Positions 1 through 64,000 of a stretch of DNA of 64,000 nucleotides are shown piece after piece. The stretch lies in assembly GCA_035480635.1 (NCBI GenBank), contig DATIHN010000025.1, forward strand, positions 12,384 through 76,383, in the 5' to 3' direction. Numbering within the stretch: position 1 is the stretch's first letter; the number at the start of each line of letters is the position of its first letter. The stretch comes from Candidatus Saccharimonadales bacterium. Lineage in GTDB: Bacteria; Patescibacteriota; Saccharimonadia; UBA4664; DATIHN01. The notes under the pieces were generated by a model, which was given only the letters and a program-made list of their open reading frames with translations, had not been told where the DNA came from and made no database searches. A program made the position numbers and the translations under genes.

Positions 1-376
1 CAAAACCGCTGGTCGCGGCACCAAAGGCCAAAATTCCCGTAGTGGCGGTGGCGTGCGATTGGGTTTTGAGGGTGGTCAGAATCCGCTAGCCAAGCGCTTA
101 CCGAAAAAGCGCGGCTTTACCAGCATTAACCGGATCGACTACCAAGAGGTCAATTTGAATCAATTGGATTCGGTCAAAGGTACCCAAATTACTCCCGATA
201 CTCTAGCCCAGGCTAAGTTGGTTAAATCCAGCACCAAACCGGTCAAGATTTTGGGTGATGGTAAAATTGAGCGCAAACTGAGTTTCAAAGTCCAAGCCAT
301 GACGATACAGGCCAAAGCCAAGGTTGAAGCCGCCGGTGGTACAATTGAACTGCTAAGTTCAACTACCAAACCATAA
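1..376 (+). CDS. rplO: 50S ribosomal protein L15 (5'-partial, runs off window start)
   Basis: Frame-2 translation from nt 2 gives KTAGRGTKGQNSRSGGGVRLGFEGGQNP..., the L15 Gly/Arg-rich N-region; position directly upstream of secY. Confidence 0.85.
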   Translation, partial: KTAGRGTKGQNSRSGGGVRLGFEGGQNPLAKRLPKKRGFTSINRIDYQEVNLNQLDSVKGTQITPDTLAQAKLVKSSTKPVKILGDGKIERKLSFKVQAMTIQAKAKVEAAGGTIELLSSTTKP

Positions 377-1689
377 TGAATCTAGGCATTATCAAGCAAG
401 TTTATCGCTCCAGCGACATCCGCAAGCGGGTCCTAGTAGTACTGGGTCTGCTGGTGGCCTTTCGGTTTCTGGCCCATGTGCCAGTGCCGGTGCCTAATAA
501 TGTGGCGCTGACAACTTTCTTACGGACTCTATTTAACTCTAATAAACTGCTCGGTTTTGCCGATCTCTTCTCTGGTGGGGCCCTGACTAACTTTTCGATC
601 ATTATGATGGGAGTTGGCCCCTTCATTAATGCTTCGATCATTATGCAGCTGCTGCAGCAAGCATTGCCTAAACTGGAAGCTTTAGCCAAAGAAGGCGAAC
701 GTGGTCGACAACAAATTAACCAATACACTAGAATGCTGACTCTGCCGCTAGCTTTGATTCAGTCGGTGGCCATGATCTTCTTGGTTCAGCAGACCTCAAA
801 GCGGGTGGCTCAGACTGATCTGATCGGTCACCCGTCGCTATCCCAGTGGTTGCTAATGGTTATTACTATTACCGCCGGCACCATGCTGCTGATGTGGCTG
901 GGCGAAATCATTACTGATAAAGGCATTGGTAACGGGATCTCGCTAATCATTTTTGCAGGTATTGTGGCCCGTTTGCCTTCTAGTGCCGGACAGTTCTTTT
1001 CGCTAGCTCAAAACGATACCGGCAAAATCCTAACCCTAGGCTTCTTCGTGGCCCTGGCTCTAGCAGTCATTTACTTCGTAGTTATTCTAAACGAAGGCCA
1101 GCGTAACATCCCTGTCTCTTATGCCAGGAGGGTTCGCGGTAGTCGAGTCTACGGCGGCGTTGATACTCATTTGCCGCTTAGAGTTATCACCGCCGGCGTC
1201 ATCCCAATCATTTTTGCGCTGGCATTCCTGACCATCCCCGGTTTTGTCGGGCAAATATTCTCAAACGCATCTAGTCAGTGGTTATCATCGTTTGCCCATT
1301 GGCTAACAGCAGTATTTAATCCTAATAACCCGTGGTACGCCGTTATTTACTTCATGCTGGTAGTGGTCTTTACCTACTTTTATACCGCCATCGTCTTTAA
1401 CCCCGATGAAATTGCCGAGAACCTGCAAAAGCAGGGCGGCTTCATTCCTGGCATTCGCCCCGGTGGCCAAACGGCTAGTTACCTGCGCAAACTTCTAAAC
1501 CGCATAACCTTGGCCGGTGCAGTTGGCTTAGGCCTTATCGCCATTCTGCCGTTCATCGCCCAACACTTTACCAACACTCAAACTCTAACCTTCGGCGGCA
1601 CCGGGCTAATCATTGTGGTCAGCGTGGCCATTGAAACAATGAAACAGATCGAAGCCTTGGTGGTGACTGAGAGCTACGAGAATTACTAG
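376..1689 (+). CDS. secY: preprotein translocase subunit SecY
   Basis: 437 aa, 10-TM protein with typical SecY sequence; follows rplO. Confidence 0.95.
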   Translation: MNLGIIKQVYRSSDIRKRVLVVLGLLVAFRFLAHVPVPVPNNVALTTFLRTLFNSNKLLGFADLFSGGALTNFSIIMMGVGPFINASIIMQLLQQALPKLEALAKEGERGRQQINQYTRMLTLPLALIQSVAMIFLVQQTSKRVAQTDLIGHPSLSQWLLMVITITAGTMLLMWLGEIITDKGIGNGISLIIFAGIVARLPSSAGQFFSLAQNDTGKILTLGFFVALALAVIYFVVILNEGQRNIPVSYARRVRGSRVYGGVDTHLPLRVITAGVIPIIFALAFLTIPGFVGQIFSNASSQWLSSFAHWLTAVFNPNNPWYAVIYFMLVVVFTYFYTAIVFNPDEIAENLQKQGGFIPGIRPGGQTASYLRKLLNRITLAGAVGLGLIAILPFIAQHFTNTQTLTFGGTGLIIVVSVAIETMKQIEALVVTESYENY

Positions 1690-2345
1690 TGAAGCTGCTT
1701 CTGACGTCAGCCGGCATACGAAACCAGGGAATCGCCGACGCTCTGAAGTCGCTGATCAATAAGCCTGTCGAATCAGTTAAGGTTGGACTAATACCGACCG
1801 CCCAGAATTTTGAGCCTGGTAATAAAGACTTCTTTATCGCCCAGCTAACTAATCTCCAGAAGCATGGGTTTAGCTGGATTGATATTGTTGACCCAGCTGC
1901 TGATGGGATCGACTGGAAATCTAGACTAGACCCTGTTGACATCGTTTTTGTGAGTGGTGGTAACACATTTTATCTTATGGAGGAGACCAGGAAATCGGGA
2001 CTTGGTGACTGGCTCAGTAAAAATATTGCGACCAAGGTTTATGTTGGAGTAAGTGCCGGGTCTATCATGGCTACCCCCTCGATCGCGGTCGCCGAAATCG
2101 ATGATGGCGACGAAAATGCTGTCGGATTGACAGATCTAACCGGCTTGAGCTTTGTTGATTTTGAGGTCTCACCCCATACACCAGAGTTTGTCAGTGTTGA
2201 GGCAAATAATGAATATGCTACTAAAATTGACCGAGAGTTGTATCTAATTGACGACGAATCGGCCATTAAAGTCGATGGCAAAGAAATCACGGTCGTTGGT
2301 GAGGGTAGCCACTCAATACTAAATCAAGCAAAAATCTCCCGTTAA
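1689..2345 (+). CDS. peptidase E / S51 family (type-1 glutamine amidotransferase-like) dipeptidase
   Basis: MKLLLTSAGI...VFVSGGNTFYLM...VGVSAGSIM resembles peptidase S51; GTG start overlaps secY TAG by 1 nt (translational coupling). Confidence 0.7.
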   Translation: MKLLLTSAGIRNQGIADALKSLINKPVESVKVGLIPTAQNFEPGNKDFFIAQLTNLQKHGFSWIDIVDPAADGIDWKSRLDPVDIVFVSGGNTFYLMEETRKSGLGDWLSKNIATKVYVGVSAGSIMATPSIAVAEIDDGDENAVGLTDLTGLSFVDFEVSPHTPEFVSVEANNEYATKIDRELYLIDDESAIKVDGKEITVVGEGSHSILNQAKISR

Positions 2346-2349
2346 CCCC

Positions 2350-2378
2350 TTTACAATTCTGTAAAGTTTCTCTATAAT
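2350..2378 (+). promoter_or_regulatory. sigma70-like promoter of infA (TTTACA-17 nt-TATAAT)
   Basis: TTTACA 2350-2355, 17-nt spacer, TATAAT 2373-2378, ATG of infA at 2399. Confidence 0.45.
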
Positions 2379-2398
2379 TGAGGACTGTAGCTCAAATT

Positions 2399-2620
2399 AT
2401 GTCTGATACAAAGGAAGTAATCGAGGTCGAAGGCACCGTTTCCGAAACACTGCCGAACGCTATGTTCAAAGTGGAACTCGAGAACGGGCATGTTATTTTA
2501 GCTCACATTTCCGGCAAAATGCGGATGCACTACATCCGAATTGTGCCAGGGGATAAAGTGATGGTTGAAATGACGCCCTATGATCTGGAAAAGGGCCGCA
2601 TTAGATACCGAATAGGCTAA
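2399..2620 (+). CDS. infA: translation initiation factor IF-1
   Basis: [42 protein letters not shown]... near-identical pattern to bacterial IF-1; the ORF-track TTG at 2378 lies inside the -10 box, so ATG 2399 is preferred. Confidence 0.9.
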
Positions 2621-2630
2621 AGGTAAAAGC

Positions 2631-2744
2631 ATGAAGGTACGCGCAGGCGTCAAACCAATTTGTTCTAAGTGCAAAGTCGTCCGACGTGAGGGCGTGGTTT
2701 ATGTTATTTGCCCAACGCCTAAGCATAAACAAAGGCAGGGCTAA
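2631..2744 (+). CDS. rpmJ: 50S ribosomal protein L36
   Basis: 37-aa [40 protein letters not shown] (not in ORF track, <60 aa); stop overlaps rpsM ATG. Confidence 0.85.
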
Positions 2745-3130
2745 TGGCACGCATCGCCGGAGTTAACATCCCAGATAGCAAACGAGCCGAGGTGGCCCTA
2801 ACCTATATTTTCGGCATTGGCGTAACTTCCAGCCGCAAAATCTTAGCTGCCGCTAAAGTTAGCGGTGACGCGCGAGTCAAAGATCTAACCGAGGCCCAAA
2901 TCGCCGCCATTAGAGGCGAGATCGAGAAGACCTACACCGTCGAAGGCGATTTACAGCGTCAGGTTAGCACGAACATTAAGCGGTTAAAAGACATTAACGC
3001 CTTTGCGGGCTTAAGACACAAAAATAACTTGCCCGTTCATGGTCAGCGCACCAAGACGAATGCCCGGACCAAACGCGGTAAAAAGATCACTATGGGTAGT
3101 GGTCGTAAGAAAGCGGCTTCTAAGACTTAA
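2744..3130 (+). CDS. rpsM: 30S ribosomal protein S13
   Basis: [26 protein letters not shown]... canonical S13. Confidence 0.95.
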
Positions 3131-3135
3131 GGATT

Positions 3136-3534
3136 ATGATGGCACAAACTTCAACCAAAACGACCAGACGCAAGCGCACCAAGAAGAGTATCGCTAGTGG
3201 TGTCGTGCACATTCAGGCCACCTTTAATAACACTATCATTTCAGTAACCGACGATAAGGGTAATCTAGTTAGTTGGTCGAGTTCCGGTGCGGCTGGATTC
3301 AAGGGATCTCGTAAAAGCACCCCATATGCCGCTGGCATTGCCGCTGAACGAGCCCTGACCAGTGCTAAGGATGTTGGTCTAACTAAGGTTGAGGTCTTAG
3401 TCAAAGGTGTTGGCAGTGGTCGGGAAGCCGCCATACGCAGTTTGCAGAGCCTGGGTATCACCGTAACTGGTATCCGCGACGTTACCGGCATTCCTCACAA
3501 TGGTTGCCGACCCCGAAAGCCGAGGCGAGTCTAA
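3136..3534 (+). CDS. rpsK: 30S ribosomal protein S11
   Basis: S11 signature ...[14 protein letters not shown]...; operon order. Confidence 0.95.
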
Positions 3535-4151
3535 TGGCTAGAGACCTAATGCCAGTGGTAAAGCGCTCGCGGCGCGAAAAAATCGCCTTGCACCCCAAAG
3601 CTATTAAGGCTATGACCAAAAAACCCTACGGCCCGGGCGAGCACGGTCAGACTAATTTGCGCTCAAAACCCAGCCAGTACGCTATTCAACTCCGTGAAAA
3701 GCAAAAAGTTAAGCGCCTCTACGGCTTGCTGGAAAAGCAATTTGCGACCCTAGTTGGCCAGGCTGAGCATCGGCCGGGGGTAACCGGTGATATCATGTTG
3801 CAAATGCTCGAACAGCGCTTGGATAACGCTGTCTATCGCATAGGCTTCGCCGGCAGTCGGCAGGCGGCCAGGCAATTAGTCACTCACGGTCACTTCATCC
3901 TCAACGATCGTCGGGTGGATATTCCCTCGATTCGCTTGAAGCCGGGCGATGAGTTTAAGGTGCGGCCCAAGAGTCAGACCAACGAATACTTTAAGCTTTT
4001 AGAACCGGTGCTGAAATCAGCTAAGCCTGACGTGCGCTGGCTGAGTCTGGACGCAGCCAAACTAAGCGTTAAAGTTACTGGTCTGCCAGCGCGCGAAGAC
4101 GTTGTTGACGACATCAATGAACAGTTAATTATTGAGTTCTACTCAAGGTAA
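3534..4151 (+). CDS. rpsD: 30S ribosomal protein S4
   Basis: [19 protein letters not shown]... S4; ATG 3534 overlaps rpsK TAA (ORF-track upstream M at 3504 is inside rpsK). Confidence 0.9.
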   Translation: MARDLMPVVKRSRREKIALHPKAIKAMTKKPYGPGEHGQTNLRSKPSQYAIQLREKQKVKRLYGLLEKQFATLVGQAEHRPGVTGDIMLQMLEQRLDNAVYRIGFAGSRQAARQLVTHGHFILNDRRVDIPSIRLKPGDEFKVRPKSQTNEYFKLLEPVLKSAKPDVRWLSLDAAKLSVKVTGLPAREDVVDDINEQLIIEFYSR

Positions 4152-4164
4152 ATAAGGAGGCCAA

Positions 4165-5103
4165 GTGCTACACCCAATCCAACTACCAGAATTAAAAACC
4201 ACTTCGGAGGATGGCAACAAAGCTACGTTTGCCATCGAGCCACTCTATTCCGGCTATGGCATGACGCTGGGCAATTCCTTGCGCCGCGTTATTCTATCCA
4301 GTCTTAGTGGTGCGGCCGTGACAGCCGTAAAAATCGATAATGTCTCACACGAATTTTCGACCATTGAAGGCGTCAAAGAAGACGTGGTAGAAATCATTTT
4401 GAATCTTAAAAAACTGCGCTTTAAGGTCTTTAGTGATGAGCCTCAATTCCTGATTCTAACCAAATCTGGATCGGGCGAGGTTAAAGCCAAAGACATTAAA
4501 ACCACCGCCGATGCTGAAATTATCAATCCAGATCAGTTGATTGCTACACTAGACAATTCGAAGAGCAAGCTTGGAATGGAAATCAAGGTCGAAAAGGGCC
4601 GCGGCTATGTACCGGTTGAAGCCAGAGAAAGTGAAAAGCTGGAAGTTGGCATGATTGCGGTTGATGCTCTCTACAGCCCCGTTCAAAGGGTTCGCTACAG
4701 TGTCGAAAACACCCGCGTTGGTCAAATGACCGACCTCGATCGCTTGGTCATTGAAATCGAAACTGATGGTAGCGTTAGCCCCCTTGATGCCCTCAGCCAA
4801 GCTGCTGATATCTTGGTAGAACACTTCTCGGTTGTGGCGGGCAACGCTCAGCCAGAACCAACCGATGGTGCGATAGAAGATCGTAGTGAAGGTGATGCCG
4901 CCAAAATTAGCATCGAGGAAGTTAACTTCTCTCCCAGAACCAGTAACGCTTTAATCAACAACGACATCAAAACCATTAAAGACTTACTGCGGCTGAGTGA
5001 TCAAGAGCTAAAGGACCTGAAAGGCTTCGGAGCCAAAGCTTACGATGAAGTTAAAGATAAGTTGGCCGAACTAGGTTTTAGTAAACAGGAGGCCGAGGTT
5101 TAA
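4165..5103 (+). CDS. rpoA: DNA-directed RNA polymerase subunit alpha
   Basis: 312 aa, N-terminal dimerisation and C-terminal alpha-CTD sequence; AAGGAGG SD then GTG. Confidence 0.95.
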   Translation: MLHPIQLPELKTTSEDGNKATFAIEPLYSGYGMTLGNSLRRVILSSLSGAAVTAVKIDNVSHEFSTIEGVKEDVVEIILNLKKLRFKVFSDEPQFLILTKSGSGEVKAKDIKTTADAEIINPDQLIATLDNSKSKLGMEIKVEKGRGYVPVEARESEKLEVGMIAVDALYSPVQRVRYSVENTRVGQMTDLDRLVIEIETDGSVSPLDALSQAADILVEHFSVVAGNAQPEPTDGAIEDRSEGDAAKISIEEVNFSPRTSNALINNDIKTIKDLLRLSDQELKDLKGFGAKAYDEVKDKLAELGFSKQEAEV

Positions 5104-5106
5104 GCA

Positions 5107-5586
5107 ATGCATCGCCACGCCTACAATGGTCGTAAATTGTCCCGCCAGCGCGATCAGCGACTGGCTTTGGTGCGTGGCCAAATTATTTCGCTAGTTCTCT
5201 ATGAGCACATTGAAACAACCTTAGCCAAAGCCAAAACAGTAGCACCGGAAATGGAGCGTCTAATCACTAAGGCCAAAAGCGGTACTTTAGCCGATCGGAG
5301 ATCCATCGAAGCCGAGATTACTAGTTCAAGTGCGGTCAAAAAACTAATGACCGATTTGGCCCCACGATTCAAGGACCGGACCGGTGGCTATACTAGAATT
5401 ATTAAAACTAGCAACCGTTTGGGCGATAATGCGCCAATGGCGGTACTGTCCTTAGTGATATCCGAACCAGCCGCTAAGCCGGATGATAAGACTGAGGCCG
5501 TAGCTGAATCGACTCCAAAAGCCAAACCAGCGGCCAAAAAGCCGGCCGTGAAGCGCTCAGCTAAAACTGCTGGAGCCAAGTCATGA
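5107..5586 (+). CDS. rplQ: 50S ribosomal protein L17 with Lys/Ala-rich C-terminal tail
   Basis: L17 core followed by a ~35-aa AKPAAKKPAVKRSAKTAGAKS tail. Confidence 0.9.
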   Translation: MHRHAYNGRKLSRQRDQRLALVRGQIISLVLYEHIETTLAKAKTVAPEMERLITKAKSGTLADRRSIEAEITSSSAVKKLMTDLAPRFKDRTGGYTRIIKTSNRLGDNAPMAVLSLVISEPAAKPDDKTEAVAESTPKAKPAAKKPAVKRSAKTAGAKS

Positions 5587-6029
5587 AGACTTACTCACCT
5601 AAAGCTAGCGAAATTAGCCGCACCTGGTACCTAGTTGATGCCAAGGACCAAGTTCTGGGCCGGTTGGCTAGCCATTTGGCTATGTTTTTGCAGGGCAAGC
5701 ATAAACCAGGGTTTGCGGCGCATTTGGATTCTGGCGATTTCGTGGTAGTTATAAACGCCAGTAAAATTAAGCTAACAGGCAATAAACTAGAAGACAAAAC
5801 TTATTATCACCACTCAGGTTACCCCGGTGGGATTAAAGAAACCAGTTTGAAGCAAAAGATGGCGCAAGATCCGAGCTGGGTTATAAAGCACGCCGTTGCT
5901 GGGATGCTGCCCAAAAACCGCCTGAGCGATGATCGGCTGAAGCGCCTGAAGGTCTATGCCTCTAGTCAGCATTTACACGCCGGCCAAACCCCGGTTCCAT
6001 TATCATTTGACACCAAGGAGTCGAACTAA
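5583..6029 (+). CDS. rplM: 50S ribosomal protein L13
   Basis: MKTYSPKASEISRTWYLVDAKDQVLGRLAS... canonical L13. Confidence 0.95.
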   Translation: MKTYSPKASEISRTWYLVDAKDQVLGRLASHLAMFLQGKHKPGFAAHLDSGDFVVVINASKIKLTGNKLEDKTYYHHSGYPGGIKETSLKQKMAQDPSWVIKHAVAGMLPKNRLSDDRLKRLKVYASSQHLHAGQTPVPLSFDTKESN

Positions 6030-6427
6030 TGCCAGAAACTGCTAAATATTATTACGCCAAAGGACGCCGCAAAGAGGCCGTGGCTACAGCTCGCTTATTC
6101 TCAGGCAAGGGCACCACAATGGTCAATGATGTGACCGTCATGGAATACTTTAATAACAAAACCCTGGTGGCCGCCCTCGATCAGCCACTGAAGGAAACTG
6201 GCAACGAAACTAAACTCTACGCTACCATCAAAGTTAGTGGCGGCGGCAAACACGGGCAGGCCGAAGCGGCCAGATTAGCCATTGCCCGGGCCTTACTAGA
6301 ACTCAATGCCGACTTGCGGCCAACCCTAAAGAAAGCTGGCCTATTAACCCGCGACCCAAGAGAAAAGGAACGCAAAAAGCCTGGTCTCAAACGGGCTCGC
6401 AAGGCTTCGCAGTTCTCAAAACGCTAG
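6029..6427 (+). CDS. rpsI: 30S ribosomal protein S9
   Basis: C-terminal ...RKKPGLKRARKASQFSKR typical S9. Confidence 0.95.
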   Translation: MPETAKYYYAKGRRKEAVATARLFSGKGTTMVNDVTVMEYFNNKTLVAALDQPLKETGNETKLYATIKVSGGGKHGQAEAARLAIARALLELNADLRPTLKKAGLLTRDPREKERKKPGLKRARKASQFSKR

Positions 6428-6476
6428 TTCAAGCTTCACTGTCGAATCAGGAACATAAGCAGTATATAATATAGGG

Positions 6477-7478
6477 GTGAGCAAACGCGGCAATCGAACA
6501 TTGCTGAGAATTTCGGTACTCTCCATTCTACTGGTGGCGGTCGGTACTTTTGGTTTCGCTCGCTTTGAGCATTACAATTATGCTCTATCTCTCTACACCA
6601 CCTTACTAGTGCTGTTAACGCATTATCCGCATGGCGATGTTGCGACCTGGCAAGGCAAAACGCTATTAATTTTTTTAATTATTGCCAGCCTCGTCATCAT
6701 TGCTTATTTGCTTAAGTGGTTTGCCGAATATATGATTGGAATAGGTGGAAATGTACGAAAGCGACATGTGAAAGCAAAAATTGATAAACTCAAAGGGCAT
6801 TATATAGTCTGCGGTCTGGGACGCGTTGGCTCCCAAGTCGCCCGCGAAATGGCTATTGAGGGCATCGCCTTCGTTGGCATAGATAAAGACCAAGAAAGAG
6901 TCGATGAAGCTCTCGAATCTGGCTATTTGGCCTTTTGCGCCGACAGTAGCGCTGAGGGGACATTGCTTGATGCTGGAATTTCAAGAGCTAAGGGGTTGGT
7001 CGCAAGCCTAGGCGAGGATTCACTAAACTTGTTCGTGACGCTCGCAGCAAAATCACTTAATGGCAAAGTTTACGTCGTAGCTAGAGCCAATCGCCAAGAA
7101 AGCGAACTTAAATTAAAACGAGCTGGAGCCGATCGAGTTGCCCTACCTTATCAAATTGGTGGTTACCACATGGCTTCCATGGTGCTCAGGCCTAATGTGG
7201 TTGATTATCTGGATGTCATCAACACCAACGGCAGCAATAAAGACTTACAGGTTGAAGAGATGATAGTCGGCGATAAATCTGAACTGGCCGGCCATCGCTT
7301 GGCTGAGCATAAATTTTTGGTCGAAGGCTCTAATGGTGCGACGGTTATTGCGATTAACGGCTCCGATGGCTCAAGCATTGTTCGGCCATCGGGTAGCGAA
7401 GTAATTTACCCTGGGGATCGCTTAATTCTGCTGGGAGCAAAGAAAGATCTGACCGAGGCTTCGGCCCTGATTCGCTAA
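6477..7478 (+). CDS. membrane protein with 2 N-terminal TM helices plus RCK/TrkA-N and TrkA-C domains (K+ transport regulator/channel-like, no GYG filter)
   Basis: GTG start 6 nt after TATAAT; HYIVCGLGRVGSQVA Rossmann (TrkA-N) motif; no selectivity filter seen. Confidence 0.6.
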   Translation: MSKRGNRTLLRISVLSILLVAVGTFGFARFEHYNYALSLYTTLLVLLTHYPHGDVATWQGKTLLIFLIIASLVIIAYLLKWFAEYMIGIGGNVRKRHVKAKIDKLKGHYIVCGLGRVGSQVAREMAIEGIAFVGIDKDQERVDEALESGYLAFCADSSAEGTLLDAGISRAKGLVASLGEDSLNLFVTLAAKSLNGKVYVVARANRQESELKLKRAGADRVALPYQIGGYHMASMVLRPNVVDYLDVINTNGSNKDLQVEEMIVGDKSELAGHRLAEHKFLVEGSNGATVIAINGSDGSSIVRPSGSEVIYPGDRLILLGAKKDLTEASALIR

Positions 7479-8345
7479 ATGAAACGCCACCGAGTTGGTG
7501 TCAGTGAAGCCGGACATAGATTGGATGTGGTTGCGATGGCCTGGCTCGGTCTTAGCCGCAATCAGGCGTCACAGTTAATCAAATCGCATCAAATTACCGT
7601 TGATAATCAGGCTGTTAAAGCCGGTGCAATGCTCAAGTTGAATAGTTTACTAAGGTATCATCCGACTAATAACTTAAAAATTGTGCCTAGTTCGAGTAAG
7701 CTAAAAGTTTTATACCAAGATGAGGCCGTGATGGTAGTCGATAAGCCCGCTGGACTATTAGTCCACCCAACCTCGACGCAAGCAAATGATATCACTGTTG
7801 CCGACCTGATTAGGCATGATACAACTGACAAAGATGAGCTTAGACCCGGAATTGTCCATCGTTTGGACCGCGATACATCAGGATTAATCATTATCGCTAA
7901 ATCGCAGGTCGGTAAAACCGCTATGCAAGCAGCTTTCCGCAAACATTTGGTAAAAAAAGAATATCTCGCTTTGGTAGAAGGACATTTAGATAAACCGGTG
8001 GCTGAGATTAGCTTGCCGATTGCGGCTGATAGTGGTTCTAGGCGGAAAATCCATCCCGCTGGCAAAGCGGCTATGACTAGCTATAAAGTTGCCAAAGTCT
8101 ATTCGAATTCTACATTGGTCCGAGCTTGGCCCGCCACCGGTCGAACTCACCAGTTACGAGTCCACTTTGCCGCTATTGGACATCCAATTGTGGGTGATAA
8201 AGTATATGGCCACCCCAACCAGAGCTTAGCTAGGCAATTCTTACACGCTACCAAACTTGAATTTAGATCCCCGACTAATAAGTGGGTAGAAGTGAGTAGC
8301 CCACTGCCCAAGGAATTAAAAGACTACCTTAGAACTCTAGGTTGA
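7479..8345 (+). CDS. RluA-family 23S rRNA pseudouridine synthase (RluD-like, S4 domain N-terminal)
   Basis: HRLDRDTSGLIIIAK catalytic-Asp motif of the RluA family; S4-like N-terminus. Confidence 0.8.
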   Translation: MKRHRVGVSEAGHRLDVVAMAWLGLSRNQASQLIKSHQITVDNQAVKAGAMLKLNSLLRYHPTNNLKIVPSSSKLKVLYQDEAVMVVDKPAGLLVHPTSTQANDITVADLIRHDTTDKDELRPGIVHRLDRDTSGLIIIAKSQVGKTAMQAAFRKHLVKKEYLALVEGHLDKPVAEISLPIAADSGSRRKIHPAGKAAMTSYKVAKVYSNSTLVRAWPATGRTHQLRVHFAAIGHPIVGDKVYGHPNQSLARQFLHATKLEFRSPTNKWVEVSSPLPKELKDYLRTLG

Positions 8346-8360
8346 GCATATAATAGGGGC

Positions 8361-9209
8361 GTGGAATTAATTTATCACCCCATAACCAAACGCCAGTTGG
8401 CGGCTATTGATCGCGGCTCAGGCTCTTATATTTTTAGTGGTGCTAGTGGCAATGGCCGCGGTCAAGCAGCGATTAGTTTAGCCAAAAAACTCAACTGTTT
8501 GCAGGGCGGAGACGACAATTGTGCAATTTGTCGAAACATTGAGGCTACTAGCTTTCCCGATTTAATTGAAGTTACCGGAGGAGATAAACGGCTTGGCATT
8601 GAGCAAGTCCAAACCTTGCAGCAGGCCCTTTCCAGCCGACCAATGACGGAAGCCACTACTCGGGTAGTGGTGATAGATAGTGATTCTGGCATTACACCAG
8701 AGGCCCAGAATCGATTACTTAAAACCTTAGAGGAACCACCAGAGAGCACCATTATTATCATCAAAGCCACCGAAATCGATCAGTTGTTACCCACGATTAG
8801 ATCACGCTGCCAGATCATCCATTTCTTACCAGCCCGCCGCTCCGATATTGCGACTTTATTAGGGACCAAATTTTCACAAGTTAGCGCAGATGCCGTTTTA
8901 GCACTGAATCCAGCGACAGTTGGTGAGGCTATGATGCTTGCCAGCGATGATGAAACCAAGAAGGAGCGCCAAAGTCTCTATGATGCTGCTAACAACTTTT
9001 TATCCGCCTCCCTGTACCAGCGCCTAACAATGCTAACTAGTCCAATAATGGCCGATAACTATCAAGCCATCATAGAAATATTAGCCAAAAAAGTTAGTCG
9101 AAGCCCAGCCTCTTTAGGTTCGATAATTAGCATCGAAAAGGCTCAAGCTAGAATCAGGGCCAACGTTGGGGCGCGTAGTGTATTGGAGGCCATGGCGATC
9201 GAGCTATGA
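8361..9209 (+). CDS. holB: DNA polymerase III delta' subunit (clamp-loader AAA+)
   Basis: 282 aa AAA+ clamp-loader-like protein without intact Walker A; GTG 6 nt after TATAAT. Confidence 0.65.
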   Translation: MELIYHPITKRQLAAIDRGSGSYIFSGASGNGRGQAAISLAKKLNCLQGGDDNCAICRNIEATSFPDLIEVTGGDKRLGIEQVQTLQQALSSRPMTEATTRVVVIDSDSGITPEAQNRLLKTLEEPPESTIIIIKATEIDQLLPTIRSRCQIIHFLPARRSDIATLLGTKFSQVSADAVLALNPATVGEAMMLASDDETKKERQSLYDAANNFLSASLYQRLTMLTSPIMADNYQAIIEILAKKVSRSPASLGSIISIEKAQARIRANVGARSVLEAMAIEL

Positions 9210-9862
9210 TGATCGAACTGCTATTTTTCGTAGTGGCGGTGATCATCCTAACCAGGGCAATTAGAGACTTGCAGCGGCCAGTAGCGGCCAAAGCTGTTAC
9301 GCACAGCCAAAAATCGCCCCAGCTGGCTCATTTTGAAACTTATGCCAATCGTCTCTATGGCGAGCGGCAGTATTTGGCGGCCGAGAAGGCCTACCTCAAA
9401 GTCTTAAAGCTTAATCACAAGGATCAGCACGCTTACAACCGCCTTGGCATGATCTATGTGGCGCTGAAGAATTATCCCGACGCCATTGAATGCTTCCAGA
9501 TAGCAGCTCAGTTAAAACCGAGCGCCGCTGGCTGGTATAATCTGGGACTAGCTTATTTCGAAAATGATAACGCCATCAAAGCCATCTCGGCCATCGAAAA
9601 ATCAATAATGTTTGAGCCAACTGCCGCTCGCTTCGTCACTTTGGCTAGGGCTTACACCAAGGTATCCAACTCCTCAAAGGCCATATCGGCGCTAGAGCGA
9701 GCCAGTGACCTAGAGTCATCCAAGAAGACTCTAAGTTTATTGGCTGAGGCTTACACTAAGAACCATGATCGTGAAAAAGCCGTTGAAACTTATCAAAGAA
9801 TATTAGAAATTGATCCGACTGATGCCAAAGCCAAACGCTTGGCTGGTACTACCGTAAGCTAA
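9206..9862 (+). CDS. TPR-repeat protein with N-terminal TM anchor
   Basis: repeated A..Y...G.AY TPR-like 34-aa units; start overlaps holB stop. Confidence 0.6.
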   Translation: MMIELLFFVVAVIILTRAIRDLQRPVAAKAVTHSQKSPQLAHFETYANRLYGERQYLAAEKAYLKVLKLNHKDQHAYNRLGMIYVALKNYPDAIECFQIAAQLKPSAAGWYNLGLAYFENDNAIKAISAIEKSIMFEPTAARFVTLARAYTKVSNSSKAISALERASDLESSKKTLSLLAEAYTKNHDREKAVETYQRILEIDPTDAKAKRLAGTTVS

Positions 9863-9872
9863 TAGAGCGAAG

Positions 9873-11234
9873 CTAAGTTCCCCAATGAGCGGCCAAGATC
9901 GATAGATCAAATATATTGACCCTTAGGTCACCGTTTAGATCACCTTGTGCTGCCGTAGCCGAATTAGAACCATAATTACTGGCGAGAACACTTAAATCAA
10001 ATATGTTCACCTGACCATCGCCATTAATATCGCCAACCTTAGGTGGACCAGAACTACTACTTATCAAGAAAGAATTGTTGCTTATATCCCAGTTGTTAGC
10101 TAAATATGAGCCTGCAGCAGGTGAAGTGTTAAAGTAATCATCATCATTACAATCTAATAAATGTTCCTGGGTGTTATCACACGGGAAAGTAAGGACTTGG
10201 CCAGTTTTTAACGTACCATCGTCGTAACACATGGTGTCAGATTCATCTGTGCAATGCCCGCCAGGGGTACCATGAGGTGCTGCTGGCTGAACAGCGCCTA
10301 AAAGATGGCTGAGTTCATGAGCTTCGCTCATATGGCTGCCAGGCCCGGTTCCTAGGCCCCAACAACCTTGGTCGACTCTGGCAAACAGTACACTGGTATT
10401 GCCACCATTATTGGAGTTGGTTTGGGCTGGGTTGGTGTCAACTGATAAGTTGGCTATGCCACAGAGAATATTGGCATCAGTCCAGACCAAGTATTTTCGG
10501 GTGGTCAGGTTATATCCCAGACCGATCAAAGCGCTTTTCTCGCTGTTAAATGAATCGTCTGCGGTCGGTGGCAATACGACATGGGCGACGACCAAGTTGC
10601 AGGATGGATCTGTAACCCAGCGGACATGCCGAACCCCGCCGGTCTTGGCGGCTGAATCAAAGAATACACCATCGACCTCAGCGGCCCAGGTTTGAATCAT
10701 TGGCGCAATCGTGGCGTAACGGTCAGTTTTATCGGAGGCCACTGCGTAAATAGCTTGAACGCGGTTGCCGCTAACGCCGTCGCCATCACACAAAATAGAA
10801 CCATTGCCAGCCGTAATAACCGTGCCTGTTGGTGGGGTGGTATCGGCCGATACCCCGGCTCTGAGTTGTGCTTCGCTGCGCGGCTTAGTCACATCAACAC
10901 CAGGTGGAGCTGGATCCGGGCCATGAGTGCAAGTCAGGCTCTCAGTCGGGTTATTTTGAGGCAACTCATAAAGACTTTTACATTTGCCGTTAGCTGGGCC
11001 TTTTCGTAAACCAGTATAAACTAAACCTTTGCTGGGATTGTCGGACGGAATCTGGCCACTCGGACCGGTCTGGGCTAATGTAGTCCTAAGCAAGGCTGCC
11101 CCAAACCCCGCCGTCAACAGTATCAAAATAGCTAGTAACGTCTTACTAAACGGCAGTGAGTGCCTCAGTTTATTATCGTTTTGCTCGTCCAAACCTAATA
11201 ACTCCACTCTGCGATTCGCGTTATGGTATCGCAA
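9873..11234 (-). CDS. secreted zinc metalloprotease (HELSH motif) with C-terminal type-I dockerin
   Basis: N-terminal signal/TM; MSEAHELSHLLGA HExxH motif; C-terminal duplicated GDINGDGQVNIFDLSVLA / GDLNGDLRVNIFDLSILA dockerin repeats. Confidence 0.65.
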   Translation of the reverse strand: MRYHNANRRVELLGLDEQNDNKLRHSLPFSKTLLAILILLTAGFGAALLRTTLAQTGPSGQIPSDNPSKGLVYTGLRKGPANGKCKSLYELPQNNPTESLTCTHGPDPAPPGVDVTKPRSEAQLRAGVSADTTPPTGTVITAGNGSILCDGDGVSGNRVQAIYAVASDKTDRYATIAPMIQTWAAEVDGVFFDSAAKTGGVRHVRWVTDPSCNLVVAHVVLPPTADDSFNSEKSALIGLGYNLTTRKYLVWTDANILCGIANLSVDTNPAQTNSNNGGNTSVLFARVDQGCWGLGTGPGSHMSEAHELSHLLGAVQPAAPHGTPGGHCTDESDTMCYDDGTLKTGQVLTFPCDNTQEHLLDCNDDDYFNTSPAAGSYLANNWDISNNSFLISSSSGPPKVGDINGDGQVNIFDLSVLASNYGSNSATAAQGDLNGDLRVNIFDLSILAAHWGT

Positions 11235-11323
11235 ACATTATAAACCGAGCTTAAGCGTTATGCATAATGAATAAATTGGCAGAGCATTCTAATAGAAGTC
11301 ATAACTAATATACGATACGAAAA

Positions 11324-11382
11324 CACCTTGCAGTTTGCGAGTTGACCACCGAAGTGGAAACGTTTTCGCAAACCGCAAGGTG
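11324..11382 (-). terminator. 17-bp inverted repeat (CACCTTGCAGTTTGCGA / TCGCAAACCGCAAGGTG) downstream of the GC-rich ORF
   Basis: near-perfect hairpin with ~25-nt loop, U-rich tract on minus strand after it. Confidence 0.35.
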
Positions 11383-11397
11383 TATGGTGCCGACTGT

Positions 11398-11721
11398 TCA
11401 GTCGGGGGGTTGGCCAAACTCGCGGATTGATCGCCGGTCGGTACCTCGTTTGAATCGCGACACAACGGCCGGGTCATCTGGGCGATGCGGGCCTGCATCG
11501 GGGTCACCGTCGCCATGCTCTTGCCTGTACTGCCCGAAGTCATCGGCTAGGCCGAGGAGATCATCGCAGTACTCTGGATCCATACCCAGAAGGCGACTTT
11601 CTGCAGCCAGCGCACGAATTGCCACCGGAGTGGCTGGATCCCTGGCGCCTAAGACCAAGTATGGCCAATCAGGCACCGTGCCGTCGCGCCTAACAACCAG
11701 GAATTTATTCCAGAGCTTCAA
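11398..11721 (-). CDS. hypothetical protein, GC-rich (~65% GC) gene next to tRNA-Trp
   Basis: TTG start 5 nt after GAGGAGG; 107 aa; local GC far above window average; overlapping ORFs in other frames judged antisense. Confidence 0.35.
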   Translation of the reverse strand: MKLWNKFLVVRRDGTVPDWPYLVLGARDPATPVAIRALAAESRLLGMDPEYCDDLLGLADDFGQYRQEHGDGDPDAGPHRPDDPAVVSRFKRGTDRRSIREFGQPPD

Positions 11722-11930
11722 ATTATCCTCCTCGATTTGCCAGTACTGAAGCGCGACGATTTGTCGTGCTCCCGATTCTGGCAGGGGTGGCAGGATACGG
11801 GCTTGGCTTCGCCAACCCTAGCTGCTCGCTATTAATCTTAAGGGTTGTAAGCGATCTAGTCGAACCAGTCGGGTTCTCATCCTACTTTTCATATCAAGAA
11901 ATATCGCCGACAATAGTCAGCAACATTTCT

Positions 11931-12007
11931 TGGCAGGGGTGGCAGGATTCGAACCCGCGGCCTTCGGTTTTGGAGACCGACGCTCTAGCCAACTGAGCTA
12001 CACCCCT
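11931..12007 (-). tRNA. tRNA-Trp (anticodon CCA)
   Basis: reverse complement AGGGGTGTAGCTCAGTTGGCTAGAGCGTCGGTCTCCAAAACCGAAGGCCGCGGGTTCGAATCCTGCCACCCCTGCCA folds as cloverleaf, anticodon loop CTCCAAA. Confidence 0.9.
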
Positions 12008-12051
12008 CTGTGGGCTAGTGATTAGCTTAAGCCCAATTGTATCACTAGCTC

Positions 12052-12213
12052 TTACTTGGACTCTTTGAACTCTACGACCTTTTGGAGCTTCTTGGAATAC
12101 TTGTTTAGCACCAATCGATCCGGAGAATTCTTCGGATTCTTTGAGGTCGTATATACGGTTGTGGGGTCCTCATCGCTTCTTAGCTGGATGAATGGACGAT
12201 TTCGTTTTGGCAT
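12052..12213 (-). CDS. rpmG: 50S ribosomal protein L33
   Basis: 53 aa MPKRNRPFIQLRSDEDPTTVYTTSKNPKNSPDRLVLNKYSKKLQKVVEFKESK matches L33 consensus; GGAGAAAG SD; 3' part of spurious 165-aa ORF. Confidence 0.85.
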   Translation of the reverse strand: MPKRNRPFIQLRSDEDPTTVYTTSKNPKNSPDRLVLNKYSKKLQKVVEFKESK

Positions 12214-12341
12214 ATTACTTTCTCCTGTTGAATTTCTTACCGCGACACAAACCAAGGAGCTGTTTGTGGTGCGGAGAGCGAGGCTTTGCGGCGTAAGCTG
12301 GAACCAGGCAGGGCTGGTGTAAGCTGAAGCCCAAAACGAGC

Positions 12342-12416
<75 letters not shown>

Positions 12417-12417
12417 C

Positions 12418-12504
12418 TGGTGCCGGGTGAGAGATTCGAACTCCCGAAGGCATAAAGCCAGCTGATTTACAGTCAGCCCCCGTTGGCCGCTTGGGTAACC
12501 CGGC
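12418..12504 (-). tRNA. tRNA-Tyr (anticodon GTA), long variable arm
   Basis: rc GCCGGGTTACCCAAGCGG...GCTGACTGTAAATCAGC...GGGAGTTCGAATCTCTCACCCGGCACCA. Confidence 0.85.
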
Positions 12505-12519
12505 ATGTGATGTGTAAAC

Positions 12520-12595
12520 TGGAGCCGACGAGAGGAATCGAACCCCCAACCTACGGTTTACAAAACCGTTGCTCTACCAATTGAGCTACGTCGGC
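12520..12595 (-). tRNA. tRNA-Thr (anticodon TGT)
   Basis: rc GCCGACGTAGCTCAATTGGTAGAGCAACGGTTTTGTAAACCGTAGGTTGGGGGTTCGATTCCTCTCGTCGGCTCCA. Confidence 0.85.
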
Positions 12596-12726
12596 GCATC
12601 GTTTCCGGCGTCGGCTGAACCAAGTAATAGTAACATCAAACAATAGCTTTATCAACCAGTTAATGAACCCACTAATCAACTTATTTTGTCATAGTATGCG
12701 CTTGTGAATATTGTTAAGCTTACAAT

Positions 12727-13884
12727 ATGAAAATTGTCGTAGTTGGCGGTGGTTTTGCCGGCGTCAGAGCTGCCTTAAGTTTAAGTAAACGTTCGGGTAA
12801 TCAGGTTATTTTAATGGCTAATCGTCCCTGTTTCGAGTACCACGCCGCACTTTACCGCACGTTAACGGGCCGTTCCGTTCTTGAAGTTTCTGTCCCGCTT
12901 AGCCGTATTTTTGGTCGTAAGCCAGTCGATGTGGTCGAAGACAGCGCCAAAACCATCGATGTAAAAGCCAAAGTTATCATCGGACAAAGCGGCCGCAGTT
13001 ATAGTTATGACGTAGCAGTCTTGGCTCCTGGCAATGTAACCGCCTATTTTGGCATCGAGGGCCTAGCTGAATATTCCTACAGCCTCAAAACCGTCGATGA
13101 CGCCCTGCGCCTGCGTAATCACCTGCATCACGCCTTGGTGTCAGGAGATGTCGATTTGAATTACGTCGTTGTCGGCGCTGGGCCTAGTGGCGTTGAGCTA
13201 GCCGGGGAAATGGTGGCCTATTTAAAGCGCATTCGTAAAAGGCATATGGTTGAAAGGTCATTCAACGTGTCATTGGTCGAAGCGGCTCCGAGGGTATTGC
13301 CGTCGCTAACGGAAGAAGTCTCGCGCCGGGCGACCAAACGTTTGAAGGCTATTGGAGTCAAAGTCTTTACCAACACAGCTGTTCGAGCCGAAACCGCTAA
13401 TGACCTGCAACTGCCCGAGGGAAGTATTAAAACTCACACCGTTATCTGGACAGCTGGAGTGACCGGTAACCCGTTTTTTACCGATAATCCCGACGTATTT
13501 AAGTTATCCAAAAAAGGTGGGCGAGTAGTCGTTGATAATAAACTAAGGGCAGCCAAAAATGTCTTTGTGATCGGTGATAGTGCTGACACACCAGAATCTG
13601 GCTGGGCCCAAACCGCTATTTATGACGCTAATTTTATTAGCAAAGTCATTGCCGGGCGCAACCCGACCTACAAACCGCCAAAGCCGATTGGAGCCATTCC
13701 GATTGGTGGTCGCTGGTGCATCGTTTCGGGACGCTTACGGGTTTTTTGGGGCTACCCGGGTTGGTTGGCCCGGCGGTGGTTAGACTGGTCAATATTTAGC
13801 CATGTACTTCCGAGCAGACTAGCTATCAAATCATGGGTCTATGGCACCAAGCGCGAAGAAAACTGCGAGGTCTGCTCCCACTAA
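12727..13884 (+). CDS. ndh: type II NADH:quinone oxidoreductase (NDH-2)
   Basis: MKIVVVGGGFAGV... FAD GxGxxG and second NAD GxGxxG (VVVGAGPSGVE); single-subunit flavoprotein. Confidence 0.8.
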   Translation: MKIVVVGGGFAGVRAALSLSKRSGNQVILMANRPCFEYHAALYRTLTGRSVLEVSVPLSRIFGRKPVDVVEDSAKTIDVKAKVIIGQSGRSYSYDVAVLAPGNVTAYFGIEGLAEYSYSLKTVDDALRLRNHLHHALVSGDVDLNYVVVGAGPSGVELAGEMVAYLKRIRKRHMVERSFNVSLVEAAPRVLPSLTEEVSRRATKRLKAIGVKVFTNTAVRAETANDLQLPEGSIKTHTVIWTAGVTGNPFFTDNPDVFKLSKKGGRVVVDNKLRAAKNVFVIGDSADTPESGWAQTAIYDANFISKVIAGRNPTYKPPKPIGAIPIGGRWCIVSGRLRVFWGYPGWLARRWLDWSIFSHVLPSRLAIKSWVYGTKREENCEVCSH

Positions 13885-15191
13885 GGGGTCAGACGATTCA
13901 TGTCACGGGGGAAGAGGGTGGCTTCTTTAACGTTAGCCAGACCAAGCAACTTTTCGGTCAAGCGGTCCAAGCCCAAACCAAAACCAGCGTGAGCTGGCAT
14001 GCCAGCCTGCATAGCCATCAGGAAATACTTAAAGCCGGGATTTTTCGGGTCACCTCCCGCCATGGTCTTGAGCTGCTTAACCAATTGATCATAATTATTC
14101 TCTCGTGTGGAGCCCGTTACAATTTCGACGCCTCCTAAGAGTAAATCTATTCGATCCGCTAGCTTCGGATTAGTAGCTTGGGCTTTATGGTAAAATTTCA
14201 TATCGCTAGCCGGCCAATCGGTCACGTAAATGGCATCGCTTTTGAGGTGCTCGCGAGCAAAATCGCAAATCCAGCGCTCTTCATCGGGACGCAAATCTTT
14301 TTCGCCAATTGTTTTGGTGCCAGTAGCTTTAGTGTAGTGCTCGTGAATGTCCGCCATGGTCATAGCGGGAATTTGTTTGGGTAAGACCGGTTTCTGCGCT
14401 TTCAGTAAGTCCAATTCAGTCTTAGACTTGTCCCAAACCTCATCAACCACAAAGTTCATTAGACCACTTAAAAAAGCTTCTAAATCACCGATGTCCATAA
14501 AGCCCATTTCGCCATCAACTGAAGTGTATTCCGTCATGTGGCGGGTAGTGGCGCTTGGTTCCGCCCGATAGACTGGAGCAATCTCAAAAACCCGTTCATA
14601 GACGCCGACCATCATCTGCTTGTAGAATTGAGGGCTCTGGGCCAGGGTGGCTTCTCGGCCAAAGTAGTCGATTTTAAAAACGTCGGCTCCACCTTCGGTG
14701 GCAGCAGCCAGCAATTTGGGAGTATGAATTTCGGTGAAATCGTTTTGGTAAAAATAGTCTCGAATGGCCTTAGCAACAGCCGCCCTGACTTTGAAAATAG
14801 CGGCTTCGTGGGTGTTGCGTAAGCCGATCGGGCGGTACTCAAATAGGGTTTCAAGATTGTCTGATGCATGGCTGAGCGGTTTATCGATTTCAATGGGCGG
14901 AACCTCTGTGACTGGCACTAAGATCGTAATTTTTGGGTCCTGGAGTTCGGCTCCATTCATGGCTCGATCATCCGATTTGACGCTTCCAGTAAGTTCTAGA
15001 ACCGTACCAATTTGCATGCCATCCAACTTAGCTTGTTCTTTTACGTCGTGAATCACGGCTTGCACTAAACCGCTACGATCACGAACAATCACGAACATAA
15101 TACCACCCATGGCTCGCTTTTTGTGTAGCCAGCCCTGCACCATAATCTGCTTATCGCCATGTTTAGAAACGTCTCGAGCTAGTACACGCAT
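13881..15191 (-). CDS. class IIb aspartyl/asparaginyl-tRNA synthetase (short anticodon-binding domain, archaeal-type AspRS or AsnRS)
   Basis: QSPQFYKQ, C-terminal GFGLGLDRL...LFPRDMNRLTP class-II motifs; start set at MRVLARD (ATG 10 nt after TATAAT); ORF-track start 15254 also possible. Confidence 0.8.
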   Translation of the reverse strand: MRVLARDVSKHGDKQIMVQGWLHKKRAMGGIMFVIVRDRSGLVQAVIHDVKEQAKLDGMQIGTVLELTGSVKSDDRAMNGAELQDPKITILVPVTEVPPIEIDKPLSHASDNLETLFEYRPIGLRNTHEAAIFKVRAAVAKAIRDYFYQNDFTEIHTPKLLAAATEGGADVFKIDYFGREATLAQSPQFYKQMMVGVYERVFEIAPVYRAEPSATTRHMTEYTSVDGEMGFMDIGDLEAFLSGLMNFVVDEVWDKSKTELDLLKAQKPVLPKQIPAMTMADIHEHYTKATGTKTIGEKDLRPDEERWICDFAREHLKSDAIYVTDWPASDMKFYHKAQATNPKLADRIDLLLGGVEIVTGSTRENNYDQLVKQLKTMAGGDPKNPGFKYFLMAMQAGMPAHAGFGLGLDRLTEKLLGLANVKEATLFPRDMNRLTP

Positions 15192-15324
15192 AATGGAGTT
15201 ATTATAAAGCAATTTGACTAATGTCGTAATGCTTATGGCAATTGACAATACCACACTCCTGTGCTATACTAGTCTTTATCTGTTGGGAAAGACCCAGCGG
15301 GAGCATCGAGTCACAGGAGTCATC

Positions 15325-15708
15325 GTGCACACAGAATGCAAGCGCCGTTTTGGACGTGGCATCGGCAACACCATCGTTGCGGTGGGAGCCCTGATGCTTT
15401 GGTCGACAGCTTCGACCTTCGATCACAGCCCCAGCTTTCCGGTTGGGCTGGCGTTTTGGACCTTGGCCGTCCTGAGCGCGGGCACGTTGGTCCGCTGGCT
15501 CTACTCCGAGCAGGAGTGCATTCGCCGCGACGCCAGATCCGCCAATCACCGCTACAGCCAGCTGTGTCGCAAACGCCTTGCGCGGGTTGAAGCGGCCAAC
15601 GGCGGCCCCGTTTTGACTACCGAGATGGTTCAAGACGAATTCCGTCTTACGTTCAACCGCGACATTTGCGGACCCTCGGTGCAGCCGGTTCCGGGACTGA
15701 GGCAATAG
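15325..15708 (+). CDS. small 2-TM membrane protein in ~62% GC island (hypothetical)
   Basis: AGGAG-5 nt-GTG start; two hydrophobic helices then basic cytoplasmic tail; opposite-strand 179-aa ORF is Arg-rich (antisense artefact). Confidence 0.35.
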   Translation: MHTECKRRFGRGIGNTIVAVGALMLWSTASTFDHSPSFPVGLAFWTLAVLSAGTLVRWLYSEQECIRRDARSANHRYSQLCRKRLARVEAANGGPVLTTEMVQDEFRLTFNRDICGPSVQPVPGLRQ

Positions 15709-15733
15709 CCTCGGCCCGGGCCGGCCAGCCCAT

Positions 15734-17470
15734 GTGCTCATTCAAGCCTCAATTGAGGTTTTTTGTTTGCCTAAATACCCTGATAGCGGCTATGCTAATA
15801 CCAAGATGGTGAGAAGTAGCAGTCAGGCTCAACTGGCTAATAAAGAAACTTATTATGAGACTGTGACCCGCAATGTGCGCTGGATCGCCATCGCCATTGT
15901 AATTTTAACTTTTCCACCCAGCCAGCCTCAATACAAATATTTGCTAGCAGCCACCATGGCTGCTGTTGTATTTAATAGCTTACGCTATTCGCGACTGATG
16001 CGCTCGAAGTTATTTGCCTCAAGAATTACCACTCTAGTGCTCGATAATCTTTTGATTGCGGTTTTGCTGTATTTGTCGGGCGGCATCCATAGCCCCTACG
16101 TTCTGTTTCTGGTTTTTACGATTATTTCATCGGCCTATTGGTATGGGGGACGTGGTATTGCGCTGGTCTTAGGCTGGCAAATCATGGCGCTTACTTTTAT
16201 GGCAATCTGGCAGCCCAAGGTTCTGTCGCTGAACCTTGCGACCAACTTAGCCATCATGATCTTTGCATTAGTCGCGCTAGCGGTGCTGGCCGAAAGATTA
16301 ACCCGGGTTGATCGCAATGAACGTAGTTTACTAGCTAGAGCTAATCACGAAATAGAAGCCGAACGTGAGCGCATGGTGACTCTAATAAATAGCTTGGCCG
16401 ATCCGGTTTTGGCAATTGATAATGTTGGTCAAATCACCGTCTACAATGGCGCGGCTTTAGATTTACTTAACACCAATCAACAGCTCAGCGGTGCGAAGAT
16501 TGCCCAATTAGTCCAACTCGAAGATGATAAGGGGCAGACTGTACCGTTTGAATCCATTATGGGCCATCCTAGCGTGCTCAAGCGGACCGACCTAATTCTA
16601 AGGCTAGCCGATGGCTCTTCGGTCAACCTGGATTTGAGCGTCGCACCTATCCGAGGCACCAACACTGGCGATCTAGGCTATATTTTACTGCTACGCGACA
16701 TCACCAAGCAAAAGTCGCTTGACCAAGAACGCGATGAATTTATTTCGGTAACTTCGCATGAACTAAGAACTCCCGTAGCCATCGCTGAAGCTAATCTCTC
16801 AACTGCGCTATTGCCCAACTTCGCCCACATTGACGCAAAAGCCCTGACCTTGCTCGACCAAGCCCACCAAAACATTATTTTTCTGGGACAGTTGATTAAA
16901 GATCTATCAACCCTATCTAAAGCCGAGCAGGGACGCTTAAAGATTGAGATTGAATCGATCGAGCCCGATCAGCTAATTGAGCAACTAGTTAATGATTATC
17001 AAGCCGAAGCTCACACCAAGGGGCTGGTCATCAAAAGCCATATCAAATCAAAACTAAAACCGATCTTGTCGAGTCCAAATTTGGTTCATGAAATCTTACA
17101 GAATTTGATTACCAACGCCCTCAAATACACCGAAAAAGGCACCATTACACTTTCGGCCGAACCAGGCGAAGACGCTAGCGGCGTGGTTTTTAGCGTGGCT
17201 GACACCGGCATTGGGATTAGTGTCACTGATCGAAAAAAACTCTTTACCAAATTTTACCGTTCAGAAGATTATCGGACTCGCAAAACCAATGGCACCGGAT
17301 TGGGTCTCTATATCACCAAGAAGCTAGCTGAACGCCTGGGCGCCAAGCTATCATTTACCTCCCAGCTGAATCGCGGCTCAGTTTTTAGCTTGTGGGTGCC
17401 TGCCATCAAAGATGCTAGCGAAGACCATCGTAGTGTGGTTAAAGCCACCACCTCTAAATTCTTCGATTAA
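15734..17470 (+). CDS. sensor histidine kinase (multi-TM N-domain, PAS, HisKA, HATPase_c)
   Basis: HELRTP H-box, N/G1/G2 ATP-lid motifs (ITNALKYT, DTGIGI, GTGLGL); possible true start MVRSSSQ at 15806. Confidence 0.8.
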   Translation: MLIQASIEVFCLPKYPDSGYANTKMVRSSSQAQLANKETYYETVTRNVRWIAIAIVILTFPPSQPQYKYLLAATMAAVVFNSLRYSRLMRSKLFASRITTLVLDNLLIAVLLYLSGGIHSPYVLFLVFTIISSAYWYGGRGIALVLGWQIMALTFMAIWQPKVLSLNLATNLAIMIFALVALAVLAERLTRVDRNERSLLARANHEIEAERERMVTLINSLADPVLAIDNVGQITVYNGAALDLLNTNQQLSGAKIAQLVQLEDDKGQTVPFESIMGHPSVLKRTDLILRLADGSSVNLDLSVAPIRGTNTGDLGYILLLRDITKQKSLDQERDEFISVTSHELRTPVAIAEANLSTALLPNFAHIDAKALTLLDQAHQNIIFLGQLIKDLSTLSKAEQGRLKIEIESIEPDQLIEQLVNDYQAEAHTKGLVIKSHIKSKLKPILSSPNLVHEILQNLITNALKYTEKGTITLSAEPGEDASGVVFSVADTGIGISVTDRKKLFTKFYRSEDYRTRKTNGTGLGLYITKKLAERLGAKLSFTSQLNRGSVFSLWVPAIKDASEDHRSVVKATTSKFFD

Positions 17471-18177
17471 GTAGGATTAGTAGGGGTACGGTGCCGGCGG
17501 CCCAATAGCACAGTGCCGAAAAAGAAGCTAAAAACCACAATGTAGACGCCGTAAACTGTCGGTGAGTTATTTTGCCCGCGTAAGACCAAAGTGTTGTAGA
17601 GCCCACTCACACCACCCGAGAGAACAATGGTGGCAAGGCCAAAACTTCGCAGTTTACCCATTAAGCTGCGACTGGCCCGAGACAGCGAATAAATATAAAA
17701 GGACGCCACCACAAACACTATCGACAGCAGAGCATCAAGCCGGAGGGCTAGGGTCGGCCAGCTATAGGTCAGAGCCCCGTTCTCGAGCACTACAGTGGTA
17801 TTCCAGATGTTTATGACGTACAAACAATAGACGACTAAGGATAGAGCCAAAGTCGGCAGAAATAGCCAAAGAAAGTTAAATCGCTTGTAGAAACCGATGT
17901 ACCAAATAATACGGGCCAGCACTAAAACCAGGCCGTAATAGCCGATATCACCAATATTTGTGGCTAGCCTAAGGGCATTCAAATTTTCGGTAAAGAGATA
18001 GGGGATAGAGTTGGCGTAAAAAAAGACGGCTCCACCTATGCCACTGAGAATAAAATATTTTGTGATTGGGGCTGGGACTTTGCGATAACTACTAACCCCC
18101 CAAATTACCAGGGCCACTAATACGGTGCCACCCAGAATGTAGGCTGCATTGATTGGATAGATGTGCAGTAGCGTCAC
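17467..18177 (-). CDS. hypothetical 6-7 TM membrane protein
   Basis: 236 aa, strongly hydrophobic; convergent with and overlapping the kinase stop by 4 nt. Confidence 0.5.
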   Translation of the reverse strand: MTLLHIYPINAAYILGGTVLVALVIWGVSSYRKVPAPITKYFILSGIGGAVFFYANSIPYLFTENLNALRLATNIGDIGYYGLVLVLARIIWYIGFYKRFNFLWLFLPTLALSLVVYCLYVINIWNTTVVLENGALTYSWPTLALRLDALLSIVFVVASFYIYSLSRASRSLMGKLRSFGLATIVLSGGVSGLYNTLVLRGQNNSPTVYGVYIVVFSFFFGTVLLGRRHRTPTNPT

Positions 18178-18270
18178 AGGTTCATTTTAGGCCGTAGTCA
18201 GCCATCAGTAAAGCTGTTAGGCTTAAATTAGGGCCTGCTTAAGCTGTAACTATGAATAGACTTCGACTAA

Positions 18271-19170
18271 ATGTTTTCTAAGTTAAAACATCCGACCAAC
18301 CCAAATCGCTTCGACGTTTGCATTATTGGCGCCGGATCCGTTGGAGTCGAACAAGCCCTCAAGTTTTCCGCAAAACAAAGGGTGGCCATTGTCGATGATG
18401 GTTGGTTGGGCGGTCAGTTAACTCTGGCTGAACTGGTACTTGTCAGTTTGGAACGAGCCCAATCTCAGAGTATAGAGTCAGCCGAAGTAATGAGTTGGTT
18501 GCGCCTTGAGCTCTCAAACCAGGCTCAGCGCCTCGATACCAAAGGTCGACTCCAGTCCAGCGGAGTTACAATCTTGTCTGGCCCCGCGGTCTTTGCGAGT
18601 CTGAATGCAATTTCAATCAGAAATGTGCTCCACGAATCCAAAGCCTTCGTGGTTGCGACCGGTGTGAGTCCGATAATACCCGAGATCGATGGGTTGAATT
18701 CGGTTCGTTATTACACCTTGGTAAATTTTAAAGACCTAACCAAATTGCCATCTAGGCTAGTAGTTTTAGGCAGCGACCCAATGGGTCTAGGGCTAGCTAC
18801 GGCCGCCGCCCGGCTGGGCTGTCGGGTCTCAGTTTTAATGCCAAGTGATCAAAAAACCGATGCTTTGGACGCCGCTAAAGTTAGAAGTTCCGGTGTCAAT
18901 ATTATCAAAGTTGATGGAATTGGGAGTGTCGAAAAACTCCAAAAAGCAGTTAAAGTAAATTACCACGGAGGACTAGCTGTATCAGCTGTAGCGGCTGAGG
19001 TAATTGTGCTGGCCTATGGTTGGCAACCAAATCTGGGACTAGATTTGGTAAAAGCCAATGTTAATTTTAGTGAAAAAGGCATTCCCACTGATGCCCGCGG
19101 GCAGACCAATGTTAAAACGATTTTTGCGGCTGGGGCAGTTGCTAGGGCGGAAAAACCACCGCCTGACTAA
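18271..19170 (+). CDS. FAD/NAD(P)-binding pyridine-nucleotide-disulfide oxidoreductase-like protein lacking the redox-active CxxxxC
   Basis: DVCIIGAGSVGVE (FAD) and VVLGSDPMGLGLA (NAD) Rossmann motifs; where GGTCLNVGC is expected the sequence reads GGQLTLAEL. Confidence 0.55.
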   Translation: MFSKLKHPTNPNRFDVCIIGAGSVGVEQALKFSAKQRVAIVDDGWLGGQLTLAELVLVSLERAQSQSIESAEVMSWLRLELSNQAQRLDTKGRLQSSGVTILSGPAVFASLNAISIRNVLHESKAFVVATGVSPIIPEIDGLNSVRYYTLVNFKDLTKLPSRLVVLGSDPMGLGLATAAARLGCRVSVLMPSDQKTDALDAAKVRSSGVNIIKVDGIGSVEKLQKAVKVNYHGGLAVSAVAAEVIVLAYGWQPNLGLDLVKANVNFSEKGIPTDARGQTNVKTIFAAGAVARAEKPPPD

Positions 19171-19278
19171 TTTGGGCATTCCTACAAATTACATCAACAA
19201 CTTAGCATTTGATTACCCGAACTAACTGTGGATAACGGCTTAATCAGATCGAAATAACGGGATAAATGTGCTTAAATA

Positions 19279-20703
19279 GTGCTAATGGTTTGCCCGTATT
19301 GCGCTTCAACCAATATTGTAACCATCAAGGGGCAGAGTTTTTGCGTTAATTGCGGCCACCCCCAACCAACTGTTAAGCCGGCTGGAGCAGATGAAGCTCA
19401 AGCGGCGGTTGATCTCCAGCTCAAGAAAGTCTTAGTCAAGCCTGCCTCTCAAACTCAATCACCAACCATCGTTACCGGCCCGAAATCAGCTCGGGTAATG
19501 AGCGATATTAAGAGTCCGCCCAAACCGACTCCCAAGCCGGAAAAGCCACCAACTCCTGCGAAAGTAATAGCTACGCCTCACCACCATAAGAAAGACCTTG
19601 CCCCTAAAGACGAAGCTGAAACTAAGGTTAAGGCCGAATCAAAGTCCAAGTCTCACCCTAAGGCGACAGCAGTTCACTCAACCACAAAGCTGCGGGAGGC
19701 CAAACGCATTCATGGTTCGATTGTGGTTACCACCTCGAACCTAGCTATTGGCTTGGTGCTAGCCCTAAAGGCCAGCTCTCTATTGCTCCTGGTGCACCAA
19801 AGCCACTCGGCCACTCCAGGCACCTTCTTGGCTTACCTAGCCGGTTTATCGCCTAGAGCTAAATATCTAATTGTCAGCTACTCACCGGCAACTCTAATTG
19901 CCTTATTCGGGCTGTTCATCACTTTACTCTGGCTTCGGACATCCGCCATAGTTGCCACCTCTAGGCTGTATGATCATCGCCCCATTAGTCATCGCTTAGC
20001 CCTTAAAATGGGTTGGAATGCGCTGGGATCCGTCTTAATTGTGGTGCTTGCGGCCATCGGCGCTATGGCTCTATGGCTAGGTAGTCTTGCCGGCGTCATT
20101 TATTACCTGTCACATTGGTCGCTCAATTCAAACATTATCTCGGGCCTGGGGGTAGCGGCTAGTTTTGTCTGGGTCTTGTGGGGCCTCTACCTCTCAGCCG
20201 CGTTAATCATGACCGCCTACTTAATTATTTTGAGCGCTCAGTCCCTGCGATCAGCTTTTGCGATCGGCTTGGGCCTAGCTAGACGCTGCTACGTTACACT
20301 AGCCGCCAGCTTGATTTGGCTTAGTTTCATAACCTTGGCAGTCTTTGCCAGCGTTGGCGTGGTCGTACTGGTCTTACACGACTGGTTGAAACTTGGACAC
20401 CACCCCTATTATTTACAAGTTATGGTGCTATTTGGTTTGAGTTGGCTAGCTAGTTTTTGGCTGCTCGGCCTAATTCTAGACCACTGGGTCAAACAATATC
20501 GCAATGTCACCTACATCGCTTTTGGTGATGCCGAAACCGCTGCTTTTCGAGCTGGTCGTAAACCAAAACCGATCCACCCCTGGGGGATTGCCATAACGAT
20601 CACCTGGTGGCTAATTGTGGCCGCGGGCGCCAGTTGGGCCCTATGGCGGCTTCGAGTCGACCCAACTCCACTCCTGGTACGATTATCCAACACTATTTAT
20701 TGA
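19279..20703 (+). CDS. membrane protein: N-terminal zinc ribbon (CPYC...CVNCGHP), Pro/Lys-rich linker, C-terminal ~8-TM domain
   Basis: direct reading of translation; paralogous architecture to the ORF starting at 63301. Confidence 0.6.
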   Translation: MLMVCPYCASTNIVTIKGQSFCVNCGHPQPTVKPAGADEAQAAVDLQLKKVLVKPASQTQSPTIVTGPKSARVMSDIKSPPKPTPKPEKPPTPAKVIATPHHHKKDLAPKDEAETKVKAESKSKSHPKATAVHSTTKLREAKRIHGSIVVTTSNLAIGLVLALKASSLLLLVHQSHSATPGTFLAYLAGLSPRAKYLIVSYSPATLIALFGLFITLLWLRTSAIVATSRLYDHRPISHRLALKMGWNALGSVLIVVLAAIGAMALWLGSLAGVIYYLSHWSLNSNIISGLGVAASFVWVLWGLYLSAALIMTAYLIILSAQSLRSAFAIGLGLARRCYVTLAASLIWLSFITLAVFASVGVVVLVLHDWLKLGHHPYYLQVMVLFGLSWLASFWLLGLILDHWVKQYRNVTYIAFGDAETAAFRAGRKPKPIHPWGIAITITWWLIVAAGASWALWRLRVDPTPLLVRLSNTIY

Positions 20704-20738
20704 CGCATGCCCGTCTTTTTGCTATAGTTTTAATCAAG

Positions 20739-20758
20739 AAAGCCGACAGGCTTTTTAA
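20739..20758 (+). terminator. rho-independent terminator (AAAGCC-GACA-GGCTTT + T-run) before secE
   Basis: 6-bp GC-containing stem, tetraloop, followed by TTTTT. Confidence 0.4.
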
Positions 20759-20767
20759 AATTGCCTT

Positions 20768-20959
20768 GTGATGAATCGATTAATGACATATTTACGGGAA
20801 TCTCGAGCCGAGCTGGCCAAAGTTGATTGGCCGAATCGGCAACAAGCCATGCGCCTGACGGCAGTGGTAGTGGTTTTTTCGTTACTGGTGGCAAGCTTCA
20901 TCGGAGCGGTTGACTATATTTTTACAACCATTTTGCAGAAAGTTATCTTGAAGGGCTAA
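20768..20959 (+). CDS. secE: preprotein translocase subunit SecE
   Basis: 63 aa, single C-terminal TM helix, directly upstream of nusG. Confidence 0.85.
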   Translation: MMNRLMTYLRESRAELAKVDWPNRQQAMRLTAVVVVFSLLVASFIGAVDYIFTTILQKVILKG

Positions 20960-21499
20960 ATGACTCAGACTAATACAACTAAAGACTGGTACGCCATTCA
21001 CACCTACTCGGGCTATGAGGATCGGGTGGCCGATAACCTGCGTCAACGTATCGAGACACTCGATATGAGCGATAAGATCTTTGATGTCATTGTCCCTAAA
21101 GAAAATCAGATCGAAATTAAAAACGGCCGCCGCCGCATCGTGGAGCGCCGGATTTTCCCCGGCTATGTTCTGGTTCAAATGGATGTGACTGAAGATTCTT
21201 GGTACGTCGTTCGTAATACGCCCAATGTCACCGGCTTTGTCGGTAGTGGCACTACTCCAACGCCGCTCTCAGAACCCGAAATTCGTCATATTCAAAAGCG
21301 CATGGGCGTCGAGGAGCCGAAGTATAAAATTGACTTTACTGCCGGTGAATCAGTTAATATCACCGATGGGCCTTTCAAGGGCTTCGACGGCGTCGTTAAC
21401 GAAATTGACGAGAACAAAGGTAAAATTAAAGTGCTGGTTAATATGTTCGGTCGTGAAACTCCGGTTGAACTAGACAGCCTGCAGGTCAAGAAACTTTAG
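20960..21499 (+). CDS. nusG: transcription termination/antitermination factor NusG
   Basis: NGN domain (WYAIHTYSGYE...) and KOW (GESVNITDGPFKGFDGVV). Confidence 0.95.
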   Translation: MTQTNTTKDWYAIHTYSGYEDRVADNLRQRIETLDMSDKIFDVIVPKENQIEIKNGRRRIVERRIFPGYVLVQMDVTEDSWYVVRNTPNVTGFVGSGTTPTPLSEPEIRHIQKRMGVEEPKYKIDFTAGESVNITDGPFKGFDGVVNEIDENKGKIKVLVNMFGRETPVELDSLQVKKL

Positions 21500-21508
21500 G
21501 CAACTATT

Positions 21509-21937
21509 ATGGCAACCAAAGTAATTAAAGCCAAAATCAAATTCCGAGTTCCGGCGGGCAAGGCCACACCGGCACCGCCAGTTGGTTCTTCGATGGGCCA
21601 GCACGGCTTAAACATGATGGATTTCATCAATCCATTTAATGAAGCCACCAAGGAGCTAGGCGATGTCATGATCCCAGTTGAGATGGTAGTCTATGAGGAT
21701 CGAACTTTTAGCTTTAAGACTAAGACCCCGGCCACCTCTGGTCTTATTCGAGCCGCTGCCGGCGTCGAAAAGGGCTCTGGTGTGCCCAATAAAACGAAAG
21801 TCGCAACGCTTAGTGCCGCTCAAGTTGAAAGCATTGCTCAAGCTAAGCTACCAGATTTGAATGCCAACGATATTGAAGCCGCCAAGAAGATTGTGGCCGG
21901 TACTGCCCGCAGTATGGGCATCGAGGTTGAGAGCTAA
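21509..21937 (+). CDS. rplK: 50S ribosomal protein L11
   Basis: canonical L11 sequence. Confidence 0.95.
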
Positions 21938-21996
21938 ATTCAATTAATATTGTGGGAGTCCGCCGTAAGCGACGTTAGCACCACGAGGAGAACTAT

Positions 21997-22944
21997 ATGG
22001 CCAAGAAAGCCACTGAAGCTGATATTGATTCCAAAAAGACTGATGACGAATCTGCAGGTTCAAAAGAAGAAGTAGAAGCCAAGCCGGTTGCCAAAAAAAC
22101 GCCGGCCAAGAAAGCTGGCCCCAAATCGGCCAAGTCGGTTCGTGAGGCTGAAGCTGAAACTGAGCGCAAAGAGAAAGCTCAGGATAAGGCTGATGAGCCA
22201 AAACCCAAGGTAGCGCCAAAAGCTAACCCGATGAAGGCACATGGTAAAAAGTATCGTGAGGCCGCTAAGCTGATTGATGCGGAACAAGCCTATGATTTGG
22301 CTGAAGCCATCGCACTGGCCCAAAAGACCTCGACTGCCAAATTTGATGCTAGCGTTGAGCTCCACATTAACCTTGGCGTTGACCCCAAGCAGGCCGATCA
22401 AATGGTTCGAGCCACCGTGGTTCTGCCGGCTGGAACCGGCAAAACCCAGCGGGTGGCGGTGATTGCGCCTACAGAAAAACAGGCTGAAGCCAAAAAGGCT
22501 GGGGCCGATTTAGTTGGGGAAGATGACTTAATTGCCTTAATTGAAAAAGGCCAAATCGACTTCGACGTTTTGGTCGCTACCCCACAGGTCATGACCAAAA
22601 TCGGCAAACTAGCCAAGGTTCTTGGCCCCAAAGGTCTGATGCCCAACCCCAAGAGCGGCACTGTCACTAACAATGTGGCTGAAGCTGTTAGCCAATCAAA
22701 GGCCGGTCGGGTGGAATTTAGAATCGATAAGCAAGCCATCATTCACACGGCCGTCGGTAAAGTTAGCTTTAAGCCTGCTGATTTGGAGACCAACATCCTG
22801 ACCCTGATCAACGCACTCATGGATGCCAAACCGGCCGCCGCCAAGGGTACGTTCGTTAAGCGCATGACCCTAACTACCACCATGGGGCCGGGCATTCATT
22901 TGAATCATACTCAAGCTCTTGCCGCCGCCAACCAAGTTAAGTAA
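21997..22944 (+). CDS. rplA: 50S ribosomal protein L1 with ~78-aa Lys/Glu/Ala-rich N-terminal extension
   Basis: strong GAGGAG SD before ATG 21997; L1 core begins at [14 protein letters not shown] (22231) where no SD is visible. Confidence 0.85.
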
Positions 22945-22988
22945 TCGAACTTGCCTAGATAGGGGATAGGTTTGCTATAATCAAAGCG

Positions 22989-23594
22989 ATGGCTAACAGT
23001 GTTAGTACCAAAAGCAATCGTGGAGTTTTTGTACCGGGGCGAAATTCAGACGACCGGTTCATTCCTAACCTCAAGCGTCTTGATGAAGTTGTGCGGGCCT
23101 TCAAAGTTGTCGGTCTAAAGGTTGTTTTGACACAAGGGGTCTATGATTTATTACACGAAGGTCATGCTCGGTACTTGGAGCTAGCCAAATCCTATGGTGA
23201 TATTTTGATTGTCGGTATCGATTCGGACGAGTTGACTAGGCAACGCAAAGGCTCTAATAGGCCTATAGTACCGGAGCGTGAACGCATTGAAATGCTTAGC
23301 CACTTGCGGCACGTTGACGTCATTGCCCTGCGCAAGAGCGAACAGGGAATTGGTGACCTCATTCGTCTCGTCAAACCAGATGTGCTAGTAACATCATCCA
23401 GCACCAAGGACTTTACGGCCCAAATGATCAAAGACTACGGCAATAGTTGTGGTAAGATTATTACCCTTAAACCTCAATCAACCACTTCGACCACCGCCCG
23501 AATTCGAGATCTAACCATCGAGGGCGCCGAGCAGCTAGCAACTGAGATTAATACACTGACTAAAGACTTTATCGACAAAATTAGACGGGCCTAA
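22989..23594 (+). CDS. cytidylyltransferase-like nucleotidyltransferase (RfaE domain II / TagD family, HxGH motif)
   Basis: GVYDLLHEGHARYLELAKSYGDILIVGIDSDE...RKGSNRPIVPERER matches the G.FD.LH.GH...LIV..NSD...KG..RP pattern of ADP-heptose synthase domain II / glycerol-3-P cytidylyltransferase. Confidence 0.6.
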   Translation: MANSVSTKSNRGVFVPGRNSDDRFIPNLKRLDEVVRAFKVVGLKVVLTQGVYDLLHEGHARYLELAKSYGDILIVGIDSDELTRQRKGSNRPIVPERERIEMLSHLRHVDVIALRKSEQGIGDLIRLVKPDVLVTSSSTKDFTAQMIKDYGNSCGKIITLKPQSTTSTTARIRDLTIEGAEQLATEINTLTKDFIDKIRRA

Positions 23595-24442
23595 TGGCTC
23601 GCATCGTTGTCTCCTACATTCCCGCACTGCACCAAGGCTACATCAACTTTTTAGTCAAATACCCAGGTGATTTGCTAGTTTTAGGCCAGGAATTGGTGCA
23701 TGAAAGCCCACGCCTAGATCGTGATATACGAGCGATGGATCCTAAAGGTGTTGCCACAATGATCCAAAGCCTGGAGTTAATGAAAAGTGTACAGGTCTTA
23801 GACGATCCTAAATCTCTTAAAGCATTAATAGACAGCGACTTCATCCTGCCCGATGAAGATGTCAACCGTCGTTTTGCGGAGCGCTACCTGAGTAAAGCTA
23901 AGGTCGCATTAGTACCCGTGTTTCTGCGCTGGGATATGCCGGCTAGTTTATCGAAACAGGTTGTTGATCCTAAACGTAAAGTAAGCGTAGAAAAACTCGA
24001 CCGAGACTTAATCGCGCTGGCTCAACAAGAAGTTCATAAAAGTCCAGATTGGTGGCGGCAGGTTGGGTCTGCCCTTGTAATTAAAAGCGTGCCACCGCTG
24101 GTTGCCCACAATCGACCGCCGTTGGCTGGTGATTACACCTTTGGCGCCTTCGGCGACCCACGCAGTAATTTTGATGCCGGCCAAAGTTTTGAACTATCGA
24201 AAATCTTACATTCCGAGACAGCCGTCATCGCTGAAGCGGCCAAGCGCGGGCTAGCCACCAAGGGGGCCTCTATGTACGTTACTACATTTCCTTGCCCGGT
24301 TTGCGCCAAACTTATCGCTGCTGCTGGAATTAGTAAAGTTTACTACCAAACTGGTTATTCCCTGCTTGATGCCGAGGATGTTCTGGCCGCCGCCAGAGTT
24401 GAATTAATTCAGGTGGAAACAAAAACCCCCCGTCCGCACTAG
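23594..24442 (+). CDS. two-domain protein: N-terminal unknown (degenerate nucleotidyltransferase-like?) domain fused to C-terminal dCMP/cytidine deaminase zinc-binding domain
   Basis: C-terminal HSE...TFPCPVCAKLI = H(A)E / PCxxC deaminase signature; ATG overlaps upstream TAA (coupled). Confidence 0.6.
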   Translation: MARIVVSYIPALHQGYINFLVKYPGDLLVLGQELVHESPRLDRDIRAMDPKGVATMIQSLELMKSVQVLDDPKSLKALIDSDFILPDEDVNRRFAERYLSKAKVALVPVFLRWDMPASLSKQVVDPKRKVSVEKLDRDLIALAQQEVHKSPDWWRQVGSALVIKSVPPLVAHNRPPLAGDYTFGAFGDPRSNFDAGQSFELSKILHSETAVIAEAAKRGLATKGASMYVTTFPCPVCAKLIAAAGISKVYYQTGYSLLDAEDVLAAARVELIQVETKTPRPH

Positions 24443-24990
24443 GCAGACGGAGGGCTGGAACGCTGGGCTGAGCCCATGTAGAACTTGACGGGCTCGCACT
24501 TTGGGTCGCTGACCACCAGCTGGATGTGCAGGTGCTGGATGGTGGCACCGGTAAAGCGGGGGTGGCCGTTTCTAACCCCTAAAACGTAGTAAGATAGGCC
24601 ACATTCGGTCACGGCCTGATCCAAGATGGTCCAGAAGTTGCGTTGAGCGGGCACTGAGAGCTCGTGCATGGCATTGGCATGCTGCCTGGGGACCAACATG
24701 ACGTGCTGCAAAGCTCCGGCGTATGGGTACTCGTTCACCAGTAGGGCCCAGCAGTCCGATTTAGACAAAATCTTCTTCTTGAATGAAACCCCCCCTGGGT
24801 ATTCCAGTAAAACCTCGGGTTCAGGTGAGTCCGTCCAGCTTTCAGGACAGAAGATGCAAATGCCAGCCTTTTCTAGTTCAACCATTTCGTCGTGCTGAGC
24901 CTGAGAACGAGCATTTGGCAAGTAGTAGAGCGGTCCGCCAACGTCGTTGTGGGCTATCACGGCTTCCTCCGCATGGTCACGAATGTGCAA
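24439..24990 (-). CDS. HIT-like protein of the GalT/Ap4A-phosphorylase branch (HxHxQ motif, CxxC)
   Basis: HLHIQLV (His-x-His-x-Gln) and CIFC zinc motif; start uncertain (alternative MVELEKAG at 24888). Confidence 0.45.
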   Translation of the reverse strand: MHIRDHAEEAVIAHNDVGGPLYYLPNARSQAQHDEMVELEKAGICIFCPESWTDSPEPEVLLEYPGGVSFKKKILSKSDCWALLVNEYPYAGALQHVMLVPRQHANAMHELSVPAQRNFWTILDQAVTECGLSYYVLGVRNGHPRFTGATIQHLHIQLVVSDPKCEPVKFYMGSAQRSSPPSA

Positions 24991-25448
24991 GTGTATTTGT
25001 TGTCGTCATCAGCTGGGTGGGTTTGGAGGTTTTCCAGTTTCCAATCTTCAACGCTGTAGAGTGGAAAGTAGGTATCGCCAGCAAACTCTTTGTGGACAAG
25101 CGTTAGGTGCAAGGCGCTAGCCATTGGCATCGCCAAGTGGTAGATCTCAGCGCCACCAATCACAAAGCAGCTGTATGGGCTAGAAGCCATTTCAGCTAAG
25201 GTGTCCAAGCTGGCTACTTCGGCTCCATCGATGGCGCCACTGCGGGTCAGCACGTAATTGCGGCGCCCTGGCAGTGGCCGGAACCGTTCCGGCAATGACT
25301 CCCAGGTTTTTCGACCCATCACGACTGGATGACCAGTCGTCAGCTCACGAAAGTGCTGCATGTCAGCCGGAATCTGGCCCTGCCAAGGCAACTTTCCGCG
25401 ATTGCCGATGACATTGTTACGGCCGATGGCCGCCACGATCTCGATCAT
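24957..25448 (-). CDS. folA: dihydrofolate reductase
   Basis: MIEIVAAIGRNNVIGNRGKLPW...VMGRKTWESLP canonical DHFR. Confidence 0.9.
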   Translation of the reverse strand: MIEIVAAIGRNNVIGNRGKLPWQGQIPADMQHFRELTTGHPVVMGRKTWESLPERFRPLPGRRNYVLTRSGAIDGAEVASLDTLAEMASSPYSCFVIGGAEIYHLAMPMASALHLTLVHKEFAGDTYFPLYSVEDWKLENLQTHPADDDNKYTCTFVTMRRKP

Positions 25449-26353
25449 GTCGACACCGGGATGTCGTTCATAGCTGGATGCGGATCGTAATCGCTGAGCT
25501 CAAAGTGCTCTCGCCGGAAATCCTTTAGGCAAGTTGCCTTTAGCCCAGCATCACCTAGTCGAACTGTCGGCAATCGACGCGGTTCACGCACCAGCAACTC
25601 CTCGACATTGTCGAATTGGTCGGCGTAAATGTGCGCGTTCCAAATACTGTGGTAGAACACACCGGCCTCGAAGCCAGTCAGGTGCTCCAGCATTAAAACT
25701 AGAGCGGCATATTGAGCCATGTTGTGAGGACCACCGACCGGAGTGTCGCATGACCTCTGCCGCATGCCAAGGTGGATGCGACCCTTCAGGATATGGATAA
25801 AGACGTCGCCGTGGCAGGGCGCAATGGTCGTCTTTTGGTAGCCATGCACCAGCCGGGAGTTTTCCTTCGGCATCCAAATGGCAATCCGATGGATACGATC
25901 ATGCGGAAGCCTGATGATTTGATCAACGATGTTCTCGATCTGATCGAACAATGAGCCATCGAGGGTCGGGAAGGCAGTCATGGCCGGGCCATAACTAGCT
26001 GGTCCGATAACGCCCGGCTCAAAGCCGAATAGGGCACACTTGTCTGGATCGGTCCAAGCATGCCACCAGTCGGCGCCGAAATCCGCCAATTCATCGACCG
26101 TCTGGGCACCGTTCATGAAGCCACAGAGCTCACCAATGCCTTTATTCCAACTCTTTTTTGGACCCAGGCTGCGATCGGGAATGACCGGAAAGCCGTTGCG
26201 CAGATCAAAGCGCATATGCAGATCAAACAACGTTCTGGCCGGTACACCCTGCCGAGTTTGCTCGGCATCTTCGCCTTCGCGCATGATGCGCTCAAGCAAA
26301 TTCCGGTACTGACTATCGGGCAGGCGATCCTCGTACGGGAGATAGTCGGGCAT
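25445..26353 (-). CDS. thyA: thymidylate synthase ThyA-family (302 aa, longer than canonical)
   Basis: APCH catalytic Cys motif, QRSCD, HNMAQY (Asn retained, uracil-type), DYDPHP; start overlaps folA. Confidence 0.8.
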   Translation of the reverse strand: MPDYLPYEDRLPDSQYRNLLERIMREGEDAEQTRQGVPARTLFDLHMRFDLRNGFPVIPDRSLGPKKSWNKGIGELCGFMNGAQTVDELADFGADWWHAWTDPDKCALFGFEPGVIGPASYGPAMTAFPTLDGSLFDQIENIVDQIIRLPHDRIHRIAIWMPKENSRLVHGYQKTTIAPCHGDVFIHILKGRIHLGMRQRSCDTPVGGPHNMAQYAALVLMLEHLTGFEAGVFYHSIWNAHIYADQFDNVEELLVREPRRLPTVRLGDAGLKATCLKDFRREHFELSDYDPHPAMNDIPVST

Positions 26354-26546
26354 GTTATCCTCTTGGTCGTAGGTACGCTTTAAGAGGACGTCCCCCTAAA
26401 AAGCTGACCTCATCCTAGCAAACTATCTGATCATTTGTAAATTTGTTCAAAACCATGAATCAAGACTAATGATTGCTCTAAATAATATTTGATGTTATTC
26501 TTACCCCGAAACGAGGGTGGTTTCGATCCTACCAGGGGGTGATCCC

Positions 26547-27182
26547 ATGCCCGGACGCTATATTGTCTTAGAAGGCGGTGAGGGCGTCGGGAAGACGACC
26601 CAAGCCCGAGTTTTGCGTCAGCGGCTGGCAACGTTTGGAGTCAAAGCCATTGGTTTCATGGAGCCAGGGCAGACGCCAATTGGATACCAAGTCAGAGACT
26701 TGTTGTTAAACCGTTCTACCGAAGTTAATGACAAGGCCGAGGTACTGTTGTTTAACGCCGCCAGGGCTCAAGGCATATCGATTGTTCGGCAGAAGTTGAT
26801 GGAAAATGTTTGGGTAATAGCGGATCGCTGTTACCTTTCAACTCTGGCTATGCAGGGTTATGGCCGGGGCTTGGACATTGCGGAGCTCGAGACCATCTGT
26901 CGATACGCCACTGATGGCGTCGAACCCGACTTAATCATGGTGCTGAGCTGCTCGCTAGAAGTTTTGCTTGAGCGCAGAGGCAGCCGTGGAGTCAAAGATC
27001 ACTTTGAGCGTTTATCAAATGATTTCCATAGTCGGGTCAACGCTGGTTACGCTCAACTGGCCCGCGATTACTCTTTGCCGGTGATCGATGCCGATAGCTC
27101 GGTTGAGAGCGTACACGAGTGCATTTGGCAAAACGTCCGCCCGATAGCGGAAAAGTTTCTAGTGCGACCCGAGGGGGTCTAA
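26547..27182 (+). CDS. tmk: thymidylate kinase
   Basis: MPGRYIVLEGGEGVGKTTQ P-loop, DRC/DRY lid; SD GGGGGTG before ATG 26547. Confidence 0.85.
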   Translation: MPGRYIVLEGGEGVGKTTQARVLRQRLATFGVKAIGFMEPGQTPIGYQVRDLLLNRSTEVNDKAEVLLFNAARAQGISIVRQKLMENVWVIADRCYLSTLAMQGYGRGLDIAELETICRYATDGVEPDLIMVLSCSLEVLLERRGSRGVKDHFERLSNDFHSRVNAGYAQLARDYSLPVIDADSSVESVHECIWQNVRPIAEKFLVRPEGV

Positions 27183-27305
27183 ATCCTCTCGGGTCGTTGA
27201 CATTTAACCCCATATTCGCTATTATTCATTGGATCACCGAAGACCGTAGCCGTCGTAAGACTTAATCTGCTACCGAGGCGAAAACAATTATTGTTTTTAA
27301 CTTGT

Positions 27306-27329
27306 CTTTGGCTGATGCCAAAGTTTTTT
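27306..27329 (+). terminator. hairpin + U-tract immediately upstream of rplJ (tmk terminator and/or L10-leader attenuator)
   Basis: CTTTGGC-TGAT-GCCAAAG followed by TTTTTT, 15 nt before rplJ GTG. Confidence 0.4.
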
Positions 27330-27344
27330 AATTGGGAGAACCTA

Positions 27345-27878
27345 GTGGCTATAACCAGAGCCGAAAAAGAAGCGGTTGTTGAGCAACTCTCTAGTGATCT
27401 GAGCCGCTTTAAGCTGGCCGTCTTAACTGACTACCGAGGACTTAGTGTGGCCGAAATCAAAGAGCTGCGCCAGGCCCTGAGTGCAGAGGGCATTAGCTAC
27501 CGTGTGACCAAGAACACTCTGCTGCGCTTGGCTGCGGCCGCTAGCCCCACCCTCAAGAGCATTGATCCGGCTAGTTTCAGTGGCCCGATGGCGCTAGCCA
27601 TTGGTTTTGATGATGAGGTGGCACCAGCTCGAGTTATCTTCCAGTTCGCCAAAACGCATGAGGCGCTAGAAATTGTGGGAGCGCTAACACCCGATGGTCG
27701 CTTGCTCAGTGCCGCTGAGGTCAAGGCTCTAGCTCAAATGCCCAGCCGCGATCAGTTACTGGGCCAAGTGGTTGGCACCATTGCCGCCCCACTCAGTGGT
27801 TTAGTGGGAGTACTTGGGGCAAATGTTAGATCAATCGTTAATGTATTAAATGCAATTAGTAATTTAGAGGAGAAATAA
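27345..27878 (+). CDS. rplJ: 50S ribosomal protein L10
   Basis: [19 protein letters not shown]... L10; GGGAGA SD then GTG 27345 (ORF-track start 27291 is upstream junk). Confidence 0.9.
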
Positions 27879-27879
27879 G

Positions 27880-28329
27880 ATGGCTGATGAAGCTAAAGCA
27901 GAAGCAAAAGAACCTGAAGTAAAAGCAGACAAGAAAACCGAGGTGCCGAAGAAGTTTAAGGATCTAGTTGAAACTATCGAAAAACTCAGCGTTTTAGAAC
28001 TGAGCGAACTAGTTCATACCCTGGAAGACCACTTTGGCGTTAGCGCTGCGGCTCCGGCTGCGGCCATGGCTGCTCCGGCGGCTGCTGGCGCGGATGCCGG
28101 TGAGGCCGCTGAAGAAAAGACGGCCTTTACGATTGTACTTAGTGCCGCTGGTGATCAAAAGATCAACGTCATTAAGGCCGTGCGCGAAATCACCGGTCTG
28201 GGCCTAGCCGAGAGCAAAGCCTTGGTTGATGGCGCACCTAAACCGATCAAAGAAAACGTGCCTAAGGCTGAGGCCGATGAGGCCAAAACCACTCTAGAAG
28301 CCGCTGGCGCTAGCGTCGAGCTGCAATAA
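27880..28329 (+). CDS. rplL: 50S ribosomal protein L7/L12 with ~25-aa Lys/Glu-rich N-terminal extension
   Basis: C-terminal domain ...[55 protein letters not shown] canonical L12 CTD. Confidence 0.9.
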
Positions 28330-28402
28330 AAGCCTTCCAAACCTGAGAGCTAAGTGTTAGCATGGTTGCAAGAATTGGGAATTGTAAAACAAAGGCCAAA
28401 AC

Positions 28403-28915
28403 GTGGCAGAACTTAGCGATAAGCAGCTAAAAACTCTAAAGAAACTAATCGAAACCGCCGAAACCAATCTGGCTGGCGCCAAGGAACTATTGGCTAGTCT
28501 AGTTGGTGATGAAAAAACGGCGGTTTCGCCAATTGTGCCTAGCGAATCAACCGCTGGTAAGGTCATTGAGGGCACTTTTGATGGTCAAAACATGCATGGT
28601 CCGGACGAGAAAGTTTATCCGGTGCCCGCCAATTACGCCTCTAAATCCAAGTTAGTCCAAGGCGACATTTTGAAATTAACTATTTCCGATGATGGCTCGT
28701 TTATTTATAAGCAAATCGGCCCAATCGAGCGGAAAAAAATTATAGGTACTCTGCAACTAAAGGACGGCCAATACACCGTCGAAGCCCAAGGCAAGCCCTA
28801 CCGTGTGCTGTTTGCTAGCGTCAGCTACTTCCGCGCCCAACCTGGCGATCAAGTCACAATCGTAGTACCCCAAGAGGGCGAAGCCGACTGGGCCGCCATC
28901 GAAGCCGCGTTGTAA
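28403..28915 (+). CDS. hypothetical protein
   Basis: 170 aa ORF, GTG start; no recognisable motif. Confidence 0.45.
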   Translation: MAELSDKQLKTLKKLIETAETNLAGAKELLASLVGDEKTAVSPIVPSESTAGKVIEGTFDGQNMHGPDEKVYPVPANYASKSKLVQGDILKLTISDDGSFIYKQIGPIERKKIIGTLQLKDGQYTVEAQGKPYRVLFASVSYFRAQPGDQVTIVVPQEGEADWAAIEAAL

Positions 28916-28990
28916 GTTCTTCTAATCTTTTTGCACGTTGACTATTTAATAAAACATAACTAGAATGACGTCTGCCCTAGGGCGTTTTTT

Positions 28991-30244
28991 ATGTCAAAGT
29001 ATCACCTAATTGCGATATTTTTAACGCTTTTCGACTTCCTAACATTGTCGGTTGCGTCATTAATTAATCCGACATGTATTGACGAGGAAACCGCGTTCAA
29101 TGATGACTTTACAATTCTGATTCCAATCTTTGGAGACCTCAGGTACTTAAAAAATATAAAATTCCTGCAGAACTATGGCAAAAGAGTACTGCTCTGCTCT
29201 ACAAATCAAGAGTCTAATGAGTTTAATCGTGAAATCAATCAAATTGCGAGGGACTTCGGTTTTAGAATACATCGATCTTCAATCCGTAAAACAAACGGCA
29301 GAGTCAAGCCAAACCCTTGGAAGCTATTTACAAAAACCCTTTCTAACTCCCGCATTACAACTGATGCCAGAGATGAAATAATTGCAAACAGCTTTGTTGT
29401 TGTAAAAACAAAATTTTGTATCTTCCTAGATGGTGACACGGAGTCAAACGATAGTTTGTATCGGCTAGTGGGATTGATGGACGAGAAAAACTACGACATT
29501 GCTTCAGTTCGAGTGCTTGTGGCTAAACCCACTACTCTAACAGAAAAACTTCAAGCTATAGAATATCAATTCGCCATGGACGCTCGTCGCGTATATCCGT
29601 GGCTCACCTCTGGAGCATGTATGGTCGCAAAAACGAAAGTTATCCGCGACATCATGCAACACCATTCACTTTTTTTTAGTGGTGGAGACATAGAAGTAGG
29701 GAAGCTGGCAAAATTATTACATTATAGGGTTGGTCATCTGGCCTTTGAGTTTTTCACTGATGCCCCGTCAACATTTGCTGCTTGGTTTAGACAGAGAATG
29801 GCTTGGGCTGGCGGGGGCTTCAGACACTCGATCATTAATGGATATAAATATACATGGCGCCATCCTTTTTATTTCCTGTACTTTACGGTCGTTGTCTACG
29901 GGTTAGTAGCAATCAGGTGGTATGATGCTATAAGGTTTTATAGGTTAATTCCCGCAGTCATTGTGGTGTATTGGATTTTATTGTTTGCCTTCAGATGGAA
30001 AAACCGATCTTGGTTATTTTTTTTATTTCCTTTCTATGCATTAACCCAAGTAATGCTAATCGTCCCGTTGGGCATTTATAGATACACGGTTATGGCCGTA
30101 CAATCGCGCAATATTGGAATAATCCGGCTGCGCGATAAACCTAGCCGAAAGCGAGCTAGAGTACGAAAGCAGCGTACCGGGATAACTGAGATGCCGAGGG
30201 GTAACCAATTTATACCTCAAAGTAGAGCTACACGTTTGGGTTAA
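28991..30244 (+). CDS. membrane-integrated family-2 glycosyltransferase, processive synthase type (D, DxD, QxxRW), in ~38% GC island
   Basis: FLDGDTESND (DxD), FRQRMAWAGGGF (Q-R-R-W-like), C-terminal 4+ TM helices; local GC 32-45% vs ~50% background. Confidence 0.7.
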   Translation: MSKYHLIAIFLTLFDFLTLSVASLINPTCIDEETAFNDDFTILIPIFGDLRYLKNIKFLQNYGKRVLLCSTNQESNEFNREINQIARDFGFRIHRSSIRKTNGRVKPNPWKLFTKTLSNSRITTDARDEIIANSFVVVKTKFCIFLDGDTESNDSLYRLVGLMDEKNYDIASVRVLVAKPTTLTEKLQAIEYQFAMDARRVYPWLTSGACMVAKTKVIRDIMQHHSLFFSGGDIEVGKLAKLLHYRVGHLAFEFFTDAPSTFAAWFRQRMAWAGGGFRHSIINGYKYTWRHPFYFLYFTVVVYGLVAIRWYDAIRFYRLIPAVIVVYWILLFAFRWKNRSWLFFLFPFYALTQVMLIVPLGIYRYTVMAVQSRNIGIIRLRDKPSRKRARVRKQRTGITEMPRGNQFIPQSRATRLG

Positions 30245-30366
30245 AATAGCTTGCGCTCAATAAACAGGCTGACTATAGCGAAAGTAACTTTTCCACCGCT
30301 TATCAACTGGGCAAAGCTTGGCGGGCAAGGGTATAATAGGAGCTAAGATAAGGGGAGAGGGTAGAC

Positions 30367-31848
30367 TTGTCCGAACTTGCACTCTATCGCAAGTATCGCT
30401 CCACCACTTTCGACGAGGTGGTTGGTCAGCCGCATGTAGTTATGACACTCAAGAGTGCTATTGCTGCTGGGCGGATTAGTCATGCCTATTTACTGACTGG
30501 GCAGCGCGGCGTCGGTAAAACCAGTGTAGCTAGGATCCTGGCCCGCAGCCTGAACTGTTTGAGCGATGGCGAAAAGCCCTGTAACACTTGTAATAACTGT
30601 ACGGCTGCCCTCAATGGTAACCTCGATATTATTGAAATCGATGCCGCCAGCAACCGCGGCATTGATGAAATCCGGGATTTAAAAGAAAAAATCAACCTGG
30701 CGCCGAGCCTAGGCCAATATAAGGTCTACATTATCGATGAGGTCCACATGTTAACCGATGCGGCTTTTAACGCCTTGCTCAAAACCCTGGAGGAGCCACC
30801 GGCCCATGCCGTCTTCATTATGGCCACTACCGAAGCCCATAAATTACCAGCTACGATTATATCCAGAACCCAACGCTTCAATTTGCACCAAATCGAAGTC
30901 GCCGACATCAACGCCCACATCACCATGGTCGCCACCCGCGAACAAATTGGGGTCACGCCAGAGGCTCTAGCCATGATCGCTTCCGCCAGTGGTGGCAGCA
31001 TCCGTGATGCTTTAAGTTTACTGGATCAAGTCTCAGCCCTGGGCGGCGAAGTCACCGCCGACGACGTTCGTCAACTCTTGGGTTGGGGTAACGACGAAGA
31101 AATCACCTGGCTCTACCAAGCCATTATCGATGGCCAAATGGCGGCCGTCTTAGGCCAGATCGATCAACTCTACGATAATGGGGCCCAACCCAGTCAGGTG
31201 ATTAACCAGCTCATTAGTGTGGTGCGGGCCGATCTCAGGCGCAAGCTCTCCGAAGGTCAACCAGCCGGCCAGCTCCTAGCCTTAATGGAAAGCCTGATTG
31301 CTGCCACCAAATCGGCTCTGCCCCAATACGCCTTAGAAACAGCCATTGCCCGCTATTCGCAAACCAGTCCACCCGCCGTCACCGAACCAATAGCTGCTCC
31401 CGCCAAGGCCGCCGCTGAACCTCTAGCTAGCCCCGCCGCTGCCGAACCTAAACCACCCAAGGCCATCGAACCGGAACCTCGGCCGACGCCTGAGGCTGCA
31501 GCACCGACCCCAAGCCCTAACCAAAATGACTTCGACGTGCGCTGGATGAAGGCCTTAGCTGAAGTTAAAGCTCACAATAACTCGCTCTACGCCTTACTGT
31601 GCTCCTGCGATACCAAACAAACCGAAACTGGCATTGAATTAATCTCGCGCTTTAGTTTCCACCGCGACCGCTTAATGGAGCCAAAAAATTTAGCCATTAT
31701 TGAAGCTGGCATCAAGCAGGCCTTTGGGCGCGAAATTCCCTTGGTCGCACACCTAGCTAATCAGGCGCCGCCGGCTAAATCAACTGAGTCTAGCGAGGAG
31801 CTAATTAGTTCGGCCCTGGAAATCTTGGGTGGTGAGGTGGTCGAATGA
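30367..31848 (+). CDS. dnaX: DNA polymerase III subunit gamma/tau
   Basis: GQRGVGKTS Walker A, zinc module CNTCNNC, IIDEVHML Walker B, SRTQRF sensor; TTG start after GGGGAGAGGG. Confidence 0.9.
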   Translation: MSELALYRKYRSTTFDEVVGQPHVVMTLKSAIAAGRISHAYLLTGQRGVGKTSVARILARSLNCLSDGEKPCNTCNNCTAALNGNLDIIEIDAASNRGIDEIRDLKEKINLAPSLGQYKVYIIDEVHMLTDAAFNALLKTLEEPPAHAVFIMATTEAHKLPATIISRTQRFNLHQIEVADINAHITMVATREQIGVTPEALAMIASASGGSIRDALSLLDQVSALGGEVTADDVRQLLGWGNDEEITWLYQAIIDGQMAAVLGQIDQLYDNGAQPSQVINQLISVVRADLRRKLSEGQPAGQLLALMESLIAATKSALPQYALETAIARYSQTSPPAVTEPIAAPAKAAAEPLASPAAAEPKPPKAIEPEPRPTPEAAAPTPSPNQNDFDVRWMKALAEVKAHNNSLYALLCSCDTKQTETGIELISRFSFHRDRLMEPKNLAIIEAGIKQAFGREIPLVAHLANQAPPAKSTESSEELISSALEILGGEVVE

Positions 31849-33248
31849 GTGCAGCTAAAAAAGCGCCGGCCATGGCTTCGATCAGCGAAATTGTGCGAGC
31901 CGAACGCAGCGGCAAAATCCCACCCCACAACATTGAGGCCGAAGCCAGCTTGATTGGTGCCATTTTAATTGATAAAGAAGCCATTATTAAAATTGCCGAC
32001 CTAGTCACCCCCGACGATTTTTATTCTGACAACAACGCTTTGATATTTACGGCCATTATGGATCTCTATGAAGCTCGGCAGCCGCTCGATCTCCTAACGC
32101 TCTCAAATAAGCTCGAAGGAGCCGGGGAGCTAGAGCGCGTTGGCGGCACTAGCTACCTAACTGATCTGATCAACACTGTGCCCTCGGCGGCTCATGTGGC
32201 TAATTACGCGGGCATTGTGGCTCATAAAGCCACGCTCAGGCGTTTGATTTCGGCCGCCAGCGAAATTACCGGCTTCGGCTACAAAGAAGATGAGCCGCTG
32301 GATGCCTTACTGGACCAGGCCGAGCAAAAACTGTTTGAAGTCTCGCAAAAACACTTAAAACAAAACTTCATCGGGATTGGTTCGGTGCTGGCCCAAAGTT
32401 TTGATCGCTTGGATGATTTACACAAAGATAAAAACAAACTGCGCGGTATTCCGACCGGCTTTCGGGCGCTAGACAACGTTTTGGCGGGCTTACAAAAATC
32501 CGATTTGATTGTGCTGGCGGCTCGACCCAGTATGGGCAAAACTTCGCTGGCCCTAAACATGGCTCAGCATGTGGCCGTCAAAGAAGGCGTGCCGGTGGGA
32601 TTGTTTTCGCTAGAGATGAGTAAAGAACAATTAATTGATCGCTTAATTGCCAGTGAATCCGGCATTGACGCCTGGAAGTTGCGGACCGGTAATCTTGAAG
32701 ACAGCGACTTTCCGAAGATCAATCACGCCATGGCAGTGCTCTCGGAGGCCCCAATCTTCATCGATGATTCGGCTATGACCAATGTTATGGAAATGCGCAC
32801 CAAAGCCCGCCGGCTTCAAAGTGAACATGATCTGGGTTTGATCGTAGTCGACTATCTGCAATTAGTCAGTGGGCGCTCTAACGCCTCCGGCGACAACCGT
32901 GTTCAAGAAGTCTCCGAAATCTCGCGCGGGCTCAAGGCTTTGGCTCGCGAACTTAACATTCCGGTTTTGGCTCTGTCGCAGCTTTCGAGAGTAGTTGAAA
33001 CTCGTAACCCCCAAATCCCGCAGCTGTCCGATTTGCGCGACTCCGGTTCAATCGAACAAGACGCCGATGTGGTGCTCTTCATCTACCGCGAGGATTACTA
33101 CAACCGCGATACCGAGCGCCTGGGTCTAGCCGACATCTTGATTCGTAAGCACCGCAATGGGCCGATCGGCCAGTTGGAGCTCTTCTGGCACCCCGAGCAG
33201 CTGGCCTTCCGTAGTCTCGACAAAGCCCGGACTCCGACCCCCAGCTAA
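31845..33248 (+). CDS. dnaB: replicative DNA helicase DnaB
   Basis: ARPSMGKTS Walker A, ...IVVDYLQL Walker B, SQLSR; start overlaps dnaX stop. Confidence 0.95.
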   Translation: MSAAKKAPAMASISEIVRAERSGKIPPHNIEAEASLIGAILIDKEAIIKIADLVTPDDFYSDNNALIFTAIMDLYEARQPLDLLTLSNKLEGAGELERVGGTSYLTDLINTVPSAAHVANYAGIVAHKATLRRLISAASEITGFGYKEDEPLDALLDQAEQKLFEVSQKHLKQNFIGIGSVLAQSFDRLDDLHKDKNKLRGIPTGFRALDNVLAGLQKSDLIVLAARPSMGKTSLALNMAQHVAVKEGVPVGLFSLEMSKEQLIDRLIASESGIDAWKLRTGNLEDSDFPKINHAMAVLSEAPIFIDDSAMTNVMEMRTKARRLQSEHDLGLIVVDYLQLVSGRSNASGDNRVQEVSEISRGLKALARELNIPVLALSQLSRVVETRNPQIPQLSDLRDSGSIEQDADVVLFIYREDYYNRDTERLGLADILIRKHRNGPIGQLELFWHPEQLAFRSLDKARTPTPS

Positions 33249-33318
33249 CCAGCGGAGTTTTGGTCGTTACGAGAGACTCTTTACAGCCTCATCCTATTTC
33301 AGTTATGCTTATTGCGTT

Positions 33319-33786
33319 ATGGCGACTGCTACAAGTACTGAGGTGAAGCGCATCGGCAAATTCGGTGCTGTCGGTATTATTAACACAATTATCGACTTTA
33401 CGATTTATAACGTTCTAACCTCTAAAGTCGGGCTGACCTTAATTCAAGCCAACTTTTTCTCGACGACTGTAGCCATGATCTTTAGTTTCTTTGCTAATAA
33501 AACGGTCGTTTTTCAAAGTCGCAAAGGGAACCCCATCCGGCAAGCCGTCATTTTCTTTATTGTGACGGCTTTTGGGCTCTATGTGCTGCAAAACTTAGTC
33601 ATTCACGCGCTGACAGTGACTTGGACCGGGCCAGTCGATTTGGCTACCCACATCGTCCACAGCCTGGGTTTGGGCGGAACCTTTAGTGATGCTTTCGTGA
33701 TAAAAAACAGCGCTAAAATCGCTGCCATCTTGGTTAGTATGATTTGGAACTACCTGGCCTACAAAAAATGGGTCTTTCCTCAGTGA
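33319..33786 (+). CDS. GtrA-family 4-TM protein (polyprenyl-phosphate-sugar handling/flippase-like)
   Basis: 155 aa, 4 TM, KFGAVGIINTIIDFTIYNVL...WNYLAYKKWVF typical GtrA; start ATG 33319 (ORF-track 33157 overlaps dnaB). Confidence 0.7.
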   Translation: MATATSTEVKRIGKFGAVGIINTIIDFTIYNVLTSKVGLTLIQANFFSTTVAMIFSFFANKTVVFQSRKGNPIRQAVIFFIVTAFGLYVLQNLVIHALTVTWTGPVDLATHIVHSLGLGGTFSDAFVIKNSAKIAAILVSMIWNYLAYKKWVFPQ

Positions 33787-35339
33787 AAAACGGCCGCCTG
33801 ACCAAATTTATTCAGACCCATCTCTACACCATTTTGCTAGTGGCCATCATTGCATTGGCCGCTTTTTTTCGCTTTTATCAGCTCAACCATCTGCCTCCGG
33901 GCTTACATCCGGACGAAGCCGCTAACGGCTTAGACATTTTTCGGATTCTAGAACACCACGACATCCGGCCGCTCTATAACACTAATGGACCAAGGGAATC
34001 GTTGTTCTTTTTCCTGCAAGCTATCTTTGTGGCCATTTTAGGTAATACCATACTGGCGCTCAGAATTGCCCCGGCTCTAATTGGGGTAGCGGCTGTCTTT
34101 ACGACTTATCTGTGGGCTAAGAGTTGGTTTGGGGCCCGTGTGGGGTTGCTAGCCGCCGTTATTATGGCCGTAAATCCCTGGGCCGTCACCATCACCCGCG
34201 ATGGCTTTAGGGCCTCCATGACGCCCTTATTTGTAAGCCTGGTAGCATATTTATACACCAGAGCCTTCCAGACGAAATCGAAGCGCTGGTTTATTGCGGC
34301 CGGTGCCACCATGGGCCTGGGCATGTATACTTATTTGTCATTTCGACTTTTCCCGGTGGCGCTAGCTGCCATCTGGCTGGCTCTGGAAATTTGGCGCCGC
34401 GACTTTATTAAACCCTTTCGTAAAAGCATCATCGCAAGCCTAATTGCCTTTGCGATATTGATGATTCCTATGGGGCTCTACGGCATCAAGCACCCAGGTG
34501 ATTTGGGCGCCAGAGCCTCTGGTACCAGCTTTTTAAACAAAGATCTAAACGGTGGCCACCCGGTCCAAACTCTAGCTTCCAATATCGCTAAAACCGCCCT
34601 GATGTTTAATGTTCATGGCGATGAAAATTATCGTCAGAACCTGGGCGGACAGCCACTGCTGAACATTTTTGTGGGTGTCATGTTTATTCTTGGCATATTG
34701 ATATGCCTGGTTCACTTCAACCGGCCGCGCTACTATGGATTAATCTTTATTTTTGGCGCTATGCTAGTGCCCGAGGTTCTGACCGCCGAAGGCATCCCAC
34801 ATGCTTTGCGCTCGATTGGGGCCTTGCCAGCCGCGGTGATTTTAGCGGCCTTAGGTATCGAATACATGTTGGAGCGTTGGTATGCCACCTTCCCGATCAA
34901 TGCGGCCGCCAGATATAGTGGGCTAGCCATCATCTTGGTTTTAATCGGCCTAACCATCTACCAAGGCTATACCCAATACTTTGTGGCTTGGGCTAATTCA
35001 CCCCAAACTTATGAGGCTTACAGCGAAGATTCAGTCGCGCTAGCTAAATACATGCTGGCCCATCCTTTTACCGGTGAACGCTACGCCGTGGTCGATGGCT
35101 ATTCCGATAAAACCGTCTATTACCTAACTCATAATCATTTGAGCTATACGCGCATCGATCCCAGCCAGATTGCCGGCTTGCCAGTCGATGGCCAGCCCAA
35201 ACAGTTTGTGATTGTTAGAAGCCAGTATGACGCTGCGATCAAACCTCTACGCGATCATTGGGCCGGCGGTAAGCTCAGCCCCGGGTATTCGACCTTCAAT
35301 GCCAGCGAAATCTACGATGTCTACGAGGTCACCAAATGA
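33783..35339 (+). CDS. GT-C fold glycosyltransferase (PMT/ArnT-like, family 39/83) multi-TM
   Basis: ~12 TM; HPDEAANG DE motif in first extracytoplasmic loop; GTG 33783 overlaps gtrA TGA (GTGA); upstream ATG 33744 alternative. Confidence 0.7.
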   Translation: MKNGRLTKFIQTHLYTILLVAIIALAAFFRFYQLNHLPPGLHPDEAANGLDIFRILEHHDIRPLYNTNGPRESLFFFLQAIFVAILGNTILALRIAPALIGVAAVFTTYLWAKSWFGARVGLLAAVIMAVNPWAVTITRDGFRASMTPLFVSLVAYLYTRAFQTKSKRWFIAAGATMGLGMYTYLSFRLFPVALAAIWLALEIWRRDFIKPFRKSIIASLIAFAILMIPMGLYGIKHPGDLGARASGTSFLNKDLNGGHPVQTLASNIAKTALMFNVHGDENYRQNLGGQPLLNIFVGVMFILGILICLVHFNRPRYYGLIFIFGAMLVPEVLTAEGIPHALRSIGALPAAVILAALGIEYMLERWYATFPINAAARYSGLAIILVLIGLTIYQGYTQYFVAWANSPQTYEAYSEDSVALAKYMLAHPFTGERYAVVDGYSDKTVYYLTHNHLSYTRIDPSQIAGLPVDGQPKQFVIVRSQYDAAIKPLRDHWAGGKLSPGYSTFNASEIYDVYEVTK

Positions 35340-37564
35340 GCGAGGTCCCAGACCTCAGCATTGTCATCCCAGCTTATAACGAGGGTGCCCAATTTGATGA
35401 TCGGATGAAGCTTCTAGCCGATTGGTTGCATAAGCACGACTACGGCCAGGTTGAAATTTTGATCATGATGCAAAACGATGACACCTCCGGGGACGTCGAA
35501 GAAGCCCAGGCCTTTACCAAACACCACCCCGGCTTTAGGGTGATAAATCTCGGTCAGCGGGCGGGCAAAGGTGGCGCTGTCAAGGCTGGGATGATGGCCG
35601 CTGGAGGCCGCTACCGTTTGTTTATGGATGCCGATTTAGCAACACCGCTGAAGCATTTGGATGATGTTAAGGCCTTAATGGATCGAGGAGCCAAAGTTGG
35701 TATTGCCATCCGCAATCTAGTTTCCACCCATAAGGGTTTGATGCGAAAACTGATTACAAGATCTGGTAACATCATGGCTCAAATCATTTTGCTACCCGGG
35801 ATTAAAGATACTCAATGCGGCTTTAAGGTTTTTGAAGCAAACGCCGCTGAGCAAATCTTTAGCCGCCAGACCTTGAGTGGCTGGGGCTTTGATTTGGAGA
35901 TTCTAGCCATCGCCAGAATGCTAGGCTATACCATCGAGACTTTCCCAGCCAACGACTGGAAGGACCCCAAGGCGGCCGGGCTGGTCGGCGATTCACCCAT
36001 CAAAGCGGCGATTCAAGTCTTCTTAGACCTTATCAACGTCCGCTGGGGATTGATGACCGGCCGCTACAAGCGACCGCAAACGAGCTTAACACACGCCAGT
36101 GTTCAAGAGCGCCTAGCCGAAACCTACGACCGCTTGGTACTAGCCGGTGCCATTTTGGTTGGGGCGCTATTGCGTTTTATTAACATTTCCAAAGCCAGCA
36201 TTTGGCATGATGAGGGCTATACCATGATGCTAGCACCCCAGTCTCCGGCCCAGATCATCGCGCGGACCGCTCGCGACGTCCACCCGCCCCTGTATTATCT
36301 GAGCTTGCATTATTGGATTAGGATATTTGGCGTAAGCGAACTTGGGGCTAGATCGCTCAGTGCCATCTTAATGCTAGCAGCCATCATAGTCGGCTTTCTA
36401 CTGGCTAGAGAACTCTTTGGTCATCGGGTGGCCCGCCTGAGTGCCGTCTTTTTGGCGCTAGGGCCTTTCTTAATCCGCTACGGTCAAGAGGCCAGGATGT
36501 ACGCCATGGCCGCGTTTCTAGCGGTGCTGGCAACTTATTTGTTAGTTAGAGCTCAAAGGACTAACCGCTGGTGGTTTTGGGCTAGTTATAGTTTGGCGAT
36601 TGCGGCCGGCCTCTACACTCATTATTACTTTATTTTCATTATCATTTTGCACTGGCTCTATATGATAGCCGTCCGGCAGCCCAGATGGGGGATCAAGCGA
36701 GTCGGCTGGTGGCTGGCCAACTGGGGCAGCGCCATGCTCTTTTTACCTTGGCTACCCAAAGCCTACGATCAGTTTAGTCGGGTTCAAGCAGCTTTTTGGA
36801 TTCCTAAAGCTAACTACCTCACGCTGCCCTCGACCATGGCCCAATTTTTAACTTTCACCGATTTGGGCCGAATCGCTGCCATATTGAGATTCTCGGGTTT
36901 TGTCTTGCTGATGGTCGCATCAATTATTTTAGCCCTCAAACGCAAATATTTTCCCAGTGGTGCCTTGATCGCCGGTCTAACTTTCTTGGGGCCACTGGCT
37001 GTCTTGATCGTCTCCCTGGGTAAGCGTCCGATTTACGTCGATCGCTATTTTGTTTTTGCCGCCGTCGGCTTCTACATTCTACTAGCTGCCATCTTGTATC
37101 TAGTGGCGCCCTTTGAACGTAGCCGGATGGCCCGTTGGGCGGCCATATTCGTCTTGCTCGTAACCTTTGGCATCGGCACCCATAACGTCTATGCTCAGGC
37201 CACCCACGCCATGGGGCAGGTCGGTGATTATGTTGACGCCAACTATTCGCCTGGAGATGCAATCGTCTCAGGTGAGCTCTATACCTACTTTGACTTTAGC
37301 TACTACAACCACACCGGATCCACCACCCTGTTGCTAGCACCTGGTGGCGTCACTGGCTACGGCGAGACTAGCTTGCTCTATGATCGGGCCGACAAAATAG
37401 TGGTGGCCAGCTTTAACCAAGTTCATCCGGCTTCAGGCTACGTTTGGGTGGTCGGTAAGCCTGGCCACAACGATGACTTCGCCGTGCCGGCCAGCTGGCG
37501 CTTACTTGATGATTTCCAGGCCGCCGATAGTGAAGTTCGACACTACCACACCAGCGGTTCTTAG
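35336..37564 (+). CDS. fusion protein: N-terminal GT2 polyprenyl-phosphate sugar synthase (DPM1/ArnC-like) + C-terminal GT-C (PMT/ArnT-like) membrane transferase
   Basis: LSIVIPAYNE, MDADLATP (DAD), then from ~aa 270 a second multi-TM domain with HDEGYT DE motif; single 742-aa ORF. Confidence 0.75.
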   Translation: MSEVPDLSIVIPAYNEGAQFDDRMKLLADWLHKHDYGQVEILIMMQNDDTSGDVEEAQAFTKHHPGFRVINLGQRAGKGGAVKAGMMAAGGRYRLFMDADLATPLKHLDDVKALMDRGAKVGIAIRNLVSTHKGLMRKLITRSGNIMAQIILLPGIKDTQCGFKVFEANAAEQIFSRQTLSGWGFDLEILAIARMLGYTIETFPANDWKDPKAAGLVGDSPIKAAIQVFLDLINVRWGLMTGRYKRPQTSLTHASVQERLAETYDRLVLAGAILVGALLRFINISKASIWHDEGYTMMLAPQSPAQIIARTARDVHPPLYYLSLHYWIRIFGVSELGARSLSAILMLAAIIVGFLLARELFGHRVARLSAVFLALGPFLIRYGQEARMYAMAAFLAVLATYLLVRAQRTNRWWFWASYSLAIAAGLYTHYYFIFIIILHWLYMIAVRQPRWGIKRVGWWLANWGSAMLFLPWLPKAYDQFSRVQAAFWIPKANYLTLPSTMAQFLTFTDLGRIAAILRFSGFVLLMVASIILALKRKYFPSGALIAGLTFLGPLAVLIVSLGKRPIYVDRYFVFAAVGFYILLAAILYLVAPFERSRMARWAAIFVLLVTFGIGTHNVYAQATHAMGQVGDYVDANYSPGDAIVSGELYTYFDFSYYNHTGSTTLLLAPGGVTGYGETSLLYDRADKIVVASFNQVHPASGYVWVVGKPGHNDDFAVPASWRLLDDFQAADSEVRHYHTSGS

Positions 37565-37607
37565 CGCCCGGATTATCTAGTACAATAGAGCTAACTAGGA
37601 GGACGCT

Positions 37608-37895
37608 ATGTTTGATCGCGCCAAAGCATTAATTGAGTTAAAAAAGATCCAATCAGCGCTGGCCAAAGAGATGATCGAAGTTGAGGCTGGCGATGGAGCC
37701 GTGATGGTTAAAATTAACGGCGAGCAAAAGATTCAAAAAATCTCTCTTGATCCGGATAAGATCGATTTTGATGACTTGGGCCGGTTAGAGAAATGGATTG
37801 AATCAGCCATTACCCAAGCTATCACCAAAAGCCAACAGGCGGCGGCCGATAAGATGAAGGCGATTTCGGGTGGACTGGGCATCCCCGGGCTCTAA
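37608..37895 (+). CDS. ybaB: nucleoid-associated protein YbaB/EbfC
   Basis: 95 aa, ...MIEVEAGDGAVMVKINGEQKIQKISLDP... typical. Confidence 0.85.
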   Translation: MFDRAKALIELKKIQSALAKEMIEVEAGDGAVMVKINGEQKIQKISLDPDKIDFDDLGRLEKWIESAITQAITKSQQAAADKMKAISGGLGIPGL

Positions 37896-38495
37896 ATGCG
37901 CCTGCTCCCCGAACCAGTTGAGAACCTCATCCATGAGCTATCGAAATTGCCGAGCATCGGGCCGCGCACAGCTGAGCGCCTGACCTTTTTCTTGCTCAAA
38001 GCCGATCCGGCTGAGGCCGCCGGTTTGGGCCAGGCTTTATTAGATCTCCATTCTGGGCTAACTCGCTGCGAGGTCTGTCGTAATCTTGCGACCAACCCGC
38101 GTTGTGATATTTGCAGTGATGGGAGCCGCGATCAAAATTTGCTAGCCGTAGTTGAGGAACCGCTGGATGTGGTGGCCCTCGAGCGAACTGGCCACTTCCG
38201 TGGTCTCTACCACGTTTTAGGTGGAGCTATTTCGCCAATCGATGGCATTGGCCCCGAACAATTAGAGGTTAAATCTCTACTCAAACGTTTGGATAGCGGC
38301 AGCATCAAGGAGCTGATTCTAGCTACCAATCCCAGCACCGAAGGTGAAGCCACGGCTTTGTTTATTCGCAGGCAACTAGGGCCGGCCAAAATTAAGGTCA
38401 CCAGGCTGGCTCGCGGGTTACCAATTGGGGGCGATCTGGAATACGCTGATCAGATCACGCTGGGCCGCGCTCTGGAAGGACGGCAGGCTTTTTAA
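37896..38495 (+). CDS. recR: recombination protein RecR
   Basis: HhH N-term, C4 zinc finger CEVCRNLATNPRCDIC, Toprim domain. Confidence 0.9.
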   Translation: MRLLPEPVENLIHELSKLPSIGPRTAERLTFFLLKADPAEAAGLGQALLDLHSGLTRCEVCRNLATNPRCDICSDGSRDQNLLAVVEEPLDVVALERTGHFRGLYHVLGGAISPIDGIGPEQLEVKSLLKRLDSGSIKELILATNPSTEGEATALFIRRQLGPAKIKVTRLARGLPIGGDLEYADQITLGRALEGRQAF

Positions 38496-39859
38496 TGTTA
38501 AAGTTATTTGATACCTACAGCCAAAAGCTGGTCGAAGTTGGCCCCCAGCGCCAAATTAAGCTCTACACCTGCGGACCGACGGTCTACGATTACGCTCACA
38601 TTGGCAACTTGCGCAATTTGATATTCAACGATACCTTGAAACGCACGCTGCTGGCTGAAGGTTATGAGGTAAATCACGTTATGAATATCACCGACGTCGG
38701 TCACTTAACTAGTGACGCCGACGAGGGTGATGATAAGCTCGAGACGAGCGCCAAACGCGAGGGCAAGAGCGTCTGGGCAGTGGCTGATTTTTTTATTCAA
38801 GAATTTCACGCCAATGCCAGCGCCTTGAACATTCTAGCGCCAACCAAGGAGGCTAGAGCCACCGATTACATCGAGCAACAAATCGCCCTCGTCCAAACCC
38901 TAATCGATAAAGATTACGCCTACCAAACCAAGCAAGCCATATATTTTGACGTTACCAAATTTGCGGGTTACGGCAAGCTCAATCGCCAGAGTCTGGACGA
39001 TAAGTTAACGGCCGCCCGCAGTCAGGTTGTGAGCGATAAAGCCAAGCACCACCCTCAAGATTTTGCGCTGTGGTTTTTTACCACTGGCCACTTCGCCGAC
39101 CACACCATGCATTGGCCCAGCCCCTGGGGCGAGGGTTTCCCGGGCTGGCACCTGGAATGCTCGGCTATAATTCAAACCCTACTGGGGAATCCAATTGATA
39201 TTCACACCGGTGGCGTTGATCACATCGGCACCCATCACCCTAACGAAATTGCTCAAACCGAAGCGGCCACTGGCCAGGCTTTGACTAAAATTTGGATGCA
39301 TAATCAATTCCTCCAGGCCGAGGGGCACAAGATGAGCAAATCGGCTGGCAATTTTTATCGCTTGCGCGATTTAGTGGACCGCGGCTATCATCCGCTGGCC
39401 TTTCGTTTGTTAATGTTGCAATCGCACTATCGCAATCAAGTTAACTTCACCTGGGAAGCTCTAGCCGACGCCCAGCACTTTTTGCTCAAGCTCTACAATT
39501 GGGCGGAGCTGGTTTACCAACCATCCTTTGCTCCGCTGGCCGATGAGGTAGTTGGTCAAATTAAATCAGATCTAGTCGACGACCTAGCCACCCCCACGGC
39601 TCTAGCTAAACTAGCTGAACTTAAACACGAGCGACCCAGCCATGGGATGCTAGAAACCCTAGATGAGTTACTGGGTCTGGATCTGGCCAAGCGATCGGAC
39701 ATTTCTGCCCCACAAAAGGCCTTGATAGCCGATCGCGAGACCGCTAGACTAAACAATGACTTTACTAACAGTGATCGCTTGCGGACCGAGCTCCAAAAAG
39801 CTGGCTTGAGCCTCGATGACACTGAATTTGGCCCACGCTGGCGCCGGAGCACAATTTGA
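38495..39859 (+). CDS. cysS: cysteinyl-tRNA synthetase
   Basis: HIGN (HIGH) and KMSKS motifs, CysRS-like zinc-binding Cys/His. Confidence 0.9.
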   Translation: MLKLFDTYSQKLVEVGPQRQIKLYTCGPTVYDYAHIGNLRNLIFNDTLKRTLLAEGYEVNHVMNITDVGHLTSDADEGDDKLETSAKREGKSVWAVADFFIQEFHANASALNILAPTKEARATDYIEQQIALVQTLIDKDYAYQTKQAIYFDVTKFAGYGKLNRQSLDDKLTAARSQVVSDKAKHHPQDFALWFFTTGHFADHTMHWPSPWGEGFPGWHLECSAIIQTLLGNPIDIHTGGVDHIGTHHPNEIAQTEAATGQALTKIWMHNQFLQAEGHKMSKSAGNFYRLRDLVDRGYHPLAFRLLMLQSHYRNQVNFTWEALADAQHFLLKLYNWAELVYQPSFAPLADEVVGQIKSDLVDDLATPTALAKLAELKHERPSHGMLETLDELLGLDLAKRSDISAPQKALIADRETARLNNDFTNSDRLRTELQKAGLSLDDTEFGPRWRRSTI

Positions 39860-41652
39860 AAGATATCATCAAAATCATTCGTTATTCGTGGAGCCTGAAG
39901 CGCTTCTATATCGCGACCGCCATCATGGTGGTGACGATTTCTTTACTTAACCAAGTTTCGCCATTTATTTCTAAATTCTTAGTCGATAACATCGTCAAGC
40001 GGGGCACCGGGCAGGCGGTGCCGGCCAGCAAGTTTCTTATTTTACTAGCGGCTCTGTTTGCGATTTGGTTGATTATTACCATAATTACCAATGTCCAAGG
40101 CTATGTTGGCGATCTATTGGGCGCTAAACTAAACACCCTGCTGAGCCAGCGCTACTTTGATCACTTACTCAAACTGCCACTGGAATTCTACGATAATGAA
40201 ATCACCGGCCACATTACGGCCCGCCTGGATCGCAGTATTGCGACAATTTCGAGCCTGATGCAGGCCTTTGCCAATAACTTTATTGGCTTCTTTTTGACCA
40301 GTTTTTTTACGCTGATCATTTTGGCTAAATATTCCTGGGCTATCGCTCTGATGCTGGCTAGTCTGTTTCCGCTCTACATGTGGCTAACGACGCTATCGAG
40401 CCGCAGCTGGCAGGCCAAGCAGGCTGGTATCAACGCCGACGTCGATCAAGCTAATGGGCGCTTCATTGAAGCCATTTCCCAAATTCGAGTGGTGAAATCT
40501 TTTGCTCAGGAATTAACGGAAAGCAGGTTTTTTGCTGGCAAACGCCGAGCCATCGAAGGCCAAACCAAAACTCAATCCAGGCAATGGCACAAATTCGACG
40601 TCTGGCGGCGCCTCAGCTTGAACCTAGTCTTCTTTGGCATTTACTCCATCATAATTTGGCAGGCCATAAACGGCCATTTTGGCCCGGTTCAGCAGGCTGT
40701 CGGTACGGTTGTGCTGCTACTGCAATTAACCGAGCAGGCCCAGTTTCCGCTATTTGCCTCATCGTTCATCGTCGATAACGTTCAAAAAGCCATTGCCGGC
40801 AGTAAAGACTTTTTTTCGATCATGGATCTAGAGCCTTCGATCCAAGATGACCCCGATGCTAAAACCCTAAAAGTCGACCGGGCTCGAGTTGAATACAACA
40901 AAGTCGATTTTAGCTATGATGGTGGTCAAAAAGTCTTAAAAGACGTCTCCTTTACCATTGAGCCCGGCACTAAACTTGCCTTAGTGGGGGAGAGTGGCCA
41001 AGGCAAGACCACCATTGCCAATTTACTGCTGCGCTTCTACCTACCCTCTAAAGGAGCCATTACGGTTGATGGGGCCAATATCAATGGTGTGACCCAAGAA
41101 TCGCTCAGGCAGCAAGTCGCGGTCGTCTTCCAGGAACCAGCGCTGTTTTCCGGCTCGGTGGCCGAAAATATTACTTATGGTAGCCAAAAAGTTACCGAAG
41201 CTGCCATGACTGAGGCCGCTAAAGCCGCTAATGCTCTCGATTTTGTGAATAAATTGCCCAAGGGCTTCGATACCGAAATCGGCGAACGTGGCGTTAAGCT
41301 CTCTGGCGGTCAAAAACAGCGCATCGCCATTGCTCGGGCCATATTAAAAAACGCCCCGATATTGATCCTAGATGAGGCCACCAGTTCGCTAGATAGCCGG
41401 GCTGAGCGCGAAGTCCAAGAGGCCCTAGATCACCTGATGGCTGAGCGCACCACCATGATTATTGCTCACCGCCTCTCGACTATTGCTGGTGTCGATACAA
41501 TTGTGACCCTCAAAGATGGGCAGGTGGATGAAATTGGTTCCCCCGAGGAATTATCCAAAACCGAAGGTATTTATGCTCAACTACTTGAGCTCCAAGCCCC
41601 AACCAAAGCCAACAAAGCCCTGCTGCGTAAATTTGATATTGCCAAGACATAG
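39856..41652 (+). CDS. ABC exporter, fused permease/ATPase (MsbA-like)
   Basis: 6-TM N-domain; GESGQGKTT Walker A, LSGGQKQR signature, ILILDEATS Walker B. Confidence 0.85.
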   Translation: MKDIIKIIRYSWSLKRFYIATAIMVVTISLLNQVSPFISKFLVDNIVKRGTGQAVPASKFLILLAALFAIWLIITIITNVQGYVGDLLGAKLNTLLSQRYFDHLLKLPLEFYDNEITGHITARLDRSIATISSLMQAFANNFIGFFLTSFFTLIILAKYSWAIALMLASLFPLYMWLTTLSSRSWQAKQAGINADVDQANGRFIEAISQIRVVKSFAQELTESRFFAGKRRAIEGQTKTQSRQWHKFDVWRRLSLNLVFFGIYSIIIWQAINGHFGPVQQAVGTVVLLLQLTEQAQFPLFASSFIVDNVQKAIAGSKDFFSIMDLEPSIQDDPDAKTLKVDRARVEYNKVDFSYDGGQKVLKDVSFTIEPGTKLALVGESGQGKTTIANLLLRFYLPSKGAITVDGANINGVTQESLRQQVAVVFQEPALFSGSVAENITYGSQKVTEAAMTEAAKAANALDFVNKLPKGFDTEIGERGVKLSGGQKQRIAIARAILKNAPILILDEATSSLDSRAEREVQEALDHLMAERTTMIIAHRLSTIAGVDTIVTLKDGQVDEIGSPEELSKTEGIYAQLLELQAPTKANKALLRKFDIAKT

Positions 41653-41673
41653 GGCTTGGCCTATTGCCAAGAC

Positions 41674-42717
41674 TTAGGCTTCTCTTTGGTGGTGGTGAGT
41701 GTCTAGATAATCTCGAGCCATGATTTGGATACTGGCGGCCACCGGAATAGCCACTAAACCGCCCAAGAGCCCGCCTAAGCCAGCCCCGATCAAAACGGCT
41801 ACTAGGACTAGTAATGGCGAGATGCGGACCGTTTTGCCGTAAACCAAGGGTTGTAAGATGTGGTTTTCGGTTTGCTGGTAGACCAGGAAAAAGATCAGCA
41901 TGATGACGGCGGCCGTGACAGATTGGAACAAGGCCACGATCACCACCGCGATCGAGCCCAGGGTTGCTCCAACCAATGGGACTAAATCCATTATGCCCAC
42001 GAAAATCGCCAGCGGCGCCGCGTAGGGTATACCCAGAATAATTAGCATGATCCCAGAGGTAATCGCAGCGATGATACTGGTTAAGATGTTGCCGTTGACG
42101 TAACCGGTGGTGGCCACATACATATCACGCGTTAGTTTTTGGTAATGCGGCTTCTTAGCCGAATGATACCTGGCCCAAGCGCCTTCGATCCAACCATGAC
42201 CCTCTAGCAACATGAATATCGTTAGAGCAAAAACCGTTACGGTAGCCGCCAGACTTGAGAAGATATCGCGCACAACAGTAAAGAAGGATCCGCCAAAGGT
42301 CGTAACTTGATGGACTAGTTGAGTTTGATCCGATTTTACCCGGGTAACCAAATCGTATTTGCGAATGGCCTGACCAACCACGTTATCGGAGTGCACCAAA
42401 TTATCGGTGTAGTTTGGCAGATTATTAACCAGGCCTTGGGACTGATGCACCACTGGCGGTACTAGTGAGGCAATAATAAAACCGAGGGCCGCAATCAAAA
42501 TGGTGATTGTAACGGTTATGGCCAGACCTCGATTGCCCCGAGTGAAGTGTTTTCGAAACCATTCAACAGCCGGGTTCAGGGCAACGGCTAAGAAAAAGGC
42601 CGTCCCAATCCAAATCAATTGCCGATGGACTTGCACTGCTACCCAGACGATTAGAATAAAACTGGTAATAATAATCAGGATGCGGTAGATGTTTTTGGCG
42701 CTGGTATCCATTAGCAC
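41674..42717 (-). CDS. AI-2E family transporter (PerM/UPF0118)
   Basis: 347 aa, 8 TM, conserved GIPYA.PLAI..G..DLVP.VG motif. Confidence 0.75.
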   Translation of the reverse strand: MLMDTSAKNIYRILIIITSFILIVWVAVQVHRQLIWIGTAFFLAVALNPAVEWFRKHFTRGNRGLAITVTITILIAALGFIIASLVPPVVHQSQGLVNNLPNYTDNLVHSDNVVGQAIRKYDLVTRVKSDQTQLVHQVTTFGGSFFTVVRDIFSSLAATVTVFALTIFMLLEGHGWIEGAWARYHSAKKPHYQKLTRDMYVATTGYVNGNILTSIIAAITSGIMLIILGIPYAAPLAIFVGIMDLVPLVGATLGSIAVVIVALFQSVTAAVIMLIFFLVYQQTENHILQPLVYGKTVRISPLLVLVAVLIGAGLGGLLGGLVAIPVAASIQIMARDYLDTHHHQREA

Positions 42718-42820
42718 TATTAGAGCACAGATTAGACCCTAGACGCAAACCCTCAAGATTGTAGAATAGCCTTTTTTCAGCTAAAATTCTTTAGTTAAGC
42801 AGGCCAAAGTTCATCATCGA

Positions 42821-42895
42821 TGGGGCGTAGCCAAGCGGTAAGGCAACGGGTTTTGGTCCCGTGATTCGCAGGTTCGAATCCTGCCGCCCCAGCCA
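42821..42895 (+). tRNA. tRNA-Gln (anticodon TTG)
   Basis: TGGGGCGTAGCCAAGCGGTAAGGCAACGGGTTTTGGTCCCGTGATTCGCAGGTTCGAATCCTGCCGCCCCAGCCA; U1:A72 as in bacterial tRNA-Gln. Confidence 0.9.
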
Positions 42896-42962
42896 AATGA
42901 GACATGGATTTTGACGCGTATAGGCGTATTATTAGAGCACAAAATTATTAGGAGGATTTAAT

Positions 42963-43391
42963 ATGGGTAAAATGAATCCGGTCGTACACTTCGAAATGGG
43001 CTATAACGACCAAGCCCGCATGGTTAAATTTTATGAGACGGCCTTTGGCTGGAAGGGCCAGCTGATGGGGGCAGAGATGGGTAATTACGTGGTGGCCCAA
43101 ACTACCGAGACCGACGCCGACGGCATGGTTCAAACCAAGGGCGCGATTAACGGCGGCTTTTATCAAAAAACGGATGATCCGATGAGCCAAGCCCCTTCGG
43201 TGGTAGTTTCAGTTGATGATGTCGGTGCTAGTATGAAAGCGGTCGAAGCTGCTGGCGGAAAGATTTTGGGCGGTATGGACCAAAAAGGCCAACACACCAT
43301 GGAACCGCAGATGATTCCCGGCGTTGGTTTGTGGATATCAGCCATGGATACGGAAGGTAATCGGTTTTCTATCCTACAGGCTAAGACCTAA
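42963..43391 (+). CDS. VOC/glyoxalase-bleomycin-resistance family protein
   Basis: 142 aa, VHFEM...FYE.AFGW pattern of the VOC fold. Confidence 0.55.
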   Translation: MGKMNPVVHFEMGYNDQARMVKFYETAFGWKGQLMGAEMGNYVVAQTTETDADGMVQTKGAINGGFYQKTDDPMSQAPSVVVSVDDVGASMKAVEAAGGKILGGMDQKGQHTMEPQMIPGVGLWISAMDTEGNRFSILQAKT

Positions 43392-43429
43392 ATACTCAGT
43401 CTAACGAGTCAACAATTGTGAATTGAGAT

Positions 43430-43458
43430 GAGCTCCGGATTTCCGGAGCTCAGGTTTT
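43430..43458 (+). terminator. rho-independent terminator (GAGCTCCGG-ATTT-CCGGAGCTC + GTTTT)
   Basis: perfect 9-bp GC-rich stem followed by T-run. Confidence 0.5.
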
Positions 43459-43571
43459 AGGCCGGCGGGTCAGACGTAAAGATGTATTTTGAATACGTTT
43501 AAGCTTGCTAGTCTAGTCAATCATTGCCAGAATATCGGAGTCGGAAAGGCCGACACCTATGAGGGAGTACC

Positions 43572-45224
43572 TTGATGTCAAAAACTGCGTTGTTGTCGGT
43601 CTACGACAAGACGGGGCTAGCTGAATTCGCTCGCGCGTTGGTTGAACTCGGATTCGATTTGGTCTCGAGCGGGGGAACCAGCAAAGCGCTGGCAGCTGCC
43701 GGCATTCCGCACCGACAAGTCCAAGAAGTCACCGGTTTCCCGGAAATGATGGATGGTCGCGTCAAGACCTTGCATCCGATGATCTTGGGCGGCATTTTGG
43801 CCAACCGAGCGGTGCCTGGGCACATGGACGATCTGGTCACGCACCAAATTGGCGCGATCGATCTAGTCGTCTGCAACCTCTACCCGTTTACGGTAACGGT
43901 GGCCTCGGGCGCCGATTGGGACACCTGCATCGAGAATATCGATGTCGGTGGGCCAACTATGGTGCGAGCAGCGGCCAAGAATCATGCTGCGGTTGGGGTC
44001 GTTGTTGATCCGGCTGATTACCCCAGAGTTGTGACCGAATTGCGCAACCATGGCGGTCTCTTGAAAGAGACATGCCTGGATCTGGCCAAAAAGGCTTTTG
44101 CCCACACTGCCGCCTACGACACCGACATTGCAGAGTGGATTTCGGACGGTGGCTTCAGGGGCATGTTAGTCAAATTGGCCCAAAAGTGCAGCTACGGCGA
44201 AAACGCCTGGCAAACGCCAGCCGGTGTGTATTCGACCGGCCGGACAGATCCACTCGGCTTCAGCCAGTTTGATTTGATCGAAGGCGCCCCCGCCAGTTAC
44301 AACAACTGGGTCGAGGTGGCTGACAGGCAGCCTCAAACTCTGACTCATATTGCCGCTGGTTTCGAGCGCAACTTCGGCGGGCCGCCGTTCATTGCTATTG
44401 GCACAAAGCATGGCAATTGTTGTGGTGCGGCCGTAGGCGATAACCCTGCCGAGGTCATTCGCAAAATGCTGGCGGGCAATTTGAAGTCGATTCACGGCGG
44501 TTTGGTCATGACTAACTTCGCTATCGATAGCGAGCTGGCCGAAATCATCAGGTCGTGGAACATCGGCAACATGAAACGTCGGATTCTCGACGTCATTTCA
44601 GCGCCCGATTTTACCGACGAAGCCATCAGCATCTTGAAGCGCAAAGATGGTAAGTGCCGCTTCTTCGTTAACCCGAATCTGGTCGATGTAGGTGAGGCTA
44701 TGCTCGATGAAGCCCCGCGCTTGCGCTACATTCGTGGCGGATTCTTGCGAGAACCCAACTACACCTACGTTCTTGACTTCAATCACCCGGAATTCTCATG
44801 GCCCTTCGGTGAGCCAGAGCTAGAAGTTCGTGAAAGTGCCGTCTTGGCCTGGGCAGTTGGTTCGACTTCCAATTCCAACACCATGACGTTAGTTCGCGGC
44901 GGCCAATTGCTCGGCAATGGAGTCGGTCAACAAGATCGAGTCGGGGCCGCTCAGCTGGCCCTAAAGATTGCGGCTGATGCAGGCCATGGCTTCGATGAAT
45001 CCGGTCGATTCCTCGACTGGTACAAGTCTCCTCGGGTCGTGGCCTACAGCGACAGCTTTATGCCATTCCGGGATGCAGCCGAAACTCTATTAGCTGCCGG
45101 GGTTTGGGCAGTCATTGCAACAAACGGATCCATCAATGACCAAGAGGTTGAGGACGTTTTCGCCACAACCGGTTGTTTGGGTTGGCTACCGGATTCGGCT
45201 GGTCGCGGCTTCTTCAACCACTGA
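43572..45224 (+). CDS. purH: bifunctional AICAR transformylase / IMP cyclohydrolase PurH, ~60% GC
   Basis: LLSVYDKTGL...TGFPEMMDGRVKTLHP...NLYPF...NIDVGGPTMVRAAAKNH (MGS/IMPCH domain) and YGENAWQ (AICARFT) motifs. Confidence 0.85.
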   Translation: MMSKTALLSVYDKTGLAEFARALVELGFDLVSSGGTSKALAAAGIPHRQVQEVTGFPEMMDGRVKTLHPMILGGILANRAVPGHMDDLVTHQIGAIDLVVCNLYPFTVTVASGADWDTCIENIDVGGPTMVRAAAKNHAAVGVVVDPADYPRVVTELRNHGGLLKETCLDLAKKAFAHTAAYDTDIAEWISDGGFRGMLVKLAQKCSYGENAWQTPAGVYSTGRTDPLGFSQFDLIEGAPASYNNWVEVADRQPQTLTHIAAGFERNFGGPPFIAIGTKHGNCCGAAVGDNPAEVIRKMLAGNLKSIHGGLVMTNFAIDSELAEIIRSWNIGNMKRRILDVISAPDFTDEAISILKRKDGKCRFFVNPNLVDVGEAMLDEAPRLRYIRGGFLREPNYTYVLDFNHPEFSWPFGEPELEVRESAVLAWAVGSTSNSNTMTLVRGGQLLGNGVGQQDRVGAAQLALKIAADAGHGFDESGRFLDWYKSPRVVAYSDSFMPFRDAAETLLAAGVWAVIATNGSINDQEVEDVFATTGCLGWLPDSAGRGFFNH

Positions 45225-45472
45225 TGAGCGACTTACGAGCGCTCGAGGAAGGTGAGCGTTACCGCTGCACAGCTTGCGGCAATCTGACTCGGTTCGACGT
45301 TGTTCATACCAAAAGGTCCCGCAGCTTCTACCACTTCACCGTTGGCGGCGAGCTGAGTGTCGAAGAGGACGAGGTCTTAAACGAAGAGATCGAAACCATT
45401 TCCTGCCGCTGGTGCGGAAGTGAGAAGATCGAGATCAACGTTGATTTGGCTCAGCCGGATCCAACCGGTTAA
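45224..45472 (+). CDS. small zinc-ribbon protein (CxxC...CxxC), coupled to purH (ATGA overlap)
   Basis: MSDLRALEEGERYRCTACGN...CRWCGSEKIE. Confidence 0.5.
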   Translation: MSDLRALEEGERYRCTACGNLTRFDVVHTKRSRSFYHFTVGGELSVEEDEVLNEEIETISCRWCGSEKIEINVDLAQPDPTG

Positions 45473-45634
45473 ACAGACTCCTTGCCTTGAAGGAAACTTC
45501 GGGGCAGGGAGTTAATCTTTTATTAACGCTCTAGATGGTCAATTGTTTGTTGAGTCAAATTCTTTCGACTTATGCTGCGACATTATAAACTTTATGATCC
45601 TCTGTGATTACAAGAACCTCGACAAGGAGTAACG

Positions 45635-45970
45635 GTGGAGCCTAAGCATAATGCTGAACTGGAACGCTGGCTTCAAATCAAGGGTAGAGCCACCCGAAAG
45701 GCCTACGACTTCATGTCTAGGCGCCTGCGCTACGTTGGGCGCCGCGGCTTGACGAGACGAGAATTGCTTGACGCCTTTTTGCCTCGTCTAAGCAAGGCCG
45801 AAAGAGAAGCCCTCTACGACAGCTCTTGTTACTACTACGAATCGCAAGAAGGTCCATACGACCGGGTGATTGAGCAAGCGCTCGAATGGAACGTCATTGC
45901 CATCAGCCCCGATGACGGCCGGAGATTTATCTTGGGTCCTAGGGCCACACCACCTCGCCGGAAGCGCTGA
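45635..45970 (+). CDS. hypothetical basic protein
   Basis: AAGGAG-6 nt-GTG start; 111 aa; flanked by 10-bp direct repeat TGATTACAAG. Confidence 0.4.
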   Translation: MEPKHNAELERWLQIKGRATRKAYDFMSRRLRYVGRRGLTRRELLDAFLPRLSKAEREALYDSSCYYYESQEGPYDRVIEQALEWNVIAISPDDGRRFILGPRATPPRRKR

Positions 45971-46078
45971 TTACAAGCCTAGCTCTGGAGCAATCCGGGG
46001 CTGGGCTTGAGTTTCTTTTTAGCCATGTTATGGTAGTCGTATAGTTTTTTATTACTAAATATTAGAGAGGGTGCAAAG

Positions 46079-46642
46079 ATGGTAGAAGAAATTATTAACG
46101 AAACTTCGGCAGCAGTCGTGGCCGCCGTCAAAGGGGTCGATGACGTCTTGGGAGCTATTCTAGACGTGGTAAAAAATCAGATGATCAAGGTTATGAAAGA
46201 TACTGGTGAAGTTTCCGGCACCGGCATCGAAGTCGTAGCCTCAGTCGCGAGCGGTGCCATAAAAGGCGGGGGCGAAGTTGGGGCATCACTCACGGATGTG
46301 GCCGTCAACACCATGCACGGCGTTGTCAGCGGAGCCAGCCAAGTGAGTGGTGATGTGACCGCCGCCATTCGCCAAGCCGCCGCTGGAATCATTCACGCTA
46401 CCGCCGCCAGTGGTGGCGACGTGGGAGCTGCGGCCGTAGCGGCAGTTGATGGAGCTATCAAAGCTGCTGGCAAAGCCGGCACCGATTCGGCAGCAGCGGC
46501 CACCTCGGCCGTCGGTGGCACATTGGATGGAGCCGCTAGCGTTGGTCTAGATGCGGTCAGCAAAGTTAAAGAAGCCTTGGAATCAGCTGCAGAGTTGCCT
46601 CGCGATGTCATCGAAGCCGCTCTGAAGGGCAGCGACAAATAA
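46079..46642 (+). CDS. Ala/Gly/Val-rich low-complexity repeat protein (hypothetical)
   Basis: AGAGGG SD; repeated (V/A)xxGAxxxxG(D/E)V units over ~150 aa. Confidence 0.5.
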   Translation: MVEEIINETSAAVVAAVKGVDDVLGAILDVVKNQMIKVMKDTGEVSGTGIEVVASVASGAIKGGGEVGASLTDVAVNTMHGVVSGASQVSGDVTAAIRQAAAGIIHATAASGGDVGAAAVAAVDGAIKAAGKAGTDSAAAATSAVGGTLDGAASVGLDAVSKVKEALESAAELPRDVIEAALKGSDK

Positions 46643-46654
46643 GCCTGAGGAATT

Positions 46655-46906
46655 ATGCCTAAAGTCAAAATCTACACCACCACGACCTGTCCATACTGTC
46701 GAGCTGAAAAGAAATACCTGACTTCCAAAGGAATTAAATTTGAAGACATCGTGCTCGACCAGCAACCGGAGGAAATTCAAACCTCAGTTGATACTTGCGG
46801 TTCGAACGGGGTGCCCTGCACCCACATCACCAAAGATGACGGTAGTGAGATTAATATTCTGGGTTTTGATCAACCCAAAATCGACGAAGCTCTCGGCCTA
46901 AACTAA
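46655..46906 (+). CDS. glutaredoxin-like protein (CPYC active site)
   Basis: KIYTTTTCPYCRAEKKYL thioredoxin-fold CPYC motif. Confidence 0.7.
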   Translation: MPKVKIYTTTTCPYCRAEKKYLTSKGIKFEDIVLDQQPEEIQTSVDTCGSNGVPCTHITKDDGSEINILGFDQPKIDEALGLN

Positions 46907-47007
46907 GTCTGGATTCGTGTTGAACTGATTCGGGTCATAACTTATACTTGAGCCCAAGCGGCGTGAGCCGCTTTGTTCGTTGAATTACCCGCAACTGCCC
47001 TGGAGGC

Positions 47008-48309
47008 ATGATGCTAGAACGCTACACCTTGCCCGAAATGGGCCAACACTTCACCGACGTGGCGATATGGGATGCATGTAGGGACGTCGAGTTGGCCGCT
47101 GTTAGGGCCCGAGTCTTGTTGGGTCTAAATAGCGATGAGGACGTCGCAGCCATCTTGCAACGAACGCCGGTCATCACGCCAGCAGTAGTTGATCGAATAA
47201 AAGAACGCGAAAGGACTACCGATCACGACGTCGCGGCCTTCGTGGACATAATGCAAGAGGACATCGCTTCGCCGGACTCACGTTGGTTTCATTACGGCCT
47301 AACAGCGGCCGATGTCACGGATACGGCGCTTGGCTTGCGTCTAACCCGGGCGTCCGATTTGTTGATCGAAGTCGGCGAAAAGCTGCTTGCGACTATGTGC
47401 GCTAGAGCGCGCGAATTCCGCTATACGCCTACGGCCGGGCAGACCCACGGCCAGCAAGCCGAGATCATCACCTTCGGGGTGCGTCTATCTAACTGGGCAA
47501 TGATGATTGAAAGGGCTCTTTCGACCCTGAGGCTGGCTCGTGAGGAGATCGCCGTCGGCACTCTAAGTGGGCCTTGCGGAACCTACACCAACGTCGATCC
47601 AGAGATTGAGGGTGCCGTTTGCCTGGCTTTGGGGCTGCAGCCAATCATGGCTACCCAGGTGATCCCACGCGATTTGCACGCCAACCTCACCTATGCCTGC
47701 GCTCGCTTGGCCAATTCGATCGCCCAGTTCTCCTTCAACACTCGGATCATGGCCACATCCCAGTACGGAGAGGTTCAAGAAAAGACACGGCCGGGGCAAA
47801 AGGGTAGCACATCCATGCCGCACAAGCGTAACCCAATCAAAACCGAGCAATTCACTGGGTTGGCGCGCGAATTTCATGGGTATTTAGTGACGGCTCTGCA
47901 AGATGTGGTACTCCTGTTTGAACGCGACATCTCCCACAGCGCACCAGAGCGCATCTTCCTTGCCGATGCCATGATCCTGGCTCACTACGTGACGGTCAAG
48001 GCCGAGCAAGTGCTGGCCGATCTGATCGTTAAGACAGACCGCATGGAACTCAACATTGAGGGCGGACTAGAGCTGATGTACACCCAGACGGTCCTAAATG
48101 CCCTGATGGACGGCGGGATGGAGCGCGACCAGGCCTACCGCATAATTCAGATGCTGTCGTTTAAGGCTATAGACGAGAATCGGCCATTGCGGGCAATTCT
48201 GGAAGAGGAGCAAGTCGGCGGTCTGTCGCCTGCCCGGCTAGACGATATCTTCGACCAAGGGCAGATGTTGCGATACTGCGACCTGATCATCGATCAGTTG
48301 CCTCGATAG
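47008..48309 (+). CDS. purB: adenylosuccinate lyase PurB, ~62% GC
   Basis: fumarate-lyase signature GSTSMPHKRNPIKTEQ; 433 aa. Confidence 0.85.
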   Translation: MMLERYTLPEMGQHFTDVAIWDACRDVELAAVRARVLLGLNSDEDVAAILQRTPVITPAVVDRIKERERTTDHDVAAFVDIMQEDIASPDSRWFHYGLTAADVTDTALGLRLTRASDLLIEVGEKLLATMCARAREFRYTPTAGQTHGQQAEIITFGVRLSNWAMMIERALSTLRLAREEIAVGTLSGPCGTYTNVDPEIEGAVCLALGLQPIMATQVIPRDLHANLTYACARLANSIAQFSFNTRIMATSQYGEVQEKTRPGQKGSTSMPHKRNPIKTEQFTGLAREFHGYLVTALQDVVLLFERDISHSAPERIFLADAMILAHYVTVKAEQVLADLIVKTDRMELNIEGGLELMYTQTVLNALMDGGMERDQAYRIIQMLSFKAIDENRPLRAILEEEQVGGLSPARLDDIFDQGQMLRYCDLIIDQLPR

Positions 48310-48439
48310 GCATGGATTCGATCAAAACCCCGCCCCGGCGCAAGTCTGGGCGGGGTTAGTCATTTTTAGGACTTTTACCAAGACCTACCGCCAACTATCA
48401 TATACACTAAAATAAGAATCTTTATGGAGAGGAATTATT

Positions 48440-48823
48440 ATGCAAGCTCAAGCAGCCTTTAGCGGCTTTTCGGTTGATGATATGGCCAAAGCCAAAGAGT
48501 TTTATGTTAGTACCTTGGGCCTTAAACTAATCGATGAGGTCATGGGCCTTAGACTAGCTTTGCCGGGCGGCAGTGGGGAAGTCTATATTTATCAAAAAGA
48601 TGATCACAGGCCAGCGACGTTTACGATTTTGAACTTTGTCGTTAGCGATATTGATGCTGCCGTGGCCGAGTTAGCGAGACAAGGGGTTAAGTTTGAACAT
48701 TATGAGGGTATGACGGATGAGGCTGGCATAGCTCGAGGTATTGCGGCCCATCAAGGTCCAGACATTGCCTGGTTCAAGGATCCGGCTGGCAACATTTTGG
48801 CGGTGCTGCACAACGAAGCCTAA
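48440..48823 (+). CDS. VOC/glyoxalase family protein
   Basis: 127 aa, FYVSTLGLKL...HYEG...AWFKDPAGNIL pattern. Confidence 0.6.
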   Translation: MQAQAAFSGFSVDDMAKAKEFYVSTLGLKLIDEVMGLRLALPGGSGEVYIYQKDDHRPATFTILNFVVSDIDAAVAELARQGVKFEHYEGMTDEAGIARGIAAHQGPDIAWFKDPAGNILAVLHNEA

Positions 48824-48890
48824 TTTGGAAATTTGACTGAATCGATGTTGCTTCAACTTGCTATAATTTCGCTTAAGTAAGGAACTAACT

Positions 48891-49376
48891 ATGTCCAAAA
48901 TTACACCGCACCTCTGGTTTGACGCCCAAGCTGAAGAAGCCGCCAAGTTCTACGCTTCAATTTTTCCGAATTCCAAAGTTGGCGCCGTTAGCCGGTATGG
49001 CAAAGAAGGCCAAGAGGTTCATGGTATGCCAGAGGGCACGGCCATGACGGTTGAATTTACTTTAGCAGGGCAAGACTTCCTGGCTCTAAATGGGGGACCG
49101 CACTTTAAATTTAGCGAGGCCATTTCATTTGTGGTTAGCTGCAACGACCAAGCTGAGGTCGATCATTACTGGGAGGCCCTCTCGGCCGTTCCAGAATCCG
49201 AGCAGTGTGGTTGGTGTAAGGACAAGTTCGGCTTGAGTTGGCAGATTGTGCCCAAGCAATTAGGCCAACTGATGAGCGATCCTGACCACGAAAAAGCTGG
49301 TCGCGTCATGCAGGTTATGTTAAAAATGAAGAAGTTGGTAATTAAAGAATTAGAAGACGCTGCCAATCAAGTTTAG
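48891..49376 (+). CDS. PhnB-like / 3-demethylubiquinone-9 3-methyltransferase-domain protein (VOC-related)
   Basis: ITPHLWFDAQAEEAAKFYASIF N-terminal motif characteristic of the PhnB-like family. Confidence 0.6.
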   Translation: MSKITPHLWFDAQAEEAAKFYASIFPNSKVGAVSRYGKEGQEVHGMPEGTAMTVEFTLAGQDFLALNGGPHFKFSEAISFVVSCNDQAEVDHYWEALSAVPESEQCGWCKDKFGLSWQIVPKQLGQLMSDPDHEKAGRVMQVMLKMKKLVIKELEDAANQV

Positions 49377-49398
49377 TATTAATCAAAAAGGATAAGCC

Positions 49399-49623
49399 AT
49401 GGCTGATTCAAAGGGTCCAGATATCGTAAAAATCAAAACCAGCAAAACTTATAAGGGCGGACACGCCGGCAGTGGAGCCGTCTACGGACTGGGCTTGCTT
49501 GGAGCGCTAGTCTACTACATCCAGCAATCCGACACCTTTTGGTTGCTGGTCTTGGGCATATTAAAAGCCCTAGTTTGGCCAGCTTTTCTGATTTACTATT
49601 TGCTAAAATTGGTCCGAGCCTAA
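49399..49623 (+). CDS. small 2-TM membrane protein (hypothetical)
   Basis: AAAAAGGA SD; 74 aa, two hydrophobic helices. Confidence 0.4.
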   Translation: MADSKGPDIVKIKTSKTYKGGHAGSGAVYGLGLLGALVYYIQQSDTFWLLVLGILKALVWPAFLIYYLLKLVRA

Positions 49624-49795
49624 GCTTAATCAAGCGCTCGGCGCTGGGCCTAGCAATGCTCCAAAGTTTAGTTGCAAGTTTCGGTTATTTTTTGGCAGTT
49701 GGGCGGGTGACCATGGCCCCAGTGCTGATGCTAAAATTGAGCCATACCATCGTGAGGTGGTATGGGTGTTGACCGAAAGGTCACTACCACAAGTC

Positions 49796-49828
49796 GGGAG
49801 CCCCTAAAAAGGCTCCCTCTTGTTTGTT
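49796..49828 (+). terminator. hairpin GGGAGCC-CCTAAAAA-GGCTCCC followed by T-rich tract
   Basis: 7-bp perfect stem; overlaps the -10 box of next gene. Confidence 0.4.
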
Positions 49829-49840
49829 ATAATTGGTTCA

Positions 49841-50005
49841 ATGGCTATTAAACCGATCTGTGACCGCTGTGGCAAAGAATTGACCAAGTTCGGCGCCATT
49901 TTATTTAGCCCACCGGATGATCGCAGCACCGTCAAGAAACTCCACGTCTGCGTTGACTGTTATCAAGCTATCACTAAAGACTTTATTAATCCGCCAACAA
50001 CCTAA
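49841..50005 (+). CDS. small zinc-ribbon protein (CDRCGKEL ... CVDCYQ), probably leaderless
   Basis: ATG 7 nt after TATAAT (49828-49833); 54 aa with two CxxC pairs. Confidence 0.35.
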   Translation: MAIKPICDRCGKELTKFGAILFSPPDDRSTVKKLHVCVDCYQAITKDFINPPTT

Positions 50006-50166
50006 TATTGCTATTGACAAAATAGCTAATGAATTATACCGTGTGGCTAACACCGAGGATTTGGGGAGGGTGACCGCCTGGCGGTCGCTTTGCTTTCCTT
50101 TGGTGCGCACTAAGCAAGTGAATATTCCCGAATGTGGGGCCCAACGTACTCATGGAAGGAGTACAG

Positions 50167-50844
50167 ATGTTAGTTACACCTCACGCAAGGATGCGTCGCC
50201 CTCTGGTTGTGCTGCTGGCCCTTGGCCTGCTGCTCAGCCTGACCGCCCTCGCATCCACTGCCAGTGTTCTCGTCACCCAACGACCGGCATTGGCTTCGAC
50301 ATCAGTGCGACCAATCGCAGCCGTACCCACGGTTCGAACCATGACGGTTACCAGTTGCACCGCCTCATACTGCATGCCGATCAGCGCCGTCAGCTCGGCC
50401 TGCTACTCGTGCACCCAGGACCGCTACCTGACCTACATCCACGAGCTGGGCGGACCGCTATTGCCGTGCTACTCAAAGTCAGACGGGAACTATCCCTGGG
50501 ATATAACCGATGACTTCAACCAGTGCATTTGGGGCGCGATGTGTGCAACAGCTTCAAATCACCGGGTTCGGGTCTGGAACTGCGACAAGCTCTACACGAC
50601 TTACTCAGCAATCCAGTACAACCGCAGCGTCTACGACACCTTCTACAAGTTCTACGTGGCCTATGCGGGGAGTATGGCCGCGTCCGAGTCTCAAGTCGGC
50701 TGGTGGTTGTTCCAGCAAGCCACCTGCACTCCAGTAGTGGGGGCTGTTGGCACCAGTCTCGGAGCCGAAGCGGGGGTGCTGGCCAGTTTGGCCTGCGAAA
50801 ACGGCATTACCGCGGTCGGACGCTACATCGGAGTGCCGGGATGA
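50167..50844 (+). CDS. secreted cysteine-rich protein (12 Cys), ~63% GC island
   Basis: GGAAGGAG SD; signal peptide with RMRRPLVVLLALGLLLSLTALAS (RR motif, AxA site); mature part Cys/Tyr/Trp-rich. Confidence 0.5.
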   Translation: MLVTPHARMRRPLVVLLALGLLLSLTALASTASVLVTQRPALASTSVRPIAAVPTVRTMTVTSCTASYCMPISAVSSACYSCTQDRYLTYIHELGGPLLPCYSKSDGNYPWDITDDFNQCIWGAMCATASNHRVRVWNCDKLYTTYSAIQYNRSVYDTFYKFYVAYAGSMAASESQVGWWLFQQATCTPVVGAVGTSLGAEAGVLASLACENGITAVGRYIGVPG

Positions 50845-50861
50845 GCACTCAGGAGGTGAAT

Positions 50862-51059
50862 ATGACAGTCAGGAATCCCAGTCCGGCCGCCCGGCGTTTG
50901 ATGCTGTTCTTCAGCGCCGTGCTTCTGATCTTCATGGTGGCACAAGCCATCACTACCGGCAGCCTGATGCTGTGGGCCACCATCGTGTTCGTCCTCACCG
51001 TCGGCATCCCGGTGGCGATCGTCCAGGGCCGCAAACACGACCGGCGCTACAAGAGGTGA
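50862..51059 (+). CDS. small 2-TM membrane protein immediately downstream of the Cys-rich protein
   Basis: AGGAGGTG SD-7 nt-ATG; 65 aa, two TM helices, basic C-terminus. Confidence 0.4.
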   Translation: MTVRNPSPAARRLMLFFSAVLLIFMVAQAITTGSLMLWATIVFVLTVGIPVAIVQGRKHDRRYKR

Positions 51060-51112
51060 GACATGGCGGTGGTTCTTCGGAGCCGCCGCCTTTCTCATTA
51101 ATAACTAAAAAA

Positions 51113-51135
51113 CCGGGATCACATCCCGGTTTTTT
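51113..51135. terminator. bidirectional rho-independent terminator CCGGGAT-CAC-ATCCCGG flanked by A6 / T6
   Basis: perfect 7-bp stem, 3-nt loop, AAAAAA upstream and TTTTTT downstream; sits between convergent genes. Confidence 0.6.
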
Positions 51136-51148
51136 AGTGGGTCTAAAC

Positions 51149-51541
51149 TTACGACAATTCGCCGCCGTGAACAATTAGAGCGTGCATGACGACCACGTCG
51201 ATAACAATGACGATGATCGACCAAATCGGGTAGTAGGGCACAAAAGCCAGGTTAGCCACGGCGCTAATTAGCGCGAGCAACACACCAACGGTTCTAGCCC
51301 AAACTTTACCCTGCATGACGGCAATACCAGCCGCCACAATGACGATGCCCAGGATTAGGTGAACCCAACCCCAGCGGGTAACGTCCACGTTAACCAATAC
51401 GTTTTCGGTCACCACAAAGAATGCATCTTTGACGATAGCCGTTAACCCAACGAATGCCTGAAACAAGCCGACCAATACCATCATGAACGATGCAAAGGCG
51501 ACCCAACCGACCCAAGATTCGGAGTCGTTTCTACTTGCCAT
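51149..51541 (-). CDS. hypothetical 4-TM membrane protein
   Basis: 130 aa, hydrophobic, GGAGG SD on minus strand. Confidence 0.5.
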   Translation of the reverse strand: MASRNDSESWVGWVAFASFMMVLVGLFQAFVGLTAIVKDAFFVVTENVLVNVDVTRWGWVHLILGIVIVAAGIAVMQGKVWARTVGVLLALISAVANLAFVPYYPIWSIIVIVIDVVVMHALIVHGGELS

Positions 51542-51621
51542 AAAACCTCCTAATATTAATTCAACTTCACTATAAGCCTAGGCCAAGCAATTCTCAAGCC
51601 TTATGTTTAATTAGCCCAAGA

Positions 51622-52008
51622 CTAGTCGCGGTTGTCTTTGGTCTGCCGGCGCGCGTATTGTCGAGTCACAACTCGGCCTAGGATGATTCTTGCCAGCACT
51701 AAGAATATGGTAATGCCGACAAAAACATAAAAAGTTGTAAAGATTTTACCAGCCGCCGTTTTGGGCACAAAATCGCCATAACCAACCGTGGCTAGTGTAA
51801 TGATCGTAAAGTAATAGGCGTTCAACCAACTAAAATGCTCAACTAGGTGATAAAAAATCACGCCGCCAGTAATAAAAGCGAGGGCCACCAGGGCGACTCG
51901 ACTGTAAACCACGCTTTCTTTAATTTGATCAATACTAGGGATTTTGGGCTTTGGCTCTTCCATAGTGGTATTGTAGCGTGCTTGGAGTTGAGGCGCCATC
52001 GCGCCCAC
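51622..52008 (-). CDS. minimal two-TM potassium channel (TVGYGD selectivity filter)
   Basis: FTIITLATVGYGDFVP pore-helix/filter motif. Confidence 0.7.
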   Translation of the reverse strand: MGAMAPQLQARYNTTMEEPKPKIPSIDQIKESVVYSRVALVALAFITGGVIFYHLVEHFSWLNAYYFTIITLATVGYGDFVPKTAAGKIFTTFYVFVGITIFLVLARIILGRVVTRQYARRQTKDNRD

Positions 52009-52045
52009 GCTTTATAGTCAGCCGGCTTGGCGTTATTCTTAGAAG

Positions 52046-52501
52046 ATGCTCATGAAAATAACTAGCCCAGCTTTTTTGAACAACAGCCCCATACCAGAAG
52101 AATTTACCTGCAAGGGCCCAAACGCCAGTCCGCCTTTACAGATTGAAGGCGTCCCAGCTGGAGCGCTTGAGCTAGCCCTAGTGGTCGAGGATCCCGACGC
52201 CCCTGGTCGGATTTGGCAGCACTGGCTAGTCTGGAATATTGATCCAACTACCACCGAAATTATCGCTGGAGCCAAACCAACAGGGGCCGTCGAGGGAATA
52301 ACGGATTTTGGCAGCCCCGGCTACGGTGGGCCTTGCCCACCCAGTGGCACCCATCGCTACCACTTTAAACTGTTTGCTCTGGATGCGCCCTTGCTTTTAG
52401 CTGCTTCGGCTGGTCGAGCTGAGTTGAACCAAGCCATGGCCGGACACATTCTGGCTGAGGCTGATTTAGTCGGACTATTTGGCCATAATCAAAAAGCCTA
52501 A
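52046..52501 (+). CDS. YbhB/YbcL-family PEBP (Raf-kinase-inhibitor-like) protein
   Basis: DPDAP...HW...GYGGPCPP.G.HRY.F.L.ALD conserved PEBP motifs. Confidence 0.75.
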   Translation: MLMKITSPAFLNNSPIPEEFTCKGPNASPPLQIEGVPAGALELALVVEDPDAPGRIWQHWLVWNIDPTTTEIIAGAKPTGAVEGITDFGSPGYGGPCPPSGTHRYHFKLFALDAPLLLAASAGRAELNQAMAGHILAEADLVGLFGHNQKA

Positions 52502-52520
52502 CCAAAACCTAATTTTCTAA

Positions 52521-53126
52521 ATGCCAGTTGACTCCAATCACAATCCAGAACCTAGAGTAAAGCGCCGAATTACGGTTTTGGTCTTGGCTTTGATAACTCT
52601 TGGTCTAGGCGCTGGTTGGCAAGCTTCCAAGAACCCCGGGCCGGTCAGATCAATCGAGACTACCGTAGCGCAAAATCAGCCCGGGTTGTATCAGGTTACT
52701 CGCATTGATGATGGCGACACCATCGTCGTAAACCAGGGCGGCACCTCTGAAACGGTGCGTTTGATCGGCATTGATACGCCTGAAGTTAAAGATCCGCGCA
52801 AACCAGTTCAATGTTATGGACCTCAAGCTTCAGACGAAACCAAACATTTGTTAAGTGGACAGCGCGTTCGACTCGAGCCCGATCCTATCGGCGATAACCG
52901 CGATAAGTATCACCGCCTGTTGCGTTATGTTTATTTGCCGGACGGTACGTTCATAAATCAACTCTTGATTAGCCGCGGCTTTGCTTTTGTCTACACAATT
53001 TTTCCGTTTCAAAAACTAGACGATTTTAAAGCTGCTCAAACTCAGGCCCGCCAGTCCCAATTGGGTTTGTGGTCGGCCTGCCGAGTTGATGAATCGAGCG
53101 ATATTTTGCAAACCAATCCGCTTTGA
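52521..53126 (+). CDS. membrane-anchored thermonuclease (SNase-like)
   Basis: N-terminal TM; DGDT...RLIGIDTPE ... Y.R.L.YV SNase catalytic pattern. Confidence 0.8.
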   Translation: MPVDSNHNPEPRVKRRITVLVLALITLGLGAGWQASKNPGPVRSIETTVAQNQPGLYQVTRIDDGDTIVVNQGGTSETVRLIGIDTPEVKDPRKPVQCYGPQASDETKHLLSGQRVRLEPDPIGDNRDKYHRLLRYVYLPDGTFINQLLISRGFAFVYTIFPFQKLDDFKAAQTQARQSQLGLWSACRVDESSDILQTNPL

Positions 53127-53136
53127 TCGTTAAGTT

Positions 53137-53532
53137 CTAAGCGGTTGGGTCGGGTCCGTTTTCGGGCCGGCCGATGCGAGCGGTGATAATAACTTGGCGC
53201 AGTTCGCCGCGATCGTCTTTAATTTGGGTGGCACTAGTTTCGTTGTAGTAGGAGACCAAGTGGTGGCTGAGGATCTCGCCCAAATCTTTGAGCTTAAACT
53301 TTAGTTCATCCAGATCGGCAGAGAGTTTTTGATAATCCTTATCAGCTCGCAATATTTCTTTAGCCTTGGTCCTTTTAGTCACCAGGTCTTTAATTTCGTC
53401 CTCTAATTCCAAATAATCGTCGTTGCCCTCGGCAATGTCACTCAATTGGTCTTTGAGTGTTTTGGCCTCGATTTTGGCCTCTGTGATTTCGCCCATTAGG
53501 CGGTGTATTGCATCAAGTGTTGATTCGTCCAT
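53137..53532 (-). CDS. acidic coiled-coil protein (hypothetical)
   Basis: 131 aa, heptad-like charged repeats. Confidence 0.45.
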   Translation of the reverse strand: MDESTLDAIHRLMGEITEAKIEAKTLKDQLSDIAEGNDDYLELEDEIKDLVTKRTKAKEILRADKDYQKLSADLDELKFKLKDLGEILSHHLVSYYNETSATQIKDDRGELRQVIITARIGRPENGPDPTA

Positions 53533-54053
53533 AACCCCTCATTTTGTCATGCGTTCCAGTATAGGCAAGACAAGCCGCTGGGTAAATAGAGGAGGCCCCG
53601 TGCGTGCACGGAGGCCTGTAGTGAGATTGAAAACGGCAGGTCGAGACTTAGGAGCTGGTTCGGCTCAGCCGCACCCTGAGGTCGTCAATTTGCCGGTGGG
53701 CACTGGCATCGCGCCCGAGGCTGGCTTGGGCATTGGCGATGGCGCGAGCGTTGCTGAAAGGCAGTGAAGACAGGAAGGAGAACAAGCGGGTAGAGCGGAG
53801 TCGTTGAAACAAAATGTTTCTCCTGGTAGCGGACGGTTTTCAAACCACAAGGGGGCATTCTAGCAAAGAATGTCACTTTTGACAACTGTTAATACTAACA
53901 AACTAAGCGTCAAAATCGTTAAAGTCTTGTGACAGACTGCTTATGGTAATAGTCGCAAAAGTCGCATTGGCATAACTTCGCAAATTGGGATATTCGCCCA
54001 ATGCCTAAATCGACTAGTGATTCTATGATGCCAGTGATAGGAGGGAGCAGGTC

Positions 54054-54254
54054 ATGGAGTTAGAAGACAGGGGTCGAACCAGGCGGAGTGTTGAAGATGT
54101 CTTGGCGCGCGATGAGGATCCGATCGCCAAAGTCCAAGACATCGTGGACTTGGGTTTTGACGAGGAGGTGGCTAACGATATCGTTGAGCGCTACCAAATC
54201 GGCCAGTCTCAAGTGGTTTATTATGAGCAGCTGCCCGGGTCCAAATCAGACTAG
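54054..54254 (+). CDS. small acidic hypothetical protein
   Basis: GGAGGGAG SD before ATG; 66 aa. Confidence 0.3.
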   Translation: MELEDRGRTRRSVEDVLARDEDPIAKVQDIVDLGFDEEVANDIVERYQIGQSQVVYYEQLPGSKSD

Positions 54255-54338
54255 TGGCTGCAATCTAGACTCAAACGGACTACACTTGGGTGGTGTTTAA
54301 GTTTGGCTATTTATTAATCCAAAATATGGTCCGTTCTA

Positions 54339-55193
54339 ATGGTTGAGCGTCAGACCAATTTGCCGCTCTACCCCAAGGTTTTATGGAATCGTCCGGTTTC
54401 TAGGGCTCAGAGCGGTCGGCTTTTGATAGTTGGTGGCAGACGGGGGGCCATTGCAGTACTCCAAAGCGTCTTTCAAACCGCGGTTGCGGCTGGCATTGGC
54501 CAAATCAAAATTCTGGCTCCCGATGTTCTTAAGCCATTACTTAGCGGTGTGGCCGAAGCTAGCTTTGGCCCCTCGACTAATTCGGGATCGCTAGCTCGAT
54601 TAGGCCTGGATCTCTTAACCGAACTCGCCAGCGATGCCGATGCCGCATTGTTAGGAGCTGATCTAAGTAATAGTTCTGAAACCGCCATTCTAGCCGAACG
54701 CTTTATTGCCAGTTATCATCAAGGGCTGATACTAGTAGCCGACGCCATACCAATGATTGCGCAGTCTCCAGATGTCGTACGCCAACGCCCTCGAACTCTA
54801 TTGGTATTTACGATGCAGGAGCTCTTTAAACTGGCGGGCAAACTGGGTCTTCCGATCCACATTCGACCAGAGGCAGGACTAGCCGCCAAAGTTGAGATCG
54901 CAAGCGATTTCTGGGAGCTATCGAGGATTGATCTGGCCTTAATTGGCCCGGAAATAATTATCAGGTCCGGATCAAAGACATCGATCACGCCATTACCGCC
55001 CAAGACCAGGCTTGAACCAACCGCCGCCGCTGGGGTTTTAAGTGTTTTCTATACTCAGAACCCCAGCGCCAGTTTCGAGGGCCTAACGACTGGGGCCTTT
55101 GTGTTAGCGCAGTCTGTTGGTGAACAAGCTCAAACCACCGATCAATTAGCCGCTGCCATCATTAAAGTAGTTAATGAAGCTGATCAAAATTAG
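54339..55193 (+). CDS. hypothetical protein, weak resemblance to YjeF-C/NAD(P)HX-dehydratase (ribokinase-like) fold
   Basis: GRLLIVGGRRGAIAVLQSVFQTAVAAGIG resembles the YjeF_C glycine-rich start; assignment uncertain. Confidence 0.35.
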   Translation: MVERQTNLPLYPKVLWNRPVSRAQSGRLLIVGGRRGAIAVLQSVFQTAVAAGIGQIKILAPDVLKPLLSGVAEASFGPSTNSGSLARLGLDLLTELASDADAALLGADLSNSSETAILAERFIASYHQGLILVADAIPMIAQSPDVVRQRPRTLLVFTMQELFKLAGKLGLPIHIRPEAGLAAKVEIASDFWELSRIDLALIGPEIIIRSGSKTSITPLPPKTRLEPTAAAGVLSVFYTQNPSASFEGLTTGAFVLAQSVGEQAQTTDQLAAAIIKVVNEADQN

Positions 55194-55212
55194 GTGATAT
55201 ACTTCAACTAAG

Positions 55213-56289
55213 ATGCCTGAGCAATTCCAACCCGGTCCCGAAGAAGTTGGCGCTGATCCGATTGAGGTTACCCCAACCAAGCCTAAGGCAAGAGTAGCCG
55301 ATCACCCGATCAGCAGTTTTAATTTGAACACCAAGGGTCAAAACCCGGATTTTCCCGATTTTGATGATGAAAATGCTCCGGAACTTTTGCCGTCAACTGA
55401 ACTCCAAGCTGAGTTGGAAGACCTGAGGTTGCCCATCAACCCCGAATCTGGGCAGCATTTAGGCTACCTTGAACTCAACCGAGACGCCGCTGATCCACGG
55501 CCAGTGGTCAGTTTTTTTGAATATAGTGTCGATGCTGATCACGCCGGCTCTAAGCATTTGCTGGAGCAGTTAGCCTTACAGAGCCAGCGCCATATTTACG
55601 CCTTTGAAAACCCCAGCACTGGTGGGTCTGATAAATTAACCGCCGAACAGCACGAGGCCCTCAAAAAGGGCGATTTTGAACCCATTGCCAGATCAATTCT
55701 AGAAAATATGCAAGCAGTTGGCTTAAAAGCTGTTGATCTTAATGGTCACTCGTTGGGTGCCCGCATTGCAGGATCAGTTGCCGCTCATGCCAGCGAATAC
55801 GGGATCGTGGTCAAGAATTTGGTACTGATGGAGCCAGCTGGGCTCGATGATGCCTCAATCGGGAAACTAATCTATCGCTTGGGAGTCAAGGAAGGCTGGA
55901 ATATGATCAAATACCAAAAGCATGTTCAAGACCCAAGAGGCAAAGAAACCTTCGATACCCCAATTGATGTTGTCAAAAACTACGCTGGCATGATCCGCCG
56001 AGACACCAAGGGCAATATTTGGGCCTATCCCAAGGGCTTAGGGAAACCTACCTTAGCCACGGACTTAATTTTAGCCTTAAAGACTCAAGAGGGGATGAAG
56101 ACTCACTTGATTACTGGCGGTGCTAGTCAAATAGCCCGGCGCAAGACCGTCAACGAAACTTATACGGCGCTCTCAACCGTTTACGGCCCTCGAGTTCATA
56201 TGGTCCGCCTGCCGGGAGATACCCATATGCTCAACATGGGCGCCGCCCGACGCATGGCCTGGCACATCAGCCGTTTGATTGATAATTAG
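55213..56289 (+). CDS. alpha/beta-hydrolase (GHSLGA nucleophile elbow)
   Basis: GxSxG motif GHSLGA at ~aa 180, acidic N-terminal low-complexity region. Confidence 0.6.
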   Translation: MPEQFQPGPEEVGADPIEVTPTKPKARVADHPISSFNLNTKGQNPDFPDFDDENAPELLPSTELQAELEDLRLPINPESGQHLGYLELNRDAADPRPVVSFFEYSVDADHAGSKHLLEQLALQSQRHIYAFENPSTGGSDKLTAEQHEALKKGDFEPIARSILENMQAVGLKAVDLNGHSLGARIAGSVAAHASEYGIVVKNLVLMEPAGLDDASIGKLIYRLGVKEGWNMIKYQKHVQDPRGKETFDTPIDVVKNYAGMIRRDTKGNIWAYPKGLGKPTLATDLILALKTQEGMKTHLITGGASQIARRKTVNETYTALSTVYGPRVHMVRLPGDTHMLNMGAARRMAWHISRLIDN

Positions 56290-56354
56290 ATTTGAAAAGC
56301 CGCCCGGTTAGGGGCGGCTGGGAGGCGAACTTTGCAGTCCGGCCCTGGCTCGAA

Positions 56355-57068
56355 TTAACTCCTGACGTGTCCACAAACACCACAGACCAACTTCTGGTTG
56401 ACACGGTACATCTTCCTGTGACAGTGGCGTCGGAACGCATGCTCGACGTCAATTGTCCGATTTGGACGCTGGGCGAACTCGGCTCTGGCGTAGTTCACGA
56501 CATGAGTCGGCAGCTTTGACGGGTCCAAACCATATCTAGGCCAGAGGCTTGCATTAAACACCTCTGTTTCGATCTCCTCGAACGCCGCTAGGCTCTCGCC
56601 CCAACGCGCGACCTTAAACATCTGGGCTGTGTGAACTGATGACGCGTTATTTGGTGGATGAGACATACGGTTTTGCTCGCGTTCTCCGATAACACCAATG
56701 ACCATCGGATCATCATTACCACGGGCCTGTCGCGTCCAGATCTCGATGTCGCTGAAGACCGCGCAAGACTCGGCGAAGGCGATGTCTTCGAGCACCTCTG
56801 TCGGCACACGGTCGAAACTATAGTCGGCCCAGTGACCTTGTTTTTTGCTGTGGACACCCCTCAGAAACTGAGCCCACACCGCAGCCTCATGAGAATTCAG
56901 TCTCGGGTAGAGTTGCTCGGCCATAGCGCCCAATTCATCGGTCAGCTGGAGAGACGGGTTGAAGCCCAAACCCTCCAACAAGACTTTGCGGGCTTCCGCA
57001 GTCTCGTTGGCAGGAAGCTTGTCAACACCATCTAAGCGGTACGAGGCAGTTTCCACGTCGAACTCCAT
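56355..57068 (-). CDS. hypothetical protein with C-terminal Cys/His cluster (HCHRKMYRVNQKLVCGVCGH)
   Basis: 237 aa ORF; no recognised family. Confidence 0.45.
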   Translation of the reverse strand: MEFDVETASYRLDGVDKLPANETAEARKVLLEGLGFNPSLQLTDELGAMAEQLYPRLNSHEAAVWAQFLRGVHSKKQGHWADYSFDRVPTEVLEDIAFAESCAVFSDIEIWTRQARGNDDPMVIGVIGEREQNRMSHPPNNASSVHTAQMFKVARWGESLAAFEEIETEVFNASLWPRYGLDPSKLPTHVVNYARAEFAQRPNRTIDVEHAFRRHCHRKMYRVNQKLVCGVCGHVRS

Positions 57069-57129
57069 TGGTAGGTGCTAGTACCGCAACTATACCGCAA
57101 AGTCTATGAATGTCAATCGAGAGGATTTA

Positions 57130-57549
57130 TTATTTGAGTAATTTCAGCATTTGATTTCGTTCACCAGCACTCAAAACCAAAAAATGGTCTGGGTCCCACT
57201 CCAGTGCCCGTTCATAAACACTATCACCAGGATTACTGGGGATGACGTGGAAGTGCAGGTGATGCCGTTTGATGGTGTTCTCAGCCACTTGGGGCCGAGT
57301 CTTTTGCCAAATATCGACACCTTTAAATATAGTCAGTAGATGAGTGCTCAGCCGGGTAATTTCTTGGTAAATGGCAATTAGTTCTGCGTCATTTAGAGCC
57401 TGTGGAGGTTCAAAGTGGCGCCTGGGTATGACCAAAACGTGGCCAGGTGCTAACCTGGGGTTAGATAGAAACGAAGCCATTAAATCATTTGAGCGAATCA
57501 AACGATCAGCCTGACTGGTAAGATCACAAAATGAGCAACTAGTTTTCAT
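57130..57549 (-). CDS. HIT-family hydrolase (HxHxHxx histidine triad)
   Basis: HLHFHVIP histidine triad, CSFC N-terminal motif. Confidence 0.8.
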   Translation of the reverse strand: MKTSCSFCDLTSQADRLIRSNDLMASFLSNPRLAPGHVLVIPRRHFEPPQALNDAELIAIYQEITRLSTHLLTIFKGVDIWQKTRPQVAENTIKRHHLHFHVIPSNPGDSVYERALEWDPDHFLVLSAGERNQMLKLLK

Positions 57550-57553
57550 TTGT

Positions 57554-57640
57554 TGGTGGGCGAGGAGAGACTTGAACTCTCACGTTGTTGCCAACACCGG
57601 ATTTTGAGTCCGGCGCGTCTGCCAATTCCGCCACTCGCCC
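57554..57640 (-). tRNA. tRNA-Leu (anticodon CAA), long variable arm
   Basis: rc GGGCGAGTGGCGGAATTGGCAGACGCGCCGGACTCAAAATCCGGTGTTGGCAACAACGTGAGAGTTCAAGTCTCTCCTCGCCCACCA. Confidence 0.85.
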
Positions 57641-57769
57641 TCACGACAACTCTACTACAGCTTGCCACTTAAATTGATCAAACTATACTTTAATTGTATA
57701 ATTATGTAAACCGGCTGGTGGCTTATCCAGCCCAGCCAGACTATCATACTAACAAAGCTGACACATATT

Positions 57770-58876
57770 ATGAACCCATCACAAGGCGACACTCTCGATA
57801 TTAAGCCGGTCCAACCGGGCCCAAACCAACCAACTAGCCAGCCGGCTAGTGGCAGTGAGGCCGAGGCCGCTCGGGCCCGCATCGCTGAATTATCCGATCC
57901 CCACGCCGGTACCCTCGAACAAGGGCAGGCTGTTTCGTTGCGTCGACCGATAGCGGCGGGGGCGGGCCTGCCTCCAGTGCCAGCTCCTGCTAGCCCTGCA
58001 GCCGAAGCCCTCAAACCAAAGCTACCCAGTCTGCCCCAATTTAATCAGGCTAAGATCAAGCGCAAAATCCCCAGCCCCGTTAAACCCTTACTGAGCGCCC
58101 TGGGTGCATTTGTCCTGCTCGTAATGGTCTTTAAAGCCCAAATTATCTTAAGTCAACTAAAATATCTGACCGGCAAAACTCAGACTGTCACATCCAACAT
58201 TGCTACACCAGCCGCCTCCATACCGCCCGATCCGACCATTAGCATCCCCAAAATTAACGTTAACGCGCCGGTCGTCTACGAACCCAGCATTGCCGAAGCC
58301 GCCATTCAAAAAGCCTTGGTCGGTGGGGTTGTCCACTATGGCACCTCGGTTACACCTGGCCAGCCCGGCAATCTAGTGATCGTCGGGCACTCCTCGAACG
58401 ATTGGTGGCAACCCGGTAACTATAAGTTTGTGTTTGTGCTACTGGATAAATTGGCCGTGGGCGATCAGTTTAGCTTGAATTACCAATCGCACAAATATAT
58501 CTATGAAGTGACCTTAGTTAAAATCGTCGAACCAACCGATTTGAGTGTGCTAGCCAATACGCCAAGCCCAACAGCCACCCTAATTACTTGTACACCACCA
58601 GGGACAAGCTGGCGGCGTTTGGTCGTCCAAGCCAATCAAATTAGCCCCGAACCAACCAGCCAGACGCCCTCGACAGTTGATAATAGCGCGGGGAGTAGCC
58701 AAGCTCTGCAGCTGCCCAGCGATTCGCCCAGCCTAGGTAGCCAACTGAGCCGAGCCTGGCATAATCTCACGACCAGTATTTCGAATCTAATTCACGGTAA
58801 ATCAAGCACCACCAATCAGCCAACTGAGCAAAACTCAACTCAGCCGTCCAATTCGACCTTGCCTTCGGGACTCTAG
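57770..58876 (+). CDS. sortase-family transpeptidase with long Pro/Ala/Ser-rich N-terminal region and TM anchor
   Basis: LVIVGHSS (His), TLITCTP (TLxTC Cys), RRLVV (Arg) sortase catalytic triad motifs. Confidence 0.7.
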   Translation: MNPSQGDTLDIKPVQPGPNQPTSQPASGSEAEAARARIAELSDPHAGTLEQGQAVSLRRPIAAGAGLPPVPAPASPAAEALKPKLPSLPQFNQAKIKRKIPSPVKPLLSALGAFVLLVMVFKAQIILSQLKYLTGKTQTVTSNIATPAASIPPDPTISIPKINVNAPVVYEPSIAEAAIQKALVGGVVHYGTSVTPGQPGNLVIVGHSSNDWWQPGNYKFVFVLLDKLAVGDQFSLNYQSHKYIYEVTLVKIVEPTDLSVLANTPSPTATLITCTPPGTSWRRLVVQANQISPEPTSQTPSTVDNSAGSSQALQLPSDSPSLGSQLSRAWHNLTTSISNLIHGKSSTTNQPTEQNSTQPSNSTLPSGL

Positions 58877-58877
58877 C

Positions 58878-60257
58878 TTAGTGCTTAATGGTAATAGCAT
58901 TAATGGCCATTTGGCCGTTGCTCTGAGGTTGGACGACTAAGACTTCGTGCTGATTGCTAGTAAAGCTGATTTGGCCGCCACTGGCTGGTCCCGAGATTTC
59001 AGCCGCATTGCCGCCATCAAACTCGACCAAAGAGACGCCGCTGGTATTAACTGTTAGTAGATGATAGGTATCGAACCAGAGCACGTTCTGATAGGGTGTT
59101 TTGGAACTAGCAAAGTTGTAGGTCCGATTAAGTTCGAGGTCATAGGTTGCCAGCCGCTGGCCGTCGCGGAAATTAATAAATCGTCCGTCGGAATTGAAGC
59201 TCAGGCTATCGGCCGACTTGGTAATGATACGGCTAATCGGGTGGGCGCTGGAGAGTTCACTGTAGAGCGTGATGGTGCGACTTTTATTAGGTAAGACGGC
59301 GATTTTATCATCACTCTTATAGCTGCCGTAGCTGATCTGGTAACTGTCGCTGTCGGCGATGGCTTGAACTTGTTCGCGTTTATTTTGCCCGGAAGTGTCC
59401 ATGGTATAGAGACTCTTACCTAATGGGGTCGTAGCAATATAGACGATCTGGCCATTACCACCAAAAGTATAAGTGGCTACGTGATCAGCCAAGACAGCCG
59501 ACAGACTTTGGCTGGCAGTATTGATCCGGCGCAAACCATCCGGACTTAACCAAAATAATTCTTGAGCGTTAGTTGGGTTGAAGTGCAGGGCCTGGAGATC
59601 GAAACCATACTGCTCGCTCAAATTTGTGACTGTGCCACTGCCCAGAGTCAGCAGGCGCTGGTAGGTTTTATCGCCCGATTTGGTGGTAATTAACAATCGG
59701 CTGGCATCACCCGAAAACTCCAGGGTTTGAACAGCCTCGATTGGCTGCCCCGGAGCTGGCGCCGTGGGAGTGTAGGCGATACTAGGCTGATGCTGACCAG
59801 TGTCAAAGGTCCAAACTTTGGTATCAGCCGCCACAAAGGCGAAGTGTTTGTGATCGGTACTCGTGACCAGGCCAGAGACGCCAGCCGCCTGCGACCAAGT
59901 TCCGGTTTCGAGGTTAGTCGGCAACAGTAAAACGTACTGGGCCCAGGTTACTTCCGAGGGCACAATTGAGATGCGCTTGGTCCAGGGACGATAGCCATCC
60001 TTGGTGATATCAAAGGTGTAGTCACCAGCCTCCAATGTGCTGCGATAGGGCGTCCGGCGGTGGATGGGCTTGCCATTAATCGAGATATCGGCCCCACCCG
60101 GTACTGACGTAAATATAACTAAACCGTTTAGCTTAAGGCGGCCAGTGTGGAAATCATAACTATAGCCTCGACCAATGTAGATTAAGACGATGGTGGCAAG
60201 TACCACCCCCGCAATTACGACGATCCAACCGGTGATTTTGAGTGGGCGCAGAGTCAT
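58878..60257 (-). CDS. membrane-anchored protein with PEGA domain and beta-propeller/TolB-like periplasmic region
   Basis: N-terminal TM; PGGADISINGKPIHRRTPYRSTLEAGDYTFDITKDGYRPW PEGA-like; repetitive beta-rich remainder. Confidence 0.55.
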   Translation of the reverse strand: MTLRPLKITGWIVVIAGVVLATIVLIYIGRGYSYDFHTGRLKLNGLVIFTSVPGGADISINGKPIHRRTPYRSTLEAGDYTFDITKDGYRPWTKRISIVPSEVTWAQYVLLLPTNLETGTWSQAAGVSGLVTSTDHKHFAFVAADTKVWTFDTGQHQPSIAYTPTAPAPGQPIEAVQTLEFSGDASRLLITTKSGDKTYQRLLTLGSGTVTNLSEQYGFDLQALHFNPTNAQELFWLSPDGLRRINTASQSLSAVLADHVATYTFGGNGQIVYIATTPLGKSLYTMDTSGQNKREQVQAIADSDSYQISYGSYKSDDKIAVLPNKSRTITLYSELSSAHPISRIITKSADSLSFNSDGRFINFRDGQRLATYDLELNRTYNFASSKTPYQNVLWFDTYHLLTVNTSGVSLVEFDGGNAAEISGPASGGQISFTSNQHEVLVVQPQSNGQMAINAITIKH

Positions 60258-60331
60258 GAGCTAACCATTACTATATCGCAAGCCAGGCTGTCTTGGTAGC
60301 CGGCCGGCAAACCCGCTATACTGTGATAGAT

Positions 60332-61339
60332 ATGTTTTCCAAGCGTGTGGCCATCGATTTAGGAACCGCCAACGTGCTCGTCTATGTACCGAAGCGCGGT
60401 ATTGTTATTAATGAACCCAGTGTTGTAGCCCTAGATACGGCCACCAATCGGATTATGGCGGTCGGTAATGAAGCTCGGGAGATGCTGGGCCGCACACCAG
60501 ATACCATTGTGGCTTCACAACCACTGCGCGACGGTGTGATTGCTGATTATCGAATCACCCAGGCCATGATCCGCCACTACATCACCAAGGTCGCCGGTGG
60601 ATTCCGCTTGAGTCGCCCGGATGTGATGATCTCAGTACCAGCCGGCGCCACCTCAACTGAACGCCGAGCCGTCATTGATGCCACCATTTCGGCCGGAGCC
60701 CGAGCTGCCTACATCATCAAGGAACCGGTGGCCGCGGCCATTGGGGCCAGCATTCCCATTGCCTCCGCCGCCGGCAATATGGTAGTCGATATTGGTGGCG
60801 GTACCACCGAAATCGCTATTCTGTCGCTGGGCGGGGTGGTGGCTCAAAATAGTATTCGCGTCGGTGGCAATCGAATCGATGCCGCCATTGCCGATTTTAT
60901 CAGGCGTAAATATGGGCTAGCCATCGGTGAGCGTACGGCCGAAGAAATTAAGCGCGAATTGGGTTCGGCTTTGAAGCTTACCAAAGATCGCTCGGCCGAA
61001 ATCCGCGGCCGAGATATTATTGCCGGCCTGCCTAAGACCGTTACCGTTTCTTCAAACGATCTGACCGAAGCCATTAGCGATGAACTCGAGAAAATCATTC
61101 TTGCTATTCGAGTGGTACTGGAACAAACGCCACCCGAACTTTCCAGCGACATAATTGACCGAGGCATGGTCTTAACGGGCGGCGGAGCACTGCTCGCCAA
61201 CCTCGATAAGCTCCTAACCAATGTTACGGGCGTGCCTTGTGTAGTGGCCGAAGAACCCTTGCTGTGCGTGGCTAGGGGAACCGGTATTGCCCTTGATAAT
61301 CTAGAAGAATACAAGCGCAGTTTGGTGGGGATTAAATGA
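60332..61339 (+). CDS. mreB: rod-shape-determining actin homologue MreB
   Basis: MFSKRVAIDLGTANVLVY..., DIGGGTTEIA phosphate-2 motif; ATG 9 nt after TATACT (ORF-track start 60293 upstream). Confidence 0.9.
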   Translation: MFSKRVAIDLGTANVLVYVPKRGIVINEPSVVALDTATNRIMAVGNEAREMLGRTPDTIVASQPLRDGVIADYRITQAMIRHYITKVAGGFRLSRPDVMISVPAGATSTERRAVIDATISAGARAAYIIKEPVAAAIGASIPIASAAGNMVVDIGGGTTEIAILSLGGVVAQNSIRVGGNRIDAAIADFIRRKYGLAIGERTAEEIKRELGSALKLTKDRSAEIRGRDIIAGLPKTVTVSSNDLTEAISDELEKIILAIRVVLEQTPPELSSDIIDRGMVLTGGGALLANLDKLLTNVTGVPCVVAEEPLLCVARGTGIALDNLEEYKRSLVGIK

Positions 61340-62448
61340 TGCGAGTAGCCATTGTTCACGACTGGCTCAATACTCGGGTGGGCGGTTCCGAAAAAGTCCT
61401 AATGGAGCTGGCTAACCTGTATCCAGATGCCGATATCTACACTTTGATATTCAGACCGGAATTTTACCGCGGCCAAATTGATCCCAAACGCGTGACGACC
61501 TCGCATTTGCAACGCTGGCCGAGGTTGTTAACCGATAAACCAAGTTATTTGTTGCCGCTACTGCCCACGGCCATCGAGCAGTTTGATTTGAGTAGCTACG
61601 ATGTCGTCATTTCATCATCCAATGCTTTTAGTAAAGGCGTTTTAACTCCACCTCGAACGCTTCATATTTGCTACTGCTACTCGCCGATGCGCTTCGCTTG
61701 GGACTACTGGCCCAGATATTTAACTGAGCTCTCAATTGGGCCGATTAGGCGAATGGCCGCTAGAGGGGTGATATCCAAAGTCAGGCTATGGGACTACTAT
61801 AGCTCGAAGCGAGTTGATCATTGGATTGCAATTTCCGATCACATCGCAGCTCGGATTAAAAAGTATTACGGGGCCAAGGCTGAAGTCATTTATCCGCCCG
61901 TTCAAATCGATGACTTTGAGCCGTTGGCCTCGCGCTCTGATCACTACTTAACCTTATCGACATTAACGCCGTACAAAAAAATTGATCTAGCTATTAAAGC
62001 CTGTAATCAATTGGGGCGTAAACTAATCGTGGTCGGCAGCGGCTTTGATCGTAAACGTTTGGAGGGGCTGGCCGGACCGACTATAAAATTTGCTGGCAGG
62101 GTTAGCGATGAGGAAAAGGCTAGATTACTCGCTACGGCCAAGGCTCTGCTCAACCCCCAAGAAGAGGATTTTGGAATAGCCAGCGTAGAGGCTTTGGCTT
62201 CGGGCATCCCCGTAATCGCCTTCGCTAGAGGTGGAGCTGCCGAAATTGTCAGCGATGGCGAGACTGGAGTGCTCTACGAGGACGATTCAGTTGAGGGCTT
62301 AGTGGCAGCGATCAAGCGTAGCGAAGCTCTAAATTACGACCGCGATCAGTTACTACAGGCCAGCCGGCGCTTTAGCGCCTCCTATTTTGCCAAAACCTTT
62401 ACCACAACAGTTGAGAAACTTTATGCCGATCACATCAGCCAGTTATAA
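61336..62448 (+). CDS. GT4 (group 1) glycosyltransferase
   Basis: C-terminal EDFGIASVEALASGIPVIA (E-x7-E GT4 motif). Confidence 0.8.
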   Translation: MMRVAIVHDWLNTRVGGSEKVLMELANLYPDADIYTLIFRPEFYRGQIDPKRVTTSHLQRWPRLLTDKPSYLLPLLPTAIEQFDLSSYDVVISSSNAFSKGVLTPPRTLHICYCYSPMRFAWDYWPRYLTELSIGPIRRMAARGVISKVRLWDYYSSKRVDHWIAISDHIAARIKKYYGAKAEVIYPPVQIDDFEPLASRSDHYLTLSTLTPYKKIDLAIKACNQLGRKLIVVGSGFDRKRLEGLAGPTIKFAGRVSDEEKARLLATAKALLNPQEEDFGIASVEALASGIPVIAFARGGAAEIVSDGETGVLYEDDSVEGLVAAIKRSEALNYDRDQLLQASRRFSASYFAKTFTTTVEKLYADHISQL

Positions 62449-63253
62449 AGTTCTGGACACGCGCATCGACGCGCTGGATAATGCCACTGGCTTGGCCAGG
62501 GCTCAAGACTTGGCCAGTGATCAAGCAGCGGCTCATTACATCGTCTTGCCTTACGTTGAATTCTTGAATCAGGCTGCCCAAGACCGGGAGCTTCAGAATC
62601 TACTCAACCAAGCCGATTTGAGTTTGGCTAATGGGGTTAGCATCAACTGGGCCATTGAATACCTCTACGGTGGGGAAACAAAATTTAGTCGATTTCTGGC
62701 CACCCTGACTAACATTATTACCCGGCCTGCCAACGTCCACCGGCTAGCCCCCAGCCGATTTGATTCTAGTAATTTTACTTGGCCGATGCTGGAATGGGCC
62801 GCTCGCGAGCACCGCAAAGTTGTTCTAATTGGCTCACCCAAGCAACAATCAATCGAAGGGACCGCTAAATTCATCCAAACCGCCATACCTGGAGCAATTA
62901 TTGCTGGCGTCTACCCCGGTTACTTTCATAAAGCCGGCCGAGTCCGGCTGATTCAAGAACTGCGTCAGCTCGAGCCAGATTTGATTTTGGTTGGCATTGG
63001 CTTCCCCAAACAAGAAGCGTTGATGCACGATTTACGCAATGAGTTGAGCCACGGTTTAATGATTGGGGAGGGCGGTAGTTTCGATTATGAACTCTTTGGC
63101 GGAAGCATCAAACGCGCACCTAATTTTATCAGAACCATCGGGCTAGAGTGGCTGTGGCGCTTGATCCGCGAGCCGGCCCGCCTGCACCGCCAACTGGCCA
63201 TTCCAGCCTATCTGTGGCGGGTTTGGCGCCAGGGCCGGCATTTACCCGAGTAA
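62423..63253 (+). CDS. WecG/TagA/CpsF-family (GT26) glycosyltransferase
   Basis: conserved GT26 core ...LIGSPKQQ...GIGFPKQE...; ATG 62423 chosen (overlaps GT4 by 26 nt; ORF-track 62387 alternative). Confidence 0.7.
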   Translation: MPITSASYKVLDTRIDALDNATGLARAQDLASDQAAAHYIVLPYVEFLNQAAQDRELQNLLNQADLSLANGVSINWAIEYLYGGETKFSRFLATLTNIITRPANVHRLAPSRFDSSNFTWPMLEWAAREHRKVVLIGSPKQQSIEGTAKFIQTAIPGAIIAGVYPGYFHKAGRVRLIQELRQLEPDLILVGIGFPKQEALMHDLRNELSHGLMIGEGGSFDYELFGGSIKRAPNFIRTIGLEWLWRLIREPARLHRQLAIPAYLWRVWRQGRHLPE

Positions 63254-63300
63254 ATATCATGCTTATGCTATACTTGTTAACATAAGCAAGTTACGAAACA

Positions 63301-64000
63301 GTGCAATGTCCTAAATGTGGAAAAACCGGTCGAGTTACGATTGCGGGTATGCAATATTGTACCAATTGCGGCAACCCGTTAGGTCCGGCGTCGGCTGAAA
63401 ATAAGTCTAAGAGCCTCAGAGATATTTCGCCCACCATAGCCAGTATCCCGACCCCAGTTACCTCAACCGGCGATCAATCGATGCCGGCAGCTTCAGCCCC
63501 GGCGCCGACTCCAACGCCCAGCCCAGTGGTTGCCAGCGCGCCGCTACCGGCCACCAGCCTGCATGCCCAACCAGCGGCACCGCTTGATTTACGTCAAGTC
63601 GAACCAACACCCATTCCCACTCCTACTACGCAGTCGACTCTACCCGAACCAACCCCGGAGCCAGCACCGACACCGGTGGTGGTGGAGCCGGCAATCAAAA
63701 CCGAGGTCACCAGTACCCGTCGCAGGGCGGAGAGAGCCGCTAATGCCCAAACCACCACCAAAAGCCAACTGGTGACCAAATTCCAAACGCCAGCGGAAGA
63801 CAGCCCAGAACCCGCAGTTGAAACACCGACCACACCGGCCGCTCAACCACCGCCAGCCCAGCCAGCCAGTCCACCAGCTCCAACGGCCCAACCGCTAAGC
63901 CAAGCACCCGCCTACGCTCCCAGTGTGCCAATTGCCGCCGATGACGAGGGGCCAGCTGCAAATCCTACACCTCCCATACAACCAAAGTCACCGTACCCAA
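63301..64000 (+). CDS. 3'-partial ORF: N-terminal zinc ribbon (CPKCGKTG...CTNCGNP) followed by long Pro/Thr/Ala-rich region; runs off window
   Basis: frame-1 ORF from GTG 63301 without stop to nt 64000 (absent from ORF track because incomplete/no ATG); paralogous N-terminus to 19279-20703 protein. Confidence 0.45.
   Translation, partial: MQCPKCGKTGRVTIAGMQYCTNCGNPLGPASAENKSKSLRDISPTIASIPTPVTSTGDQSMPAASAPAPTPTPSPVVASAPLPATSLHAQPAAPLDLRQVEPTPIPTPTTQSTLPEPTPEPAPTPVVVEPAIKTEVTSTRRRAERAANAQTTTKSQLVTKFQTPAEDSPEPAVETPTTPAAQPPPAQPASPPAPTAQPLSQAPAYAPSVPIAADDEGPAANPTPPIQPKSPYP

What the first reader, a model, noticed from the sequence alone, without database searches (positions are those of the whole stretch)
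22989..27182. Six-gene thymidylate/nucleotide cluster inserted inside the rplK-rplA | rplJ-rplL operon, with an unusual nucleotidyltransferase-dCMP-deaminase fusion
Seen in the sequence: rplKA (21509-22944) and rplJL (27345-28329) are almost universally contiguous. Here they are separated by 4.3 kb carrying six genes:
- An RfaE-domain-II/TagD-like cytidylyltransferase (LLHEGH).
- A coupled gene whose C-terminus is a dCMP deaminase (HSE...PCPVC) and whose ~150-aa N-terminus carries a degenerate HxGH-like segment (PALHQGY).
- On the opposite strand, a HIT-like GalT/Ap4A-phosphorylase-type protein (HLHIQ), DHFR, and a 302-aa ThyA-family enzyme (APCH and Asn-type pyrimidine pocket, ~40 aa longer than canonical).
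- Then tmk.

Established knowledge: dCMP deaminase, ThyA, DHFR and Tmk make up the complete dUMP-to-dTDP route.

Inference:
- The two nucleotidyltransferase-like genes and the HIT-like gene are not part of canonical dTMP synthesis.
- Their tight linkage raises the possibility of a nucleotide/nucleotide-sugar modification activity, or of a nucleotide-salvage adaptation.
- The latter would fit an organism with little de novo nucleotide synthesis.
- rpoB/rpoC are also absent after rplL.
Basis: partly seen in the sequence, partly recalled or inferred. Interest (0 to 1): 0.65.

Follow-up and report, generated by a model that had tools for sequence, protein, structure and literature searches.

The report
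Patescibacterial thymidylate cluster with extra enzymes
The six genes between two ribosomal-protein operons are not a one-off insertion but a gene block kept throughout the Patescibacteria (CPR bacteria), in which ordinary thymidylate-making enzymes always travel with three uncharacterised nucleotide-handling proteins whose job nobody has worked out.

Summary
In detail: all six ORFs exist at the stated coordinates, and Pfam/NCBIfam confirm DHFR, ThyA, Tmk, a dCMP-deaminase domain, an HxGH nucleotidyltransferase (P1) and a HIT-superfamily protein. The organism is a Candidatus Saccharimonadales MAG.

The N-terminal 112-135 residues of the deaminase protein (P2) have no Pfam hit. They model confidently (pLDDT 94) as a cytidylyltransferase fold carrying HxGY in place of HxGH.

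The arrangement is not special to this genome. In 83 non-redundant loci from many CPR classes, P1 lies directly upstream of P2 in 83/83, mostly with a 1-4 nt overlap. The convergent HIT and ThyA genes follow in all but one locus with enough sequence.

About half of the well-flanked loci sit next to nusG-rplK(-rplA). Nine loci lie between rplKA and rplJL, as here.

rplJL has its own promoter-like site and L10 leader, so the block lies between two operons, not inside one.

A 158-kb viral contig carries the P1-P2 pair alone.

The core route is dCMP to dUMP to dTMP to dTDP. The roles of P1, the N-domain and HIT are inferred only; I favour a P1-P2 complex handling cytidine nucleotides.

The CPR ThyA usually lacks two of the four phosphate-binding arginines. 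No paper describing the module was found.

The parts
21509..22944 (+). rplK (21509-21937) and rplA (21997-22944; 315 aa with a K/A/E-rich N-terminal extension): the upstream ribosomal unit, secE-nusG-rplKA
   Evidence: ORFs; Pfam Ribosomal_L11 and L1 on the identical contig
22973..22981 (+). Extended -10 promoter-like element TGcTATAAT, ending 7 nt before the P1 ATG with no Shine-Dalgarno sequence. This suggests a leaderless P1-P2 transcript.
   Evidence: Sequence. In 24 of 74 orthologous loci a strict -10 hexamer ends 5-10 nt before the presumed ATG, against 2.2 +/- 1.4 in shuffles; only 5 are SD-like.
22989..23594 (+). P1: canonical HxGH nucleotidyltransferase (LLHEGH; TTSTTARIR), RfaE-domain-II-like, 60-80% identical across CPR
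   Evidence: It lies directly upstream of P2 in 83/83 loci.
23594..24001 (+). P2 N-terminal domain plus linker. The folded domain is roughly residues 1-112 (last strand at 103-107); residues 113-120 are a low-confidence linker, and the span to residue 136 was what was modelled. It is a divergent cytidylyltransferase-fold domain with HxGY. Invariant residues: Y8 P10 H13 G15 Y16 R40 R43 D44 R46 F110 L111 R112 W113 R128.
   Evidence: No Pfam hit. AF2 pLDDT 94. Foldseek hits: 5x3d at 1.8e-4, 1coz, 3glv; viral cytidylyltransferases. Invariant residues. Almost always fused to the deaminase.
23999..24442 (+). P2 C-terminal domain, in the dCMP-deaminase clade: H206-S-E208, P233-C-P-V-C237, and a conserved GDPRSNFD loop
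   Evidence: The top 15 structural neighbours are all dCMP deaminases.
24424..24456 (.). Hairpin of 14 pairs (9 G-C) spanning the overlapping convergent stop codons of P2 and the HIT gene. It was scored as terminator-like on the minus strand; I infer it may end both units.
24439..24960 (-). HIT-superfamily protein (173 aa; CxxC, H86, H94, H143-x-H145), last gene of the thyA-folA-HIT unit. Its start overlaps the folA stop by 4 nt.
   Evidence: Found downstream of P2 in all but one adequate locus.
24957..25448 (-). folA, dihydrofolate reductase
   Evidence: PF00186 at 5.3e-50
25445..26353 (-). thyA, CPR-type thymidylate synthase. All catalytic residues are kept. R127' is Ile here (Thr in 71 of 78 relatives). 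R21 is kept here but is Ile or Gln in 67 of 78.
26412..26441 (-). Promoter-like site upstream of thyA
   Evidence: 9/12 match with TG; weak evidence
26517..27182 (+). tmk, dTMP kinase (the gene callers start it at 26547)
   Evidence: TIGR00041 at 148.4 bits, above the 83.25 cutoff
27197..27339 (+). rplJL promoter-like site (27197-27225) and L10 leader RNA (27219-27339)
27345..28329 (+). rplJ and rplL, the downstream ribosomal unit. No rpoBC follows.

Best explanation
This is the Patescibacteria (CPR) version of the thymidylate-synthesis gene neighbourhood. It sits in the gap between the rplKA and rplJL transcription units.

It has two convergent, translationally coupled units plus one further gene:
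- P1-P2, probably leaderless.
- thyA-folA-HIT.
- tmk.

Shown or strongly supported:
- P2's C-domain belongs to the dCMP-deaminase clade.
- ThyA is a thymidylate synthase, DHFR recycles its dihydrofolate, and Tmk makes dTDP. The backbone is therefore dCMP to dUMP to dTMP to dTDP.
- P2's N-domain has a cytidylyltransferase fold with a conserved, arginine-rich site and HxGY in place of HxGH.
- P1-P2 is an inseparable pair across the group and also in one viral contig.

Inferred, and this is what I commit to:
- P1 (catalytically intact) and the paralogous-fold N-domain of P2 (a degenerate partner) associate the way TagD-family enzymes dimerise. This would give a nucleotidyltransferase-deaminase complex that binds a cytidine nucleotide triphosphate.
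- P1 breaks the alpha-beta bond of (d)CTP by nucleotidyl transfer. This delivers, or gates, the (d)CMP moiety for deamination. The classical GYNG allosteric site and zinc-bearing cap of dCMP deaminases are missing, and this arrangement would replace them.
- The HIT enzyme in the thyA operon releases the free nucleoside monophosphate from an NMP-X intermediate or by-product.

The acceptor X, the nucleotide specificity of P1, and whether the N-domain is catalytic or only a sensor are all unknown.
For: Gene identities.

Fold of the N-domain. hhalign places LHQGY on IHEGH, though only weakly.

Strict conservation of H13, G15, Y16, R40, R43, R46, R112 and R128.

P1-P2 coupling:
- Adjacent in 83/83 loci, typically with a -4 or -1 nt overlap.
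- P1 is 60-80% identical across CPR.
- The pair alone, with all motifs and overlapping stop/start codons, occurs on a 158-kb viral contig beside an anti-Thoeris gene.

HIT and ThyA:
- They follow P2 in all but one adequate locus (L018).
- The window has 4-nt overlaps linking thyA-folA-HIT.

Other dTMP genes cluster around the module: DHFR in 54 loci plus a divergent form in 12, dUTPase 24, SHMT 31, FolD 8, Tmk 7, and a dCTP deaminase (DCD) beside the module in L001.

Differences in the deaminase domain:
- GYNG is replaced by (A/G)HN(R)P.
- The Cys/His zinc insert that defines the clade (PMC3239186) is replaced by a Cys-free GDPRSNFD loop, which is low-confidence in the monomer model.

Extra nucleotidyltransferase-like plus HIT pair with a 4-nt overlap in L038, and a second HIT family near the module in about 14 loci.
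Against: - No biochemical data exist for any of P1, the N-domain or HIT.
- P1's best family match is adenylyl-type RfaE domain II (107 bits) rather than cytidylyl-type TagD (40 bits), so (d)CTP use is not established.
- The viral contig has P1-P2 without HIT or ThyA within 6 kb, so HIT may not belong to the P1-P2 function.
- An NTP to NMP-X to NMP route is more roundabout than a MazG- or Nudix-type pyrophosphatase.
- dUTPase (24 loci) and a dCTP deaminase (beside the module in L001) also occur nearby, so canonical dUMP routes exist.
- The inter-domain geometry of P2 is not confidently predicted (pTM 0.57), and a P1-P2 complex could not be modelled.
- Sequence homology between P1 and the N-domain is weak (hhalign E 0.025).
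- The cultured saccharibacterium Southlakia lacks the module and tolerates loss of tmk, dcd, folA and thyA (PMC10633639).
Confidence: 0.45

Rival explanations
1. Regulatory domain only. The N-domain of P2 is a nucleotide sensor derived from a CTP-binding fold, with dCTP activating and dTTP inhibiting. It replaces the lost classical allosteric site. P1 and HIT are unrelated housekeeping enzymes (for example envelope-precursor activation and general nucleotide clean-up) that stay adjacent through ancient synteny and little genome rearrangement.
For: - GYNG motif and zinc cap lost.
- The N-domain lacks the second His of HxGH.
- The top structural neighbours bind CTP or CMP.
- Automatic annotations call P1 rfaE domain II.
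- Ribosomal-protein neighbourhoods are slow to rearrange.
Against: - P1-P2 adjacency is 83/83 with overlapping stop and start codons across class-level divergence, and the pair also occurs in a high-GC viral contig. That is hard to explain without a joint function.
- P1 is below the HldE, RfaE-II and TagD equivalog cutoffs.
- No heptose or teichoic-acid genes accompany it in the loci examined.
- The module moves and inverts as a unit.
Confidence: 0.3
2. Triphosphate-level route. P2 is a CDA-fold dCTP deaminase, like the chlorovirus bifunctional enzyme, vertebrate CDADC1 or the anti-phage dCTP deaminases. Its N-domain holds the triphosphate, the dUTP made is cleaved by the neighbouring dUTPase, and P1 and HIT are accessory.
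For: - The deaminase domain scores better against the anti-phage dCTP deaminase models (NF041025 at 2e-18; PADLOC dCTPase at 1e-18) than against ComEB (1e-12).
- 7fh4 and 9hfq are among the hits.
- dUTPase lies next to the module in 24 loci.
- Cytidylyltransferase folds bind NTPs.
Against: - The matches to dCTP-deaminase models cover only the shared C-terminal half of the fold.
- The closest solved structures are dCMP deaminases.
- A trimeric Dcd is also present beside the module in L001.
- No dUTPase is found in this 64-kb window.
Confidence: 0.15
3. Nucleotide or DNA hypermodification cluster. The ThyA-like enzyme is a pyrimidine hydroxymethylase or another C5-transferase, and P1 and HIT build or attach a nucleotide-linked group.
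For: - The CPR ThyA family has an altered phosphate pocket (R21 and R127' usually lost).
- It is tightly linked to a nucleotidyltransferase and a HIT protein.
- Phage hypermodification pathways use similar enzyme types (my own knowledge).
Against: - ThyA passes the TIGR03284 thymidylate-synthase cutoff (135.8 against 108.35).
- The Asn177 equivalent and every catalytic residue are invariant.
- DHFR, needed only if dihydrofolate is produced, lies beside it in 66 of 83 loci.
- SHMT and FolD co-cluster.
- No glycosyl- or aminoacyl-transferases recur in the neighbourhood.
Confidence: 0.05
4. Anti-phage dCTP-depleting defence system, or a recently acquired island inserted into the ribosomal cluster of this genome.
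For: - PADLOC dCTPase and NCBIfam antiphage_deaminase hits on P2.
- Slightly higher GC at 24-26 kb (0.54-0.55).
Against: - Only the deaminase half matches. There is no kinase-like domain, and P1, HIT and ThyA have no PADLOC hits.
- The module is present in at least 445 species genomes in a housekeeping context, and at the same slot in related lineages.
- The GC values are within the window's range.
Confidence: 0.03

Closest known systems
T4-type / ComEB dCMP deaminases (T4 Cd 1vq2, S. mutans 2hvv/2hvw, cyanophage S-TIM5 4p9c, human DCTD 2w4l)
   Same: - P2 residues 136-275 align over the whole fold (profile E 1.7e-18), with H(A/S)E and PCxxC.
- These are the top 15 structural neighbours.
- The role is the same: supplying dUMP to thymidylate synthase.
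   Different: - Extra N-terminal cytidylyltransferase-fold domain of about 112 aa.
- GYNG allosteric motif replaced by (A/G)HN(R)P.
- The zinc-binding Cys/His insert is replaced by a Cys-free GDPRSNFD loop.
- Far below the ComEB equivalog cutoff (48 against 219 bits).
- Obligatorily paired with P1.
TagD / CCT / Fom1-CyTase / RfaE-domain-II (HldC) HxGH nucleotidyltransferases
   Same: - P1 has HxGH, the RKGPxRP loop and the TTSTxxR motif over the full domain.
- The P2 N-domain shares the fold.
   Different: - P1 reaches no equivalog cutoff (rfaE_dom_II 107 against 181.5; TagD 40.5 against 165.4).
- P1 is never next to envelope-sugar genes in these loci.
- The N-domain has HxGY, no Pfam hit, and only TM about 0.56 to the solved enzymes.
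Ethanolamine-phosphate cytidylyltransferase (ECT, 3elb): two tandem cytidylyltransferase domains forming a pseudo-dimer (architecture recalled from my own knowledge)
   Same: - Two cytidylyltransferase-fold modules are encoded back to back.
- ECT is the second-best solved match to P1.
   Different: - Here the two modules are on separate, translationally coupled polypeptides.
- The second module is degenerate and fused to a deaminase.
- Heterodimerisation is inferred, not shown.
Anti-phage dCTP deaminase (NF041025 / PADLOC dCTPase): nucleotide-binding N-domain plus CDA-fold deaminase
   Same: - Two-part logic of a nucleotide-binding domain fused to a cytosine-nucleotide deaminase.
- Best NCBIfam and PADLOC scores for P2's C-terminal half.
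   Different: - The N-domain is a different fold (kinase-like there).
- Score is 66 bits against a 400-bit cutoff.
- The context here is housekeeping, universally conserved and linked to thyA.
HIT superfamily: Hint, Fhit, Ap4A phosphorylase Rv2613c (3ano), GalT
   Same: - CxxC, His and the HxH nucleophile motif.
- Profile hits at 1.9e-8 to 2.5e-5.
- JGI labels three relatives 'ATP adenylyltransferase'.
   Different: - The third position of HxHxH/Q is not conserved.
- The window protein is below the Pfam gathering score (17.8 against 21.5).
- The branch, and so hydrolase versus phosphorylase chemistry, is unresolved.
- It has a fixed position downstream of thyA/folA.
Canonical secE-nusG-rplKA / rplJL-rpoBC cluster and the L10 leader
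   Same: - Order secE-nusG-rplK-rplA ... rplJ-rplL.
- rplJL has its own promoter-like site and an L10 leader.
   Different: - 4.4 kb of dTMP genes separates the two units.
- rpoBC does not follow rplL.
- Both features are shared with related Saccharimonadia.

Membership tests
dCMP deaminase clade (CDA superfamily) | HxE and PCxxC zinc/catalytic motifs, and a Pfam PF00383 score above the gathering threshold | tested here: met
   H206-S-E208 and P233-C-P-V-C237; 49.4 bits against 25
dCMP deaminase clade (CDA superfamily) | Closest solved sequences and structures are dCMP deaminases rather than tRNA, guanine or RibD deaminases | tested here: met
   Profile E 1.7e-18 to 1e-12 for dCMP deaminases against 2.7e-9 for TadA. 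Foldseek ranks 1-15 are all dCMP deaminases.
dCMP deaminase clade (CDA superfamily) | [quoted passage not shown] | tested here: not met
   The insert is GDPRSNFDAGQSFELSK, with no Cys. After HSE comes TA (family consensus A). The NxxP feature at the end of strand 2 is met (N173-R-P-P).
dCMP deaminase clade (CDA superfamily) | GYNG allosteric (dCTP/dTTP) motif; its role is recalled from the S. mutans and T4 literature | tested here: not met
   Aligned to gYNG/gWNG of 2hvv, 1vq2 and 4p9c, the family has (A/G)HN(R)P.
dCMP deaminase clade (CDA superfamily) | ComEB equivalog score (TIGR02571) | tested here: not met
   48 bits against a cutoff of 219.45
dCMP deaminase clade (CDA superfamily) | Deamination of dCMP to dUMP | not testable with these tools
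   Needs an enzyme assay
HxGH (HIGH) nucleotidyltransferases, PF01467 - P1 | HxGH motif, the ISTT-type motif, and a Pfam score above the threshold | tested here: met
   H55-E-G-H58; TTSTTARIR; 64.2 bits against 21
RfaE domain II / HldC heptose-1-P adenylyltransferase - P1 | Equivalog-level score (TIGR02199), and a heptose-pathway gene context | tested here: not met
   107.2 bits against 181.5. The neighbours are dTMP genes, with no gmhA, gmhB or hldA in the loci examined.
TagD glycerol-3-P cytidylyltransferase - P1 | Equivalog-level score (TIGR01518) | tested here: not met
   40.5 bits against 165.4
HxGH nucleotidyltransferases - P2 N-domain | Rossmann-like cytidylyltransferase fold | tested here: met
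   pLDDT 94. Foldseek hits 5x3d at E 1.8e-4, 1coz at 1.4e-3 and 3glv at 3.3e-3, with TM 0.52-0.56.
HxGH nucleotidyltransferases - P2 N-domain | Both histidines of HxGH, and a Pfam PF01467 match | tested here: not met
   H13-x-G15-Y16 is at least 90% conserved. No Pfam hit.
HIT superfamily | Histidine-triad core HxHx(H/Q), with the upstream CxxC and His | tested here: met
   C35, C38, H86, H94, H143 and H145 are invariant in 11 sequences. Family profile against solved HIT proteins: 1.9e-8.
HIT superfamily | Pfam PF01230 gathering score for the window protein | tested here: not met
   17.8 bits against 21.5. However, 10 of 11 orthologues match HIT, with a best E of 1.2e-8.
GalT / Ap4A-phosphorylase branch of HIT | Conserved HxHxQ, and phosphorolytic or transferase chemistry | tested here: inconclusive
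   The window protein has HLHIQ, but the position varies in the family (Q/H/S/N/L). Hint, Fhit, Ap4A phosphorylase and GalT all match within 3-4 orders of magnitude.
Thymidylate synthase ThyA | Equivalog score; catalytic Cys; the Asn that selects uracil; and the Glu, Trp, Tyr and His-Tyr network | tested here: met
   TIGR03284 at 135.8 bits against 108.35; PF00303 at 198.9.
Thymidylate synthase ThyA | Four arginines binding the dUMP phosphate (R21, R126', R127', R166) | tested here: not met
   The window protein has R, R, I, R. In the family, R21 is Ile in 52, Gln in 15 and Arg in 6 of 78; R127' is Thr in 71 of 78; R126 and R166 are kept.
DHFR (FolA) and dTMP kinase (Tmk) | Family scores above the curated thresholds | tested here: met
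   PF00186 at 169.7 against 25; TIGR00041 at 148.4 against 83.25

The most novel reading that the evidence does not exclude
CPR bacteria, and at least one phage, may process pyrimidine deoxynucleotides as phosphate-tagged intermediates.
- P1, paired with the P2 N-domain, would attach the (d)CMP moiety of (d)CTP to an acceptor, giving NMP-X.
- The fused deaminase and the CPR-type thymidylate synthase would work on the tagged nucleotide. The TS has usually lost two of its four phosphate-binding arginines, so its phosphate pocket is less basic.
- The HIT enzyme in the thyA operon would then remove the tag.

This would be an unrecognised variant of the dTMP pathway in a group that makes up a large share of bacterial diversity.
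Probability: 0.1. Interest if true: 0.85.

Novelty: new variant of a known kind. Interest (0 to 1): 0.6.

Why it matters
Thymidylate synthesis is among the best-understood pathways in biology, and Patescibacteria are known for stripped-down nucleotide metabolism.

Three proteins accompany thyA, folA and a dCMP-deaminase domain in almost every locus examined:
- a highly conserved HxGH nucleotidyltransferase (P1);
- a degenerate copy of its fold fused to the dCMP deaminase;
- a HIT protein.

This points to an unrecognised step, or an unrecognised form of control, in making dTMP in this group.

The module is currently annotated only as 'rfaE domain II', 'dCMP deaminase' and 'hypothetical/HIT'. 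Metabolic reconstructions therefore miss it, or mis-assign P1 to LPS or heptose synthesis in organisms that have no LPS.

The question is directly testable with four small soluble proteins.

The finding also corrects the impression that the ribosomal rplKAJL cluster is broken here by a recent insertion. The slot is ancestral and conserved, and rplJL keeps its own leader.

Tried and rejected
- **Locus scan with A1.** The 96-sequence alignment A1 was too diverse to seed a locus scan. The closer alignment A3 was used instead, which biases the 80 loci toward relatives at 38% identity or more.
- **HIT structure.** The last structure job went to full-length P2 instead. That model did not fix the inter-domain geometry (pTM 0.57).
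- **P1-P2 complex.** A model of the complex is not possible with these tools.
- **Homology of P1 and the N-domain.** hhalign gave only E 0.025, so common ancestry rests on fold and motif register, not on sequence statistics.
- **HIT word-index search.** It found only 6 relatives. Orthologues had to be taken from the loci.
- **Defence-system reading.** Rejected, because only the deaminase half hits PADLOC.
- **Hydroxymethylase reading.** Rejected on residues and DHFR linkage.
- **Recent-island reading.** Rejected on synteny.
- **HIT as a dUTPase substitute.** Rejected, because a real dUTPase sits next to the module in 24 loci.
- **Phage homologues.** Phage homologues of P1 are distant and lie in sugar clusters, so they are uninformative. 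tblastn of the N-domain against deposited phages found nothing.
- **Literature.** Six searches on this question and a reading of the deaminase-fold survey found no description of the fusion or the module.
- **Tn-seq evidence.** The Southlakia Tn-seq tables show that organism lacks the module, so they give no essentiality data for it.

Full report
**What is in the window**

- P1, 22989-23594 (+): a CTP_transf_like protein (PF01467, 1.8e-17). Its best NCBIfam match is RfaE domain II at 6e-31, but at 107 bits it is well under the 181.5-bit equivalog cutoff. TagD reaches only 40.5 of 165.4 bits. The nearest solved sequences are HldC (5x9q), ECT (3elb), 3glv and TagD.
- P2, 23594-24442 (+): dCMP_cyt_deam_1 on residues 136-252 only. 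Residues 1-135 match nothing in Pfam or NCBIfam.
- DHFR (5e-50), ThyA (1e-58; TIGR03284 135.8 > 108.35) and Tmk (TIGR00041 148.4 > 83.25) are unambiguous.
- The small minus-strand protein gives only a sub-threshold HIT hit on its own (0.0057).

The window protein P2 is identical to a protein of a Candidatus Saccharimonadales MAG. The same gene order was assembled in four other samples. No ORF longer than 742 aa exists in the 64 kb, so rpoB and rpoC are absent.

**The two unknown pieces**

I aligned the first 136 residues of P2 with 95 diverse relatives and modelled them. The model has mean pLDDT 94 and pTM 0.83.

Foldseek against the PDB puts three cytidylyltransferase-family structures on top: the Fom1 CyTase domain 5x3d (E 1.8e-4), TagD 1coz, and the RfaE-like 3glv. 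TM-scores are 0.52-0.56. The next hits are FAD synthetase, pantothenate synthetase and PPAT, all from the same HIGH-nucleotidyltransferase superfamily. The viral structure library also returns cytidylyltransferase-like domains first, though weakly.

The family keeps H13-x-G15-Y16 where these enzymes have HxGH. It also keeps an invariant set of arginines (R40, R43, R46, R112, R128) and the FLRWD motif.

A profile-profile comparison with the P1 family is weak (E 0.025). It does align LHQGY onto IHEGH and GDLLVLG onto GDILIVG.

This domain almost never occurs alone: of 381 clusters found with it, the listed ones are nearly all 270-300 aa fusion proteins or fragments.

The C-domain aligns over its whole length with dCMP deaminases (profile E 1.7e-18 to S-TIM5 and 1.5e-17 to S. 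mutans). In the full-length model its 15 best structural neighbours are all dCMP deaminases. It differs from them in three ways:
- The GYNG segment is (A/G)HN(R)P.
- The zinc-binding insert that the deaminase-fold survey lists as a clade feature (PMC3239186) is replaced by a Cys-free, strongly conserved GDPRSNFD loop.
- That loop is the only low-confidence part of the domain in the monomer model.

For the HIT-like protein, I aligned eleven orthologues. They share C35, C38, H86, H94, H143 and H145. Their profile hits solved Hint-type proteins at 1.9e-8, Fhit at 3e-6, Ap4A phosphorylase at 2.5e-5 and GalT at about 1e-4. Ten of the eleven match Pfam HIT. It is therefore a HIT-superfamily protein. 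The Gln in HLHIQ is not conserved, so the branch cannot be assigned.

**The arrangement is lineage-wide**

Contexts of five homologues already showed the same block in other Saccharimonadia and in Parcubacteria.

A scan of one genome per species found 445 genomes encoding a full-length P2 relative. The best 80 come from many CPR classes, including Saccharimonadia, Paceibacteria/Parcubacteria, Microgenomates, Moranbacteria, Uhrbacteria, Peregrinibacteria and Sungbacteria.

I annotated all loci with profiles built from the window's proteins. In 83 non-redundant loci:
- P1 is directly upstream of P2 in 83/83. The usual spacing is -4 or -1 nt.
- The HIT gene and then ThyA follow on the opposite strand in every locus with enough sequence except L018.
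- Other genes join variably: DHFR (54 loci, plus a divergent form in 12), SHMT (31), dUTPase (24), FolD (8), Tmk (7), a P-loop kinase (10), and a dCTP deaminase (DCD) beside the module in L001.

Of the 41 loci with good flanks, 23 have the module next to rplK/rplA: 18 co-directional and 5 inverted. Nine loci, apparently all Saccharimonadia, have it between rplKA and rplJL as in the window.

The block therefore moves and flips as a unit, and its position here is inherited.

**Transcription units**

Five signals define the units:
- An L10 leader (RF00557, 64.9 bits, gathering score 44) at 27219-27339, preceded by TTGACA-17-TATTAT at 27197-27225, sits just before rplJ.
- P1 is preceded by TGcTATAAT ending 7 nt before its ATG, with no Shine-Dalgarno sequence. 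A -10 hexamer at that distance recurs in 24 of 74 orthologous loci, against about 2 expected. This suggests a leaderless P1-P2 transcript.
- thyA, folA and the HIT gene overlap each other by 4 nt.
- The stop codons of P2 and the HIT gene overlap inside a 14-bp hairpin at 24424-24456.
- A weak promoter-like site lies upstream of thyA.

So the six genes sit between two ribosomal operons, not inside one.

**Clues to function**

1. P1 is the most conserved member, at 60-80% identity across CPR, against 50-58% for P2 among its best-matching relatives and 28-54% for HIT. It keeps every catalytic motif.

2. A 158-kb IMG/VR viral contig (the stretch held has 62% GC) carries P1-P2 alone, with all motifs and overlapping stop and start codons. 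It lies beside a Tad3 anti-Thoeris gene and an Rv2179c-like exonuclease, with no HIT or ThyA within 6 kb. P1-P2 is thus a self-sufficient unit. HIT is tied to thyA rather than to P1-P2.

3. The CPR ThyA keeps the catalytic residues (E58, W80, Y94, R126, C146, H147, Q165, R166, S167, D169, N177, H207, Y209) essentially unchanged. It usually lacks two of the four phosphate-binding arginines. R21 is Ile in 52 of 78, Gln in 15 and Arg in only 6, the window's protein among those 6. R127' is Thr in 71 of 78 and Ile in the window (consistent with the 6auj alignment). From my recollection of the TS mutagenesis literature, these two are the more dispensable arginines. The enzyme is therefore probably an active TS with a less basic phosphate pocket.

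4. Nucleotidyltransferase plus HIT pairs recur. L038 has an extra overlapping pair, and a second HIT family (HxHxQ) lies near the module in about 14 loci.

5. dUTPase (in 24 loci) and a trimeric Dcd (beside the module in L001) also occur nearby, so HIT is not simply replacing dUTPase.

6. The cultured oral saccharibacterium Southlakia has tmk-dcd-folA-thyA, all scored non-essential in Tn-seq, with a canonical-looking ThyA and no P1-P2 module (PMC10633639 supplementary tables). The module can therefore be replaced by the Dcd route.

**Interpretation**

The secure part is a dCMP to dUMP to dTMP to dTDP route with folate recycling.

For the accessory proteins I commit to the following. P1 and the paralogous-fold N-domain of P2 form a heteromer, as TagD-type enzymes dimerise. 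The heteromer binds a cytidine nucleotide triphosphate and either supplies or gates the deaminase, replacing the lost classical allosteric apparatus. HIT releases NMP from an NMP-X species. This is inference from fold, motif conservation, translational coupling and synteny. No step has been shown.

The main rivals are:
- a purely regulatory N-domain, with P1 and HIT unrelated (0.3);
- a dCTP-level deaminase feeding dUTPase (0.15);
- with little support, a hypermodification pathway, a defence system or a recent island.

**Novelty**

Six searches of the paper library on this question and the deaminase-fold survey gave no description of the fusion or of the four-gene module. Public annotations call the parts 'rfaE domain II', 'dCMP deaminase' or 'deaminase', 'hypothetical protein' or 'ATP adenylyltransferase'.

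The pathway and every fold are known. What is new is the architecture, the obligatory pairing and the altered thymidylate synthase. I rate it a new variant of a known kind.

Noticed in passing
window 27219-27339 (+), with 27197-27225: Ribosomal protein L10 leader RNA (RF00557, 64.9 bits against a gathering score of 44) directly upstream of rplJ, preceded by a near-consensus TTGACA-17-TATTAT site. The leader ends at 27339, which fits a GTG start for rplJ at 27345.
   Followed up: yes
window 22973-22991; 74 orthologous loci: P1 appears to be leaderless. TGcTATAAT ends 7 nt before the ATG, with no Shine-Dalgarno sequence. A strict -10 hexamer ends 5-10 nt before the presumed start in 24 of 74 related loci, against 2.2 +/- 1.4 in shuffles; an SD-like motif occurs in only 5 of 74.
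   Followed up: partly
window 21997-22250 (N-terminus of rplA): Ribosomal protein L1 is 315 aa, with an N-terminal extension of about 85 aa rich in Lys, Ala and Glu. Relatives in L008 and L010 are 340-349 aa. In many Parcubacteria-type loci no L1 was detected after L11, which fits the reported absence of L1 in that group (my recollection).
   Followed up: no
window 28403-28915 (+): A conserved 170-aa ORF immediately after rplL, in the place where rpoB would normally follow. It recurs in 7 related loci and has no Pfam match. It is followed by a GT2 glycosyltransferase, dnaX and dnaB.
   Followed up: partly
L091 (IMGVR_UViG_3300037483_001116, 158 kb), 5462-6822: A viral contig (the 12.8 kb held has 62% GC) carries the P1-P2 pair alone, with HxGH, HxGY, FLRWD and GDPRNDF all kept. 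P2 probably starts at a CTG overlapping P1's TGA. It lies next to a Tad3 anti-Thoeris gene (PF25185, 2.5e-27), an Rv2179c-like exonuclease, two GT2 genes and a C-methyltransferase.
   Followed up: partly
L038 10386-11662; L022, L023, L044, L051, L053, L062, L068, L073, L076, L078, L082, L083, L086, L089: A second HIT paralogue family (170-360 aa, motif HxHxQ, 'NPFPYP') recurs beside the module. L038 has an additional nucleotidyltransferase-like gene overlapping a HIT gene by 4 nt.
   Followed up: partly
L041, L048, L050, L065, L067, L079, L083, L088, L090: MAG records titled 'uncultured Gammaproteobacteria', 'Pseudomonadales' or 'Bdellovibrionales' carry the CPR-type module. In several of them it lies next to a nusG-rplK cluster that matches the window's genes. 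Their taxonomic labels look doubtful.
   Followed up: no
window 24424-24456: A 14-pair (9 G-C) hairpin covers the 4-nt overlap of the convergent P2 and HIT stop codons. The P2 and HIT stops overlap by 4 nt in 16 of 72 related loci, and by 17 nt in 3 more.
   Followed up: partly
Southlakia epibionticum genome (PMC10633639, Tables S1/S2): This cultured saccharibacterium has tmk-dcd-folA-thyA (SEML1_0409-0412), all scored non-essential. It has no P1-P2 module; its only cytidylyltransferase-family gene is a 144-aa one in a glycosyltransferase cluster.
   Followed up: partly
window 11931-12595 (-): Cluster of four tRNA genes (Trp, Thr-GGT, Tyr, Thr-TGT) on the minus strand.
   Followed up: no

Follow-up and report, generated by a model that had tools for sequence, protein, structure and literature searches.

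Organization of the gene module

The three overlapping genes located between dnaX-dnaB and ybaB-recR in the window, i.e., the whole 64,000-nucleotide stretch of Candidatus Saccharimonadales DNA that was analyzed, probably represent the Saccharimonadia version of a three-component extracytoplasmic glycosylation system, in which an ancestral set of four genes has lost the stop codon and spacer separating the GT2 gene from that of the second GT-C transferase (GT-C2). The resulting GT2::GT-C fusion is real and forms a single gene rather than an assembly artifact, and the "three-gene" layout described in an earlier note on this DNA derives from a conserved module of four genes. The features of the module are as follows.

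33319..33786, + strand: GtrA-like small membrane protein, 155 aa (full-length match to Pfam PF04138; hydropathy)
33783..35339, + strand: GT-C1, free-standing PMT_2-type GT-C glycosyltransferase, 518 aa (Pfam)
33912..33917, + strand: codons of D44-E45 of GT-C1 (HPDEAANG), read from the sequence, just past the first hydrophobic segment
35336..37564, + strand: GT2::GT-C fusion, single 742-aa ORF without internal stop
35336..36070, + strand: GT2 domain (GT-A fold) of the polyprenyl-phosphate glycosyltransferase type, aa 1-245
35627..35635, + strand: D98-A99-D100 (DXD) motif of GT2, invariant in 16 fused homologues
36071..36100, + strand: linker core, aa 246-255, from protein and DNA alignments with L003 (split) and L001 (fused)
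36101..37210, + strand: transmembrane domain of GT-C2, aa 256-625
36209..36214, + strand: codons of D292-E293 of GT-C2 (WHDEGYT), invariant in 16 fused homologues; position relative to the helix taken from the model
37211..37561, + strand: soluble α/β domain at the C terminus, aa 626-742, from the secondary structure of the model

All three ORFs are free of internal stops, and adjacent genes overlap by 4 nt, with GTGA at the GtrA/GT-C1 boundary (GTG at 33783-33785, TGA at 33784-33786) and ATGA at the GT-C1/fusion boundary (ATG at 35336-35338, TGA at 35337-35339). Coordinates, reading frames, and overlaps were checked and bear out the three translationally coupled ORFs of the earlier note, GT-C1 comprising 518 aa; the motifs given in that note, LSIVIPAYNE, DADLATP, HDEGYT, and HPDEAANG, were all found in the sequence. 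A scan for promoters and terminators gave counts at chance level and was uninformative on operon structure. The 742-aa protein is identical to the nr entry HSX15098.1, which is labelled "glycosyltransferase family 39 protein".

Domain composition and structure prediction

In Pfam searches, all three proteins exceeded the thresholds. The first matches GtrA_DPMS_TM (PF04138; 2.3e-20) over its full length and displays about four hydrophobic segments in the hydropathy analysis, in accordance with its initial description as a GtrA-like protein with four transmembrane segments. This multi-pass member of the GtrA family is encoded directly upstream, in overlap with the next gene, and an orthologue holds the equivalent position in the loci of relatives; it is presumed to be a helper that handles or flips the lipid-linked sugar. 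GT-C1 matches both PMT_2 (2e-16) and PMT (PF02366; 1.5e-5, 25.1 bits versus a cutoff of 22.7), whereas GT-C2 matches PMT_2 but not PF02366. Close orthologues of GT-C1 keep the HPDEAANG motif, which varies in those more distantly related. With 29% identity over 108 aa, GT-C1 and GT-C2 are, as judged from their sequences, only distantly related. In the fusion protein, Glycos_transf_2 (PF00535; 9e-18) covers aa 8-175 and PMT_2 (5.5e-15) aa 316-473.

AlphaFold2 yielded a model of the fusion protein with a pLDDT of 94.8 and a pTM of 0.87 when run with an alignment of 149 rows; the single-sequence run gave a pLDDT of 44.5. In the fold comparison, DPMS, GtrB, and ArnC came up for the N-terminal part and ArnT, Pmt4, STT3, and ALG12 for the C-terminal part, with the Pmt1-Pmt2 complex (6p2r) also among the structural matches. 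The prediction thus shows a GT2 fold followed by a GT-C fold, and the prospect that the C-terminal half might lack a GT-C fold or a DE motif, which would have pointed to an unrelated protein such as a transporter, is countered by the matches to ArnT, Pmt4, and STT3 and by the presence of D292-E293. The Kyte-Doolittle analysis was too coarse for counting helices, for which we relied on the model and on the fold matches. The first transmembrane helix of GT-C2 extends from residue 256 to 281, and D292-E293, presumed to be the catalytic acidic pair, lies about 10 residues beyond it, in what known GT-C topology would make the first outer loop. By the same analogy, which underlies the sidedness of the DE motif and the relative placement of the domains, the C-terminal domain (aa 626-742) is presumed to lie outside the membrane. 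Across 16 fused homologues, which share 23-36% identity with the protein of the window, the DAD motif (98-100) and D292-E293 are invariant; D158, D186, DVHPP (314-318), and E385/R387 vary little or not at all.

With its PF00535 match, its DXD motif (DAD), and its likeness to DPMS, GtrB, and ArnC, the GT2 domain belongs to the polyprenyl-phosphate glycosyltransferase type. No transmembrane helix is part of it: its last element is an amphipathic helix (aa 221-241), the helix that follows is already the first transmembrane helix of GT-C2, and the C-terminal anchor helices of the GtrB/ArnC subtype are absent. Stand-alone GT2 orthologues stop right after the amphipathic helix and, being only 250-260 aa long, likewise lack a transmembrane anchor. 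The linker between the two domains is predicted with lower confidence (mean pLDDT, 76-83).

Conservation of the locus

In relatives, the locus consists of four genes encoding GtrA, GT-C1, a GT2 of ~250 aa without transmembrane helices, and GT-C2; among Saccharimonadia loci, the placement of GT-C1 ahead of GT2 is conserved. The order dnaX-dnaB-GtrA-GT-C1-GT2-GT-C2-ybaB-recR-cysS was found in at least 12 species-representative Saccharimonadia/Patescibacteria genomes, plus L001 and L003. The GC content of the module is native, and its GC3 of 0.55-0.60 is that of the neighboring genes. Given this synteny, which is conserved across Saccharimonadia, and the native GC and GC3, a recent insertion or horizontal transfer was rejected: the module is ancestral, contrary to the earlier suggestion that it was inserted into a conserved locus.

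Comparison with known systems and proposed pathway

Three-component systems include GtrA/GtrB/GtrC (O-antigen glucosylation), CsbB/GtcA/YfhO (lipoteichoic acid glycosylation), and PpgS (Rv3631)/Rv3632/Rv3779 of Mycobacterium tuberculosis. As in the window, a GT2 polyprenyl-phosphate glycosyltransferase, a GtrA-family protein, and a GT-C are encoded together in these systems; they possess one GT-C, whereas the module has two, one of which is covalently joined to GT2, and GtrB has two transmembrane helices, whereas GT2 has none. The general scheme of such systems has been described (PMC11127046, PMC8035078), and these review-type papers do not mention fused components. Compared with ArnC/ArnE-ArnF/ArnT, identity is only 12-19%, a GtrA protein takes the place of an ArnE/F-type (SMR) flippase, and the nearby genes are dnaX, dnaB, ybaB, and recR rather than genes for Ara4N synthesis. 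The organism, a saccharibacterium, is not known to make lipid A. Membership in the GT83 ArnT family was rejected, as the PDB sequence search gave no ArnT match, identity in structural alignments was 12-14%, and arn neighbors are absent. With the GT39 PMTs (Pmt1/2/4 and actinobacterial Pmt), identity is 12-13%, and GT-C2 matches only PMT_2, the broader of the two models; no MIR domain was detected.

The anchor-less GT2 resembles the Ppm1-D2 type and not the GtrB/ArnC subtype. In M. tuberculosis, D1 and D2 of Ppm1 form one protein (D1::D2, Rv2051c); separate proteins, Ppm2 and Ppm1, take its place in M. smegmatis, where the two parts interact (PMC3485146), and in Corynebacterium glutamicum. In both cases, a GT2 synthase without an anchor either is fused to an integral membrane partner or is encoded next to it and bound by it, and related lineages differ in which of the two applies (PMC3485146); in Ppm1, however, the partner is a six-transmembrane, non-GT-C domain at the N terminus, whereas here it is a product-consuming GT-C at the C terminus. 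The DPMS of Pyrococcus furiosus (5mlz), in which GT2 has a GtrA-like membrane domain of four helices, not a GT-C, as its fusion partner, shows natural fusion of this type of GT2 to other components of the pathway. Overall, Pfam and fold matches support the earlier view that the gene content mirrors GtrABC-, ArnC/ArnT-, and Ppm/Pmt-type systems, with a distantly related second GT-C alongside.

As to the sugar, the best PDB sequence match of the GT2 domain is the P. furiosus enzyme 5mlz, a mannose synthase (1.5e-6), relatives carry the JGI label of glucosyltransferases, and every NCBIfam match falls far under its cutoff; the NCBIfam and PDB signals are too weak and mixed for a call. The "mannosyltransferase" labels found on the proteins are automatic.

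From the observed domain identities and folds, conserved catalytic motifs, gene order, junction, and distribution, we infer a lipid carrier, a sugar, a flipping role for GtrA, acceptors, and any channeling benefit, arranged as follows. At the cytoplasmic face, the GT2 domain, with its DAD motif, would move a hexose from a nucleotide sugar onto polyprenyl phosphate; the lipid-linked sugar would then reach the outer face with GtrA as a likely helper; and there both GT-Cs, each with an acidic pair past its first transmembrane helix, would use it to glycosylate one or two acceptors of the envelope, candidates being a protein, a glycolipid, or a wall polymer. The fusion would mainly provide the membrane-less GT2 with a permanent anchor beside its consumer, paralleled by the fused and split forms of Ppm1 D1/D2.

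That two acceptor specificities are fed by one donor is plausible. A possible, if not favored, variant is that GT-C1 and GT-C2 form one heteromer similar to yeast Pmt1-Pmt2, itself a structural match, or add sugars successively to one acceptor, since the two GT-C genes stay together in many genomes; their distant relationship argues against this, as do minimal loci, which hold GtrA and GT2::GT-C with no other GT-C nearby and in which GT-C2 alone suffices. It is unlikely that GT2 directly glycosylates an acceptor at the cytoplasmic face, e.g., a glycolipid or a polymer primer, with the GT-Cs polymerizing or using a donor made elsewhere: its best sequence and structure matches are polyprenyl-phosphate glycosyltransferases, and the tight, recurrent linkage or fusion with GtrA and GT-C is a three-component signature. 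The missing membrane anchor of stand-alone GT2 and the precedent of Ppm1, whose membrane partner binds the synthase, would also suit a GT-C2 that no longer transfers sugar and merely anchors or scaffolds GT2 as Ppm2/D1 does, leaving GT-C1 as the sole working transferase; we regard this as very improbable, as D292-E293, DVHPP, and E385/R387 persist in homologues of such low identity, and as GT-C2 must be the transferase in the minimal loci because no other GT-C is nearby.

Fusion junction and distribution of fusions

The preferred reading, a four-gene system in which two neighboring genes have merged, is illustrated by the split relative L003/L004, where separate genes of the same locus encode GT2 (250 aa) and GT-C2 (485 aa) and where TGA, AAGGAG, and ATG mark their junction. 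In the window and in one orthologue (P0002; 67% identical, same single ORF), a linker stands in place of the stop codon and 14-nt spacer, i.e., it replaces the stop codon, the ribosome-binding site, and the start codon found between the two genes of relatives. P0002 was recovered twice, from contigs of separate assemblies (NCBI GCA_964474165.1 and Logan SRR9179563), and its linker differs from that of the window by an in-frame 2-codon indel. Although almost all relatives have two genes and the window stems from a metagenome-assembled genome, it is therefore hardly conceivable that a sequencing or assembly error erased a stop between two genes, given the separately assembled fused orthologue, a coding linker that goes beyond a mutated stop, the in-frame indel, and about 39 other fused clusters. 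The intact ORF and P0002 also dispose of the concern, voiced in the earlier note, that two genes might be parted by an overlooked stop or frameshift.

In a GTDB scan, matches spanning residues 5-738 were nearly all two adjacent genes upon inspection of the ORFs, and the only fused case among the loci checked was L027, which is cut by a contig end. L031 and L042 were considered as frameshifted fusions and rejected, as tblastn showed their ORFs to be GT-C1 followed by GT2. In public data, the GT2+PMT_2 architecture accounts for about 39 clusters when sequences are grouped at 90% identity and for 12 or more at 50%, with candidate division CPR2 among the carriers (e.g., KKR18919.1); in distant fused forms, GtrA lies directly upstream. 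GtrA::GT2 fusions exist as well, as do, more rarely, GtrA::GT2::GT-C fusions (P0276, 933 aa). GT2::GT-C fusions appear to be polyphyletic. As to how far the fusion is conserved, it is shared with P0002 and other clusters, but the genes are split in nearly all relatives. The claim of a novel architecture thus does not stand, the protein itself having an nr entry (HSX15098.1); the architecture is undescribed rather than unseen. No paper describing a GT2::GT-C fusion, or Saccharibacteria with GtrA, was found in a search outside of which most subscription journals lay, which is weak evidence.

Implications

Nearly all relatives keep the two neighboring genes apart, and their merger, specific to this lineage, does not amount to a distinct system design; because most relatives work without the fusion, it may be close to neutral. 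By itself, it is a minor rearrangement, mildly informative and not unique. Gene fusion is a classic sign of two proteins physically working together, and the repeated, apparently independent fusions (GT2::GT-C, GtrA::GT2, and GtrA::GT2::GT-C) tentatively suggest that three-component systems in general might operate as one physical machine. If so, the lipid carrier would run through its cycle of charging, flipping, use, and recharging in one place instead of diffusing via a shared pool, and natural single-chain versions would be ready-made structural subjects for the flipping step. To our knowledge, the passage of the lipid-linked sugar from GT2 via GtrA to GT-C is still unresolved in this widespread pathway; stable single-chain GT2::GT-C proteins, and the rarer GtrA::GT2::GT-C, would be convenient for cryo-EM and coupled activity assays.

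Saccharimonadia genomes are very small, and the module is among few envelope-glycosylation loci conserved across this group. Its glycosylation processes have been called "unexplored" (bioRxiv 10.1101/2024.11.25.624915), and the module may matter for the surface biology of Saccharimonadia and their attachment to host bacteria.

Domain organization of the three-gene module

The module that the earlier note had placed between dnaX-dnaB and ybaB-recR consists of three consecutive plus-strand open reading frames (ORFs) with 4-nt overlaps, and both the frames and the flanking genes dnaX, dnaB, ybaB and recR were recovered as described there.

Genes of the module and their Pfam matches
33319-33786, + strand: GtrA, small membrane protein, 155 aa counted from the ATG picked in the earlier note; GtrA_DPMS_TM, E 2.3e-20
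33783-33786, + strand: GTGA overlap of GtrA and GT-C1, 4 nt
33783-35339, + strand: GT-C1, free-standing GT-C, ORF of 518 aa; PMT_2, E 2e-16, and PMT, E 1.5e-5
35336-35339, + strand: ATGA overlap of GT-C1 and the fusion, 4 nt
35336-37564, + strand: GT2::GT-C fusion, ORF of 742 aa, no internal stops; Glycos_transf_2 at aa 8-175, E 9e-18, and PMT_2 at aa 316-473, E 5.5e-15

All listed matches exceed the curated threshold of their Pfam family, in agreement with the predicted GtrA, GT2 and GT-C domains. The fusion has the same sequence as nr entry HSX15098.1, which originates from a Candidatus Saccharimonadales metagenome-assembled genome and is labelled "glycosyltransferase family 39 protein". GT-C1 and the GT-C part of the fusion (GT-C2) share 29% identity over 108 aa and are distant relatives only.

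Predicted structure and conserved residues of the fusion

AlphaFold was used to model the fusion from a 149-row alignment comprising fused, GT2-only and GT-C-only homologues. The resulting model reached a pLDDT of 94.8 and a pTM of 0.87; a single-sequence run gave a pLDDT of 44.5. When the model was compared with the PDB using Foldseek, the top match of the C-terminal part was ArnT (5ezm), with an E-value of 6.7e-10 and, normalised to ArnT, a TM-score of 0.61; STT3, PglB, AglB, Pmt4 and ALG9 came next. The N-terminal part matched the polyprenyl-phosphate glycosyltransferases DPMS, ArnC and GtrB. Residue conservation was read from 16 fused homologues, which are 23-36% identical to the fusion except for a closer one at 66%. 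Invariant or nearly so are DAD 98-100, D158 and D186 in the GT2 part, and D292-E293, DVHPP 314-318, E385 and R387 in the GT-C part. The two alternatives raised previously, that the C-terminal half is an unrelated transporter and that the ORF is actually two genes, are therefore both ruled out.

Origin of the fusion

The closest homologues of each part are stand-alone proteins, with 72-76% identity and 250-256 aa for GT2 and 60-64% identity and about 490 aa for GT-C. Specifically, a 62%-identical relative with separate genes (loci L003/L004) has the order dnaX, dnaB, (dehydrogenase), GtrA, GT-C1, GT2 (250 aa), GT-C2 (485 aa) and, further on, ybaB, recR and cysS. Its GT2/GT-C2 junction packs a stop codon (TGA), a ribosome-binding site (AAGGAG) and a start codon (ATG) into 14 nt, and it is this junction that is read through as a linker in the window and in P0002, the fused orthologue in locus L001 (67% identity). 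Since P0002 is present on two separately assembled contigs, and its linker differs from that of the window by an in-frame 2-codon indel, the fusion is genuine and has been maintained; it goes back to a lineage-specific event in which two neighbouring genes recently merged.

The surrounding arrangement is older. When proteins of the window were compared with the retrieved loci by tblastn, at least 12 species-representative genomes, as well as L001 and L003, showed the order dnaX-dnaB-GtrA-GT-C1-GT2-GT-C2-ybaB-recR-cysS, and the GC and GC3 of the three module genes (GC3 0.55-0.60) match those of dnaX, dnaB and recR. Within Saccharimonadia, then, this gene order is ancient and has been inherited vertically, and the module, which the earlier note had taken for an insertion into a conserved locus, is not a recent insertion. 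In further loci from Saccharimonadia/Patescibacteria (L020-L022, L026, L028, L030, L032, L036, L042), GtrA, GT-C1 and GT2 are followed by about 2 kb before ybaB, in which tblastn gave no GT-C2 match at E<1e-6; the GT-C2 slot of these loci presumably holds a much more divergent partner.

By its composition and position, it is another glycosyltransferase gene, not the GtrA/GT-C module, that looks like a recent acquisition. Flanked by a small hypothetical gene on one side and dnaX on the other, this GT2 gene (28991-30244) has a GC of 0.41 and a GC3 of 0.40, versus about 0.50-0.55 and 0.55-0.59 for its neighbours, and no counterpart was found at that position in L001 and L003.

Other features of the window
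28991-30244, + strand: membrane GT2, 417 aa; PF13632 Glyco_trans_2_3, 4.5e-12
11931-12595, - strand: four-tRNA cluster, Trp-CCA, Thr-GGT, Tyr-GTA and Thr-TGT
42821-42895: single tRNA, Gln
57554-57640: single tRNA, Leu

Distribution of fused forms

When 1.84 billion cluster representatives were searched exhaustively with HMMER, colinear alignments across both domains were obtained for at least 12 representatives at 50% identity; all six of those that were domain-scanned contain GT2 and PMT_2. Searched with a profile, the 90%-identity collection gave about 39 fused clusters, 723-769 aa long, most of which stem from Saccharimonadales or Patescibacteria genomes and bear the label "glycosyltransferase" or "family 39". 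Candidate division CPR2 contributes one fused cluster (e.g., KKR18919.1). Among GTDB species representatives, an ORF check found nearly every locus split and only one fused ORF, in L027, which is cut by the contig end. In a neighbour-joining tree of GT-C domains, the fused proteins fall at four or five or more separate positions among unfused ones, an event count that is provisional as the tree carries no support values. Consistently, identity of the window's domains is 60-76% with split orthologues, compared with about 35% with the other fused proteins.

GtrA also lies directly upstream of distant fused genes. P0300 and P0324 are GtrA::GT2 two-domain proteins, and P0276, a 933-aa protein from a JGI metagenome and labelled there as "putative flippase GtrA", contains GtrA, GT2 and PMT_2 in that order and is thus a single chain with all three pathway components.

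Stand-alone GT2 homologues with 56-58% identity to the window GT2 domain (P0192, P0193, P0204 and locus L024) are labelled Arthrobacter or Pseudonocardiaceae. As Saccharibacteria live on actinobacterial hosts, these could reflect gene transfer, or equally mis-binned contigs. Homologues of GT-C2 with 28-36% identity, sometimes two in tandem, were seen on Pseudomonas and Serratia chromosomes (L025, L038-L040, L043, L049, L051-L053, L059, L071), so the GT-C family reaches well beyond Patescibacteria; in L053, the GT2 part of the match falls in a 321-aa ORF ahead of a 527-aa GT-C ORF.

Proposed function and precedents

Orthologues that consist of GT2 alone lack the length for a transmembrane anchor; their chains stop directly behind an amphipathic helix (aa 221-241 of the model). 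Whereas GtrB and ArnC have helices of their own, the window-type GT2 has none; in PfDPMS, a GtrA-like membrane domain is carried on the GT2 protein. The closest precedent is mycobacterial Ppm1, whose catalytic domain is fused to the membrane domain in M. tuberculosis, the two being separate, interacting proteins in M. smegmatis (PMC3485146). Based on the anchor-less GT2 and the Ppm1 precedent, we propose that the GT2 domain would load a hexose onto polyprenyl phosphate at the inner face, GtrA would assist translocation, and GT-C1 and GT-C2 would pass the sugar on outside; the fusion would supply the anchor and hold the synthase beside its consumer. The two GT-Cs may serve two acceptors or two successive steps, or form a heteromer. 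Pilins are one candidate acceptor, because O-glycosylation sites were predicted on them in a preprint on Saccharibacteria pili that calls glycosylation processes "unexplored" (bioRxiv 10.1101/2024.11.25.624915); no link between pilins and the module emerged from this analysis.

In the literature searched, which covered few subscription journals, no description of a GT2::GT-C fusion was found, and fused components go unmentioned in the papers checked on three-component systems. Overall, the observation of the earlier note is confirmed and its interpretation supported in part. The fusion is real, but the claim of a novel architecture goes too far, as public clusters already contain it: GT2::GT-C is a fused variant of a known system that has gone unremarked in databases. 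Besides being a possible structural target, the fusion constitutes Rosetta-stone evidence for the physical coupling of donor synthesis and donor use.
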